DNA of 64,000 nucleotides from positions 2,761,361-2,825,360 of the forward strand of contig CM074805.1 in the NCBI GenBank assembly GCA_037447605.1. Direction: 5' to 3'. The notes beneath the pieces were generated by a model. The model did no database searches and was not told the origin of the DNA. It worked only from the letters and a program-made list of their open reading frames with translations. The translations under genes and the position numbers were made by a program. The DNA comes from Zygnema circumcarinatum SAG 698-1b (lineage: Eukaryota; Plantae; Zygnematophyceae). This document shows, piece by piece, positions 1 to 64,000 of this stretch (position 1 is the first letter of the stretch; the number at the start of each line of letters is the position of its first letter).

Positions 1-338
1 GCATCAAGACCGTATCGTGACATCGCATCGCCGCGAATCCCATTACTATGGTGGCTCTCTTTTGCGCGGGTAAAGGGCGGAAAATTGAGAGTTTAAATTG
101 AGCCCGTGAACGCTACTGGGCGTACCAGACGCTAGTACGGATAGTACCGTATCGGGAGTTTCGCATTGTACCGCACTGCATCGACATCGTGATCTAAGCC
201 AAGAAGAAGGGGAGAAGAGCCAGCCTTCACTTCAAGGCCCGCAAGCGGAGAATATTATTAGGTGAGTTTTGGCGTGCATAGCGAGCGTAACGGAGCGCGC
301 GCTTCGGGCGGATCCGCCCGCTTCCGCTGTACTTCTTC

Positions 339-480
339 TGACATATGCCTCTTCCGTGGCCGCGCGACCGGGCCGAATCTCGTGAGCCGCCAACTAATGA
401 GAGAGAAGGCGGCGCCACGCTGCTGGCGCCCACGAACGCACATTATCCAAATAAAGGCGCACTCGAAACGCCGCCTAAGG
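339..480 (+). repeat. LTR-like terminus (TGACATATGCCTCTTCCGTG...), diverged copy 1
   Basis: First 20 nt are identical to the reverse complement of 10093-10112, and the alignment continues through GAGAGAAGGCGGCGCCA...AAGGCGCACTCG. Starts with TG. No matching TSD found. Confidence 0.5.
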
Positions 481-732
481 CCGCGACATTGCCATTCGCT
501 GACCTATCCGCTCCAAATGAGTCGGGCCAGTTCTCCTCAAGCAAGGCCAATTCGTGACCGCCAATGCTAAGACTCAAGATCTATTGTCAGCAGCAAGTGA
601 GGACGGGATGCCGCTGATGCTTGTTTGTCTTTTAGTGCTGGGCTTAGTATTTGGATTTGCCGTGGTGGTTTTGTTGTCTTGTTCTTCTTTCTTCTCTTCT
701 TCCTCTTCGCCACAAAGAATGTGATGCTGGCA

Positions 733-790
733 AGAGAGAGAGAGAGAGAGAGAGTTCCATGCCATAGATAGAGAGAGAGAGAGAGAAAGA
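733..790. repeat. (GA)n microsatellite, interrupted
   Basis: Two AG dinucleotide runs read directly. Confidence 0.9.
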
Positions 791-2399
791 GTCTTCTTGC
801 CTATAGCATTTAGACGTCCTTATCTCACCAGCTTATAGACAAAAGATTTCTGAGAAGACAATTTCATTGTAATGACATTCCCCAGCCAACCGCTGGCTGG
901 GGTGAGTTTCCAAAATACCACCTTTAGCTAAGTTGTGTCCTGTTTTCCCTTTGCTGTCACTATGCCAAGCCCCTATCTTGCTCTATCCTGCCTTGCATTC
1001 CTCTCAATGACCAATGATCACTAGAAGCCTAGCTAAGAGACCAGCCGCAGGAGAGGACAGTGGGAGGAGAGTCCCAAGGAAGGGTTTCCCTTATGCGATC
1101 GTCCAGCTCACGGCGGGGAACGTGCCTTCGTAATCCCTACGCCTTCACGCTGGGCATCAATCCCCTGACCCCGGCTCTATGCCGCAGCGTACTCCACGCC
1201 ACTACCCTCCCCAAATTCCTACGCCGCCAAAGACGGACGCCGGGTGGCCGTGACATAAAGATTCCTCGCAACTAGCTCTCGCCAGCTCTTCTCTCAACCT
1301 ACCTATCTTGGTATCGAGTCGGGTTTCGCGCAGATCCACGCATCTTGATAATGCGGAGGGCTTCATCCTCGTGCGGACCGTCAGTTCATGGATGAAGAGT
1401 CGCTGTTAGCAGGGACAGCGTATCTTCATGAGTATTCGATGAAGACTTGGCACCTCAAGAAGAAGAAGAACAAAGCATCGGAAATCCAAGGATCTGGATC
1501 TCGCACTGCAGAAGTTGTAGCGCCAGAGTAGATCGGCGATGGGCATCACCGGCGAGAACCCTTTATCCCAGCCCCGCTTACCTTGAGCCAGATCGAGTCG
1601 ACAAGAGTCAGAACGAATTCGCCTCTGCCAGTTGACGGGCCACAAACTTCGCTTCCGCGAATACGCGACGCCGGACGATCAAGCTTCGCAAACCGCCTGG
1701 GCCGCCAGCCGCCACGTCAGCCGATGCCGCGGAAGAGAGGAGTGCTGTTCAACCTGAGGTCCCCACCGCTGCCCTTACGTATATCGTAACTCACTCTGGA
1801 TCCTTACCTGGATAACCATCGCGACCAGGATCCTTCAAGCACCGCACGCAAGACGCTAGCCCCACAGCAAGGGAATCATCGCAAGACACCCTCACCCTCC
1901 CGCCACGACTTACCCATCCCGCTACCCCCACAGCGAAGCTGGGCTTCGTAAGGGTGCGGCGTGATCTATCGCGATGGACTTCCGCCGAACCAACCTCGCC
2001 AGAGAAGCACACGGTGAGTCGACCGAAGTTCCCCAAAGAAGATGGAAGAGATGATGACAAACTCGATAGCCTTGATAAAAGAGTGAGGTGAGGGGATGTA
2101 CCACGCGCATCATCACTGAGGCTTCACCTGTGAAGATGCGAGGCTTTACCGAGACACCTTGAGGAGTAGCTGCGCAGCCGGCAAGCGCACTGGCGAGGAC
2201 CAGCGGGATCAAGCTATGCCTGAGCGCTTTGAAGGCAAGGTACTAACCGAAGCCGCCCCAACCGCACAAAGCGTATGTCGCCGCCACCCTCATTAAGGGA
2301 CACATTCAAGCAAGCTTTCAGACAACGTTGGATTTCAGATCCGATCACTGTGTGTAGCGAAACGCTATACATGTGTTGTACGGCCTAGTACTTACATCC

Positions 2400-2471
2400 G
2401 CGGTTGCCTTTTAATGGTAAAGCACTGGTGTGGGTACCGGGAGGTCTTGTGTTCAAACCTTGCAGTTGGCA
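2400..2471 (+). ncRNA. tRNA-like module in the TRIM 5' LTR (second copy at 2713-2784)
   Basis: D-arm-like TTTT-AATGGT-AAAG, anticodon-arm-like CTGGT-GTGGGT-ACCGG, variable region GAGGTC, B-box GTTCAAACC (2451-2459), and possible acceptor pairing CGGTTGC/GCAGTTG. The T-stem is degenerate. Confidence 0.65.
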
Positions 2472-2483
2472 GGTTTGTTACAT

Positions 2484-2497
2484 TGGTATCAGAGCCA
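2484..2497 (+). promoter_or_regulatory. Primer-binding site complementary to the tRNA-iMet 3' end
   Basis: TGGTATCAGAGCCA lies 1 nt after the LTR end, the canonical plant iMet PBS. Confidence 0.93.
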
Positions 2498-4039
2498 GTG
2501 CCCGGTATTTGCGATCCACCCTAAAAACACCGTGATCTCCGAGCATGGTACTGTTGGCCAGAGGGTCTGAACCGTAGAGAGGGGGCATGGGGTGAAGGCT
2601 TCATGCAGCTGCGTGAAAACCCTTGAGCTGTATGCTCGAGGACGAGCACGGGTTTAGGGGAGGACTGTAGCGAAACGCTATACATGTGTTGTACGGCCTA
2701 GTACTTACATCCGCGGTTGCCTTTTAATGGTAAAGCACTGGTGTGGGTACCGGGAGGTCTAGTGTTCAAACCTTGCAGTTGGCAGGTTTGTTACACTGTG
2801 CTAGACCGACTTCGCTACATAGAGTGCTGCTGTTGATGAGCGGGCCGCTCAATTACCAGCCGCTGCGCGCATGGCAACACGACCGGCGAACTTGCCTCGA
2901 CTTCTTCCGGCGTTCCAGCGCTGGTTCTCCGGCAAGGCCATCAAATACGAGAAGGATCTCCACCTGGATCGTGAGCTGCGAGACAACCCACCAGCAGATG
3001 CCCAGGCATTGTTACACAGGGCAGAGCGAATTCAGAAGGATCAAGAGAGAGGCAACCGACATGTACGACCACATTACATGAACGCTACAGATCCACGACA
3101 AGATCGACTCTACCAGCAGTTCCTGAAGACACAGAATCAACAGTTGTTCGATCCCTACGCTACATCTATGTTGAATTGGTTTCCCCTGAAGTGGTTCTGA
3201 AACCACTCGTAGAGGATAAGGGGTCGTAAACCGAGCCCCCTCTCGTCGTGTCTTCTCCCGTATTCATCTCGGCCATGATGACTACCGTGAGCCAAGCAAG
3301 AACTGCGGAGACAAAGTGTAAGAGAAAAAGCCCACCGCCGAAAAACCTCTTCTTTATACAATGAAAGATACAATGTGCGTGCAAAGATTCTACTCCCACT
3401 CGCTCTATCCTTACTTACTAAGCGTTGCTTGTGCGTGCTGCCCCCGACTATTCTTCACTCTTCTCGCTCTTACTACTTCCACACGGAAGCATCGCCCTTG
3501 TGCAAGAGTAAAAGGCGGAACCTCCCCATAAAGGTTCGTGAGTGTTCCTGAATCGATCAAGATTCAGATATAAGCTTTCCCCTACGAGCGAAATTTTTAT
3601 GTAGCTGGGCGGCCGCGACCTCGTCACGTTGCCACATGCAAGGGCTGAATCGCCCCTACGTGGTCGCCACCACCATGGACGCTTCCGCGGCGCCAAGGCG
3701 CCGCCTGCGTAGTTTTCCACGGGCCAGGTAAGGTTTCACGGGAGCTTTACCTCGCAGCTGAGTGCGCTTCCGCCGCTTGCCGCCAGCGCTTTCAAAACGC
3801 TGCTTTTTCGGTGTGCGCTAAACCTTCTCGCTACTGGATCAAATCGTTTGCCAGTTCGATTGCTGGCCCGCTGACCAGGTCACGCCGGCCCGCTCATTAA
3901 TGCTTCCTCCCAGCCCTTAGTCGCTGCCGCTACAAGCCGCCGCTGCCCTGCGACGCCAACAAATGTTCGCTCCGTCACGCCACGGTCCCGCGGAACTTTA
4001 ACTTAGAACTTCAAGGCTCACGCCTCAAGGCCACCAACC

Positions 4040-6043
4040 TTGTCGCCAGCGCCCTCACAACAAGTTCTTCATGTCATAGAGAGACTATGTCCCATAAGTT
4101 GTACGGTCTCTATAGCCGTACAACAATCTACTCGGAACAAGCCTTCCTTCTCCGGCGTCACTGCTCAGGACGTCCGGACAGCCCCTGTGGTGCAGCCTCT
4201 GGCCATAGCCAGCACAACCAAGCCCCTTCCCCTTTCCCCATACCCTCATGATCCGGCGCATCCCATTGAGCCGGCGGTGAATCCTCACATACCAGATGTT
4301 TCTCGTCCAGGATATCGGGCTCCTTATTCCGATCGCACACCCGAAGAGAGAGAAGCTGCCAGGGCCGATCTGCGCCGTCGGATGACAGAGGCAGGGGTTC
4401 CGGAGGGCGTATGTCTTGCCTGTGGCCTGAATCATAATCCGCGGCTGCGTTGCGAACCGTGGACCTGCACCTTCTGCCAGATCACGGGACATGATGCCCG
4501 TGTGTGCATGCGGAGACTCTCAAGTGAGAAGGCCCGGAAGGGGAAAGAGGCAGCAGCAGGGAACTCACCTGCAGAGATCACCTTCATGGATATGCTCCCG
4601 GCTGCTCCCACACCACCGAGAACACCGGGCTCCCTTTCTACCGCCCACCTCCTTCACCGCCACACCATCCTCAAGCAATCCACCACCTATCCATCTCCAC
4701 TTCCATGGACTCCCTTCCTCGCCAAACGATTGGGTGCCGGAGTTCATCCGCTGCCCCATCACGCGACTGCCCAGGTTGCCGCTGCATTTCAAATCGCTTT
4801 ATCGGGACCCTCATCACTTCGCTGATGCTCAAGCCCGGATCGCCGAGATTGCAACTGCCCTTCGCAGGCTCCCGGTCAACCGAAGCGATCCTCATTCTCA
4901 TCCCCTGCCATTCCTCCCTGTCAATGTCAACGGCGCCAGTTCCTCGGGTACGGCACCACCGGTCGCCACCCCTGTCCGAAGAACTTCAGTCATCCCTCCC
5001 TTCACGGGTCATCCCTTGGGATCCCTGCCTGAGGAGGAAATTGAAGATCTCAATGAAGAGGAGCCGACAGCGGCGCCGCCAGAGCCGACGCCACCGGCGA
5101 CCGAAGAGATGCACGTCAACCCTCCACATCGTCCTCGAGCAGCCCGTTTCTACCCCCAAGCAGCCGATCGTCGACCACCCCCCCCGACAGACGGCCTATC
5201 CCTGATAGAACGCATGGTGCATCAACTCATGGGAGACAAGGCTAAGATCGGCATTACCTTGTCACAGTTGATGCAGCTTGTACCAGGTGCTGCCGCCGTA
5301 GTTCGAAAGCTGGCCGACAGTGCAGAGGCCACCCTGCGGCCTCCCACAGCTCATATGACATCTCCTCCGGACGTCCCCTCGCCGGCCGATATCCACCACA
5401 TGGCTACGGCGTCTCCGCCGGACCCAGTCCGCTCCCCTCGCCATCCTCCTCGCCAGATTCAGATCCTCCCTCTCATCCCAACGCCCAACGTGCGGATCAT
5501 CGTCAATGTATGGCTCAACGGTCATCCCAGCAAAGCCATGATCGACACGGGGGCTATGCGCACAGTTCTGTCCAAGCCTGTGATGAAGGCTGCAGGGGTT
5601 AAGTTGGACAAGACACTTGAGCCCATTCCCCGATATGTGGGGGTTGAAGGGAGCTTACATGAAGGATTGGGCAGCGCCCAAGTGGTCATCAGTCTTGGCG
5701 AGATGGGAGCCACGGTGAATGCGGTCATCACGGCCGCTGAACACTATTCTATCCTGCTGGGCTCAGATTGGCTCATCGCGATGGGAGCACAAATCGACTT
5801 TGCTACATGTCAACTGCACTTATCTGCTGGCGGAACAGACTGCTCCTTCCCATCATCCTCAGTCCCTACCACTTCCGCTTCCTGCCGTTTCATCACACGT
5901 ACAGGTTCCTACCGAGATCACTCATGTACCATTCTGGCCTACAGCCCCATTCTTCCTACATGGATCGGCCACCCTGGATACCGATGACTCCAGACCCCTC
6001 CTTCTTCTCCGAAGTCCAGCTCTCTAAGTAAGGCCGAATGGAG
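4040..6043 (+). mobile_element. Ty3/gypsy gag-protease region, frame-broken and truncated by an N gap
   Basis: ORF 4040-4825 has a zinc knuckle CTFCQITGHDARVC (CX2CX4HX4C) plus a second Cys/His cluster. Overlapping ORF 4491-5987 has a retropepsin motif AMIDTGAMRT and ILLGSDWL. Confidence 0.88.
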
Positions 6044-6143
6044 NNNNNNNNNNNNNNNNNNNNNNNNNNNNNNNNNNNNNNNNNNNNNNNNNNNNNNNNN
6101 NNNNNNNNNNNNNNNNNNNNNNNNNNNNNNNNNNNNNNNNNNN

Positions 6144-6172
6144 ATACAACCCATGTATAGCGTTTCGCTACA
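6144..6172 (-). mobile_element. 5' terminus of another TRIM-family LTR, truncated by a gap
   Basis: Reverse complement TGTAGCGAAACGCTATACATGGGTTGTAT matches the TRIM LTR start TGTAGCGAAACGCTATACATGTGTTGTAC at 27/29 positions. Confidence 0.88.
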
Positions 6173-6177
6173 ACTAC

Positions 6178-6360
6178 TGTAGCGAAACGCTACAGTCACC
6201 CCAAGGGGGAAGGGTTACTTAGAGCCCGGCGTGGCTTTATGTTTCCATCCAATGCAGTACCTAACGGTTAGGGCATCGGATACCCTATAGGACGACAGAG
6301 GTCCTAGGTTCGAACCATAAGAACTGGTTCACCCGTGGGGCCGCCACATAATCTCTATGG
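6178..6360 (+). mobile_element. Second tRNA-like LTR family, copy 1 (5' end)
   Basis: Starts TGTAGCGAAACGCTACA. A-box-like TACCTAACGG at 6258-6267, B-box GGTTCGAACC at 6307-6316. Near-identical to 7477-7601. Confidence 0.8.
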
Positions 6361-6726
6361 NNNNNNNNNNGGGAATGGGGCTGCCATCAGGGATAAAAGA
6401 CTCTTGTTTCTTAGACCCCTGGACATTCTTAACTTGGTGGGCAGGCTTTTGGGAGTGCAAGATCTCTTTGTGTTTGATGTACTCCCTTCTTCCATTTCTC
6501 TTTCCCCTGCCACTGTAGTGACTCCTTCTGGGTTTATGGATGTAGTGATGAATGGTGATTGGCATGTCTTTATCCTCAATGTCATGGGCGATGATGTTCT
6601 CATGCAATGTGCCATGGATGCTTTGCATGTCATGGGAAACACCTCCCATGTCCTTGGGCTGCATGTGCTGGTTCCTCAGCACATGGCAGTTCGCACCTTT
6701 CCCAACGCCACTTGGCGGTTGGTGAA

Positions 6727-7466
6727 ACAGTTGAGGNNNNNNNNNNCTCAGGGGTACCATCAAATCCGTGTTACGGAAGCTGATGTGCCAAAAACTGCGT
6801 TCCGGACGCCGATTGGTCACTTCCAATATAAGGTGTTGCCCTTTGGATTGACTAATGCTCCGGCGACTTTCCAGGCTGTCATGAACGAGTTGTTCATCGG
6901 CATGGACGAATTTGTTTTGGTTTACCTCGATGATATCCTTGTCTTCAGTAAGACAGAGGAGGAACATCTTGAACACGTTCGGAAAGTGTTTGAGACCTTG
7001 AGGACACACCAGTTTTATGCCAAGAGGAAGAAGTGTCACTTCATGCAACGTGAGTTGCTTTATCTTGGGCATATTCTCAATGATCAGGGCCTTCGGCCTG
7101 ATCCTGCCAAAGTTTCAGCGGTAGAAACTTGGGCACCACCGACTGACTTGCATCAGTTGCGGTCTTTCTTGGGATTTGCGAATTATTTTCGTAAGTTCAT
7201 CCAAGGGTTTAGTAAGTTGGTTACTCCCTTGACTAATTTGACACGTTCCGGTGTCCCCTTTACATGGACCCCTGAATGCCAGGATGCATTCGAAGGTGTG
7301 CGCCATGCACTTGTTACCGCACCCACTCTCCGTTTAGCGGACCCGTCCAAGCCTTATGAAGTGGTTTGTGATGCTTCGGGATTCGCCTTGGGTGCCGTCT
7401 TGTTTCAAGATGGTCAGCCTCTGGCGTATGAAAGTCGCAAAATGAATCCCGCTGAGCGCAACTATT
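6727..7466 (+). mobile_element. Ty3/gypsy (chromovirus-like) reverse transcriptase-RNase H fragment between N gaps
   Basis: GYHQIRV...KTAFRT...PFGLTNAPATFQ...VYLDDIL...RSFLGFANYFRKFI...CDASGFALGAVL...AYESRK. Confidence 0.96.
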
Positions 7467-7476
7467 NNNNNNNNNN

Positions 7477-8171
7477 GCCCGGCGTGGCTTTATGTTTCCA
7501 TCCAATGCAGTACCTAACGGTTAGGGCATCGGATACCCTATAGGACCACGGAGGTCCTAGGTTCGAACCGTAAGAACTGGTTCACACGTGGGGGCACCAC
7601 ATAGTCACGGTGCGCCCCACACCAGCAGCCAAGGTCCCCTCCTCGGCTTAAGGGAGGATTGGGGATTACCGGCACCACGGGACCAATCCGGTCCCGCGAT
7701 TGGATCTCGGGCCGCGGCCCGGATCCCCCTTTTGGAATTCGCCGTTCGTCCGTACAATTACGGGTACCGTTGAGTACGAGACGGTAACCCGATCCGAACC
7801 AGCGCGCGCCGGATCGACACCCGTGCGATGTGCAATGGCGCGCTCGCCCGGCTTGTGAAATGCGGTGAGCGTTAAATGCGTTATACACCTCGACCCATTC
7901 GGGTGAGAGAGGATGCGATGTGACCGCCATTGGGCGACCACGCTTCCCGATCCTCCCATCTTGGTAGGAGGTTACGTGAGCGTAAAGGGGCGTGGGTGAC
8001 TGTCGTCACCCAACCAACGTACCGGCATACGGTTGCACGCCCATCTCGGGCTGCTCCCCACTCTGAAGCGCTCTCTCTCTCTCTCTGAATCCCTCCCGAT
8101 CTGAACTCTGTTTTGCTGAGTGCTGGTGTGTGATTCCGCGTAGGCTGAAGAGGCAGATCTCAGCTGTTACA
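7477..8171 (+). mobile_element. Second tRNA-like LTR family, copy 2, continuing into ~570 bp that ends TGTTACA
   Basis: A-box-like 7511-7520, B-box 7560-7569, CT tract near 8070. Ends CAGCTGTTACA directly against an interrupted RNase H codon stretch (nested insertion). Confidence 0.75.
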
Positions 8172-9045
8172 GGTGATGAAGTTGGAGGAGTACAATGTAC
8201 TCAAAGTCACTCACCGTCCCGGCCGTAGTCACGGCAATGCTGATGGCCTCAGTCGCAATCCCTCGGCTCCCCTCCTCTGCCACGATCCGGCCGTTCTTGA
8301 ACCCATCCCTCCACCCACCCCTCGCCCAGAACCACGGCATGCTTCCGGCAAGAGATTTTTTATTGCGCTCAAGCCGCATGAGTATATATTCGCGAGATGG
8401 GCTGTCGATGGCCTAAATCCACCAGCCCCAGAGAGACCACGACTTCACCAGCCACCCCATGCGGATAAAGTAGAGAACTCCTCATGGATGGCGATGGCGG
8501 CGCTCACTTACTTCCTCCCATTTCAGCGCCAGCCAGCGTCATTCCGAGACTCCTCCCTTACGCGCTTCGTCACTTGACCCTTGCGTTACCCCCCCTTTAT
8601 CCACAGAACACCGAGAACTGCATTTGCTCCGCGCTCACCGAACTTCTCTGTCGATGATGACGGACAGATTCTTTACCTCCCCTCCGGCCTTCCTGTTCCA
8701 TTCCCTAACGAGCGTATGGAAATTCTCGACGTCGCCCACGATTCCCAACCTGCAGGCTTCCACCTCGGACAGAAGAAGATGGTGGCCCTGTTGCAGGAGC
8801 GCTACTATTGGCCCGGCCTCCATGGCGCGGTGAGCCGCTACATTGAAACCTGCACCCGCTGCCAACGCGGCAAGCGCTCTTCTCCCCCCGACCGCCAACC
8901 CCTCGAGATGGGTGAGATCCCAATACGCGGCGTCGCCGAAGACTGGAACATCGACACCTTTTCTATCCCCCAACTCGGCACCCCCTCTAGCTACATTCGG
9001 GTCTTCCTAGCCGTGGACAGATACACCAAGTGGGTAGAGGTTCAC
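8172..9045 (+). pseudogene. Gypsy RNase H end plus integrase (second family), with one in-frame stop
   Basis: VMKLEEYNVLKVTHRPGRSHGNADGLSR, then HHCC zinc finger (AHDS..GFHLG..YYWPGL..CTRCQ) and core WNIDT...AVDRYTKWVE. In-frame TGA at 8575-8577. Confidence 0.9.
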
Positions 9046-9055
9046 NNNNNNNNNN

Positions 9056-9554
9056 TACGGCCGGGACGGTGGGTGACCTTAAGCACATTATACTCCTCCA
9101 ACTTCATCACCCATCGTGCAAACTTAGGTCGTAGGGTAGCCATGATGTGCAGCCAAGTGAGGGGCATGTGGTCAGTCCGGATGATAACGGGCTGGTAGGC
9201 CGTGAAGAGCTTGAACTTCTCGAGTGCCCAGAGGATAGCCGCGGCCTCTCCCTCAGTAGGGCTATACTTGGTCTCGGTTTCTGAACAGACCCTGCTTGCA
9301 AAACTGACCGGGTGTTCCCCATCTGAGAATGCTTGGCTGGCCACTGCCCCAAAGCCTGTCTGACTCCAGTCGGCGTCAATAATGGTGGGAAGGGTGGGGT
9401 CAAATTGATGCAGGCAAGGAGCCTGAAGGAGGGCACTCTTGAGCGCGTGGAAGGCCAAATCCTGCGCTCGGCTCCATTCGTATTGGACTCCGTGCTTCTC
9501 CAAGGCATGTAGGGGACGTGCGATAAGGGCATAGCCCTTGATGAACCGGCGATA
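9056..9554 (-). mobile_element. Gypsy RT-connection/RNase H fragment, same family as 8172-9045
   Basis: YRRFIKGYALIARPL...IIDADWSQTGFGAV...FASRVCSETETKYSPTEGE...RTDHMPLTWL...KFARWVMKLEEYNVLKVTHRPGR. Confidence 0.93.
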
Positions 9555-9564
9555 NNNNNNNNNN

Positions 9565-9976
9565 GGTAATGCCGATCTTAGCCTTGTCTCCCATGAGTTG
9601 ATGAACCATGCGTTCAATCAGGGATAGGCCGTCTGTCGGGGGGGGTGGTCGACGATCGGCTGCTTGGGGGTAGAAACGGGCTGCCCGAGGGCGATGTGGA
9701 GGGTTGACGTGCATCTCTTCGGTCGCCGGTGCCGTCGGCTCTGGCTGCGCCGCTGTCGGCTCCTCTTCATTGAGATCTTCAATTTCCTCCTCAGGCAGGG
9801 ATCCCAAGGGATGACCCGTGGAGGGAGGGATGACTGAAGTTCTTCGGACAGGGGTGGCGACCGGTGGAGCCGTGCCCGAGGAACTGGCGCCGTTGACATT
9901 GGCAGGGAGGAATGGCAGGGGATGAGAATGAGGATCGCTTCGGTTGACAGGGAGCCTGCGAAGGGCAGTTGCAATC
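9565..9976 (-). mobile_element. Second near-identical copy of the gag-protease linker (homologous to ~4848-5260)
   Basis: IATALRRLPVNRSDPHSHPLPFLP...GDKAKIGIT matches the + strand copy with only a few substitutions. Confidence 0.93.
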
Positions 9977-9986
9977 NNNNNNNNNN

Positions 9987-10112
9987 CCCGAGTGCGCCTT
10001 GCTGGATGGTGTGCTGTTCCGTGGGCCGCCAACGCATGGCGCCGCCTTCTCTCAATCTCCGTTGGCAGCTCCTGGATTCCGTTGATCCGTGACACGGAAG
10101 AGGCATATGTCA
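9987..10112 (-). repeat. LTR-like terminus, diverged copy 2 (homolog of 339-480)
   Basis: Direct alignment to 339-480. Truncated by an N gap. Confidence 0.5.
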
Positions 10113-10403
10113 AGTACAATTGAACTGACGCAAATCCGTCGAACGCAGCTCCGTTACGCTACAGCTACAACAGTAAGCCCGTGACGGCTAGTACAGCTAG
10201 TACGGCTAGTACGGTTAGTACGAATTGTACGAATTATACGGATTGTACGGCTATTACGAAGTTACCGTACAAAAAAGTGGTTTCGGCAAAATTGGTGCGA
10301 ATTTATTGGTGACGCAAATGTTGAGGTGGAAAATATGACGGGGTCCTACTGTACCGCACATTTCCGTACAGTGCCGTACGCGGGAGGCCATGCTAATTGC
10401 TAA

Positions 10404-11392
10404 GGAGAATTCTACTGCACCCCCCTATTTTGGCTTTCGCACCCCCCTTTTGAAAATTTTGCCTGCCCGATTTGGTTATCGCCCTGTTTTGAATATTTCG
10501 GGAGGGAATCTTTTTCCCGCTCCTCCCGTCCCCTCCCCTCCCCTCCCCTCCCCTGCCCTGCCCTGTCCGGCCTCGGCCCTCCCCTTCCGCCCACACCCCT
10601 CCCCCCCCTCACTTCCCCTCCCTTGCCCTGCCCTCCCTTGCCCTCCCCTCCTCATTTTTTGGACATTCCACCCCCCCGTTTTCTCCTTTTCCCTACTGAC
10701 TTCCAACATTGTGCGACAAAAGAAAAGGGGATATGCATTGATCTCAAGATGGTGAGGCCATCAAATGAACATGGACGAAGTCAACATGGGAACCACAAGA
10801 AACGGGTCGCAAATGAACTAAGCGCAAAATAAAAAAACAAAGAGCAAAAACCTAACTAAACTAAGCCTAAGTGCAAAAACGCAGCCCTAAACGCAGCCGC
10901 AAAAGTCACCAATGTGGGGCAACTGTTACTCTTTGTTTTCAGGTTAGGATTGTAGCCCCCCTAACTAAGGCAAGATTTTAAGTTGTGGTCTGGTTGCATG
11001 CAATTGGAACATTTTTTCCCCTCAGCGTCCTCAATGATGTCCTTCTCCTTGGAAAACGTTGCCCTGATCTCAAAAGGGCAATTTTTCAAGCTGCTGGAGG
11101 TATGCCTCCTCTTGCTACTCTCTTCCTGACCTCTATTCCCGTAGGTCCCCCTGCTGAAGCATTGCAGGTGGAGTCGCCGGCTGTCGCTATGCCTGCCGAT
11201 CTTGATGTCAACTCCTTCGTGCCTGTAGTGCTCGGTGATGACTTGTACAAACAAGCTCATCGCGGGTCTCATACTCAGTTGTTGTTTCGCTCCCGAAATA
11301 TTCAAAACGGGGGGGAGAACCAAAATGGGCAGGCAAAAATTTCAAGAGGGGGGTGCGAAAGCCAAAATGGGGGGGGTGCAGTAGAATTCTCC
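10404..11392 (-). mobile_element. Non-autonomous Mutator-like element (MULE) with a transposase remnant
   Basis: ~100-bp TIRs (GGAGAATTCTACTGCACCCCCC...) and 8-bp TSD ATTGCTAA. Minus-strand remnant resembles FAR1/MuDR (QCFSRG...KRRHTSSSLKNCPFEIRAT) fused to a knuckle CSNCMQPDHNLKSC. Confidence 0.88.
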
Positions 11393-11589
11393 ATTGCTAA
11401 AACGAGAGCATGTGCGCACCTTCAACGGGAAAGATGCAGCGCTGCCTGCCACTCAGGGACGGACACGTGCCAGGTGGCCGCCGCCCATTCGTCATTAAAA
11501 ACAGTTTGCACGGACTGGTCCGGTCCCTCGAAACTGAGCCCTGTGTCGTGCTACATGTAACATGTCCCATGGTTGCTCCGTAGCACTCC

Positions 11590-11835
11590 CATGCTTCATC
11601 CCACGCACATGAGGCATGAGGTCATGATTAGGCCATGAGGTCATGATGCTATAAGGTCATGATGAAGCCATGATGCCATGAGGTCATGATGAGGCCATGA
11701 TACCATGAGGCCATGATTCCATGAGGTCGTGATGCCATGAGGTCATGATGAGGCCATGATGCCATGTGGCCATATGAGCCCTTGAGGCCATATGAGGCCA
11801 TGGTGCCATGAGGCCATGAGGCTATATGTGGCCAT
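11590..11835. repeat. Degenerate ~8-bp CATG-core minisatellite (CATGAGGC/CATGAGGT/CATGATGC)
   Basis: More than 20 imperfect units read directly. Confidence 0.85.
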
Positions 11836-12030
11836 GAATGCCACGATGTCCATTTGGCATTCGGTCATCGCACGCTCGGGGACCCGGGCTCCGGCTGGAA
11901 AAGAAAGAAGAAACCACGAGGGAAGCGAAGGGGGCATGCGTCAGCAGGAAATTAGGGTTTCCTGCAGGCCGCCTTTCTGCTCGCCACGTGGCCTCTCTGA
12001 GTCGGAGCGAGGCACTGCTGGGGCCTCGTC

Positions 12031-13541
12031 ATGGCCTTGACCGCGGCCGCGAGTCGTCCCTGCAGCGTCTCGTACGGCTGCTCGCAGCAGCCATGGCCTG
12101 AGGGGCCGTGTGTTGTCAAGGTGAGGACGTTTTCTGGCCGACAGATTTTAGGGTTAGAGTTATGCGCCGTGGGTAGGATAGGGCCGGGGAGAAGACCAAC
12201 GAAGCGTGGCGAGAAGGCGGGTGTTCGCGTTCGCGCCATGGCGGGAGGAGAGGAGGTGAGCGTGTCCGGGGCGGCGGGAAGGGGACCTCTGTGACCGCGA
12301 AAGATTTCAGCACTTAAGAGTTTCTATTGAGCTTGGCCTGCAGGTTCTTTTGGGGTTTAGGGTTTCTTGTGTTCTTGTCGAGATTGAAGATGCTCTACAA
12401 ACTCCACATAGCTGAAAAAACAGCCAATCAACGGAGTTGAAGTTCAAAGCTGGGTCCAGCTGGCCGGCTCCCTCCCTTTTGTTTTTGGTTGGGGTTACAG
12501 AAAGATGAGAAGTAATCGAATGAATCCATTTGTGATGGTTGAGCTTCGTATGATGAGCAGAAGTTTGAGGACGAGGCACAGAGTGCGAGGGACGAGCGGC
12601 GGGCGATTGAGGCACTCGAGTCTTTAGGGCGAGGACGGAAGTCTAAGAAGTAAGGAAAAGAACTCATGTCCTTTTCCTTGTACGTTATCCCGCGGCATTC
12701 TGCTGCCATACATGCAGTCGTTCTCAATGTTCTTGAGCTGATAGACGTTGTGTCATCCTCTAAATTGGACACGCTATCTGCTGTCTAGATTAAGCTTAAC
12801 TTCCAGCTTGCCTTAGCCTTTCTGTGCAATAAGCACTTCGTGCATTTGTGGTTCCATGCCAGTGATAGCTTGAATTATTTTTCCCGTTAAACATCTCGTC
12901 AGCCTATTACGGGGTCGGTCCAGCTGCACGTTCTCGTTTTGCACGTTGAGCTGCTCAGCTGGCTAAAACAGGTCGCTCCATTCACAAGCTTGAAATTTCC
13001 ACATTTTGCACTGTCCTCAGTTTGTTTCCAGTCAGTGCTGTCCCCAATTTTGCTTGAAGTTGAGTTGAGATTTTAGTTATTCAGCATTAACTATGACTAT
13101 GACAAAATATAGGATATCTGTTTTTATACAAAATGCAAGAAGTATGCATGCACTAATGACGGGCCTAGAGTCAATCCTGTTTTCGGGATTCGTACGCGCC
13201 AATACAAGAGTTCGTGACGCTGGCGATGGTGCTTATGTAGAATGTGGGTTTCACTGGTTTGGGAACGAAACAGGCAGGACTATGATTCAGACGAAGAAGA
13301 GGAGGAGGACTACTATGATGAGAGACCCAAAAAGAAGAAGTCGTGGGAGGAAATGTCAGGGTCGGAGAAGCTGTACGAGGCGTGGTTGGGGGAACGGGGG
13401 GGGCTGTACTGGCTCAACGAGCTCGCTTGGGTGGCCATCCTCCTCATCGGGTTCCTGTGGGTTGTGTTCCGGTTTGTGGGTCCAAACCTCGGCCTGTATG
13501 AACTGGAGAGCCCGTTGTTGCCTCCAACTGAAGCTTTTTAG
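12031..13541 (+). CDS. Unidentified protein with one C-terminal transmembrane segment, possibly plastid-targeted; upstream exons uncertain
   Basis: Terminal exon 13274-13541 (acidic DYDSDEEEEDYY, then EKLYEAWLGERGGLYWLNELAWVAILLIGFLWVVFRFVGPNLGLY) splices in phase to a donor at 12649. Transit-peptide-like exon 12031-12120. Middle exons are not resolved. Confidence 0.5.
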
Positions 13542-14399
13542 GAAGGAGTTTTTTTTACCTCTTTCAGGTAGCCTTATTAAAAGTGAACTGGATGTTGACG
13601 GGTTGGCGGTTTTCGTTTTAACAATTTCATTGTACTCTTTTATTATTTTCTTCTCACATATTTTCACTGCGCCGATCGGATTAAACTGTTTTCCTTGTTT
13701 TTATGACAGTCAACATATTTGTCTGTGAATCGATATGTAGCATACATCCTCCAGTGCCCAGACCGCCATGAGTCATGGCGAGCCATCGTCGCATGTCTGT
13801 GGACACATGATTGTCGCATCATGCATCCCATACATACCATCTCGCCGAGTCGCTGCTCCCACGGCCCCACCGGACCTGTGCCGCCGACCGTAAAACCGCA
13901 CAGGTTGAGAAATTGAGAAAAATTCTAATCCTCAATCTTATTAGGGGGAGTCAGACCTTGACCATCGCCCGCGGAATTGCAAGATTTCGACCGCGGAAAG
14001 GTATTGATTTCGATTTCCGAATTCGGTTCGGAAACCACGGCTCCCCCCGAACCTGTCTGTCACGTCGTACGGCGGAATAGGCTACAAAAATGCCCCCAAA
14101 TTTCAGAATTCCGCGCTCCGAAACGGGGGGCCTCTGGAGGCCCCCCGTTTCGAAATTCCAGCTTTCCGCCGATGAGGAATCGTGCCCCGCCTTGTCGCCA
14201 TGCGCGTCACGCACGTGCGAGCGCCTCTCTGCCGCCGCCCGGACGCCGCGACCCGCCGCCGCGCAAAGCAGCGTTTCCAGTGCTGGCGCAGGTTTAGGGT
14301 TTCGCTTCCCCCAGCACCAGCGGCTTCTTTCCGGCAACTGTGAGCACCACGGGAGAGCGGTGAGCGAAGACGTCAAGGCGAAGAGGTACTCCCTCTCTA

Positions 14400-15560
14400 T
14401 TCCCCTCTGTTGCTGTCTCCCTCGTCTCTCCCTCTCTGTTCCCCCCTTTCTCTCTCTCTTGCTATCTTCCTTTGTCACTCTCGCCCTCTTGTCTCTCCCA
14501 CTTTCTCCCTGCCTGTGCCACTCTGCCCCTGCCTCCATCGGCCTGGCCCATGCCTCCCTTGTCTCCCTTGTTGCTCTTTCTCCTGCTGCTGCGCTGCTTT
14601 TCTCGCTGCTTCGTTTTCTGCTGCACCAGCTGCTTTTAGTGCTCCTTCTTTCTCTGCTTCTGCTGCTGCTACTGCTGTTTCTTTTTCAGCTGGTTTTGGT
14701 ATTGTTGTGCTGTTGCTGCTGCTGCTGCTGCTGCTGTTACTGCTGCTGCTGTTGTTGCTGCTGCCGTCTTTTCTGCTGCTGCTGCTTTCTTTGCTGCTGC
14801 TGTTGCCACTGCTGGTGCTCCTACTTTTTTTGCTGCTTCTTGTCTGCTACTTCTGCTGCTTTTGCTTCTTTTTCTGCTACTGCTCTTTTTACTGCTTCTT
14901 TTTCTGTTGCTTTTTTGCGCTTCTTTTCCTGTTGCTGTTGCTATTGTTGTTCTGCTGCTGCTGCTGGTGCTCCTGCTTTCTTTGCTGCTTCTTGTCTGCT
15001 CCTGCTACTGCTTTTGCTTCTTTTTCTGCTACTGCTCCTTTTTACTGCTTCTTTTTCTGTTGCTTTTTTTGCTGCTTCTTTTCCTGTTGCTGTTGCTATT
15101 GTTGTTTTGCTGCTGTTGCTGCTGCTAATTTTTTTACTGCTTCTTTTTCTGTTGCTTTTAATGTTGCTTCAGTCTCTGCTGCTGCTGCTATTGTTGTTCT
15201 GTTGCTGCTAGTGCTGCTGGTGCTTTTTTTACTGCTTTTTTTTCTGATGTTTTTTTGCTGCTTCTTTTTCTGCTGTTGTTGTGTTGTTGTGTTGTTGTTG
15301 CTGCTGCTGCTATTGATATGCTGCTGGTGCTGCTGTTGTCCTTTCTGCTGCTGCTTCTGTTGCCGTTGCTTTTTTTGCTGCTGCTTGTTTTGCTACTGTT
15401 GCAGCATTCATTTTTTTTTTTGCTGCTGCATTCCTCTTCCGCATTGCCCTGTCGCTCTTGCCTTTGCCCCTTGCTGTGTTGTTCTTGCCTCTGTCTCCCT
15501 TGCCTGTCCTTGTGCTTCCCGTTCCTTATGCTTGTGTTGTGTGTATGATTGCATATAATT
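14400..15560 (+). repeat. Strand-asymmetric CTG/CTT/TTG low-complexity tract with ~130-150-bp internal repeats (mirror at 17330-18230 on the - strand)
   Basis: Composition and recurring TTTTTACTGCTTCTTTTTCTGTTGCT blocks. Confidence 0.85.
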
Positions 15561-15578
15561 CCTCCCCCTCCCCATTAA

Positions 15579-15649
15579 GTCAAAGTGGCGGATTGATTAC
15601 GCAACTGTTGTAAAACAGTAATAAAGGGGTTCAAATCCCCTCTTTGACC
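15579..15649 (+). tRNA. tRNA-like cloverleaf copy 1 (GTA variant), 6-nt anticodon loop; probable pseudo-tRNA
   Basis: Acceptor GTCAAAG/CTTTGAC, D-arm GCG..CGC, anticodon arm ACTGT-TGTAAA-ACAGT, T-arm AGGGG-TTCAAAT-CCCCT. 71 nt. Confidence 0.75.
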
Positions 15650-16835
15650 TGCACTGTTTATTCATTCTTCCATTTTTATTCATTTATAGTTTTTGTGTTT
15701 GTGCTTCATGTCTTATATTTGTTGTTATTTTTCCTAGTTCTTTTTATTGCTTTTTGCCTTTTCCTTCAAAACTTACGTTTTACGTTTTACATCATATTTT
15801 GTTTTGAGCATATATAGGTAGTTTGCTAACAAAATTATGCCGGCACACTCAGGAAAACCCGTCTTCTTTGGTTTTTGGAAACCTTGGTGGTATTAGCAAC
15901 CATTCAGGATAACCATGATCAAGTGCGGCAATGGGCTGTATTTGATGCCATCAATACAATTATAGAATCCCTTGTAACTGCGTGTGCTCAAAATCCAAAA
16001 CGTCCGGACTTAGGAGAAACAAGTTGATAAAGGTGCAATTGATTCAACAACAATACAAAAAATATCATTAGAAAAAGAATGATCGACGTGTGGGCTAAGG
16101 AGGGACAAAGTGGGCGGGGGTGGGAAGAAGAGGATCAACAAGAGAGAATGGAGAGGGTTGAGATCCACTAAAGAGGAGAGCGAGAGTGAGTCGGGAATAA
16201 GCCATAAGAGGGAGACAACAACAAGAAGATTGTAAGGAAGGGGCAAAGAACACAAGATGCTAAGATGTCACATACTAAGAGGGGGAAGGAGACACACGGG
16301 GTAGAACAGGAAGGGAAGTGACAGAAAAAAGAGAGGGCAAGATACAGCAAGGTAAGCGAACGAGAGATAAGAAGGGAGGGGACAGGAAAGGGGGGGGGGG
16401 GAAGATGGAAGAACAAGGCAGGGAAAAACAATGAATGGAGCGTGAGAGGGAGAGAGAGTGGGAGGGAGGGAGCAAGTGAGCACACGGATACAAACATGAG
16501 GAGAGATGGGCAAAAGAAAGGGTCGCAGGTGGCAAACTAGACGGACGTCTATATGAATAATCTTAACAGACAGGAAGACAGTCTGTCTGAAGACCAGCCG
16601 TTCAAATGGAGTTTCCAAACACCAAGCTGCGAAGAGAGTGAGAAACAAAAAACAAACGCACCAAGGCCAGCATACAGAGAGGAGGAAGCGGGTGAGGGAT
16701 GGGGGGAATGCACAAATAACAAAAGTGAGAATGGGAGAAAGAGGGCACAAAGAGGGGGGAGGGGCAGAGAAAAAGCAAAAGCACAAACACAAAAACTATA
16801 AATGAATAAAAATAGAAGAATGAATAAATCGTACA

Positions 16836-16906
16836 AGTCAAAGAGGGGATTTGAACCCCTTTATTACTGTTTTGCAACAGTTGCGTAACCAATCCGCCAC
16901 TTCGAC
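16836..16906 (-). tRNA. tRNA-Cys(GCA)-like cloverleaf copy 2, 6-nt anticodon loop
   Basis: GTCGAAG-TG-GCGGATTGGTTACGC-A-ACTGT-TGCAAA-ACAGT-AATAA-AGGGG-TTCAAAT-CCCCT-CTTTGAC-T. U discriminator as in tRNA-Cys. Confidence 0.8.
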
Positions 16907-17233
16907 ATAATGGGGAGGGGGAGGAATAACATTCAATCATACACAACACAAGCATAGGCAGAGGAACGGGCAGCAGAAGAAGAAGAAAAGGCAGCAGCAG
17001 CAGAAATAGCAAAAGCAGAAAAAGAAACAGCACAAAAAACTGCAACAGCATGAATAGCAGCAGAAACAGCAGCACAAAACAAAATATGGTATACAAGGTA
17101 TTCAAAGTTTTGAAAGAAACTCAGAAAACAAAAAAAAACANAACTAAGATAAATAACCACAAATATTTTACATCAAATGCACAAACACAAACACTATATA
17201 TGAATCAAAATAAACAAATGAAAAAATAGTACG

Positions 17234-17304
17234 AGTAGAAGAGGGGATTTGAACCCCTTTATTACTGTTTTGCAACAGTTGCATAACCAATTTGCCACTT
17301 CGAC
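17234..17304 (-). tRNA. tRNA-Cys(GCA)-like cloverleaf copy 3, 6-nt anticodon loop
   Basis: Same fold. D-stem is GCA/TGC and the acceptor has one mismatch. Lies 398 bp from copy 2 in tandem. Confidence 0.75.
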
Positions 17305-19060
17305 TTAATGGGGAGGGGGAGGAATAACACACAGTCATACACGCAACAAAAGCATAAGCGAAGGAACAAGAGGCACAAGTAAAGGAAGGGAAGACTGAGG
17401 CAAAGGCAACATAGCAAGGGGCAAAGGCAAAGGATGTCGGGGCAGGGGCGAGGGAGGTAAAATACGGAACGTGGAATGCGGAATGCGGAATGATGAATGA
17501 AGCAACAATACAAATAAAACAAAACCTACAGCAGCATTAGCATAAAAGCAAAAGCAAAAAAAGCAGCAGCATAAAAAGCAACAGCATCAGCAACAGCAGC
17601 AGCAACATCAACAGCAGGAGCAGGAGCTGGAGCTATAGTAGCAGTAACAGGATAAGAAGCGGCTGAAGCTGCAGCAGTAGCAACAGAAACAGCAGCAACA
17701 GCAGAAACAGCGGCAGCAACACAACAACAACAGCAAAAACAGGAGATGAAGAAGGAGGAAGCAACAAGAGCAGAAAAAGCAAGAGCAAAAAAAACAGCAG
17801 CAACATCAACAGTAGCAGCAGGATGAGAAGCGGCAGCAGCTAGAGCAGTAGCAGCAGAAACAGCAGCAACAACAGTAGCAGCGGCAGCAGCACAACACAA
17901 CAACAACAGCAGAAACAGCAGATGAAGAAGAAGATGAGGCAACAGCAGCAGCAAAAAAACCAAAAGCAAAAAAAGCGGCAGCTTAAAAAGCAGGAGCAGT
18001 AGCAAAAAGAGCACCAAGGGAGACAAGGGAGGCATGAGCAAAGGCGAGGGAGGCAGGGGCAGGTGCAAGATCATAGGTGGCAGGGGCAAGGGAAAGGAAG
18101 GGAAAGGGAGGCAGAGGGAAGGGCAGAGGAGGCAGGTGCAGAAGCAAGGGCAAGGGAGGCAGGTGCAAGGGCACGGGAGGCAGGGGCAAGGGTAAGGGAG
18201 GCAGGGGCAAGGGCAAGGACTCACTGCTGCTCAAGTCCGCCGTCGTCCCTAAAAACCGATCGCGCTTTTGCCGTGGTCGACGGCACACCGCTCACCGTTC
18301 ACCGTTCACTGGGGTGAGGCGAGAGGACGCTCTGCTCACTCCGCTGCAAGGATGGCTCGGGCGATGGCGAGGGAGGAGCCCTATACCCTAAACCCGAGCT
18401 GATCTGAGCTCGCTGAGAGCGAGCAGACGGGCAGGCGGCGGACGCGAGGCGCCGCGGCGGGACGCCGCTCGCGCGGTGGTGACGCGCGTGGCGACAAAAC
18501 GGAGGGCGGCGGGCGGCAGGCGGCGGAGGGAGCGCGGGGGGCCGAAAAGGGGGGAGTCAGACTTGGCCCGGAGATACGGAGGCAAAATAATTGATCTCTG
18601 GAATTCGTGACGCCCGAGCCTGTCGAACGTCCACTTTTCGCGGAATTGGGCTGCCGTACAACGCGGAATTAGGGCCGGGGGCTTTCTGAATTGATTTGGC
18701 GCTGGTCTAAGTCTGACTCCCCCTATTGAACAGGGTTGAACTTTGAACACGCGAGGTCGAAACTTTTTCGATTTAAGAAAGCGAAAAGTCTTAATGAAAA
18801 AGTTCAAAGACTCAATTTTGTTCGGTCGCACGTGTGGACTCCAATTTTTGCCACTTTGGTTCCGTGAGATTCGAGGGATCTGCTCAACCCAAGCGCCATT
18901 TTGCCCTACAGTATCCCCCCTAATATTTTCGCCATGGTTTCGGCAAATATTGGGCGAAAATCTTGGAATTTGCAAATATAAGGAAGTCCGTGTTAACAAT
19001 AGGCGGGCGGTATTATGTTAGAGTTCGGCCTGCGGCCGTACTGTTTCTCTCTGTAACAGG

Positions 19061-19457
19061 TAGGGATGGATTAATTACGACTATACAATATATATTATAT
19101 TATACAACTGTGACGACTAGATAACGGCTGATATATATTACTTTACAACGCCTTTACAACATGTACGGTGATACGAACGTACGACCGTACATGTCCCTGC
19201 CTCTCGGCGGCGAGCACGAGCACGAGAAGACAGAGTGAACCAGACGGACGCATTTCGCAACGCCAACGCCAAAACGACCTAATTTTGGTATGGTACGACC
19301 GCACGACCGTACGAGTACGGTCGTGCGGTCGTCAATTGTTCAAAACGAGTGGGTATAATATATGTAATAAAATGTTTTACTTTGTAATATATTACTACTT
19401 TTAAACCCGTTGTAAAATATATAATGTATTCGGAATTTATAACGCGGGCCATCCCAA
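19061..19457. mobile_element. hAT-like MITE (TAGGGATGG...CCATCCCAA), AT-rich with CGTAC/ACGACC subterminal repeats
   Basis: Ac/Ds-like terminal sequence, size and composition similar to 41122-41514. No matching TSD found. Confidence 0.55.
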
Positions 19458-20233
19458 GGTGAGAGGATTCGTACGACACGCCACGTCGGGCGATAATGTT
19501 TGTCGTTTATTGCTTCAGGAGGCCTCATGCAAGTGCCGGCATGACCTAAAATTCACATTAGGTGGGCACACGTGGCGATCGGCCATTGGATTATAATTCC
19601 GGCATGCACAATCGGGCTCATGTAATGTGCGCCTAAAACGATAAATTTTGTCGTTTACTGCTTGGAACTTCATTCTTTCTGGCAGCAAGCGCAGGCGGTT
19701 GCATTCGTACACTCACAACGCTGTACGGTAGTCATGCCGTACGCATGTCGCGACGAACCAGGCATCCGCAACAGATAACCGCCCCCTGCGGCCCATCGGA
19801 ACATCGTACGGCCCTCAACGGCCCCCGCATTCCGACAGTCATTTTTTGGACCGGATAGCCTGTCGACTTCGGATACTCCGACGTCCTAAAACGACAAAAA
19901 GTCGGTGCTGCCTAGCCGGTGTCGGCGGGAGAGGACTTTTCGAGCGTCTCGTACGGACAAGGGCCGCCGGGCAGGTGCAGAACGGCCTCACGGCCAATGG
20001 GAACCCGCCACGCGGGCAGTCAAATGCAGATCATTGGGAAAAACGTTATAATGCGTCGTGAAAAACATTTTTGGTTTCTGCCCGCCACAAGAAAAACCGC
20101 CATTTAGGCTAAGTTTGGAATTTGTTTTTTCAATGTCCAAGTTTGCTTTCGCTTCTCCCCTCTCCTCGTCCCGCCCTCCCTCCTGCCTCACCCACCGCCT
20201 TCTCTCGCCCTCCGTGCTGTCGCCCCCCCCGCC

Positions 20234-23200
20234 ATGGCCGCCCCGCAAGCATGGGGGCCCGCCATCCTCCTCGCATCGCTGCTGTCTAGCAGCGCTTTCG
20301 CGCTGACGAGCGATGCAGGCATTCCGGGCTCGCAGGTGCGGACCGGGCGGGGGAGCAGGCTGCTGAGGGCGGCCCTGGCGTGCTATGCTCGAGAGGGCCA
20401 ATGGAAGCACAACGCCACGCCACGGAAGCTTCCATGGAATCGGGAGTCCTACGGGCGCGCCACGCGCTGCGAGTTAGAACGGAACAAGGGCGAGTACATG
20501 GAAGGGGCAGAGGCAGATAAGGCAATAGGCGGAGGGGATTGGAATGTGAGTGAGGAGGTTAAATGGGAGTGGACTGCGGAGAAGTGCTCGTTGGAGCCTT
20601 TCAGTTACGAGAACTTCTGCAGGTGCGGTAAAAGCTGGGTCGAAGAGGGCAGCTGTAGGGACAGAGCGAGCTCAGAGTGTTGAGTTGAGCTCACACGGGT
20701 GAGAATTGCCTGTGGTGAGCAGGACCATGGGATCGACATTCGGTGTGAACGCCAGCATTCTTATTGTGGGAGACGAGCTTTCGTGGGGCTTGGAACGACG
20801 CCTATTCAGTAACATCCGCGCTGCAGGCCCTAGTGAGTATGGGAATTCAGCTCATGGGTCTTCCTCGCCAGCCATCTCCCCTCTGGTTCTCTCCCCGCTT
20901 TTTCTCTCCGTCTCCCTCTCCCCGCCTACCTTCTCCCTCCTTAACTCTCTCCATCCCTTTATACCTCTCCCCTCTCCCTGTCTCTCTTGCTCTCTCTATC
21001 TTCCTCTTCTCCTCTCCTTCCTCTCTCTCTCACCCTTTTCCCCCCCTCTCCCACTTCGCCTGTGCCAGAGAGCATCGCTGTCAACCTCTTCCCTGACGGC
21101 TGCGCCCAGTGGGACAGCGGGAGGGAGCAGCAGCTGTGCTCGGGCTACCGCTACTGCCACGACGTCCTCAGAGGGGCTTCCGTCGCCGTGCGCTTCGTCA
21201 AGAGCTCCGACCTCTCGCTGCAGGGTGAAGGCGTTACGGCCGCCGGCGTTCCATGGAAACGGGCCCTGAACTGGATGCCGACTGTTGTGATCCTCACGCA
21301 TTCTGAGCAGTCCGCGAGGCGAGAGGACTTCGAAATTGACTTGGCTGCGGCCATCGGGTGGGTGCGCATGCGCAGTCCCGATGCTCTCGTGGTGTATCGG
21401 AATGCGCCCGCAGGTAAGGCACAGGCCTCCGGGCCTTTGGATGGACGAGTTTAGAAGGGGGTGTTGAGCGCATCTATCCATGCACACTATTCAGGGAGGG
21501 AAGGGGGAGTATCGGCAGTATTTGCAGCATCGGCTTAAAAGAGTTATGAGATCGGCTGCTGTTAAACGGAGATGTGTGCTGACGCCAGCGGCTGTTTCCT
21601 TTGAATGCATAAGTGGGTTCTCGCAAGATTTCTTTTTTTCTGACGAGTGTTAGAAACGAAGGGTCCTCGACGGTGTTGATTTGGAAACAACGGAAATTAG
21701 AATTAGGAGATAAAAGTTCACAAACTTTTAGCTCCCTTGTTCTCTATCGTACTACCGAAACACGGTTGCCCACCTGATGCACACTTTCACTGGATATGGT
21801 GGCGCAGTTCGAGCATGTCCCTCCCCACAAATCTTTGGGGCCTCTGAAATTTTGCCCCCCCCACTGAACAACGAAGAGCTCGCGGCAAGGAATAGGATTG
21901 CCCGGGGAATTGTGGAGAGACTTGGAGGCCTCTACTTCGATGTGAATGAGACTGTCGCGAGGCGGCCTCCTGCCCTTAAGCGCTCGGGACCGGCCCCCTT
22001 CCATGGCTGCATCGATGTGTGCCAACCCGGAGTGCTCGACGCGTGGGTGCAGCTGCTTCACAACCTCCTCATGAAAGCTCTTCCCACACCCGAGATGAAG
22101 CTTGCCGCAAAAAGAAATGCGGAACTGGATGAAAGCTATATCGAGCAGGTGGTAGACGCAGTTGACGTATCACAATTTGTGCGGAAAGGCCCTGACTCAG
22201 CTCCTCCGAAGAAAGGCTTTCTGCCCGGATCAAAAGTTCAAACAGCGGCGGAGTTTGAAGCAGTGAGCAGGAAGCTGGACTGCTTTGCCCGTTCGGGGCG
22301 GTGGGAGTTCAACTCCCGCCCCCGCCCTCTTCCTTGGCTGAAGAAGCCATGGTTTTCGATGTCAAGCTGTGACGCTCGCCATGTTGAGGCGGGCGGCATT
22401 TTTGGAGCTGCAGCAGACGAAGCTGCTGCCAATGGAGGGGATTGGAACGTGCGCAATGACTTGAAATGGGAGTGGCGCACAAAAGACACGTGTCCGTTGG
22501 AGAAGTTCTCTAGAGAAGCTTTCTGCAGGTGAACGGCATGTCTCTCTTTGCTGCTCCTTCACAGGCGAGAATGAAGTTAAGGGTTGAGCTGCAAAGCCAG
22601 TAATTTGGAAGCAGGACAGAAAGGAAAAAGCTGTGGCTAGCCATTTCAATTCAAAGGCATGTTGGCATAATGTTTTTTCTTGGGCGATGTTGTAGGAGTT
22701 CGGCAGGTATAGCATATGCTAAGTGGATGTCAACTGAACTCTAGAGAAGACTACCACTAGCCTATGAATGGGAAATTTACTGCGCTTCGAAACAAGCGAG
22801 GGTGAAAAAGTGGAGAACTTTGCTGACCGGGGAGAGTAGGGTATGCAGGCTTATGGGCCCAGGTAGAAGTGTGCTATTTCTCGGAGACTCCATGACGAGG
22901 AGCTTCGAGCGCCACATGTTCGGGCACATGCTCCTCGGGGTCAACCTAAGCTCCCGTAAGCAGGACCTTCCGAATTTCAACTTTCCCTTTTCAAACATAC
23001 TCACATCTTTTATCCAGAAATTATCTAAACACCGCAAAAACTGCAATCGAATAAATAAGTGAATAATAGTAAGGATTTCTATGTAAACACGCACATGCAT
23101 CTTTCCACCCCTTCCAAAACCCACCTCCCTTTGCCCTTTCCTCCATGCCATGCCATGCCCTGCGGCACACAGCGGATGCGCTCCCCGTGAACCTGTTCCC

Positions 23201-25244
23201 GGGCGGCATGCCGGAGTGGGACGTGGGCCTGCGGTTCGGGCAGTGCCTGGGGTACGCGTACTGCCACGACGTGCTGCCCGCGGCGGTGCAGATCCGCTTC
23301 TGCTTCAACCGCGGGCTCACGCTCACGGAGGTGCCCCTAGACGGCGAGGCGCCGTGGATCCTGAAGCTGCGTGAGTGGAACACCTCCGTGCTGCTCCTAA
23401 ACCGCGGGGCGCACTACCGCGCGGACGCCGTCTTTGAGAGGGACGTGCGCAGCGCCCTCTACTACGCTCGGAAGGAGCTGCCGGAGGCGCTCGTTGTCTG
23501 GCGGAACACTCCTCCAGGTCAGATTCGACTTATGCTAATTAAGGGTTTGAATTTCGGAAGAGGAGATTCTGAAGGCTGTGCAGCTGTTATGAGAATTTTG
23601 AAGGACGTAAGGTTCACAAAAACGTCACAGCAGTTGGAAAAAGGTCAACATTCTGAGACATTTGAATGTTTTACCTGTCTATCAATTATTTCTATATACA
23701 ATAATCTAATTCAGACTTGGAAATTACGAAGTGGGAACATACAGAACTAATTAATCCACAAATCTATCTCCCTGATTTGCAATCTCAACAGACGGTGCAA
23801 AACGGTAAAGAATTCCTAGTTAGGTTATCAATGAGAATTTGTAGTGATGTTGTGGGCCTGCACATTCGCTGCTTATTTAGATTGTCCAGGTTTTAGGTAG
23901 TGGGATAAATGACAGCGGAAGTCTGATAGGCCACAACTATACACTTCTGCCGAGGTTTATCTCTTGATTTATCTCTTATCTCTGTGTCTCCTCTGAACCA
24001 CATTAAAGCACCATATTTACTGCAACACTTCGCTGCAACAGTCAATATTCACTCCTGATCAGTTAATACAGAAATTATTTCAATTGTCATTCTCCATATA
24101 TCTTTATCGTCTTTACTATGTCGTAGGGATTTTCGCATCGAATGTGCTGCTTTATCACGGAACGTTAGGGGATTGTAGCCCATTTCATTCAAATACAAGT
24201 CTGTTTAGCTGGAGGACAAGAGCCGAACATTTAGCGTCTGGTTGGTGAACGTATAAGCTTGTCATCCCAAGGTGTGCATTACCGTGGAGGTTATTATGAA
24301 GTAAACGGTGATGTACGCCCGTTTATCTCAAACTACAACTCTCAAACTGAAATTACCTGAAGGGGAATTGACACATAATCTTTAGTTAGTCGTTCTTTAC
24401 GCTGCAAATATAGAAGCTTTAGACTGTCGATCTGGTGAGCTTAACTTGGTAGCAAAAGGATAAGCCGTTTGAACCATGAATATAACCTCCTCTACTCTGG
24501 CGTATGTAGCCTTCCCCACCCCTTGATGGCGGCTATTAGACTATGACACTCTATGATAACACCGTCTGCGCAGTATTCTTCACCTTCACCCTCCAAATAA
24601 TTGCGACTACTCCATTCCATCAGTTGTGGTATCCTTCTCATTGCGGACACCGTGACAGTTGCAAATTCGTGCAATGCACGAACCTGCAACTCTCTGTATC
24701 GCTGAGAGGAATTCACCCAATCGTTGTCAAAACGACAGATTACACTGATAAGTGCCTGTGCGAAAGGGTTCAAGAGGGGGCGGGGTGTCGGGGAGAGGCC
24801 TCTCAGATAAGAATGCTGTCTCCTTGTACATTTCATGATGACTCTCTCTCTCTCTTTCTCCCTCTCTCACGCTCCTTTTCTATTGATGTATCTGCATCAG
24901 TCGAAAAGTTGAAAAAGGGAGAATACTTACGCGGTTTATGTTGTTTGGATTTGGATGCAGGGCATGCAAACTGCGAAAGTTATCCCGGTCCTATCGAGGT
25001 TCGGCAAGATCCCAGCAGCCTGCCATACAATTGGGACAACTTTGCCAGGCAGAATGAAATTGCAAGAAAATACGTGGAAGAAATCGGTGGAGTGTACATG
25101 GATGTCGATTACTCAACAGCGCTTCGCCCGGACGGCCACCGAGGGAAGGTAGGAAAGACTTTGGATTGTTTACATTACTGCTTGCCCGGGCCGCCCGACA
25201 CGTGGGTACTCTTGATGTTCAACTTTTTGAAACTGTTGTTATAG
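20234..25244 (+). CDS. Tandem two-domain TRICHOME BIREFRINGENCE-LIKE / PC-esterase (SGNH-type polysaccharide O-acetyltransferase family), ~766 aa, signal peptide
   Basis: Exons 20234-20622, 20723-20832, 21069-21413, 21808-22528, 22849-22955, 23173-23517, 24961-25244 (all GT-AG, phases consistent, 2301 nt). Domain 2 has LFLGDSMTR, NRGAH and DCLHYCLPG. Confidence 0.88.
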
Positions 25245-26274
25245 TCATTGTTACAGTGAAGTTGGGTCACATAGGATAGGCATTGAGACTTTGATTCCCC
25301 TCCTGTCTGACATCTAGAAACACTTGTATAGCTGCTCTTGTCTGGGGTTTCATATTTTGCATCTCAAATAGTCACGCTGGTCTAGAAGCGAGGAAGGTAG
25401 CTGCTTATAGTTCGCATCTCTCAGCCTGTAACTTCTTCTGTTGGCTTTTTCTGAGGCCTGGGTTGGAGAATACCGCAAGGTAGTGTTGATCAGGATGAGA
25501 TGCGAGTCAGTGATTCCATCTGCAACAAAATGCGTAGTGCTGAAATAGGAATGCTGAGTAGCGTAGGAACATTGGGAAACGTAGTGCTTACAGGTTGTAG
25601 GTGAGTAGGGAGGGCTTGCCATTCTGCTCCTCCAGAATTCCAAATTCTTCAAGCTCCTGTTTTTGCAGAGTATGTAGAGCATGCTTTTGCCCCAGAGAGG
25701 AGCACACATGGTGCTTCCTGTATAAACGGTTATAACCCCGGTAGCCAATAAGGTGGCTGCTGGAGAAGCAAGTTCCTTTTATGTCAAAACGTCGTCTCAA
25801 GCCTTCCTTCCAGTCTTTGCAAGTGAATGTCCTCCTTGCGGACGAGGCTCTATTTTGCGTGGAAACAAACAACCAACTTCAAATTCTTGAAATCCAAACT
25901 CGCGTCTTAGTTCTCGACATTTCGGCAGCCGTTGAGTCGGCACGGCGTACCCTAAGCAGGCCAACCACTCGTTTTCGCTCGAACGAGCTGCCGAGTACCC
26001 GACGACGATGCATGGAGCTGCCGTTACATGAGCGCCAGCGCGAATGGCCAATGTTGGTCAACCCCTGCGACGGGACATCAATACGCGTGAAATCAACGAG
26101 AGAGAGAGAGAGGTCAATGCCACTTCCATTTCTTGTGAAATCCACTGCTCGCATACACGAATGTTGAATCCGCTGCGAACATCATCGTTCCTTCACGGCA
26201 CATGGAGGTAAGGAATGGAGCGGAGAAAAAACTCGATTTGTTGTCGTGTCGCATGATGGTTCGACATGGAGGCA

Positions 26275-26385
26275 TCGGGCATGGCATGACACGGCATGGC
26301 ATGGTATGGCATGGCACGACATGGCACGGCATGGCACGGCATGGCACGGCATGGCACGGCATGGCACGACATGGCACGGCATGGA
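26275..26385. repeat. (GGCATGGCAC)n-type minisatellite
   Basis: Tandem GGCAT/GGCAC pentamers read directly. Confidence 0.88.
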
Positions 26386-27773
26386 AGACCGTTGACGCGC
26401 GGACGCCTGCGCTCAACGGCCGGCAGCGCGAGCGGCTTCGGCGATCCGGGAGCTACGATTCGCGGCCGGCGGGCGGGCCCCGGTTGATCCCGCGCGGCTC
26501 GAGGCAACCCGCCGTTGATCCCCAGCCAGCCAGCCGGAGATATGCGGCGAAGTCCACGCGGCCTCTGAGTCCACCGTTGACCTGCGCGTGCGGGCGATCC
26601 GGAGCCGGCGCGAGTGGATCTGTGGTGAGGTCCACCCGCCTCAAATCGCTTTTCAAAATTGAATTCTGTCCGGGAAGGCGAGGAGAGAGCCTCCGGGCAA
26701 GGACGGAGTGCCGCCCTGCGGGAAGCGGGCCTCTGCAGGGTGGGCCTCTTGGATGCAGGCAGACCCCTCGTCCAATTCTAGGATCAAATGTCGCTCCCTA
26801 TCAGAACTTGGAGTGTTCATAGTTGAAGTGAGCACTATTGTCTTCCTGATGTCGTTGCTTTGATTGGTTCGCCCAGGAAGGTGGTGGTGCTGTTGAATTG
26901 AGTCCGAGGGTTACTTATCGCCCAGGTCTTGATTTTTGGCTTTAAGTGCTTTGGTTATAGTTTTTGGAGACTTAGATTTTGGAAAAACTTCCTTTCGTCT
27001 ATCCAATATGAAGAAAGCTAATTACCTGATATGAAGATTGAAGTGACAGCTTTGTGACAACATATTTTCTCCTGCTTTAAGGTCTTTCAATGTAACTAGG
27101 AGGTCTATATACCGTGTACTGAAGCGCTTTTTTTTACCAGAGCGTGTAGATGCCGTCGCGAAGCATAAGCACATACGAAGTGTCAGAAGTATTTGCTGGC
27201 TGAATGCAGAACTTAAATAGTTTTTCAAGTATGCCTCCTGGCTTACGTTGTTGTTTGACAGCAAGCATGAAATCTAGACTCTTAATAGAGTGTAGAACTT
27301 CCGCTATCTGCTAATCTGTTTGCTTCTTCTGCCATTAAGGACGAATCTGGTTTATTGCTGGTGTATGTTTGATTCATGGAATCTGCTGTACGGTGATAGT
27401 ATCAGACAACAAGGAGTGGTATTGACATCACTCCGGTGTGATAAGTTACATGTGAATCAGGGAGCAGGCAGCTTGAACAACAATTAAGTATGACTGTTCT
27501 TGCATGATGGATTAATAGCAGCGGTTATGATGAATATTAAATGCTCCCAATCTGTAGCTTGGCATCAAAGTAGACGATTGACGACAGTGCTGCCAAGACT
27601 ACCGTGCAGTTTGACAGGTCATGAGTCGGACAAGGCAGCTACTTGCAATGAATAATACTTCTTTGGAATATTTCTTTACATTCTCTCATAGCTTACTTTC
27701 GTCGTATCGAAACTCGGATTTTTGCTTAACCTTTCCTTTTTATGTATTTGGACTTATTTCTTCGTCCATCCAG

Positions 27774-30700
27774 GAGACCACAGATGAAACGGGACGGCAA
27801 AGTGGAGCAATGACACTGGAAAGTGAAGTGGAGCAAGTTTATTCGTCCGGTATGAAAGTAGGCAGTAAGAATAAAGCGAAAGGGGCTCGACAGAAGAAAG
27901 AGTCTGGTCAGCCAAAAGATGACTTGGCCCTTGAGTACCATGAGCATATGAGCACAACGGTACAACAGTTAACCAGGTTAGCAAATGACTCAGGCGCAAC
28001 ACGAGGCTTCGAGGATATCAGAAGCAAGCTGAGCGAGGATTCACTCAGCGTTGGTGGAGCGAATGGAACCGATAAGACCAGACATGCTAAAGGTATGCAA
28101 TTTCATTTGCAACTCCTGCATTCCAAATTTTCTTCGCTTCCAGTCGGTTTGTGCGTTTTCTATGGAAGTTAATCTATGACATCATCGAAACAAGACCCAA
28201 GACAGGGAAAGCTGGAGGAATAGATGAATGCAACAGATAGTCAGGTCAGTAGTTGGCTTTTTTTGCAATCGTTCTTGGCGGTATTCCGTTCGGCAAATGG
28301 TGCAGTTCAGCACGAGTTTTCGGTTTTCTCTTTTTTTTTATTCCTTTTCTGTTTCCATCCGTTTGTTATGTGGTGCTGGTCTGATTTTGCGTGCGGTTTT
28401 TACCTCCGCATTAAGTTCAAGAGTTTGTCACGTGGTTTGAAAATAGTCAGCTGTATGCAAATACTTCCCCCCACTGGGGGGCATTCGGTCTGAAACTCCA
28501 GGAAACAACAATGTCCTTCAAGATGCGGAAACTGTGTGCAGGCTCAAGGACCTGGTTGACTGGGAAGCGGACAGACTCTTCACGAGTTTTTCCCCCTGGA
28601 CAGGCCCCCGAAGAACGACTAGCTGATAGTGTTAACGAGCAAAGCAGGCAGGGATCTGGGAAAGGGACGTCTAGTTCTCCACATAGGAGAGGCGCACTAG
28701 TTGCTGGGCCGGAGGCTTCACGGGAATCAAGTTTGTCAGCTTCAGGACTAATTCATGGGAGGCCATTGAGCTTGTTGCCTGAAGGAGGACAAAAGGTTGG
28801 TACTATACCATTTTGAAATTGAAGACGACACTATTTCGCTTTTGGTTGTTCCAGTAACTTTAACAGCTAGGCAGGCTGATGAAGCAGATGCCAGTGTGCT
28901 TTTCCTGAACGCTGTGTATTTTTGTTGCCTGCCTTTTTCAAATGTCTCTCACGACTTTATTGTCACTCAGAGTTTGGCAAGGAGTTTTTTCTGATCTGCT
29001 ATGCAAGTTCCTAGTGAACACTGTTGATGGAATTAGGCGCTCACCTTCAGCCTTTGGATGCCTCAGACTCTCCTATATTTGGAATTTCGTTTCTGTAGAA
29101 GCTGATAGTACATCATTCTATCTCTGGCTTTTCGATTATTTGAAGGAAGCCTGACCTTAGGCTGCATATTTTCCTTACGCGGTTTACTTGCTTCAAGCGT
29201 TGCATGCCCATTGGGGGAGGAACATGATTTTTTTAAAGAACTGCATGTATCTGCCAAAGCTACATCTGTCCGTAAGTCCGTGAAATTTCAGGACATAGAA
29301 CGGTGTAACAAATCATAACCTTGTTTTTAAGCTTTCATGCTTGCTTGCTTGCTTGCTTGTCATGCAGAACTAGATGTGCTGTATTACTTCATTTGACGGT
29401 TTTACGTCAACACTCTCCTCTTTCTTGCCATTGCAGAAGCGTAAAATTCAGGATCTACTTGGTCCCCCATGGAGCCAGCAGGACTTGGAAGTGTTTTACC
29501 AATCTTACAGACGTTGTGGCAGGGATTGGAAGCTGGTGAGCCAAAACAAAGGCCCTGAACATATGCTGACGGAGGCACTAGCGTTATCACTTCTGGGTGG
29601 CTGTCACATTGTCACATTGGATGGCTTAATGACAACTGGACTGACTGTTCTTTCTAGAAAGGGAAGTGGTGGCACTCTGATGCTCTTATTTTGCTGGTCG
29701 TCAAAGTGTTGGTGCTTTGATTTCTTTGTGCCCTCCCTCCCCCCTCCGCCCCCTTTTCCCTTTTTCAATGCTTATCTAAGTTTAATTTTTCCGTTCGCCA
29801 GAGTCGGACTTCCTTTTTGGCCAAGCATATCGCCTACTAGGTGGTTAGGTTGACTTGCTGAAAAACACCTCTGCATAACTCTTGACAGAAAACATGCATT
29901 CTCAGGTTGCAAACCAGCTGTCGGGGAGAACAGTGGAGATGGTGGAATCGCTGTTCAACATGAACCGTGTAAGTACCTCACGTCAGCTGTCACTTCTTAA
30001 TCTCTTGCAGCCTATTGAAAACAGACACTTGCATATCCTGACAGTGTCCACCACTAGGAAGCTCCATACTCCGTGTTCTAGCAATTTGCAAAAGTTTCAG
30101 TTGAGAAATTACCTAAATCACGTCCTCGGACTAGCATGAGCTGTCTGAATGTGGTCCCCAACAATGGTATTGCATCTTCTGTGGATTGGCACTTTGGCCA
30201 ATCCACAGAATTTGGAAGGGCCAGAGTAAAGGGGACCCTGTGCCTCTGGAATTTTGGCCTAGGCGCGATAGACAGATAGATAGATATATCTTTTGGGGAT
30301 GTGTTCAAGTAGTTTGCAAGTGGACGTCTCCATTGTGAGCCGCTGATCGCGGTGGATTGATTAGCTGCCTTTTTGACGGATGTGAATCCACTTCTGTAGA
30401 GCAGAGACTCGTACAAAGAAGCCTGTGGACACTGATACATTTGTTGTGTTTGTCCCGTCCCTCATCCTGTTTAGTTTATGTTGTCGACATTTTAGCCAGG
30501 GACGGCCAAAACATACACCTTGTTTTTCCTTCCAGCTAATTACAGCCACAATCTAATGTTCTGATCGGTGTGTGATCTTTATAATAGTTTTGTGGTAATT
30601 AGGTGCCAGTTGCTGGTTGCTGAAGGTCCAATCATAATCTCTTTTTTCACCAGGTTTTCAGTCGCATGGCACGTTGTAGTCAGGTATCCGTCGCAGGTAC

Positions 30701-33700
30701 TGCTGGCAGATATGAATGTTGTTGTAGGGAGCTTGATCTGGTTTGCTTTCGCGGTCCTTGGTCCCCTCCTTGCAGGCCTATTTATCACTTCCTGAAGGAG
30801 CAGCTTCAGTGGCAGGATTAGTTGCTATGATGACGGATCATTATAGCATTCTGGTGAGCTACAACAATTTCAATGCATGACTTGACGGCATGCGTGAGTC
30901 CAAGTTTTCAATGCATTGGAGCAGGTCGACTTGAAGTTGAACTTTTGGATCGTGTTAGTCGTATACTTCATTTTACCTCTACACTGCTATATAAGGCATA
31001 ATTATGCATGAAAAATGTGGATGTACGGCCTCGGCCGTCAGGGCTACCTTAATAGACCATACAAACGAGTATTTCTGTACTCAGGCTTATTGGACTTATG
31101 TCCTCAAATAAGCCTAGATTTGAATTAATGTCGTCTATGTGTCGTTTGCCTTTTTGTGTACATTCATCACACTCTATTGGAGTGTGAGATTTCGTGGTGA
31201 TGTAAGAGCTAAAGCTGTGAGCACTTTGGGAGCTGGACTTCGGCAGGGCACATCGATTCTGTTTTCTAGTTTCAATCTTTGCTAACCCTTTTTTTTTCCT
31301 AGGTACCAGGAGTTCGTTGCAAAGTTAGATGCACTTTCGTTTTTTTTTTAATATAGGTCCCCTTCTTTCTTCTTCAGGAGCAGAGCAAGAGGGATGATGA
31401 GGAAGAGGATGAAGCAAAGGCAAAGCTTCAGGTGTCGGAGGTTTCAAGTGACGGAAAGAAAGAGGAATGCGAAGGACAGCCTGAATTTGACTCCACTATA
31501 GCCACTAAGATTATAGATTCCAACGAGCATAGGTTAGTTCACCGACACCCTCCTGACAATAAACTTTCCAACGCCACTAGTGTAACGGCAAGTCCGGAGA
31601 AACGTTCTGCCAGCCATCGAGAGGATTCGCCTGAAAATGGCCGTCCGACTCCAGCAAAACGACTTCGAAGTTCTTCAGGTGTGCTCTTGTTATGTTGCTG
31701 TACCTTATTGACACATGAGAGTGTTTCTGAGAATGTATCCAAAGTTCTTCCAATACGTATGTGGTTGATGGTAGTCATTGTGTCCCCGAAGCCTCCAGAG
31801 AGTGTGCTGGCATACATGTACTGTCCAAATGCAGATGTTCCAACTCGTTAAGAGTCTTCACCATGTTGATAGGCTTCAAGTTGTTTTGCTGGAATACACT
31901 TGTAATACACATTCTACAGCAAATTGTCAATCTGTGACTGATAGCAAGTTAGACATTTCTTCAGTTGGCGTCCTTAGCGGAATTAGATCTGAAGCCGTTT
32001 TCCTCACGTGGCATCAGGCTGAGAATGATTTTCAGTATCAAATTACATGGCAGTGCAGCCATCCAGTGTAATATTTTGGTGATCTTTACTGTTGTTATCA
32101 ACATGCTGCAGGTGGGAAACTGTGGTCAGTCGGGAAGCGAACTCCGCGCTTTTTGACTAGTGGGGTTGGGCAAGGGAAAAGTGGTTCTGGTGAAAGGGAA
32201 ACTGAAGTTGAACAGGGCAGGGAGAGTGAGGGACTACTTTCAAAGTCTCCAAAAGCTGGGGCCATGACTACAGCTTCTAGGCCTGAAGTGTCGCGAGAAT
32301 CTGGTTGGTCAGCTCTGGCGCCAACTCAATTCAAACCGTTTATGTTACAGTCTCCTGAGGGAGACAGAAAGGTATGCCATTGCGTATAGCTTTGCGCATT
32401 TCTTCACTAACTGATTGCCAGAGCTCGTCTGTCGTTGTCGCAAACAGTTTGCAATCAGTAAACCAGTGAACTGTACCCTGTTTGTGAAAATAGCTGGGCA
32501 CATCTTGGGGTGACAGTGGGCATTGCAGAACAGAAAGTATCAATTAATGACAATGCTTGATTTTTTTTCGACTTAGCCCTTCAATCTTTTCATATGCTTG
32601 TTCCATATGCTACCTTCGTGGAGATTCTTGATGACGCAAAGATGCACCCCTTTCTCAAAAGATGTATACCGTCACCTTTTATGTTTTGCTGTCTTATAGC
32701 CCGAAAGCTGCCCAAGTTCTGAAACATTTGGCATTCCTGTGAATGGCTTGCAGACTGCAGTCATCCAAGACATGGAGGTGACTCCCAATCGCAGAACGCC
32801 TAGTGATAACTTTTACAAAGGAGCCGGATCTTCGACATCCGGACGTGTGGGAAGGCTTAGCTTTGGTAAGAGGGTAACCAGGGCTGAACAGTCTCGCCTA
32901 CGAGATGTAGACGTTGACAGTGAACATGAGAGCTTGTCCCCGGTGAAGGACGGTGCAGAGCATAACTTTGAGGTGGGTGTTAGGGAGAGGAAAGGAAGCC
33001 TGAGTCATCATGCGGATGAATCTGATGTGGCTCGTTCGAAAGGAGGAAGGAAAGTCGCTAAGGGAAAGAAATCAACTTTTAGGACAAATGAAGCTCTCGG
33101 TGGTGTTGCAGATACTGGCAAGGGAGTGCATAAAACAAAGTTAGACAGTCTTGATGACACGAAACCTGGAGTTGTAGTGTCTAGTGCTTCAGAAGGGGAG
33201 GGAACAGATGGAGAGGAAGCAGGCTCTACGAGAGGCCGTGGGCGTGGCCGAGGAAGGGGCAGGGGCAGGGCTCGAGGCTCCGGGAGAGGAAGGGGAAGGG
33301 GGAGAGGCAGGGGAAAGGGACGAAAATCTGAATCCAGTCCCACTTCTATGAAAGGCGGAAGTGATGTGGAAGAAGAGAACATCGAGATGGCCACAGCTTT
33401 GGTGCCTAAGAAAGGGATGAAGAGGAACTTCAATACGTTTGCATCAGGTAAGTCGTTTCTCCAAGACAGCTATTGTGGAATGACTTGAAGAAGTTACGGT
33501 GGGTGTGAAGAGGTTTACAGATTTACTGCGTTGAGCTGGAGTGGCCTTGAAGTGAGGTTTGATTTCAAGTTAAAAAGAGGAGCGAAAGGCAAAAGCAAGA
33601 TGCATAAAATAAACTCAGATAGTTGTACTGTGAACTATAATCTGAAGTTGATTCAAGATAATGATCGGCTCGAGTCACGCTTTTGTGCAATGTCACATGC

Positions 33701-36700
33701 CGATTGCAATTTCGATTGCACATGTTAGACGTGTGAAACGTATCGATTCCATGTGTGTGCAAGTACATTTTTTATCTATATATGAAATAATTTTTGTTTA
33801 TTAGGTCTTTGTTGTTTATGACACCACTTTAAAACGTGAGTTTGTTTATTTCGATAGTCACATTTAATTAGAATGACATCAAGGGCGCATCTCATTCCCG
33901 CATAAGTAGTTGAGGCTTCTTGTTCAAGTTGTACCTATCAGGTTCGTTAGTGTTTTGTTCTTTTTGTCCAATTGCCTGGTTTGCAGATCAAGGAAGCGGT
34001 TTGGATGCACTCGCAGCATTGGCGGATATGTCGTTGAATGGGCTTCTAGACGGTAAGCTCCAAAGACCGGTGGACTGCTATTGCTTTGGCTATTAGTGGC
34101 CCTTACCTGGTCTTACCAGGTCTTTTTCTGCAGAATCGTGAAAACAATTGGTTGTATGTCAAAAACTGGGAATTATTCGAGACGAAGCTTATCTTTTGGT
34201 ATTTAGTGTGTCCTTTGTTTAACATGCAACTGCTAAACCGTTATCGACCATGGCTTTTGTTACTCTCCCCCTGGATCGTCACCACATGAATTCTCTGTTT
34301 GGAGGTTAGATGATTTGACTGATTGTGTCATGGCTTTATTCGATTTTCATCCAGTTCATTTTTGGAAGTACTTTTAATGAAGACGAGTCTTGACTTGTTG
34401 CATGTTGATTTGCGAATCTGGAGTTAACTTGCTTTCATATAGCTCTGGTGGCTGGTTAGAAGTACATCTTTGTTCAAGGAAGTTGCACCTCTAGTTAGTA
34501 CATATGCTCCACATTCGATAAGAACATTCTAGAGGCTCTGCCACACTTGATTGAATATGTCCCGCAATTGGTGGTTTGGATTGTTGGCAACAGAGTCAAC
34601 TGTTGTAAGTAAAGTTCTTGCCGCCAGACTCACTTCAAAGTCTGTGCATATGGAGGCATCACCAGCAAAGAAGCTTACAGCCGAAGTGCCACAGAAGAAC
34701 CCTGCACATGGCCAAGTTCCAACGAGCGTTCCTGAGTCCGTTGGCAAAAAAAAGTTGCCGATGAAGTACATTATTCAAGAAAAAAGAAATGATAACCTCA
34801 GCGAGGGAGGCGATGATCGTAGCGAAGGAATCGCCGACCACGGTGAGGAAGTGCCGGTGCAGAATTTCTTAGAAGTGTTGGCTAAAGATCCGGTAGCGAC
34901 GAAAGGCCACAATAACGAGGATACTGAAGGAGAAGGAGAAGGGAGCACTGGTGAGGATGGAAAGAGTGATGACCATCATCTACCAGATTTGGAAGCAGGT
35001 GGAAGGAAGGCTGACGGGGGCGATGCAGATAAGGAAGTGACTAGGGAGGCGGAAGGCAGCTTTTACGGAGGGGAGGAGAAGAGATGTGGAGGTCCATGTG
35101 CATCTGGACAAGCTAGGGTCATGGGTAAATCAGTGGGCCAGATGCAACCCAGTGCAACTGCATGCACAAAAGTAACAACGAGTGAGTCAAGAAGGTCTAC
35201 GTCAAGGGAGGACGAGAATGGAGAAGCTGAGGACGATGAACCGAGGATTGGCTTGTCCTGGAACTCAGAACGAAAACGTCGCTCTCAATCGAAGGAGTTT
35301 CCCGCCATGAATGTTGCTTCTCTACCAGCTTGCGAGACAGTGGCAGGTCGAGATCGACAAGGTGAATTGTTTAAGTTGGAGGTCAACGAGGAGGATAATC
35401 GGCAAGGTGACTCGAGTAAGGGTCTTGGCGAAACAGGTGCCAAAGACTGTAAAGGAATACCGAAGAAGAGAGGTCCCAATGATAGGACAGCAAAATTGTC
35501 CCAATCACCACCAATGAAAGCAACTCTCAAGGGAAGGGGAGTAAAGCGGAAAGATTCATTGGCAACTGATGACGATCCGGAAGGGTCGAAAAAGGATGGA
35601 ACAGTTGGATTTGCAAAGAACACAATGGAGTTATCAAAGGATGAGGCCAAGCAAGTATCTTGGAGTCCACCCGAGGGAAGGAAACGGAAACGGAAGCCAA
35701 GTTATGAAAAGGTGCTTCAGTTCTGTAAACCACCACTTTGAACGTTAAATCACATTAGACTAAGTGACATTCCGTTGAATATGATCATATGCACATATAT
35801 GCATGTGTAAAGCTGTTTGAGTACTAGCAAAACTGTTCTCTTGGAGGTTTTTTGATTGATCTGGGCGGGGAGGGCAATTCTAATACTTATTTGCAGTAAT
35901 CTTGGTGTAACAATAATATCGCTATATCTAACAACATGTTCAAAATGTGTTTAATGAGTGGGCGTTGCACAATCTGTAACTGTTACAAAAGGCCCTGACA
36001 GTAGCTTATTTTTCGGCATTGCCAATTCGTGTGGTGTTTATTTATGTGAGAATTCCTCAAGACTTATCCGATGCTGCTAACATTGATTGGATGTGTTCTT
36101 GACCCTCATCAGATGGTCATTTTTTCAATCTTCTATGGCGTACATGAAATGTACTTGTGCGCACAAGACAAGCGCCAGACCTAGGAGTGGCACTAACCCT
36201 TTTCTTTTTGAACAACGATTTTCGCTTTTCTTGCAGGAGCCCTCACTACCAGAGTTGGAAGCCTTTATTCCATCAGGTCCCCTTCGACAAAGGAGGCGTG
36301 TTACAACGACACCAAAGTCAGGTCTTTCTCTTGCAAATGCTTTAAAACAAACCATTGGTTCAACTTCTATCAATCAAAGCACAGGCGCAGATGCTAGTAC
36401 AGCTGTTTGCTCAGTCGAGCAGTTGGAAGAGGTCAGAGGGGCACCATCGACTGAGAGCAAGAGCTTTCTTCCTGCCAAAATGAGGAGCAAGAAAAAGCAG
36501 GTGAACGTGGCACGCTTCGCTTCGTTATGGGATGATGAAGACAGGCTCAACCATGAACATAAAGCTGCTGAATCTGTACGAGCAGAACAAGCGCGATGTT
36601 CTCATACTCCAAGGGGATCGCACCCGGCTACAAGCACAAGAGTGGGTTTTCGGAACCCAAATACTGCTGTGTAGCTTTCCTAGGAAATGTATCTGTTCCT

Positions 36701-39700
36701 TCCTATTGAATCACAGGGCTGAAGAAGCAACTTGCCTGTGGCTTCTGTGTAATTGATTCTAATTGGCATTTCTGTAGTTGCATTTTGCAATTATCACGAT
36801 ATCTAGAAGTGGACACTAGGACTTTAGCGGTCTTAAGGACCTAGGTGGTTGTCCCGAGAGTTTCTGCCTCTTGGAGCCTGTACCAACTGTATAACCCTGA
36901 TCTTTTGTTTGGGGATGTGCCAGGCTCGTTTGGTGCATGCTCTGAGCAGTAGAAAGCTGCGTCAATGGTGTCAAGCAGAGTGGTTCTACAGTGCCATTGA
37001 TCTACCGTGGTTTGCGCGCAACGAGTTTGTGGAGTACTTGCATCATGCTGGGCTCGGCCACGTTCAGAAGCTGACGAGAGTTGAATGGTCGGTGATAAGA
37101 AGGTAAGCCTTCCATAAATTTGTAGACACAGCTCAACAGTGGAACATAAAGTTGACTTTTGCTTTTGGTACTCATTAGGTTCATGACTGTCTCTGTCTCC
37201 TCTGGTAGTTGGTCTTCGAGCCGTACTTTTATCATTCTTACGTGAAAATCTCGCGATACACCTCCCTCAGATGCGATCATACTAGTTTGACCTTTCAATC
37301 TGCGCGAATTTGCAGATCCTCTTTCTGTGGTTACAATGCAACACATTCCTGCAGCGTGCATTCCATCACTTTGATGTGTTCTTGTGAGGACAACGCGTGG
37401 GTGATAGCAAGGTGTTTGCTGATGGATGCAGTTCCTTGGGCAAACCCCGCCGATTGTCAGTGAAGTTTTTGGAGGAAGAACGAACAAAATTGGGACAATA
37501 CCGAGAAGCTGCAAGACAGCATTACCAGGAGCTCCGTACTGGGGCTGTTCCTGGTTTGACACTCTCTCCAGATTTAGCTCGACCAGTGTCTGTGGGCCAG
37601 CGAGTTGTGGCGAAGCACCCGCGCACAGGACACATCTATGATGGCAGCATCCTAACTGTTGATCGCATGCGGTGCCGAGTGCAGTTTGATCGACCAGAAC
37701 TGGGTGTGGAGCTTGTGCAGGTATGGACTTGTGCCAGAATAGTTGTCAATGCCTGAGATTAGATGGAAGTGTTCATTATGTTAATGGGAAGTTTTTTTGT
37801 TTGTTGCTTGGACTCTGTGCATTCTTCTAAATATTTGTGGAATTGATTGAGTTACGCTGTTTGTTCTCCTGTACGTGGCCAAAAACAGAATTGGTGACTC
37901 GAAAAACACACTTCAGGTGTTTACCACTTATTATAGTACAGAGGGTTTGGTGATTTGTCATTATCTGTGCGATTGGAGACAAATAGATCCTTTTCTATTG
38001 AGGATCCTTTATTTTTATTCATTGACAACCACTTTCATTAAATTAACAATAAATATGTACCTCAGCGAAAGGTGGAAAACCCATTGCACCAAGGTAGTTG
38101 GCACAAACATCCATGGATTGGGTTGTCAATTTCAAGGTTTCAAAACGTTCCGATCAGAACTAACAAAGATTTCTTACGCCACAAGGCTGGGTTGGCATAG
38201 AAGTTGGGAACGATGGAATCCTGGCATGATGGCTGCTTAAAGAATGGCTTCAGGTGCCTGACTTAGGCATTTGCTAAGGCTGCCAGAAACTCTGCCACTC
38301 AACACTTTGTCAGGTTTTATATAGCTGGTCCCCTCCTATTTCAACTATCCTCAGAGTCCTTCCCTTGCATGTATTGACTTCGTTGTCCAACATTTGTAAC
38401 CTTTGATCTTAGTCCATTTGCATAAGGAATCGTGACGAATGCAATCACCAAGGTTTACTCTTTGGTTGCTGTTTACTACAATTGGATGCCAATGATTTGT
38501 GGATTCGATTAATTTTTCTGCCGTTTATTCTTTTTGTCAGGACATTGATATTATGACGATCAATACGGCAGAGAATCTGCCAGAAAACCTTCGAGCCCCA
38601 CGGCGTTTTCTCTATGATGCACGTAGGGTGGGATACATGGACAGTCGCCTGGATTTTGCACCAGAACCACGTGTGGTTTCCAGTGCTGCAGAATTGGCAC
38701 GAGCTGCATTATGTGAGAGTCTAGAGAAGGATTCTCCAGAGCTTGCTGACGGCCGGACAGCACGTGCTCCACAAGCAGCCATCCGCGCAGCCTCGTTGTC
38801 GATGCGTGCCCAGGTACACTGCTGTTATTGGTCTACATTTGCTACTGCTGTTCTACATTTGTAGTTTACACCTTTTTGCTCTACATTTTGTTGAGACGAG
38901 TTTACATAAAAATCCGTAAGTTGCTTGTTTGATTGCTGAGCAAGCAGCTGCTTGATTGACATATGTTTTGTGGCATTTTGGTCTACCTGCTCGCTTGGAT
39001 TGGTTGTTCAGGTGTTGGCGGGACAGGCCAATACAGCCGAGGATATTGCGGCTGCAAGGGCAGCCGTTAGTGAGGCACTTTCGGCAGTCCAGCAGGCAGC
39101 CAGCATACCTTGCACACAGCAAGCTAGGGAACCCGCTATGAGAGCCTTTCTTGACCTCAGCTGTGCTCTAGAAAGGAAGGTGAGTGGCTCTTTGTTTCCG
39201 CTGGTTTGCTAATGCATACTTTAATGATATACATACCATTGGCATATGCATCGGAATGGTCTATGCTTCATTGTGTGGTGCTTCTATTTTTTATTATGCA
39301 TAAGGTCTGTCGTCTGGAGTGCCTCAGATGCTGAGCAGTGCGCGATTTTGTGGATGTCACAGGAGGCTTTGCTGCTGGAACTACGCCACCTCAATGCAAC
39401 TGCAGAGGGAAGCCAGGATAAGTTTGCCTCACCGGACTTCAGACCTGAGTTGGAACTGCACAAGCTGCAGGAATCAAAGAACTTTCAGGTTGAGTATGGC
39501 CTACTGCTGGGCCACCTGAACGAGGTGAACATGCATGTGAGTGGACCTCCTTTCGAATTACCTACTTGCCGCGCACTTGATTTTCAGATTAGTAATGTAG
39601 CTTGGTTAACGATTATGAGTAAACGGGCTTTCACTTTCTGGATAGCAAGCCTTCTCCATTCACTTGTATTTCATGAACCGTACTTTTTTATCCTGATCGA

Positions 39701-41755
39701 ATTCTTCGTCTCACCACTCATAAGTTAAAACTATCCTGAATTCTGCAGAAAATTTCACAAAAATCATGTGTTGTTATGCCATAGAATTTTATGCTCTTCC
39801 AATCAACTAATTCAATCTAGTAGTACGTATCCGTGTGCATCAGGTGCAGGCATGCCTTCAGATTCTCCGCACATGCTGGAAGTATGACCAATCGCAGAAT
39901 GAACCTTTTCCTCACTGGAGGCAGGTATCAGCTACTCCACCAGCGAAATCTGACCCAGTTGAGATGAACGGGTATCTTTCGAAGCATGACCAGAAGTTGC
40001 CAATTGGGGAGATGGCAGCTACGGCCAGGAGACAGGCAAGGGAAATGATTGCAGCAGTTTTACAGGTAGGCGGACGTGGCCTATTTGTTTTAGGGTTTGG
40101 GTGGAGTTTTCCTTCCTAGGAGTTTGCCAGTGATATGTGTTGATGTAACGTAGCATGAGACGCCATACATCAACTGTTGGTACTTAGTTTATGAACGCTC
40201 TGTTTGGTTTAAGGTGTAACTCGTGAAACCATTGACCTGCCTGAGAATGTGAAGGGTTCTTCAAGGATCGTTCAGAGCGTTCGTTCGTTCGTTCGTTCGT
40301 TCATCGAATGGAGAAGTATTTAGTAGCACTGTCTGGCCTGTTGATCCCTAACAACTGCATTGTTTGTCTACTTCTGCAGACTATTGCTCAAGCAAAAGAG
40401 GGTGAGGACCCTTTCGCTCAGCTGGGTAACACTTTGGAAGCCGCCTCAGGAAATGCATCCCCTTCCTATAGACCCCCACCCGGGCAAATGCAAGGAGCAA
40501 GTACACCTTCTCAAGGACATGGTACTGTGGCAGGGGAATGCCCAGGACAGCACCCACCGGAACTGCACTTGCCTCCGTCTGATGGCCACTTTGCTGGAGC
40601 TGCAAAGGATCTGTCTTCCACTTTTGCAAATGCCACCGGTGTCCAAAACGGAGAACCTTCTGCTGTAAACGTCTCGACTTTCATCCCCTCGACGGGTGCT
40701 TGTGCTGCCCCGAGTCATGAACAGAGGGCAGAGGCTCCAGCTGGTTCTGCTGCAGGGTGGCATTCTCCAGAGGGCCGTTGGGATAAAGCCCGAGGAGAGT
40801 CTAAGGAGGAGTGCCGACCGTGGGGCCTCCTTGGAAAAGCTTCAGGGAGAAAGCCGGCTGTGCCAGCAAACCCGCTGGCTGGCGTTGGAGGAATCGGGGC
40901 TGTCCTCATGGGACGCCTATCTGGGACAGCCTGCTCGAAGGAAGCCACCATGCTCTCAGAGCTCATGGCCTCTTGTGTTGCTACTCTTCTCATGGTTCAG
41001 GTACCATCTATGCCTGGTGCTCTCCTTCTGCCCCTTCAAAATCTCATAGCAATGGATAAAAGTGGGAGTGATCAATCTGCTCTTGCTATTTACCGCAATT
41101 GGATTCGGCACGTCGCTGGATTAGGGATGGCCGCACGTGGCCGATCTTTCTATATTGCGTTATAAAACTTGGACTCTTAGAACTATAAAAGTATACGACG
41201 AACTTTCATTGAACTCGCGCTAAAAGTAGGGCCAAAAACTTTTATGTCATTTATAACGGTACGAATGAATGTACGAGTCCGTACGAACGTAACGCAAACT
41301 TTCAGTCCGTACGAACGGTTCAAGTGCCGTAGTGGTGTCGCCATCCGCCAACCATTGGCCGCAGTCCAACCGCGGCACTGCAAATGCCATTGCAGAGTGA
41401 CATCATCTTAAAGTGTTATAAATTGTTTTAGGAGTGTTATAAAAGTGGCCCTACTTTTAGAACAAATTACAAAAGTAATATAAAAGTGGAAAAATAGTTT
41501 TACGGCCATCCCTACCCTGAATAGAGTTAGCTGTCAGGTGAGTATAAGCTGATTGGGATTGGGTGCTTCTTGATGCAGAACTGCACCGAAAAAAGGCTGC
41601 CCCAATCTGATGTTATTCTCACCCTGGACAGCGCCCTAGCCTCTCTTCGGCCCCATGCTCCACAGAACGCGCGGATGTTCCGGGAAATAGAGGCCTCCAT
41701 CGCCATCATCAAGTCGGAAATCGTGGCTCAGCTGCCGCATGACTTTGTAGGATAG
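27774..41755 (+). CDS. ALY: ALWAYS EARLY / LIN-9 homolog (SANT-Myb + DIRP; DREAM/MuvB subunit); true start lies upstream and is unresolved
   Basis: [33 protein letters not shown] (29437-29535), [17 protein letters not shown] (30776-30853), [20 protein letters not shown] ([16 protein letters not shown]; [17 protein letters not shown]), C-terminal [23 protein letters not shown], stop at 41753-41755. Confidence 0.93.
41122..41514. mobile_element. hAT-type MITE in the last intron of ALY
   Basis: Perfect 12-bp TIR TAGGGATGGCCG/CGGCCATCCCTA, degenerate 8-bp TSD CGCTGGAT/CCCTGAAT (6/8), AT-rich interior with GTACG repeats. Confidence 0.8.
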
Positions 41756-42731
41756 AGCAGCCATAAAGGTGATGCTCCAGTCACAGCAGCTGCCTGGCAA
41801 TGCCTGTAGGTTGTCCGGCCTGCTCCTCAACCTCCACTGACATCCGCTGCTTTTCTTCCTCCTTTGGCTAAGCGCACAGCTCTATTTCAAGAACTGGAGT
41901 TGAGACGTAGCTTGCGGACAAGCCGCTTCTCTGCCTTTCCTCCGCGGCCTTGGCTGCATCCTGTGACGATGTGTCTGGCTCACCTCCTCTGTCAGGGTTT
42001 AGATATGCTTTCGGGCAGAGACGCGTGTGCTTCACTTCCAACATTAGGTATTCAGTCTGACACCATTTTTCTACGCTTAAACGCTAGGGTCCAGCGCTCC
42101 TTGTTTAAAACACATGTTTGGATCTAGTGCGAGCGGTCTGAGACGAAATCCGCCCGAGGGTGCCTTTCTTTACAGTAGCAACAAGTGGTTGGAGGGTTTA
42201 TTGTGATATATGAATAAACGGGTTTAGACTTACATTAATAAATATTTCCAAGCGGGTTTGCAACAAACACTTTTCAGTGACGGTTTGTTGCCCACTCTTT
42301 ACGGCAACACAGTCACGATTCACAACTAAATATCGAGAAGCCCTTTGTTGTTGGATTCTGACAACTCACAACCATAAATACAAGTGCAATCACAATCACA
42401 ACAACCACGGCCACAATCTTCAAATGTACTTTTGCAACAAAGCCCAAGATAAAGACACTTTGGGACATAGACTTTCCAAGGAGCGACATCTAGAGATCGC
42501 TTCACCATATGCACCATCGGGATGGCGCCAACCTGAACCCAGTACGGCCCTTCGGGTTGGCAACTGGGTCCACAAAGTTAGCCTTCCGGTGGACCTCGCT
42601 GTATGGCACCATCGGGTGCCAAGTTTTCTTTTCAATTTCTTTTTGTGTACCTGGAGCATCTAGGGGAACATTCTGCAATCTTGGTCCAGAGGGAGGTCGC
42701 ATTCAAATGGGCGCAAACTCAAATAAGAAAA

Positions 42732-43245
42732 GGAGAATGCTACTGCACCCCCTATTTTGGTTATTACACCCCCCTTTTTGAAAAATTTGCCTGCCCATTT
42801 TGGTATCCCACCCCCCTGTTTTGGACATTTCACCCCTATTTTGGCTGTTTTTTTCCTTTTCACTACTGACTTCCAACATTGTGCAACAAAAGAAAAGGAG
42901 ATTTTCATTGATCTCAAGATGTTGTTGTTTTTGTCGCTATGCCTGCCGATCTTGATGTGAACTCCTTCATGCTTGTTGTGCTCGGTGATGACTTGTACGA
43001 GCTCATCCCGGGTCTCATACTCAGTTGGTAGCATTTCTATAGACATTGCAAACCGAGAAGAGGAGGGGAGGGCAAGGGAGGGCAAGGCAGGGCAGGGCAG
43101 GGGAGGGAGGGGATGGGAAGGGAGGGCAAAAGATTCTCTCCCGAAAAATCCAAAACAAGGGGGGTTGGGATAACCAGAATGGCCGGGCAAATTTTTCAAA
43201 TAGGGGGTGGGATAACCAAAATAGGGGGGTGCAGTAGCATTCTCT
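42732..43245 (-). mobile_element. Shorter deletion derivative of the MULE family at 10404-11392
   Basis: TIR GAGAATGCTACTGCACCCCCCTATTTTGG at both ends, TSD-like TAAGAAAA/TAAAAAAA, shared internal blocks (ACTGACTTCCAACATTGTG; ELVQVITEHNKHEGVHIKIGRHSD). Confidence 0.88.
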
Positions 43246-43305
43246 TAAAAAAAATCCAAACAACTTCTCAGAAACTCCGGTAGAGTCATCCCTTCATCGC
43301 TATCG

Positions 43306-46300
43306 TTACTCTCTTCTACCGGTGCCTCCAGAGCGTCCGCCATCCGGCCCTTCATGTGAAGCGGCTTCATCTCGATCTATGACAGGACTGCCTGCTCTGC
43401 TCCGGCCTCCCCCCCCTGAGTGCCCTCCACCGCCGCCAGCTCCCTGGCCATGGCCGCCTGCTCTACTGGAAGGCTGCATGCGGCCTCCCGGGCCCCCCCC
43501 AGAACCCAAATTTCCTGCTCCATGGCTTGCTCCCTGAGAACCACCTTGAGGTGGTAATGGAGGAATGGGTCTCCTGGAACCAGGGCTTGGATTGGCAGCA
43601 GGCTGAGGGGAGGGGGTGTTGGCAGATTGGGCACGATTAGGAGGTGACTTGGGGCGCAAAGCTTCAATTTCTGGAGTTGTCCCGACAAGGTGTGGAGCAT
43701 CCTGAGGAGGAACACTGCTACGGCCACCTTGCCAGACTTTTCCATCAAGTCCAGCAAAAAACTTTGCGTATACCTACAGTATGAAAGAGAGTAAAATTAG
43801 GGAAAGTAGAAGCTGTTTGAGGAAGTTTTATAAAAGAACTAGAGAGCAACTCCATTTCAAGCAGAAGTAGCATGCCGATGATAAAGATAAACGAAGAAAT
43901 AGAAATCCACTGTCCTCACATATACACCTTGAATTGGCAAACACGTTTGTGAACGTGATTCTAATTCGCTCTTCGTCCTTGTAGTCATGCCCATGGGCTT
44001 TGCAGTTTCCAACAACAATTTCCCCGTACCTGCGAGTTGAAATTGGAAGACGTGAGGCTTTTTCCAACAGTTAACCACCCAGCACGGATGTTGTGATCCT
44101 CTCCAAAAAGCTCCAACCTTCGCCTCCCCTGAGAAAAATGCTCGATTATATGATACAGCTCTTCGGGTTTCTCTGCACTGCCTGCGCAGCCAGACACACC
44201 ATCATCTTTCACTCTCAATAAAGCCCAAATCAGATGAAGGACTGCCAAAACTTCTTCAGGACTGAAACTTCACCTAGTGATACAGCAACAGCAGTATTAG
44301 TTGTCCCATATGCAACTCGTAGCAGAACCAAACATAATAACATAGTAGGTGAAAGGAGAAATTGCATGGTGTCAAATTTGATTATCAAAAGCAGCAGTGT
44401 GAAGATTTCTTGACTTATTTCTGCCAGTTTGCCACCTTGTTCTTTGTTTCCATGATCTTCCCTGTCGCTTACTTACTCCCAGCATCCCCTGCTGTATCTT
44501 CTCCGTCCCCTCTCAGTTTCATCAAAACATACAATGCAGACGCTAAAGTTCGCCTCCGATGAGCCATACTCAGCTTCCTGACATACCATATGGGGGTTCC
44601 TCCGAAATGATCACATCAGTGTCCACGTTGGCATGGATAACGTGGCCATCTGTGCTGCGCCGAACAGTGCCTTTGATCCCCATCAAACAGTGTTCCTACA
44701 CAAAAAACTCCAATCCATACATTCCCATAAGGCGAAAACCTCATAGCAAGGCGTCTCCAAACGACTACCAATGAATGCCTATCATCAGAACACTAGATCA
44801 TTCGCAAGAAGAGAGAGAGGGTTATGGTTAGGAGGACACCTTGGAGTGTTTGAATAACATGCCTGTGTCGTGTCCGTATTGATCGCTAGGATTTTGCCGG
44901 TTTGTCTTTATCCAACAAATATCTTCACATCGACGAAATCCCCACTGCACAAGGTAGACCTTGCGATGGACGACAGTCAATTGCCATAGACGAGATAACA
45001 GCAGAATAAGCGCAAAAATGGAAAGACGAGCCCTTCAAATATTCCACGTTGTTACTACAATGTTACCAGCACGCGTAAACGAGTTAGACAAAAAGAAACG
45101 GCAAAAATGAAAAGTGAGGCTATCTTGTCCAGAACCAACACTTTCAAGGGCAACGAACATCTGCTTCAAGAGGGCAAGCATCTAAATAGCGAAGTACAAG
45201 TCATCACCTTCTTTAGACAAAGGCGACCTTTATCCAAACCTTCAGCATCGCCCACCCACAAAAATACGAATGAAGGAGTATCTGCTATTGCCTGTGTTCC
45301 AGCCTCAAAACAGACAAACATGATATTCATACGCAGTCCAATCTGTTCACGATTGCTTCTTGATCGACGTGAGTTAAGTAAGGCTGCCCATATTTGGTCC
45401 TAAACTCTCAAGCTCCTTCACCATGGGAAACATTTCTGTAAGAATTACCAGGATTGCCTGTGTCACATTGTACACATTGCCTTTGTTCTCACCTCGATCC
45501 TCAGCGCCATAATCTCTTCAGCAGCCCACCATTCAAGCCCATCGCCCACACCCGGCGCTCTCCTCACATACTCCTCCCACGGTGGATCAATCAAAATCAC
45601 GTCAAATTTGCTGCCAAAAAATTCGGGTCTCAAATCGACCTTCCGAAGATCAGCCTGCAGATACATGGGAGGAGTAGCTCGCTCCGCTATCAAGCGATCC
45701 TTGCGCGAAATGAGCTCCTGCAATTGAGATGCTCTTGCATGAATATAGGTACGATATCAGCTGTTAGAACACCACAAGAGAGATGCAAGGATAGGAGGTC
45801 AAAAGCACGCGGAAGTATTAGAGCAAACGCGAGAGTGGGACCTCATGCTGATGCAATAAACCGAAATCTACAGAATAGGGAAAGCGCAGTCTACCATACC
45901 ATGTTGGGAAAAAGGCCGAACTTCGACTGAGACTATACTCCTTTCACATTATGTGATGGTGCAACATAAATTTACAGTCTTGAAGCATAAATTAACAAAT
46001 TGATCTATCACGCAAAACACGGTGGTTGCTATTTGTGCAACGACGCAATGAAAAAACGGAAAACTGAGGACCTGAATCCAATGATCGTCATTAGGGCTAT
46101 GCATATTCCAAGCGACAGACCTAGTCCAAACAGAATTCATGCAAAAATGAACTAGTACAATCAAAATACATAGTTCTATCTTTAGAGAATTCAGTATTGG
46201 TTGCTATATACGGTTTGTAATCTACCAGTGTTATACTCTCCCCAGATTCAAACCATGAAGTGCCTTGCATACTTCATTTGGCATTCAAAATTACATTCCA

Positions 46301-47737
46301 CTCGTACAAAGAAGTTAGACCCTACACCTCGCGTATTTGATAAGGAAAATTATTGCATCAGATGCAATGGAGTTCTGCAAGCTTTGGTAAATTCTTCGAA
46401 TTTAAAGAACGTAGCACTCTCACCTTTAACTTAGGATACTCCTCAAAGCGGTCCGCCATATCCATATCCCGGATGAAGTTCTGTGGCCGCAACCCTGTGT
46501 CCACAAAATGCTGCGAATAGTCGTTCTGCTCCCCTCTTGAAGGGGCCCTTCCCATCCCAGCCATTTCCAAGCCTCCATCCGGCCTTCCCCCTGGCCCCAT
46601 CCCGTGACCCATTCCTGAACTTCCGCGAGAACCACCTTGTTCCATATGCGCCCCTCTCCCAAAAGGAGGGCTTCCCCCTCCATAGGGTCCATATCCACCC
46701 GGCCCATATCCCCCAGGTCCTGGCATCCCCATGCCCCCAGGACCCATTTCCGGGCCCAAAAACATTCCAGGAGGTGGTCGTAGGCCCCGGCCTGGACCTG
46801 GGCCCATACTCTGACCATAACCAAAGTTTGGCGGAGGAACATGATGCTCTGCATCTCGCATAAGTGGGCCTTGCAAATGGCCATGCATGAGCATGGGCCC
46901 GGGGCCCCTGTTGCTCACACCCATACCAGGTCTCATCTCGCCCGAGCTTTCTCCTCTGCCTCCTCCAGGTCCCCATGGCCTTCCGGCCGGCACACCAGGA
47001 GGAAAATTAGGGTAGCCTCCTGCACCTGGTGACCATGATCCTGACCCCCCCCCACCCTGATAAAATCCCAGTTTGCCGGGACCGTGAGCTCCTTCTGGCC
47101 CACCGCCATCTCCTCTAGCAGGCATCGGTCTTGCTGCTCTAGGAGGTGGTGGGAGCGGAGCCATGCCGCCCCCCCCTGAGCTAAACACCGGACGAGCATT
47201 GTCCCCTCCACCTGCAGGAGACATAATTCCTGGAGCGTTCGAAGGGCTACCATAGAAGTTCCAAGGATGACTTCCCACGGATGGACCCTGCCCGTTCTTA
47301 GCGCCATAGCCAGGCGAAGGGAGCCGTCCACCTCCTGCATCAATATCCGGCCCAGGTCTCACCTGATATCCTGAAAAACTTCCGCTGTGCTCCTCCGATC
47401 CTAATGTTTGAAAGGCCCCTTCTCCTTCAGATGCTGCGCCAGAAGGGCTTCTGGAACTCCTAACGCCTCCGCTGGCCCTGTCAAACATTGTCTCTCTTCC
47501 TCTTCTGCTCCCGCCTGTGCTCTCCCTGTCCTCCCATGGCCCTGCATCTTCGCAAACAGCATCGCCCTCACCTTTCCGCCCGTCCTCCTTCCCCTGCATC
47601 CCTCCCTCCCACTCCTTCCCCCTCCCATTCGCCTGCCTCGTTGCACGGCCCTGCGCCTCCGGAGCCTCCCTTGCTCCGTCCTCCGAGCCTTCATCGCGGT
47701 TGCGCTTTCCTGGCGAGCCCACAGCGTGGTCCGCCAT
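43306..47737 (-). CDS. MTB: m6A writer subunit MTB (METTL14 ortholog, MT-A70 family), ~818 aa
   Basis: Exons 47737-46424, 45717-45493, 45291-45208, 44944-44840, 44695-44587, 44181-44030, 43773-43306. Motifs [85 protein letters not shown]. Confidence 0.96.
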
Positions 47738-48617
47738 GGCTATCTATGTCCCTACCGCCATGGCCGAGCATCAAACGGAGCAGGGTGAAAGGGCCGCGTT
47801 CGCTGCTTCAAAGTTTGTGAAAATTCGGTTGCGGACGATTGCCGAACGAGACACATGGAGAATGGACGAGCGGTCGAGCCATGATGTCCGTACCGTACTG
47901 CAGACGGAGCGACAGCGATGGAACGGGCGGGTGCAAAACTTGGGTTTGCGGTGTGCGTATAATTCCTTACGTGGCGCGATGTGATAGGTCCAATTTACAA
48001 ATGTTTAGCTACGCTAAAATCAGTGCCCCTATTGCCGGCGACGATTAGTTACGGATTGCTCCAATTCCAAAACGTCACTGAACTAGAGTCCAAAGACCGA
48101 ATCAGCACAAGCAAAATCTTAGAAATGGGAGAACTTTCAAATTTGTTTCAAATGTTAAAAATATTTATATGTTACAATTCCTGCCACGGCCAGGTAGTGA
48201 GGCGATCAACAGGGGCCTTGCCACCTGGCACAAGGGGCGAGAGGCCGCCATCTCATACGCTGGCAGAGGCTGACGTTGCACAGTGGGGCCGACTCGCCAC
48301 TAACCCTCGCCAAGGGCTTTGCATTCATTGTCTCGGGTTGAAGGGGGGGCTCCGCTGCACTCTCAATCTTTAACAACTACACATGAGCGGAAACCGTTCC
48401 TATTCATAGATTAATTTCTCACCCACTAGTGAGGCTAAGCCCAGTACAAAGGGGCAGGTAAAAAATAGGGTTGCTCGTTCTGGTAGTGGCGCATGTTCCT
48501 GAACTCGACTCAGCCTCCGGTGTGAAAGTGGAAGACCCCTGTGTATGAATAAAGTGCCTAAAGAATAATGATTCCGAAACTCATTCACCGATGTTTGACT
48601 CCCCAACGAGCAGAGCC

Positions 48618-51600
48618 TCAAGGGTAGTGGTCTCCGGGGTAACCGAATGGATTTTGCACTCTCCATTTCCACGCCATCCTCAAACTCTCTTCCAGATCCA
48701 CGTACTTGGCCTTCCATTCGAGCTCCTTATTGATCCTTGTTGGGTCACTGTACACCTCGGCGTAATCGCCCGGTCTGCGCTCCGCAACCTCCACAACTTT
48801 AATTTGTTTCCCGGTTACTTTGAGGCAAGCGTTCACAAACTCCCTCACCGATGACCCTGCGCCATTCCCAACAGGACACAGTAATCAGTACCTTCGTGCA
48901 CTGAGGAGACATATTGCCCTTTTTACGTGAAGCCTCGTTGAGACTAAAACGTCCCAGCTCCTCTGTGGACGAATCACTCTAGCCCTTTGGGTACTGACAC
49001 TGAATAAGAGAGACAACTCGAAGGAGAATAAGGACTTCAAGAATCGGTTTGTAATCTTGGACATCGTTTTTGCTTCAAAATCCGGTGAGAACCGTGAGAA
49101 GTTCTGCACATTTGCTCACCTTTGCCAGTGCCTACGTTGTAAATCTTCACTTGCCCAGAAACCTGCTTGTCCATGGCTACAACATGTGCATCCACAAGAT
49201 CAGTGACATGGATGAAATCGCGAATGCACGTGCCATCACGAGTGTTATAGTTCGTTCCCAAAATCTGTACACACAGAAACAAGGAAGATCCAAAGATACG
49301 TGTCTGCTGAGTATAGTTCAACTGCAAAAGCTGGAGCTCCACCCTTCTAATAGGGTCACGGAAAGGTAATGCCACCCCACAGAACTGTATTCGTTGCAGG
49401 GCCAACAAAAGCAACGCAGAAAGCCAATAATAACCCTAAATAAGAAATATGCTATGTCTCACAGTACATACAAAAAGCAGAATCTTGCATGCAGGCTACC
49501 TAGGCTTGCTTCTGTCACGTGGAACAACCAAAGATGTGCGGAACCAAGTCCATATGCAACGCCTGCAAGCCTGCCGACTGAAATTCCCTCAGAGTACAAT
49601 TTTGGCGGAAATCTCCTTTGCCCTTCAAAACTGAGGAGCAGGTCCTCCTCCTGCCGACCCATCCTACCCCACCGGCCCGCCCAGCCCCTTCAGCTGACCT
49701 TGAGCCCGTCGATGTTCCCGAGCGCAGCGTCAAAGCACGCCCCCGTGATGCGGCCATGGCGCCGAAGCTCGGGGCGGGGCATCTCCCCCAGCCGCCCGAG
49801 AGGGTCGGAGCCGATAACATTGAAGTACCTGGAGACCATGGCCCACTTTGGACTTAAGCTCCTCCATATCTTTTGAAATGCTAACTGAAAGTAACTGAAA
49901 GTAACTGCTACTGCGAGGAGATGAAGATTTTCCTTGAAGGATGACATTAAGGTGTAGCCGGGTGATTTATAGTGCAAGTCGCAGATTCACTGACTAACTC
50001 GAATGAGTCAGCTAGTGAAGCCAATGTTAGGTTGCACTAACCTTAGAATGGTGACAGAAAGCTTGCTATTAGTGCGTGCATAATCCTTGATCACATCTTC
50101 AGCCATTTTTTTTGCCTTCCCGTAAGGATTGATCGGGTTCTGCATGCCATCATTGAGCCTGAGTGAGGTGACCAATAGCGGTTGTAGGTGGAAATAGCGG
50201 ACAGGAAGATAACAATCGACCGTGTTTTCGTAGAGCTTCGCTTTGAAAGGCAAAGTTTTACATTCTAAATTGGCGTACACACCGAATAACAGAGCTCATC
50301 AATTCTACAGACATGTACTACTCTCATCCTTTTAAATCCACAGGCGAGCTCTTACACTTCTGGAGAAGGATAGGTAAAACGATGTTAAATCTCGAAACGG
50401 GGGGCAAGATGCACACCTGAGGAGTATCTTCTGTAATCGGCATCTTCTCCGGCTCACCATAAGTCGCACATGTCGAGGAGTAAATCAATCTGTCTATGTT
50501 GTAGCGGGCCATAGTCTCAAGGACGGTTAATGTATTAGACGTGATATTGTGATAATACCTGAAAAATGCCACGGGGAGTTAATATTGACCAAAGTAAAAG
50601 CACTTGTTCACGAAAAGTGGGACCAGAAAACAAAAACTTTTTGAACCAGCCTCTGAACCAGTCGAGCTGACTATTACCAATTACGAAAAGGAGGAATATA
50701 AAAAAAAAAATCGTGGAAGAGGCTGTGAGATGTCTACACTATTGCCTATCACACAGATAGTATTTAGCGAGACAAATAGCCAACTAAACGATAGCTATAT
50801 CGGTCATACCAGTATTCCATTGATTATAGAAAGATGAAAAATAGGCATCTGTATAAACGTTCAGAAGATTGTACTACTTACTTGAGAGGATCTGCCATAG
50901 ATTCTCCCACGTAGGCCACTGCTGCGAAGTGCATCACAACCTCAATAGCGTTATTCCGGAACAGCTGGTCTACCTGCGAAATTTTGAGTCAAGGTCTGAC
51001 TATAATTGTCTTGATCCACACAAAATACAGACTTCAACCTAAATTTCAGAATAAGATAAGAGGTGACAATGCATTTTCGTAGTATTGTTGACCTTAACAG
51101 TTACGACCGTCCACGCCTTGCAAGCACCAGACTTTCACATGGCATATTCCCTTCCATTTCACGTCAACAACAAGTCCTGTAATTCGAACTCGAATGCTCA
51201 TAAACTAAAAGCTGAAAAAAGGCAATGACAAACAGATTATGCACGGGGGAGGATACAGCTGCAGGATCTCCGAGATCCGCCTTCACAAATTGCAGTCGGC
51301 CCCTCTGCGCAATCTTTTGCAAAACCTTGACGGCGCCATAGTTTCCACGAGACATATTGTCCTGTTCGCCAAATGCAACCTTTTTCTCAGTCCAAGCTAA
51401 GTTCAAGAAAGGCGATAGAAAGGAAAACAAAACAATCTTCCTTACTCTTTTGCATTCACAAAAACCGACTGAACCGACTGTGGTTCCAATTGCATGTACA
51501 TCGAGCAGAATCGCCCATTCTGAATAATCAGTTCGACTTTGGTCTTTGATTTCCAAATCAACTATTACCTCGAAAAAGACAACCATCAAAAAAAGTTTCA

Positions 51601-52315
51601 GCTCGTCCAAACCCTTTTAATCCAGTTCAGTTGTGACACAGCAACTGACATGATTGTGCATCGGGTATTGAAATCTTATAAGTCTTGGTAAGTAGGAAGG
51701 TGCCAACCGAAAAAGCGCTCCCAATTACACATGCAAGTGAGTTTCCCTCGTTTTAATACAAGAAAAAGCAGCATTCTTGCTCAATCATCACTCTCCTCAC
51801 GCATGCGAGAATTAGGGCCACGGTGAAGATTAAATAGAATGAAAAAGGGGCAAGGAACTAACAACAATGGTGACCCGATAGCCATCCTTCAGCAAGCGTA
51901 GTGCTGCATGGGAGCCGATGTAACCGGCTCCACCGGTAACCAGAATGTGCGGAACATTGGGGTCCTTAACTCGAAACTGCAGCACAACCGAAATGGTATG
52001 ATCATCTTTTAGAACGAGCGGAACCTATCAGTTGCGAGATTCTTTCAGTCAGAAACCTGTCTACCGCTCATTCGAGCATCCAGTTTTCTCCAGCCCTTCC
52101 TAAATCCCCCCCTAAATCCCCACCCAATCTAAGATCTAGGCTTTACCCTCCCACTGAAAAAGAAGGAAATGGGGTTCGCAACATACCGCAGCAGGCGTCG
52201 AAACGAAGGTGCTCTTCTGCTGAACGATGTACATCACCAGAGCCGTGAGAGATGCTGCCACCGCCATCTTCAACAAAGTGCCATTGTGCCGCTGCGTCCA
52301 TGATGCCAACTCCAT
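48618..52315 (-). CDS. UXE: UDP-arabinose 4-epimerase (UXE/MUR4-type, Golgi type II membrane extended SDR)
   Basis: Nine exons: N-terminal [75 protein letters not shown]. Phases consistent. Confidence 0.95.
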
Positions 52316-53348
52316 GAAGCCAAGCCCTTCACAACCCATCCGTCAACTGGCGAATGTACGGCGTGTTTCAATGTCCATTCCCCTCTCCTCTTTGCCTCGC
52401 TCTCGCTTCCCTCTCCTCCTTCCCTCCTTTCCCTCCTTTCCCCTTCCCTCCTTCCCTCCTTCCCTCCTTCCTTCCCTCCTTCCCTCCTTCCCTCCCCTCC
52501 CTCCTCCCACCGCCCTCCGCCCCCCGCCCGCCCCACTACCACCTACTCCCTCCCTCCGAGCCCCGCGAGGCCGGCTGTGCCGTCGCGTCCCTTCAAACGC
52601 GCGCCCGCCCCGCCCAGCCGGCGCACCACCGTACGGCCCCGGTAAACACGGCTTGCCGTACTATGCCGGCATACCGTGCCGTACGGTAGGTATCTCGGTG
52701 GGCAGATTCACAGCTTTCGCTAAATTTCTCCGCAACTTTTTCCCGCAGCGGTTCAGATATGCCGAAAATGCTCGCCGACCCTCGCGCACGTTCAAAACGT
52801 TTCTTCGGCGCTGTACGGCCGGGGAGTGAGCCGGCTGTTCGCTGCCGCCGTTCTGGGCCATTTGTTACGGCTTCGTCGGATTTGTGAACAAGACTGGCGC
52901 AAGGAAACGCGCATCTGGCCGTTGAACTGTGCCTATGACGACAGTGTCCTCTCAGCTCCCGATGGCGCAGCTTTGAAATATGGACGGCTGCGATGGAGCG
53001 AATCTCCAGGTCGCCCGGCCGTCGTGCCCGCCGCGGCAGGCCGACTCACCGTGACGCAGGGAGGGGACGAAACAAACACAATCCGGCGTTGCCGATCGCA
53101 GCACTGCGATTGGCTTTCCTCGGCGCAGCCAATCGGAGGCTCTCGTTTAAGTGCAAATTTGGGGCGATATGCGGTGGGGCGTGTGTATTTCGGGGCGCGT
53201 GCGTACGGAGCTAATCCGACCGTTTGCTGCGCGGACCGCTCGGAGGAGGCTCAAAGGACGGCCCGAGAGTAGAGCGTGTTAGGGTTGGCACTCCGCTCGC
53301 AGCAGGCAGGCAGGCAGGGGAGGCAGGCAGGCAGGCAGGCAGGCAGCC

Positions 53349-54389
53349 ATGGCGCGTACCAAGCAGACAGCTCGCAAGTCCACAGGAGGAAAGGCGCCAA
53401 GGAAGCAGCTGGCCACGAAGGTGAGTGCCAGGTCTCTGTCTTCGACTTGCGAGAGTTAGTCGATGAAGTTAAAAAAAAATCTGTGAGCCAGTGGTTTGTT
53501 GCAGCAGTGTCTGTTATTGCAGCAGTGCGACTGATTATTGGAAGAGTTCTGAATGTGTGTTTCTTAATTATGGTGGAGTTTTGACTGTGTATTGTCGTTC
53601 CATACTTGTTTATTACCTTCTATGACAGGCTGCGCGTAAGTCAGCACCAACCACTGGTGGTGTGAAGAAACCTCATCGTTATCGTCCCGGTACTGTTGCT
53701 CTCCGGTAAGTTTCATTAATATATTTTGTTTAAAGCGCTTGTGCTTCAATCCTTCTGAACCCACTGAACTTTTGCAATAGCTTTCCATGGTCATGGTCAT
53801 GGTCATGTAATCCAGGGTTCGGGGATATTCCATCGCTGACTTACTTTTGTCATTTTGAGGATGTTTCAGTGAGATTCGCAAGTATCAGAAGAGTACCGAG
53901 CTTCTGATTCGCAAGTTGCCTTTCCAGCGACTGGTCCGCGAGATCGCCCAGGATTTCAAGGTGGGTCTTTATCTTCATCGGATGGAATGTTCTTATTTAG
54001 GTGTCTCTTGCCCAGTGTTCACGGTATTCATGTTCCTCCTAATGTTCAGTGTTTCTTTTTATGAGAAAGCAGACAGGCTTGTTAATTAGGGTTAGCTTCC
54101 CTTGAAAATCAATTGTCTGTTTTCTCTTCATATTTAAGAATCGCGAACATTCTGATGCATTAGGAGAGTTTGTCTTTTTATTAACATCTCTGTTTCGAAT
54201 GTTGTCTACGCTTTGCAGACTGACCTGCGTTTCCAAAGCCACGCGGTCCTCGCTCTCCAAGAAGCAGCTGAGGCCTACCTGGTCGGACTGTTTGAAGACA
54301 CGAACTTGTGCGCTATCCATGCTAAGCGTGTCACCATCATGCCGAAAGATATTCAGCTGGCTAGGCGTATTAGAGGCGAGCGTGCTTAG
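53349..54389 (+). CDS. H3.3: Histone H3.3 (replication-independent, intron-containing), 136 aa
   Basis: Exons 53349-53420, 53629-53705, 53870-53960, 54219-54389. Plant H3.3 signature residues T31, Y41, H87, L90. Confidence 0.98.
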
Positions 54390-55466
54390 TTGTATCATAA
54401 GGACGCGGTGCTCTGCATGCAGCAAGTGATGATGTACATATTCCAGGAGTCGTGTATTCGCCTTCAAATGGATAACTTTTGGTTGGTGTCAAAACATACC
54501 TGGCAACAACTCTCTATGCCACCGAGTATCAACAATATGTAGGACTTCCGTAGTGAGTGTGATGCGATCTCTGCTACTATGAGATGGCTTTAACTTGGCG
54601 TGCGCGGAGAATATGACGCAGAATGGCCCAGCAGGTTTAATTTCTCTCGTGCTTCGGAATATTGTCTGGACTTGACTCGGTCCTTCGCTTGTATTTGATA
54701 GTTATGTCAAGCTTAGGGCGGTCATCCATCGATTGGTTAAACTCTAGTGTACTCGGTTGTGCCATAGAGTACCTTTTGCAACTGAAGGGAAGCTTTCGTC
54801 AGTGGGTCCTATGTTTTTGTATGGCAGTGCGTACGTAAGCACTGCAAGTACGTTGCAAATCTTGCTCCTATTTTAGCTTTCTTACTTGCAGATCAAGTGC
54901 ATGATGGATGGGTGCTGATTCTCTAAATGACAATTTGTTGCTTCAACTTGTTACCTTTTATGAGTTAACTGGCAACCAGATTTAACTTTTAAGTCAAGTT
55001 ATAAGGTAAGCCCGGTGTACTCGGAAAGTTCGATTGGTGCCTGTATTTGTTGCATAAATTTGTAATTAGATTAAACAGCTTTCCTTTTTATTGTATCAGA
55101 GTGCATGTCATCCAGGGCCGAAAGGAGAAACTTCGCAAAGAAACATCAATATTTGATTAAATTTCTGTTAGCGAATTCAGATATGTGAAGCTGACCACCT
55201 GATGTAGTTATTCAGAACTCGTTGCATGTTGTCTTCACTCCACTCATGCAAACACTCGTAAAGAAAACAATATTATTCAGCTTGATGTAAATGACCGACA
55301 AACCACCTCGTCGATTCTGGGACATAACGTTTGTGGCACGCTGAGGTAAGGGAAGGGGCCTCTTGGTTGCCGAATACAATATCACAAACAAGAAAGAAAC
55401 AGTTCCTCAAACATCAGAGCGTGCTCCCCAACTGGAGGCATTGTAGGTACTTCGATTTTTTAGTAG

Positions 55467-57312
55467 TCACGTCTCGCTCTCAAGGTCCGGTCGCTGGTCG
55501 TCCAAACTAGATTTGACGGTTTCTGCAAATGCCTGGGGATGATGCTTCTTGAGCTTCTCCTTGAGAACTCTGCCCACGGCCATGGGTGCCACTCAGTCAG
55601 GCCATGCCCAACAGTGCACAAGTGACTCCTTCCTGCCCTCCCCCTCTCTCTCTCTCTCTCACTCTCTCTCTCTCTCTCTCTCTTCCCCAACTGTCTGCAC
55701 TCTAGTCGTTCGTTGCCATTTCCTGACAATCGGGATAGGCGTTTCCATCAACGGCATCACTTTCGTTTTCTTTGACAGCGCGGAAAATCTTTTGTGAAGG
55801 AAAAAGTAAATCAGGAAGAAGAAATAAAGGAAGGTTTGAGGCGCAAATGAAAACAGCGAAGGTCATTCAGTAATAACGAATGTCTTGAAGGCAAAAACGG
55901 ATTCTGCAATCGCGTCTATCTCCAAGTTAGGCTCAGTAACGACAGACCTGATCCGCCGGAAAATGTGATCCAGGTCATTCTTCATGCCCCGAAGCAGGCG
56001 CGTATTTCGGGAGAAGTCGTTCACCACTGCCGTAAAGCTTCGTCCGGAGAAATCGTTAAAATGCGACAAGACAGCAGTGCTGTCCTGCAAACGCCCCAAT
56101 CTGGGAAGGGTCGAGGAGCAAGGAGAAAAACGACGCATGTCAGTAATCAGAAAAGCGTTGCCGTACTTGATGGGCAGATAACTTCTTTGCCCGATCAAGA
56201 CTGGTTTAACTGGTTGTCTTTCAGCAACACAGTCGGCTCTAGGGTCTCGAACAGATCAAGCATGTTTAACGTTGAGTTTGCTCGACATAATCAAACGTGC
56301 TCAACTTTCATACGGTCCACACACACGCATAGCCACCAGCATCTGCTTTCAAGAGCCCCGTTGACGCGACTGGTCCTTTTCCAAAGTGCTGATGATCGCT
56401 AATCTTTTCAGGATTTAAAGATAGATCAACAATAAAGTACAGCAAGCACATGGTAAGGAACTCAAAATTGGAAAAGTGAAGGCAAAGAAACCGTAAGAAG
56501 AGCATGGCCAACATCCACCACGGTTTGCAACTTGGGACAGCTTTCCTTTTTAGAAAGTAAGCAAATGCTCTCGCATAGTCTATAAATCCTATTCCTAACA
56601 ACATGGATCCCAGCCACAATTCATCAGCTTGTAGCTCACACAATCGTTTTGATACCAATTCACCCTAATCTCATTTACTTTCGTTTCTGAGTCATTCTTC
56701 ATCCAAAACGGCCAGAAATTTCGTAGGATTTCATATTCCTATGTCAACAGCCTGAACGCCATAAGCAAACCTACTTAAGAGATTCATGTCACGTGTTCCA
56801 GCCTCTATGGATAACTGAGATCTAACTTTCTTTATTCACAAGCACAGAGTATCCGTAGACAGAGCGGCCTTAGTGGTCCAATTATCACTTTCTGTTCCAC
56901 CCGTCATCTATAGACATGCTTCAGATAAACAATCCCCAACGTTTGAATTTGCGCGGCGACGAACACTTAGTTTTTGCTAGGTGAACATGAAAAACTTTAA
57001 CGTCTTAAACTTGGCTAGACTGCAAAGCCATTTGAAAGTTTATTTCAGTTTAGACATCCCTCATTAAACTGTGTAAGTGCTATAAAACCGCAGAATGATG
57101 TGCCAAATGCATCTTTCAACCCCCATATTCTGTCATTCAATCAAAACGCTGCCTAAATCTCAAACACGGCCTCATATCTCACTAAAAAATGCGGCCCACA
57201 TTTGCATTTGCAGTGCGTTGAACTCAGCCACGTGTTCCGAAGACATCAGCGTCTTCACTTCGGCTGCCATGGCCGCAGCCGCATCTGCGCGCGGAGTGTC
57301 GTTGTCAGCCAT
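55467..57312 (-). CDS. KXD1: KxDL-motif protein (KXD1; BLOC-1/BORC-associated)
   Basis: Exons 57312-57200, 56100-55948, 55569-55467: LQMQILGRLQDSTAVLSHFNDFS...NTRLLRGMKNDLDHIFRRIRVLKEKL...HPQAF. Confidence 0.88.
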
Positions 57313-57939
57313 CTGCAGAGGCAACAGCGCTTAGCACCGGTCTCCCACAGGGAACGGCATTTCCTCTGAATTTCAAACGCTGCAGCAACCCAAGTTCTCT
57401 AGCCCTTTGTTCTTTGTAAGAACATTTTCTCAAGGAAAGTGGGGCCTCTTAAACACAATTGCCCTGCCCTGGCCTGCCCCGCCCCCGGGTAAGCAGCGAC
57501 TAATCGCCAGGCAAGTGAGGCCCCCAAGTGGCATGCATGGATGCGTCCGTCGTCCATGCCATGGATGCATCACGAGCTGGCACCGTACCTCACCGTATCG
57601 TGCCGTGTCATATCGTATCGTTGTAGCCTCGTATCGGTATCGAAAATGCAATACCGTACGGAGTGCGTGTATTAAATACCGTATCGTATCTATGTGAACG
57701 GTATATTGGGCGGTGGAAACCTCCTGAGGCCTGCCTCCGCGCCCGGATGGCGACAAAAGGCCGCGCACGGACCGGCCCGCTCCAGCAGGCCCGTACAGCC
57801 AGCGGGTGGTCGGCGGCTCTTCATTGGCTGGCTGGCGCTGTGCTGCTCTTTCTCAGGGTCTCAACATGGCGGAGTTGCATCCGCATGCGGCTTGCAGTTT
57901 GCGGTGTGCGGTTTGCGGTTTGTGGTTGGTGGTTTGCAG

Positions 57940-58107
57940 TTTGCACTTTGCACTTTGCACTTTGCACTTTGCACTTTGCACTTTGCACTTTGCACTTTGC
58001 ACTTTGCACTTTGCACTTTGCACTTTGCACTTTGCACTTTGCACTTTGCACTTTGCACTTTGCACTTTGCACTTTGCACTTTGCACTTTGCACTTTGCAC
58101 TTTGCAC
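57940..58107. repeat. Perfect (TTTGCAC)24 heptamer array with degenerate TTTGCGG/TTTGTGG flanks
   Basis: 168 bp = 24 x 7, read directly. Confidence 0.95.
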
Positions 58108-59070
58108 TTTGCGGTTTGCGGTTTGTGGTTTGTGATTTACGGTTTGCAGTTTCCTGCTTGCAAGTGGCAACCCGCGCTCAAAGGTTTTCGGTTTTCAACA
58201 TCGATAGAGTGACGTCACGGAAACGCCATCTGAGAGGTCGTAACTTTATCGGGAGGACGAGTCGTTGTACGGAGCCTCCTTCTGGAACATGCAGACGCTG
58301 GTTCGCGGAACCTTCCGCACGCCTGAAAATCGTCAGTCGAAGCTACCAATTACTAGTGACTGCAAATGTCTCTTCTTGGAGCTCATCATCGATGATTTGT
58401 GTGTCAATGCAAGGCAGAAAAAAGAGGATCCTGGAGTTGAAACGCATTCCTGCCACATTCTGATCGCAGTACATCATTTCTGGGCCGTCTGGCATGTCTT
58501 GGTTGGGAAAGCGGAAAAGGGCGAATAGAGCGGTGAGTGCATCACCCCATTTCGTGAGGCTTCGTCAATGGCAATACAGGCTTCTTCTGCATATGATTTT
58601 TTTCACGGCCTGCTTCTTCAGTAGAATTTCAAGGCGGTTTGATGGATAGATTTTCCTTTTTCGCTAATGGTTGCTCGTATTATTTATTTGTTTTTTTTTT
58701 TTATGAGTTGTACATGCAGTTGAAGGATATAGAGCAGGTTTCTCCAGCTTTACTGTTGCCCTGGTCTATACTACTTCTCTTTGAATGACTCGGATGAACC
58801 TTCTTTTCAATTGAACAGTCGTGTCGATGATAATGGAACTGGAATTCCTCGCCTGTCTCGTTTTTGTGCGACTCTTGATTTTGATTTATCTCCTGGCTTG
58901 CTTAATACTAACTTGCTTCCCTATATTTACCTCATCGTTAAATATTAACGATCTTCAAGACGAGCTGGACACGGCATTTAAGGGAAGCAAGCAATGCAGA
59001 ATCTAGCGTGGTCACTAATTTACCTTTTCTGTCCTTTGTCTGACTGGGAATAACAACCTGTCGAATGCAG

Positions 59071-59550
59071 GGCTCTCATAATAACAGATGGCAGTCTCTG
59101 TTGGGCAGTTGTGAGGGGAAGTTAGAGGATACCGTAAGCAATCTTGAAGCAGGGGACAAAGGAGAAGTGGACGCACCTGAACTTGAGCACTTGGACGCAG
59201 AGCTTTTTGGAGAACATTCTGCAGGCGGGAATGAATGTGCCGCCTCTTTGGATGTAACGTCTGTGATCACGAGCAGCTGGGGAGAGGCTGCAACTGCGTT
59301 GGCAGACCTTTGTACCACAATCTTATCGACAGCCCATGTTCGATCAGATCAGTATCCTCCACGAGTCATCAGAGCAGCCATACAGTACCTTCAGGCATGG
59401 AACAACGGCCCAAGCGAGCATAGAAGAGCACCCAAGAAGCGAGAGTTGAAGCTACGATCTCGACCCTATCGTTTCATTCTGCCTGCTGTTCCGAGGCCAC
59501 CTACTGAATATGTTCCCCTCCAAGGGAGACAGCCTTCTCTGAAAACATAA
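59071..59550 (+). CDS. Probable terminal exon of an unidentified gene (upstream exons likely within 57.7-59.0 kb)
   Basis: TGCAG acceptor followed by a 160-codon open frame of protein-like composition. No recognised domain. Confidence 0.4.
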   Translation, partial: GSHNNRWQSLLGSCEGKLEDTVSNLEAGDKGEVDAPELEHLDAELFGEHSAGGNECAASLDVTSVITSSWGEAATALADLCTTILSTAHVRSDQYPPRVIRAAIQYLQAWNNGPSEHRRAPKKRELKLRSRPYRFILPAVPRPPTEYVPLQGRQPSLKT

Positions 59551-60099
59551 TGCTTCCTTACTGAAGAGTGAGTCTTTCAGGAAAACTGTAACGCGCCTCG
59601 ACATATTTCTTTTGCTTGGAAAGTGTATGTGCACTATGAGTACTAGAGCACATTTTTTATTTTCCAAGAATGTCAGCATAGAGACTCGTTGTAAGGGAGC
59701 AAGGTTATTATGTATTTGTGCAAGTAACTGCATTCTTCATTAGGGAGTGTCAATACGCGAAACGTCTCTCTGCTACAGGAGAAGGGAACTGATTGGCATT
59801 AACCTCACGATGGTGACGCCATCGAATGTAAATACAAATCAAATGTACTGAAGGAGTGTTGTCAGTAAATTTTCTACAAGATGAAAAAACGAATTAAGCA
59901 TTGTATTGGTTTTGTTTGGCTCAGCGGTATGCAATCATGGATGGTTGCCCTCAATTGCACTTATGTTTAAACGAATTGTGCTCAATGACTCCCCTACCGT
60001 CCAATGAGCGTCTCAACCAATTGCGCAGCTGCGCTAGGCGTAGGCCCACATTGCTGGGGTGGGCGATGGAGGAAAAGGCCGGCATCAGGAGACCCCTCT

Positions 60100-60965
60100 T
60101 CAGGGTGCAATGGTTGGCTGGCTCGCGATTCAATGGTTCGGAACCATGGCAATGGTTGGAACCATGGCAATGGTTGGAACCATTACGGTACATAGAAAAC
60201 GCCGATAGCCGGATTCGAACTCTTGGCCTATAACCAAACCAGACCTCTGATAGACTCTAGGCCCCGCGAACGGCGCTTCCGACCGTTGCGCCTGCTGCCG
60301 CTGCCTCTGCCGCGGCCACGTGGCAGCCTCTTGTCGTTGTCTTTGCGTTTTCCTGTCGCGTGTCTTGCTGCATTGCTCTGTTTTTGTTGTTTGTGCTTCT
60401 TTTCGTTTTTTGTTTTTTGTTTTCGGTTGTTTTGCTGCTGTTTTGCTGCGGTTTTTTCTGTTCTAACGTTTCTCGCCTTGTTTTCTGACATTTTCTGCCG
60501 TAGCTTGTCTTGCTGTGTTGCGTTTTCCCTTTTGTCTCCCCCTTTGCGTCTCTTCGTCCTTGTGCTTCTTCTTTTGGAGCTGCTCTCGCCTTTTATGCCC
60601 TTTCCACCCTTTTTCTGCTGTTTTTCTCCTTCCTTTCCCTTCTCCCTTCCCGTCGCCTCCCTGGTCCCNNNNNNNNNNGGCACTGGTTGGCAACCAGTCG
60701 AATGGTTGCGAACCAGTGGCATCCACTGGTTCCAAACCAGTCGAATGGTTGTTTCGGTCCTGAGCCACTGGTTGGCAACCAGTCGAATGGTTGTTTCGGT
60801 CCGCAACCACTGGTTGCCAACCAGTCGACTGGTTTGTCTAATGGTCCGATCTGTGAAACATTTATACAAAATAAATTACAAAACTTCTTCGGTACTGTAA
60901 TTCGAACCATTGGCAATGGTTGGCTGGCTCGCGATCCAATGGTTCACAACCATTGCAATGGTTGA
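60100..60965. repeat. Arrays of spaced palindromes (18-bp and 42-bp units) around a CT-rich low-complexity core; contains an N gap
   Basis: (CAATGGTTGGAACCATGG)x3 near 60136-60184; ~42-bp units with ACTGGTT-GGC-AACCAGT at 60679-60838; a ~30-bp direct repeat CAATGGTTGGCTGGCTCGCGAT at ~60107 and ~60915. Confidence 0.75.
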
Positions 60966-62836
60966 TCCATATTGCCGATATTTGCCAATATTTGCAGATG
61001 TTTTAAGCCTATGCAAATAGTGTCCGAATACCACACTTAAACAGCGTTTAAAAAAGGAAACGAATGTGACTACGGTGCACGCAAATGCGCTCATTCTCAC
61101 ATCTCCACCACAATAATAGCTCAGAATTCGCTATCGTATGCGTCGCCGAACAAGATTGGCTACAGTACACCATTCAAGGCACAGCGATACCGTACTTCCA
61201 AGCGGCCAGCGCCTGCCTGACTCGCCTGACCGCACGAGCATCTCCGCCGGCCTCCCCTCCCCCCCCCTGGCGAGGGCGGGCCTGCTTCGTCGCCCTTCGA
61301 CGTCCGCCCGCCCGCCCGATGGGGCTCATGGTCCATCCGCGGACCATCTTTCAACCAACGCTACACGCCACGTGGCGTGCCTATGATTGGCCTGTCGCTA
61401 GGCCCGAATCACACGAGTGCCACGTGGTCGCCGCCCATAGGCCGACGGGCCCCGTCGGGGACAAGCGCACCCCCGCCCCCGCCGGTTCGGAAACAGCAAA
61501 AAGCGGCCGCATGGACCATCGCGCCGTACGGCCCGCCAACGGGCGGGGGCGCATCAAGGACCGTACCGTACCGTTCCGTACGGCGGGGCGGGTGCGCGCA
61601 GCGAGGGAAGGTTCCCGCCCGCGTGGCCGCGACGTCGCCGGGCAGCTCAGCCGAGATCCACCGGGTCCACCTCGCCGCCGCCCAGCAGCGCCAAGATCAA
61701 GCAGGTCAAGCCGCCACGTGGACTGCATGGAGCAGATCCCCTGTTGTGGCATCGCGAGGTGCAGCGGAAGTGGAATCGGAGGAGCAGCCTCGGGCGGGCT
61801 TGCTCTCGCTCGCATCAGCGCAGCCGAGGAAGCTGGCTGCAGGCGGATTAGGGTTGGAAGCGGCTCGCTCGAGCGGGGCGGGAGGGAAGGAGAGAGGGAG
61901 AAGGCGGTGGCAGCGGGAAGGAGGCGGCCTATACTGTGGTGGTGGGCAACTCGCGGATCTCATCGGTGAGCGCAGGAGGATACAGACAAGGGAGGTGCTC
62001 GGGTGACACGTGGCAACCAGGTTGTTGAAGGAGGCCACGGGTGCTCATCGCGCTGTATGAAGGTGCAGACGAAGACTGATATGGGTGGAGGGGAGCATCT
62101 TTGTTGCACCGTGTTGGGTGGGGTACTGGCAATTAGTGCTACTCAGTGTTGCTTGGGTGTGGAGGCCCTCTTTTGGAACAAGGAAATGTAGTGCCGGGGA
62201 ATGTGAGAAAAAATATAATCTGCAAGGGAATGGAGCTTTTGCGGGTTGGAGGGGGGTTGTGAATGTCTTCATCATCAACTTGCTTTGTCTTATTTTGCAG
62301 TAGGAGCAGGAAGCTGTGACTCGTATGTGCGCAATTTTTAATGAAGAATACACGCGTTCTCGCTAAATATGCATCGCAGTTTATCTGTTTAGAAGAAAGT
62401 ACAGCTGCATTTCGTCAGAATACTGGCTAATTGATTGTATTTGTAGGTACTACTAGACGGAGTTGGCATTCTTGTTATTGTTTTAGACATTCGTTGGCTA
62501 TAGACGAGTGATCTTGGCTGGTTGGAATACAGGTTATTATAGTTCGTTTCTCTCGAAATTATTTGATATGAACGTATCTGTGTATAGCGCCATGTAAAAT
62601 GAAATATTCGCTGACTTGAACCTTCTAAACTCTTTGCAGGCACTTGGAGTTCATTCGGTGCAACGAGTAAAACTGTGTCAAGTTTACCTCTTCAACATAT
62701 CCGCTAGGTGGGATCATGTCAAGCACCTTTCAGCAGCTTTGCGAAGAGGTGGCGCTGTTAAAGGTGCTCGGCATGTAGATGCGTAATTTTCTTTCAGGGT
62801 AGGCAGTGTAGTAACTTACCATTGGAGCTCGTCCCG

Positions 62837-64000
62837 ATGAAACCGCCAACTTCTACGCCAGGCGAATTCGCAGAGATTAATCCCCTTTCCCGTAGGCTTC
62901 CTGCCGACTACAGAATGGGCTTCCCTTCTCAGGGTTTGCAGAATGGTAGCCAGGACATGATCGATTTTCAGGATTATTTGGAGGGCAATAATCTGGACTC
63001 TTCAGCAGTACTGGCTCCAGCACCAAGCATGCCTGGGGGTACTGTAGCCGTAGACATTCCCGTGAGGAGCAGGTTTGGTAATAGAGGACGTCCATACGGC
63101 CAGGACAGATTGCAGGGAGGAGCCTTGTCAGAATCTGAAGAAAGTAGACAGTCCCAGGGTGAATGCGTAGGCCCCGGGATAGGGTTTGATTTGCGGGCGT
63201 CTGTGACAGAAGGTACTGTGAGGGGGGGTGTTGCTGATCCCCCTTCACGGGGAATTGTAGAGGAACAAGGGAGCCCTACGAGCTTGCTGCAAAGGGCCCC
63301 AAATGTGAGATTGTGGGAGAATGCAGCTTGGAGCAGAGCCGCTGTAGGTTCCTGGCCCTCAAGTCATGTCCAGATGACCAATTCAACCCGTGATTTGCAA
63401 GGTAAGGAGGTGTCATTATTAACCCTCCCGGGTGCCTCTCGTGAAACAGCCCACGTAGAGGTAAATTGGGCTCTTGTTGAGCTGATGTTTCGAATGGAGA
63501 CTTAAACAGAAAACATGCATCGTTCGTGTCAGGTCTGCCTAGATTCGGTAAGTTCATGGAGAGAGCTTTAAGTTGTAGTTGCGTGAGGAGTTTTTCTGGA
63601 ATTGGATAGGTCAGGACTCTGAGTATACAGGACGTTAGGACTGTGATTGGGCATTTGGAGGAGAGGAAATGATCAGTTTGCCGAGCTTAAAGAATACCGG
63701 TTACATAAAAAAGCCTGCATAGCCGATTCGGGTATGGTTGTAGGCGGGAATATCGGATATCTGAGTCAAACCTATGCGAGGGGAGTTTTGCATCAAACTG
63801 AATCAGGCATGCTATATGCCACCATTTATGTCACATTGTCACCAACCATGATTCTACTTGTTGGAGTGAATTTGCCGCAGGATCTGTAAAGAGACACAAG
63901 GTGACTTTGAATGATGACGAGGAGCCTTCTGGACAGGTGCCAGTTCTCCACGCTGCTGGAGGCTTGGAATCGAACAGTCGTGAAGAGAACTTTGGTGCTT
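62837..64000 (+). CDS. 5' part of an unidentified gene continuing beyond the window
   Basis: Exon 62837-63401 (GTAAG donor, phase 1) joins in frame to an exon from 63881 that stays open to the window end. Low-complexity, no domain recognised. Confidence 0.5.

Follow-up and report, generated by a model that had tools for sequence, protein, structure and literature searches.

A long LTR with a tRNA-like block beside a Ty3/gypsy reverse transcriptase fragment: candidate remains of a coding relative of a Helenus-type TRIM

Does a coding Ty3/gypsy retrotransposon share its LTR ends and a tRNA-derived module with a short TRIM? The question is raised by a locus at positions 6178 to 8171 of a repeat-rich stretch of eukaryotic DNA from Zygnema circumcarinatum; the whole stretch that was analysed, 64,000 nucleotides long, is called the window here. 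The observation behind the question, an LTR with tRNA-like motifs on both sides of a gypsy RT fragment, is real and the LTR is long; the link between this LTR and the gypsy RT is plausible, and the idea that the LTR holds a tRNA-type promoter is unsupported. The following features of the window are needed for the argument:

2353 to 2795, plus strand: intact Helenus-type TRIM with LTRs of 130-133 nt that are 98% identical and with the PBS TGGTATCAGAGC at 2484
4040 to 6043, plus strand: gag and protease of a gypsy element called family B here, the upstream part of the host element that continues at 8172 (aspartyl protease families, E 3.9e-09)
6144 to 6172, minus strand: inverted TRIM-type LTR head, cut by the gap of 100 N at 6044-6143
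6173 to 6177, no strand: 5-bp spacer ACTAC between two LTR heads, which is the left flank of copy 1
6178 to 6360, plus strand: copy 1 of the long LTR, the first 183 nt of the LTR, with the hairpin head at 6178-6194 and the putatively tRNA-derived block at about 6255-6325
6371 to 6736, no strand: contig of 366 nt between two gaps, open in one frame per strand
6747 to 7466, plus strand: RT-A, the C-terminal two thirds of a Ty3/gypsy RT and the start of RNase H, in the frame from 6749 (Pfam profiles)
7477 to 8171, plus strand: copy 2 of the long LTR, LTR positions of about 47 to 741, which includes the putatively tRNA-derived block (about 7508-7578), ends in TGTTACA at its 3' side and contains no N
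8172 to 9045, plus strand: pol of the family-B gypsy, coding for the last part of RNase H and for the zinc finger of the integrase (Integrase_H2C2, E 2.3e-17)

The region is assembled in pieces. Runs of 10 N at 6361-6370, 6737-6746, 7467-7476, 9046-9055, 9555-9564 and 9977-9986 follow the run of 100 N at 6044-6143, and the locus itself consists of four contigs: 6144-6360 (217 nt), 6371-6736 (366 nt), 6747-7466 (720 nt) and 7477-9045 (1569 nt). The caveat of the sequence-only reading that N gaps part all pieces is correct, these gaps being the first three runs of 10 N, and none of the three joins sequence that could be continuous (0 of 3). The gap at 6361-6370 has position 183 of the LTR at its left edge, and the sequence on its right side is unlike the remainder of the LTR in copy 2 and also unlike a PBS. 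At 6737-6746, the right edge is position 77 of the 205 positions of the RVT_1 profile, and the piece to the left has no match to RT, protease or gag. The left edge of the gap at 7467-7476 is inside RNase H (position 72 of 100 of the RT_RNaseH_2 profile, the protein ending in ...AERNY) and its right edge is 46 nt into the LTR, as judged from copy 1; if both edges come from a single element, it lacks well over 1 kb here, comprising the last part of RNase H, the whole integrase and the polypurine tract. A single listed ORF that spans all pieces (6335-7543) was rejected as an accident of the placeholder gap length.

The two LTR copies align without a gap over 130 nt (6224-6353 and 7477-7606) with 94.6% identity: the 70 nt at the start are identical, the following 60 nt have 7 mismatches and of the last 7 nt before the gap, 4 differ. 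Sameness of the two copies is demonstrated over these 130-137 nt only. Within this repeat, both of the tRNA-like motifs that had been quoted from the locus occur exactly twice, at 6258/7511 and at 6298/7551. Since an open fragment of 239 codons lies between the copies, the description of two LTR copies that flank an uninterrupted RT-RNase H fragment holds. Copy 1 starts at 6178 with TGTAGCGAAACGCTA, identical to the two TRIM LTR starts at 2353 and 2666; this head has 6 matches in the window, with 0.94 expected by chance. It is part of a 17-nt hairpin, TGTAGCG-AAA-CGCTACA, with 7 bp and a folding energy of -8.4 kcal/mol (z -4.2). The start of the TRIM had been ascribed to both copies; it is visible in copy 1 only, with 15 identical nt, as the start of copy 2 falls in the gap at 7467-7476. 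The tail of copy 1, in turn, falls in the gap at 6361-6370. In a complete element, both LTRs would lie in direct orientation and have TG...CA ends; here, copy 1 displays just the head and copy 2 just positions of about 47 to 741 with the end.

Copy 2 was seen to run on to TGTTACA in the earlier reading, and it does so in an unbroken contig, with TGTTACA at 8165-8171, the same 7 nt that end the TRIM LTR. From 8172, the plus strand reads VMKLEEYNVLKVTHRPGR... and then continues into the integrase zinc finger, and an uninterrupted inverted copy of family B (9056-9554) reads ...FARWVMKLEEYNVLKVTHRPGR. In the alignment with this uninterrupted copy, homology begins exactly at 8172, at a junction that is read through by the minus strand of 9056-9160, and position 8171 is thus a true element end inside the family-B pol. 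The 46-nt head of copy 1 and the 695 nt of copy 2 add up to a predicted LTR length of about 741 nt, not of about 170 nt.

Family B, with its gag and protease upstream and the remainder of its pol downstream of the locus, is the host: the element with the long LTR is inserted into the pol of this unrelated gypsy. A 412-nt stretch of the family-B gag and protease region recurs inverted at 9565-9976 with 97% identity, and beyond 9045 the scaffold consists of short inverted family-B pieces. RT-A has 239 codons with no stop (6749-7465) and covers positions 77-205 of 205 of RVT_1 (E 1.3e-28) and positions 1-72 of 100 of RT_RNaseH_2. Its identity to the family-B RT/RNase H is only 35%; the best outside relatives in a word search are 61-65% identical, and no second copy of RT-A was found within the window. 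RT-A is not family B and yet is placed between the family-B protease and the end of the family-B RNase H, and it is therefore foreign, inserted material that shares its strand with the LTR pieces. The 366-nt contig to its left is probably not part of the element. It is compositionally foreign, with a CpG observed/expected ratio of 0.18 versus 0.78-1.10 in the neighbouring pieces; it has no Pfam match, two atlas searches with it were blank, and for its minus frame no homologue was found by word search or HMMER among 1.84 billion representatives. The LTR tail is not similar to it either, and none of the gag, protease or RT models matches it.

How much of a tRNA is left in the block within the LTR can be judged from its parts. 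The B box has 8 of the 9 specified consensus positions in both copies, and the 19-mer around it is identical to variable-loop/T-arm regions of real tRNAs. In metagenome contigs, a slightly degenerate pattern of this 19-mer matches at 125 sites, of which 43 were called as tRNAs by ARAGORN (Ile-TAT, Met-CAT, Val, Lys and others); many of the remaining sites are repeated tRNA-like sequences of SINE-like look. In 120 metagenome loci with the B-box 19-mer, the stretch in common with the LTRs, with the TRIM or with the 366-nt piece never exceeds 20 nt. On direct reading, 3 of the 5 pairs of the T stem are kept, and a D-arm-like stem (CCTA/TAGG, then GGTTAGGGCA) is found at the right distance upstream of the B box. 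The A box has 5 of 9 specified positions at the proposed site, with an equal or better chance match elsewhere. When the 5' half is compared with the 5' halves of tRNAs, its score exceeds that of shuffles by only about 2 sd, with 14-17 of 300 shuffles scoring at least as high, and the anticodon arm and the acceptor stem are unrecognisable. ARAGORN predicts no tRNA in the LTR block at default thresholds, Rfam identifies no tRNA or other family in 6144-8200 and the TRIM, neither at the gathering score nor at E<=10, and the minimum-energy fold of the block is not a cloverleaf. ARAGORN calls obtained at thresholds of 70-80% were inconsistent and on both strands and were treated as noise. Taken by its sequence features, the block would be a tRNA- or SINE-derived relic, not a tRNA. 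The tRNA-Cys-like modules at 15579-17304 were considered as relatives of the block and rejected, as they have only generic tRNA features in common with it.

We think that there is an even chance that the pieces at the locus are what is left of one or two broken LTR retrotransposons of the Ty3/gypsy type. The LTR, about 741 nt long, would begin with the hairpin, carry a decayed tRNA- or SINE-derived block at positions of about 75 to 150 and end in TGTTACA, and RT-A, scaffolded just upstream of copy 2 on the same strand, would most simply be the own pol of the inserted element; that RT-A belongs to the element with the long LTR has a probability of about one half. The tRNA relic would sit in U3 as a passenger, a module that the long LTR and the TRIM have by common inheritance. 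The assembly is likely to be broken at repeat edges, with gag, protease, the N-terminus of RT, the end of RNase H, integrase, PBS and PPT hidden or lost. Of the gene set gag-PR-RT-RNase H-INT that autonomy needs, only RVT_1 positions 77-205 and the first 72 RNase H positions are present; the absent parts (gag, PR, the N-terminus of RT, the end of RNase H and integrase) amount to at least about 2.5 kb. The pieces have the order, the strand and the kinds of flank of an LTR-RT-LTR arrangement. No polypurine tract precedes 6178 and no PBS follows 8171, in agreement with a 5' LTR followed by a 3' LTR, and the expected sites of PBS and PPT between the LTRs fall in the gaps at 6361-6370 and 7467-7476.

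A target-site duplication is absent, with ACTAC (6173-6177) as the left and GGTGA (8172-8176) as the right flank. ACTAC is preceded not by family-B pol but by the inverted TRIM-type LTR head (6144-6172); the reverse complement of this head agrees with the TRIM LTR starts (2353 and 2666) in 27 of 28 nt, the first 15 nt exactly. Because the flanking 5-mers differ and this inverted head is present, the two LTR pieces cannot be the ends of one simple insertion; they would be either a recombinant or parts of two elements. Recombination of two elements would also account for the missing family-B RT; alternatively, the 217-nt contig may be misplaced. Given the drift of the copies towards the 3' side, copy 1 could come from a different subfamily or from a shorter LTR. 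No other copies of the long LTR were found within the window. The autonomous gypsy that had been proposed is not borne out at this locus, where every joint is a non-continuous gap and the flanking 5-mers differ; autonomy cannot be claimed here because only 239 codons of pol are present.

The same pieces could also be a patchwork made by scaffolding, with only the LTR tail (7477-8171) truly in the family-B pol, being either a solo LTR or a non-coding element's 3' LTR, and with RT-A, the 366-nt contig and the 217-nt contig being short repeat contigs from other elements that were placed by read pairs with arbitrary 10-N spacers. There are seven placeholder gaps (one of 100 N and six of 10 N) in 4 kb, short inverted pieces of family B past 9045 and mismatched 5-mers at the flanks, all of which would be expected from a patchwork, as would the CpG ratio of the 366-nt piece, unlike that of all its neighbours. 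Furthermore, the contig of copy 2 starts exactly where the stretch common to copy 1 starts, as if the assembler broke at repeats. However, RT-A and both LTR pieces are on one strand and in the order of a single element, and RT-A, not being family B, must be part of some insertion here if the scaffold order is right. We consider a patchwork unlikely but well worth keeping in mind.

Other alternatives concern the nature of the repeat rather than its placement. The alternative that had been offered to a long LTR is a second family of TRIMs, their LTRs being about 171 nt long and ending in CCACA (6348/7601), and the TRIM LTR does align end to end with 6178-6348, the final ACA included, with the two copies diverging sharply shortly past CCACA. 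However, the similarity of the copies extends at least 5 nt beyond CCACA, and copy 2 goes on without interruption for 570 nt to the proven element end. No repeat of the tRNA-like block was found within 7607-8171, and the ORFs of this tail have no Pfam match. This long tail, together with the absence of a PBS after CCACA in either copy (the Met PBS pattern is found in the window only in the TRIM, at 2484), makes LTRs of 171 nt highly improbable. If the 130-nt repeat was instead the head of a tRNA-derived SINE that had inserted independently twice, the A/B-box-like layout of the block would be explained, as would the wide distribution of the B-box 19-mer in SINE-like repeated tRNA-like metagenome sequences. 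Such a double insertion is very unlikely in view of three observations: the TRIM LTR head at 6178 precedes copy 1 on the same contig, copy 2 ends in the TRIM LTR end TGTTACA at a proven insertion junction, and the repeat starts 31 nt before the A-box-like site, at a position that is the contig start of copy 2 and not a SINE 5' end.

The main idea of the sequence-only reading was an autonomous gypsy with a tRNA-type promoter in its LTR, taken here as an internal RNA polymerase III promoter that would start the genomic RNA. The B box with its 8 of 9 positions in both copies and the suitably spaced CCTA/TAGG stem upstream are what such a promoter could be built from. The proposal is weakened by the absence of an ARAGORN call, of an Rfam match at E<=10 and of a cloverleaf fold, by an A box of 5 of 9 positions that is equalled or surpassed by chance, and by T4 runs in the LTR (7730) and in the RT (6915, 7013 and 7186). 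RNA polymerase III terminates at T runs, with T4 possibly being leaky, and transcription by polymerase III that began in the long LTR would thus stop about 230 nt downstream, still within the LTR and long before several kb are transcribed. Judged from this known termination behaviour, the full-length RNA of a coding element would need RNA polymerase II. The block is regarded as a probable U3 passenger, or at most as a local regulatory module, and we give the polymerase III start next to no credence; the same processivity argument is made by Kojima 2024 (PMC10886601). The TRIM itself has T4 runs inside its D-loop-like region (2409 and 2722).

The TRIM at 2353-2795 has, on direct reading, a polypurine tract and a 5-bp duplication (CTGTG). 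The features that it has in common with the long LTR are the head of 15-17 nt, the B-box block and the terminal TGTTACA. When the 17-nt head is left aside, the alignment of the TRIM LTR with the long LTR scores 52.5 versus 44.0 +/- 5.3 for shuffles and is not above shuffles. The LTR ends are what integrase recognises, which makes a helper-parasite relation plausible: the common termini suggest that the integrase of the long-LTR lineage could mobilise the TRIM. We tentatively propose, at slightly less than even chances, that a coding Ty3/gypsy lineage of this alga shares both the ends that are recognised by integrase and a tRNA- or SINE-derived module in its long LTR with a Helenus-type TRIM. 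The locus is too fragmented to sustain the helper-parasite claim by itself.

If a coding lineage had head, end and tRNA relic in common with a TRIM, the two would make a concrete helper-parasite pair. To our knowledge, no autonomous helper of Cassandra has been identified, and for a helper of Helenus we know only of indirect hints, for example internal similarity to a Copia family. If true, the lineage proposed here would be the first autonomous partner to be identified for a tRNA-bearing TRIM with which it has LTR sequence in common. A coding gypsy with a tRNA-derived LTR module would in itself be a modest variant on the published Helenus theme. Helenus (TRIMp3) comprises TRIMs with tRNA-derived LTRs from fungi, animals and one plant, Selaginella; all elements of the set are non-coding and shorter than 1000 bp, with LTRs of 120-323 nt (Kojima 2024, PMC10886601). 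In the same study, quite many Repbase LTRs are stated to have tRNA-like parts, with the analysis being confined to elements below 1000 bp, and a coding partner that shares the tRNA-derived block is not described (PMC10886601). As to the earlier impression that an autonomous gypsy with a tRNA-type promoter in its LTR had not been described, tRNA-derived LTRs are known from the Helenus TRIMs (PMC10886601). We found no paper on a coding gypsy and a TRIM with such a module in common. An autonomous partner of Helenus is expected to use polymerase II and is thought unlikely to share a long stretch of LTR with it (PMC10886601), and a coding lineage as proposed here would, if true, run counter to the latter expectation of Kojima 2024. 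Such a lineage would also be relevant to the origin of the module, for which insertion of a SINE2 into an LTR has been proposed (Kojima 2024, PMC10886601): a SINE may have inserted into a long LTR that was later miniaturised.

Several known systems resemble parts of the locus. Cassandra, like the long LTR, has a module of small RNA gene origin within its LTR, but this module is a polymerase III promoter derived from 5S rRNA and Cassandra is a short non-coding TRIM; its polymerase III transcripts have been shown experimentally, whereas the long LTR described here is known from sequence alone. Ordinary nested Ty3/gypsy elements have TG...CA ends, a gypsy RT/RNase H and insertion into another pol in common with the locus, and even the mismatched flanks, which arise after recombination between elements; they differ in having neither a tRNA-derived block nor a hairpin head in common with a TRIM. 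The tRNA-derived SINEs of the SINE2 type have, like the block, a decayed tRNA head that keeps the B box, and the same 19-mer is found in SINE-like sequences; unlike a SINE2, the block sits within LTR termini and has neither a SINE tail nor a target duplication of its own. Helenus has a tRNA-derived block, and the long LTR a putatively tRNA-derived one, between TG...CA termini, in both cases with a conserved box B core (GGTTC) and no functional tRNA, and Helenus agrees with the TRIM at 2353-2795 in size, Met PBS, PPT and 5-bp duplication. In contrast to Helenus, the locus is not a short element, its LTR alone being about 741 nt long, and it has a gypsy RT between the LTR copies; box A of Helenus (TRGCY...YGG in most) is also stronger than the A box of the long LTR. 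When compared by eye, the tRNA in the consensus of Helenus-1_SMo from Selaginella moellendorffii is much better preserved, and the PBS of this consensus is of the same Met type (PMC10886601).

A second copy of family B, the separate Ty3/gypsy element with gag and protease at 4040-6043 (+) and an RNase H end and integrase zinc finger at 8172-9045 (+), lies inverted and in short contigs at 9056-9976. Its RT/RNase H piece (9056-9554) is 91% identical to 8172-8227 across a 56-nt overlap and its gag piece (9565-9976) is 97% identical to 4847-5258. All family-B pieces within 9056-9976 are linked by 10-N gaps, showing that the scaffold is, at this position, a mosaic of repeat contigs.

At 6144-6200, an inverted TRIM-type LTR head faces the head of the long LTR (the ~741-nt LTR with a decayed tRNA-derived block) at a spacing of exactly 5 bp (ACTAC), as long as a target duplication. 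The arrangement may stem from an insertion directly at an LTR edge, or the palindromic head may have produced it during assembly.

The 366-nt contig at 6371-6736, between two 10-N gaps, has one open frame on each strand. CATG is abundant, and CpG observed/expected is 0.18 versus 0.78-1.10 in the surroundings. No protein or DNA relatives were found by Pfam and two atlas searches, which took in the plus frame, by word search and HMMER against 1.84 billion representatives (minus frame only), or, over more than 20 nt, among the metagenome loci; nor does the piece resemble the tail of the long LTR.

An intact Helenus-type TRIM (2353-2795) is integrated upstream of the family-B gag; in plants, Helenus elements, TRIMs with tRNA-derived sequence in the LTR, have so far been reported from Selaginella only (PMC10886601). 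Its LTRs (130-133 nt) are 98% identical and it has a PBS (TGGTATCAGAGC), a purine tract and a 5-bp duplication (CTGTG). T4 runs at 2409-2412 and 2722-2725 fall within the tRNA-like D-loop region, and read-through by polymerase III would sit awkwardly with such a run.

The T-arm 19-mer, the tRNA variable-loop/T-arm sequence around the B box of the long LTR, is common to several abundant repeated tRNA-like families of environmental eukaryotic contigs (loci L001-L120). These families look SINE-like; one (e.g. L020, L024, L032) has a 20-nt match to the long LTR.

A satellite-like run at 11606-11860 has a unit of ~8 nt (CCATGAGG / TCATGATG) and contains 12 overlapping 55-nt copies.

Follow-up and report, generated by a model that had tools for sequence, protein, structure and literature searches.

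Three short sequences in the window analysed here, a 64,000-nucleotide stretch of the Zygnema circumcarinatum genome, fold into cloverleaves resembling tRNA-Cys. They raise the question of whether they are a captured foreign tRNA retained for some function, as a sequence-only reading of this DNA had proposed, or the remains of a dead tRNA gene multiplied by a mobile element. Using ARAGORN, three tRNA-like genes were called, each with an abnormal anticodon loop and a 4-base ‘anticodon’ (gtaa, gcaa and gcaa in copies 1, 2 and 3, respectively), and Rfam RF00005, whose gathering score is 29, matched all three end to end at 46-50 bits (E values of 4e-7, 1.2e-7 and 1.4e-6 for copies 1, 2 and 3).

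15579 to 15649, + strand: tRNA-like copy 1 (‘GTA’; A at D-loop G18; C73), from ARAGORN, Rfam at 47.8 bits and a fold z of -3.9
16836 to 16906, - strand: tRNA-like copy 2 (‘GCA’; U73; equal to the three-copy consensus), from ARAGORN and Rfam at 49.7 bits
17234 to 17304, - strand: tRNA-like copy 3 (‘GCA’; D-stem G-C to A-U; one acceptor mismatch), from ARAGORN (called as 17233/4-17304), Rfam at 45.8 bits and pair counts

Most of the structural description given earlier was borne out. Each cloverleaf is 71 nt long, the T-arm with its B-box-like GGTTCAAATCC is identical in the three copies, the acceptor stem is paired at 7/7 positions in copies 1 and 2 and at 6/7 in copy 3, the anticodon triplet reads GCA in copies 2 and 3 and GTA (GUA) in copy 1, and T-runs follow downstream (T5 ~24 nt 3′ of copies 1 and 2, T6 ~9 nt 3′ of copy 3). 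The paired D-stem change reported for copy 3, G12-C22 to A12-U22 in alignment columns, is present, and the attached caveat also held, as both changes are CpG transitions. The A-box-like TGGCGGATTGG is intact in every copy together with the B-box, 98.4% of stem cells are paired by pair counts over the three copies, copies 2 and 3 have canonical G18-G19 and a canonical T-loop, and the cloverleaf is the minimum-energy fold of copy 1.

The anticodon arm is where the modules depart from a tRNA. A 7-bp acceptor stem, a D-arm, a T-arm and a conserved T-loop were all found, and a 5-bp anticodon stem with a 7-nt loop showing GCA at positions 34-36 was found in none of the three copies. In each of them the arm measures 16 nt instead of the usual 17 nt, and each RF00005 alignment carries a one-base gap in the anticodon stem. 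The earlier description of a ‘6-nt loop’ was thus right about the missing base, but the arm can be drawn as 5 bp with 6 nt, as 4 bp with 8 nt (the ARAGORN drawing) or as 6 bp with a GNRA tetraloop, and the minimum-energy fold is the 6-bp stem with a GCAA or GUAA tetraloop, both variants of which retain the GNRA form. On this predicted fold the three modules cannot decode as ordinary tRNAs, because one base is missing from an anticodon arm that closes as a tetraloop hairpin. The same shortening speaks against the proposed frameshift-prone decoder: +1 frameshift suppressors of the sufD type have gained a base, giving a 5-bp stem and an 8-nt loop (18 nt), and although ARAGORN also drew an 8-nt loop with a 4-base ‘anticodon’ here, the modules have lost a base and their stable fold is the tetraloop hairpin, so this class was rejected. 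Re-insertion of a single U yields the canonical tRNA-Cys loop U-U-G-C-A-A-A. Position 73 is U in copies 2 and 3 and C in copy 1, and a U73 discriminator is an identity element for CysRS. Since one added U restores the UUGCAAA loop and U73 is kept in copies 2 and 3, the cloverleaves appear to be genuinely tRNA-derived and of tRNA-Cys type, which points to descent from a tRNA-Cys. Of the module interpretation as a whole, the tRNA-Cys type, the inability to decode and the presence in RNA (below) gained support, and foreign origin, retention and frameshift decoding gained none.

Each cloverleaf lies inside a longer repeat unit of 180-350 nt.

15458 to 15806, + strand: repeat unit with copy 1, from ~120 nt 5′ to ~155 nt 3′ of the cloverleaf (BLAST against the copy 3 unit, 80% over 361 nt; alignment)
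16779 to 16956, - strand: core repeat unit with copy 2, 92% identical to the copy 1 unit of the opposite arm (repeat search and BLAST)
17075 to 17430, - strand: repeat unit with copy 3, the mirror counterpart of the copy 1 unit (BLAST and alignment)

The conserved stretch reaches 60-120 nt upstream and 60-155 nt downstream of the cloverleaves, and the 23 nt immediately 5′ of the cloverleaf are invariant among the copies; this conservation on both sides had gone without mention in the sequence-only reading. A tRNA-derived SINE was rejected, since 60-120 nt of conserved sequence precedes the cloverleaf in all copies, so that the tRNA head is not 5′-terminal; the units end in T-rich or CTG-type arm sequence, and neither a tail nor a direct flanking repeat was seen. 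Plant tRNA-derived SINEs of the TS, Au and p-SINE types likewise combine a tRNA-derived module, intact A and B boxes, a non-functional anticodon region and many dispersed copies. The present units differ in having the cloverleaf in their interior, in lacking an A-rich or LINE-like tail, in being carried by a DNA element with terminal inverted repeats, and in having multiplied by local tandem or inverted duplication as well. ORFs crossing the cloverleaf were used to seek paralogous units, and none were found.

The proposal that the cloverleaf was retained by selection did not gain support from its conservation. No significant excess over the unit flanks was found among the three copies (8/70 variable columns in the cloverleaf versus 21/113 in the flanks, Fisher p = 0.22), and the two double changes were equalled by 94/500 shuffles, both tests being underpowered with three copies only. 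Several differences between copies are CpG transitions, and 4/5 changed stem pairs are still paired. We infer that selection on the cloverleaf is absent, although a modest true constraint would be compatible with three copies and the trend, 11% variable columns in the cloverleaf versus 19% in the flanks, goes that way. The genomic copy number, which the earlier reading had named as a check, could be estimated from DNA run X1, in which 350 contigs map to the stretch: the summed depth on the tRNA-like units was 1,100-5,700, compared with ~258 for near-identical contigs, indicating several copies of the whole element and roughly 10-20 copies of the tRNA-like unit.

A mirror element of 4.8 kb, spanning 13942-18725, contains the units in its pyrimidine-rich arms.

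13942 to 13969, + strand: left terminal inverted repeat, TA followed by GGGGGAGTCAGAC... (exact 15-mer at both ends; 28-nt alignment at 89%; mirror homology ends exactly there)
14291 to 14302, + strand: telomere-repeat-like motif GGTTTAGGGTTT in a GC-rich, promoter-like subterminal region, with a mirror partner at 18386-18395 (-) (direct reading)
14400 to 15457, + strand: left arm, a pyrimidine-rich, CTG-type, intron-like low-complexity tract (AT skew -0.56; repeat families D2, D5 and D7)
17431 to 18219, - strand: right arm, the same tract mirrored (AT skew +0.59 on the + strand; 74% alignment to the left arm)
18549 to 18723, - strand: MITE-like piece of ~175 bp at the right end of the element, itself bounded on either side by this terminal repeat (a third, inward-facing terminal-repeat match at 18548-18562)
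18698 to 18725, - strand: right terminal inverted repeat (15-mer match and alignment)

The termini are identical at 15/15 positions, with 0.13 such matches expected by chance, and extend to 28 nt at 89%. The mirrored arms are collinear, with homology stopping at the terminal repeats. They contain the inverted repeats I1 and I2 (172-180 nt, 85-92% complementary) together with many weaker arm pairs. The subterminal motif AATTCCGCG occurs four times, always within 170 nt of the element ends, with 0.46 occurrences expected in the whole window. From these ends we infer that the 4.8-kb mirror is a composite, non-autonomous mobile element rather than a gene cluster. Against mobility, the putative target-site duplication amounts to 2 bp: TA alone is common to both flanks, and no duplication of 3, 8 or 9 bp was found at them. 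A transposase partner was likewise not found. Foldback, double-end and composite DNA transposons (FB elements, double-Ds and MITE-flanked composites) similarly have long repetitive inverted arms, short terminal inverted repeats and subterminal motifs and lack a transposase; in the present element, by contrast, TA is all that the two flanks have in common, and its arms contain promoter-, exon- and intron-like portions of a transcribed unit as well as tRNA-like modules.

Transcripts, whose absence the earlier reading had named in its refuting conditions, were found in the form of longer RNAs. RNA contigs of 130-783 nt containing the units with their flanks were found in runs X16, X25 and X29; they join 130-200 nt of upstream flank to the cloverleaf, and in one of 783 nt two units stand in tandem. 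The RNA runs contain sequence from both arms, with no RNA contig found to span the two. The RNA depth on the units is of about the same order as that on a spliced exon, which is high for mere intron or transposon noise and counts against the relic reading given below, as does the GNRA form kept in both loop variants. The depth falls to zero at 16252-16464 and 17033-17174, where DNA depth exists. The splice junction joins the following segments.

18226 to 18240, - strand: last part of an exon-1-like segment, with A and the 5′ splice-site motif GTGAGT behind it (15-mer unique in the window; joined in RNA to the start of 15818-15937)
15818 to 15937, + strand: exon-2-like segment lying between AG (15816-15817) and GT, with an ATG at 15837 that is frameshifted in the window copy (RNA contigs)

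The spliced exon 1-exon 2 junction was present in 3/3 RNA runs (X16, X25 and X29), all of which also showed identical loose ends flanking 15818-15937 and an extra A after 15861; in X25 and X29, 1.3-kb RNA contigs align solely to 15832-15937. The arm behaves as an intron in an expressed paralogue. Each cloverleaf is oriented in the exon 1-to-intron direction of its own arm, and the modules are probably co-transcribed in sense within longer RNAs. For the exon-2 ORF (15863-16024), a word-index protein search gave no candidate, an exhaustive search returned two repeat-protein matches attributable to chance, and Pfam gave none.

Our preferred explanation, to which we assign a probability of roughly 0.55, is that the cloverleaves are a pseudo-tRNA module amplified by a transposon, that is, dead tRNA-Cys relics rather than a working captured foreign tRNA. 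A single dead gene of tRNA-Cys(GCA) type would be the ancestor of all three, and one U would have been lost from the U-run at 31-33 before amplification, producing the 6-bp hairpin with its GNRA tetraloop. The relic would then have become an internal part of the 180-350-nt unit, present once or twice per pyrimidine-rich, intron-like arm of a non-autonomous DNA element with terminal inverted repeats, two 5′ halves of which may have been joined head to head here to form the 4.8-kb mirror. Copies would have spread through transposition of the element and through local tandem and inverted duplication, and would be co-transcribed, probably in sense, within longer RNAs. Any present activity would be a by-product and not decoding: RNase P or RNase Z may cut the host RNA at the intact acceptor/T-arm minihelix, and TFIIIC or Pol III may bind at the A and B boxes, which are likewise intact. 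Judged from the sequence, the modules may serve as an RNase P/Z signal, a Pol III promoter or an insulator. Read as relics, the loci are mainly an annotation matter: tRNA detectors accept them, so that they need marking as pseudo-tRNA repeats and should be left out of counts of tRNA-Cys and tRNA-Tyr genes. If RNase P/Z cutting or TFIIIC binding were true, the family would show in nature how a transposon can spread a cassette for RNA processing or for chromatin boundaries through a plant genome, and the spliced host transcripts offer a direct handle for testing such a cassette role.

An alternative that we consider rather unlikely is that selection maintains the cloverleaves as processing signals within long Pol II transcripts, comparable to MALAT1/mascRNA, with RNase P and RNase Z cutting at the cloverleaf borders to release a small non-decoding tRNA-like RNA or to make the ends of host RNAs or introns, the transposon having just spread the signal. 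Preservation is best in the acceptor stem and T-arm, which together make up the minimal substrate of RNase P/Z, the G18-G19 and T-loop elements of copies 2 and 3 would suit such a role, and the modules probably run in the sense direction of a spliced transcription unit and occur in abundant long RNA contigs, one with a tandem pair. In X16 the RNA depth is 470-510 upstream of and across copy 3, then 61, then 0 just downstream, as a cut there might produce, but these depths are averages over each contig, uniform along its length, and a contig stops where repeats branch, not where an RNA ends. The conservation excess and the covariation are not significant, G18 is lost in copy 1, and copy 3 has its acceptor mismatch. 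The mascRNA and MEN-beta structures of MALAT1 and NEAT1 reportedly share a cloverleaf with a degenerate, non-decoding anticodon arm inside a long Pol II transcript, and such embedding was found here too, in the contigs with unit and flanks and in the libraries with the exon 1-exon 2 junction. Those structures, however, are said to be single, deeply conserved and demonstrably cleaved by RNase P/Z, whereas the present family is young, repeated and transposon-borne, and is known from sequence and RNA contigs. A bolder version strikes us as quite improbable: a plant DNA transposon family might spread tandem tRNA-like modules, with a GNRA-capped hairpin in place of the anticodon arm, that are kept since RNase P and RNase Z excise them from abundant long or intronic RNAs; they would serve as a mobile cassette that processes or stabilises RNA much as mascRNA does, or give rise to a new class of small tRNA-like RNAs. 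Plant dicistronic tRNA-mRNA transcripts and tRNA-like mobility motifs are described in PMC8166872; tRNA-shaped sequences are co-transcribed there with Pol II RNAs in plants, as here, but as genuine tRNA genes beside mRNAs, whereas ours are pseudo-tRNAs in intron-like arms. The literature yielded no description of this pseudo-tRNA repeat family, and a Marchantia paper states only that tRNA-like sequences were filtered out.

Equally doubtful is a transfer to the nucleus of a tRNA-Cys from an organelle (mitochondrion or plastid), or of one gained horizontally, with later trapping in the element, a scenario that implies no function. The acceptor and anticodon stems are A/U-rich, and the restored UUGCAAA loop with A37 has the form of the bacterial and phage tRNA-Cys that it matched: the U-restored arm pattern hit 77 tRNA-Cys genes of the ordinary kind in bacteria or phages, with at most 58/71 positions shared, a figure inflated by the 26 positions fixed in the search pattern and uninformative on origin. 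Against such an origin, exact patterns of the cloverleaf 3′ half and of the D-arm with the T-arm each had 0 matches in 185,579 bacterial and archaeal species genomes, the variable-loop/T-arm 26-mer had 0 in JGI metagenomes and 0 in IMG/VR, and DNA run X1 showed no organelle-scale depth spike. A BLAST comparison with phages, one of the groups proposed earlier, gave nothing significant, with no match better than E = 0.04, and that over half the length. No source tRNA was found among bacterial, archaeal, viral or metagenomic sequences, and the idea of a captured foreign tRNA found no backing.

Less probable still are live Pol III units, in which recruitment of TFIIIC and Pol III by the A and B boxes would yield ~100-nt transcripts ending at the T-runs, or chromatin boundaries bound by TFIIIC (ETC-like sites), whether or not the element gains by it. 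Both boxes are intact throughout, T5 or T6 runs lie 9-28 nt downstream, and a TATA-like ATATAA stands ~25 nt 5′ of copy 1; this motif is missing 5′ of copies 2 and 3, however, and the observed RNA starts before the module, with 130-200 nt of flank joined, although RNA-seq contigs are uninformative on 100-nt Pol III products, for or against. Cassandra TRIM retrotransposons reportedly carry a 5S rRNA module and are likewise non-autonomous mobile elements whose interior includes a constant Pol III gene-like module, but they are LTR retroelements with the 5S in their LTRs, whereas here the module sits in the intron-like arms of a terminal-inverted-repeat element. Finally, the inverted repeat itself could be the relevant feature, with read-through hairpin RNA (172 nt, 92% complementary, ~1.07-kb loop) giving siRNAs against the family and the tRNA shape incidental; I1, I2 and the weaker arm pairs, RNA from both arms, and a multi-copy family with the CpG transitions expected of methylated repeats would fit, but with zero RNA depth in the loop part 16252-16464 and no contig across both arms we give it little credence.

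Kinship with the ‘tRNA-like’ modules of the window's TRIM or gypsy LTRs was rejected, as the sequences are unrelated and those modules have no Rfam tRNA match at E <= 1; the TRIM LTR module lies at 2353-2795 and is a different sequence. Among the neighbouring ORFs, Pfam identified retroelement integrase only.

The evidence below points, with a probability of roughly 0.55, to a pseudo-tRNA-Cys relic: a tRNA-Cys-type gene would have lost one U before amplification, the relic would have become a fixed part of a repeat unit, the unit would have multiplied through a non-autonomous terminal-inverted-repeat element and local duplication, and transcription of its copies would be passive, as part of long or intronic RNAs. 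The finding is real but ordinary in kind, a mobile element carrying a tRNA-derived repeat; its notable features are a uniform GNRA-capped arm and the substantial presence of the units in long RNAs.

The three 71-nt tRNA-Cys-like cloverleaves proposed by the sequence-only reading were confirmed by both ARAGORN and the Rfam tRNA model. Across the 64-kb window, ARAGORN called three tRNA-like genes and no others (15579-15649 on the plus strand, 16836-16906 and 17233-17304 on the minus strand), each with an abnormal anticodon loop (4-base anticodons gtaa, gcaa and gcaa), and the Rfam model aligned end to end at the same three places with 47.8, 49.7 and 45.8 bits (gathering score, 29; E 4e-7 to 1.4e-6), with a one-base gap in the anticodon stem of each alignment. 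Run permissively over the entire window, Rfam gave no further tRNA match. The copies and the repeat units around them are:

15579-15649, plus strand: copy 1, within unit 1 (15458-15806)
16836-16906, minus strand: copy 2, within unit 2 (16779-16956)
17234-17304, minus strand: copy 3, within unit 3 (17075-17430)

Per-column identity among the three 71-mers is 96%, and the T-arm, anticodon arm and variable region are invariant. As had been read from the sequence, the anticodon is GCA in two of the three copies and GUA in one, and T-runs lie downstream of all three; the caution that CpG decay could mimic the paired G-C to A-U change in the D-stem of copy 3 was well placed, both substitutions being CpG transitions.

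The anticodon arm is 16 nt long instead of the usual 17 nt. Of the proposed 6-nt loop, the missing base therefore stood, the 4-bp/8-nt drawing of ARAGORN and the reader's 5-bp/6-nt drawing being the same 16 nt, but folding gave a 6-bp stem (ACUGUU/AACAGU) with a GNRA-type tetraloop, GCAA or GUAA, as its cap; the arm took this shape when folded by itself and also inside the cloverleaf of copies 1 and 3. As modelled, the shortened arm closes into this tetraloop and has no means of presenting an anticodon. In known +1 suppressors the arm is lengthened, the opposite of that found here, which argues against the suggested frameshift-prone decoder. Insertion of one U in the U-run yields ACUGU-UUGCAAA-ACAGU, an arm canonical for tRNA-Cys (U33, GCA and A37-A38), and position 73 in copies 2 and 3 is U, the tRNA-Cys discriminator. 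The simplest history would therefore be the loss of one U from a tRNA-Cys-type gene before amplification.

A captured foreign tRNA, as first supposed, found no source: the 3′ half of the cloverleaf and the combination of D-arm and T-arm were both absent from 185,579 bacterial and archaeal species genomes, a variable-loop/T-arm 26-mer was absent from JGI metagenomes and IMG/VR, and phage BLAST with the cloverleaf gave nothing significant. The U-restored anticodon arm combined with a generic T-loop pattern retrieved 77 tRNA-Cys genes of environmental bacteria or phages, with at most 58 of 71 positions shared; since 26 of those 58 were fixed by the search pattern, this likeness was rejected as evidence of descent. 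An organellar or foreign source for the relic would be compatible with the main reading, and we consider it improbable. No description of this tRNA-Cys-like repeat family was found in the literature.

Self-comparison of the window indicated that the conserved block extends well past the cloverleaf, the blocks that contain copies 1 and 2 agreeing at 92% over 180 nt, those of copies 1 and 3 at 80% over 329-361 nt and those of copies 2 and 3 at 88% over 176 nt. In the three-way alignment, the 23 nt immediately upstream of the cloverleaf are invariant and the conserved core of the unit spans ~190 nt, within which 8 of 70 cloverleaf columns vary versus 21 of 113 in the flank (Fisher p = 0.22; pairwise tests, p = 0.11-0.38). 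Among the cloverleaf pairs of the three copies, two changed on both sides and one cell was unpaired, and the covariation score was equalled or exceeded in 94 of 500 shuffles. On these p values and shuffles, no significant selection on the cloverleaf structure can be read from the three copies, so the claim that the tRNA was retained was not borne out, although the trend (11% vs 19% variable columns) leaves room for weak constraint. Beside these figures, a putative RNase P/Z processing cassette of the mascRNA type appears unlikely. The unit was also rejected as a SINE, because the cloverleaf has conserved sequence ahead of it and the unit ends without a tail. Unit 2 (16779-16956) resembles the matching part of unit 1 (15527-15706), on the opposite arm, more closely (92%) than it does unit 3, its neighbour in tandem (88%); the likeness of the arms overall is only 74-80%, which suggests that an inverted duplication or gene conversion between them came later.

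The units lie in the arms of a 4.8-kb mirror element (13942-18725), whose two ends carry the same 15-mer, TAGGGGGAGTCAGAC, as an inverted pair (0.13 matches expected by chance). The termini align over 28 nt at 89%, and mirror homology ends exactly there. All four occurrences of the motif AATTCCGCG in the window fall within 170 nt of the two element ends (0.46 expected). The flanks share TA only, and target duplications of 3, 8 or 9 bp are absent from them. The collinear arm pairs and the order of features inward along each arm are:

13942 and 18725 ends, inverted: termini, 28-nt alignment
14519-14804 with 18065-17793, inverted: arm pair, 74%
15458-15806 with 17430-17075, inverted: arm pair, 80%
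First inward: GC-rich promoter-like stretch with telomere-repeat-like (TTTAGGG) motif (14291-14302 and 18386-18395)
Second inward: GTGAG-type donor motifs
Third inward: ~1 kb of pyrimidine-rich CTG-type low complexity, AT skew -0.56 and +0.59
Fourth inward: tRNA-like unit, one on the left and two on the right (398 nt apart)

Every cloverleaf faces inward, along the direction of the pyrimidine-rich strand. A candidate hairpin-RNA or siRNA locus, with the cloverleaf incidental, would draw on these inverted arms; we hold this explanation to be doubtful. The TTTAGGG-like motifs occupy mirrored positions upstream of an exon-1-like segment. The right end of the element is a complete ~175-bp MITE-like piece (18549-18723) with the terminal repeat GGGGGAGTCAGAC at both its ends, and on the left only a degenerate inner counterpart of that repeat occurs near 14037-14053. 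A near-perfect GC-rich palindrome (CGAAACGGGGGGCCTC / GAGGCCCCCCGTTTCG) lies at 14124-14157 in the left subterminal region, with no counterpart seen in the right arm.

Contigs of the DNA and RNA runs were mapped to the stretch 15400-17500 at ≥85% identity. The DNA run X1 placed 350 small contigs there, and the whole stretch is therefore multi-copy. Contigs nearly identical to the window had a depth of ~258, and summed depth reached ~1,100 on unit 1, 5,700 on unit 2 and 2,600-3,250 on unit 3, which points to several element copies and some 10-20 copies of the unit, a rough figure because summed depth is not copy number. No organelle-scale depth spike confined to the 71-nt cloverleaf was seen in X1 on this stretch.

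The runs X16, X25 and X29 are RNA libraries in practice, and their contigs share a junction that joins the 15-mer GCGGACTTGAGCAGC to the start of 15818-15937. At 16252-16464 and 17033-17174, regions covered in the DNA run, RNA depth falls to zero. In all three runs, contigs of 130-783 nt combine tRNA-like units with 130-200 nt of the flank upstream; one 783-nt contig (depth 223) carries two tandem units, and in X16 the units (330-510) and the spliced exon (544) are covered at depths of similar magnitude. Because the units are joined to flank, the RNA seen is a long RNA containing the modules and not a discrete Pol III product. Assembled contigs reveal neither strand, RNA ends nor small RNAs. 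A putative live Pol III or TFIIIC site, for all the T-runs downstream, has little likelihood.

In the window, the 15-mer is unique (18226-18240, minus strand) and followed by A and GTGAGT, and 15818-15937 has AG before it and GT after it. The source of the junction contigs is a paralogue with 87% identity over 106 nt, in which exons 1 and 2 are collinear; since they lie on opposite strands here, the locus in the window is best taken as two 5′ halves joined head to head. By homology with the paralogue's exon arrangement, the pyrimidine-rich arm with the tRNA-like units would correspond to intron 1 of that transcription unit.

The paralogue of the 120-nt exon-like segment 15818-15937 is spliced into ~1.3-kb RNA contigs in two independent runs, with the same junctions in a third. 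The frame that opens with the ATG at 15837 runs for 19 codons before it closes, the local copy being frameshifted; in the expressed paralogue an extra A behind 15861 keeps it open. For the downstream frame 15863-16024, a word-index search returned no candidate relative and no Pfam family was found; two repeat-protein matches from an exhaustive search were rejected on pairwise inspection as low-complexity chance matches. The tRNA-like modules of a TRIM (2353-2795) and a gypsy LTR (~6144-6350) were rejected as kin of the cloverleaves, being unrelated in sequence; neither ARAGORN nor, at E ≤ 1, the Rfam tRNA model recognised them. N runs occur at 6050-6143 and 6362-6371 and a single N at 17142 inside the right arm; because of these assembly gaps, repeat structure around them may be incomplete. 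The ORF 8581-9198 carries the retroelement integrase zinc-binding domains Integrase_H2C2 and zf-H2C2, which points to LTR-retroelement remains ~5 kb upstream of the mirror element.
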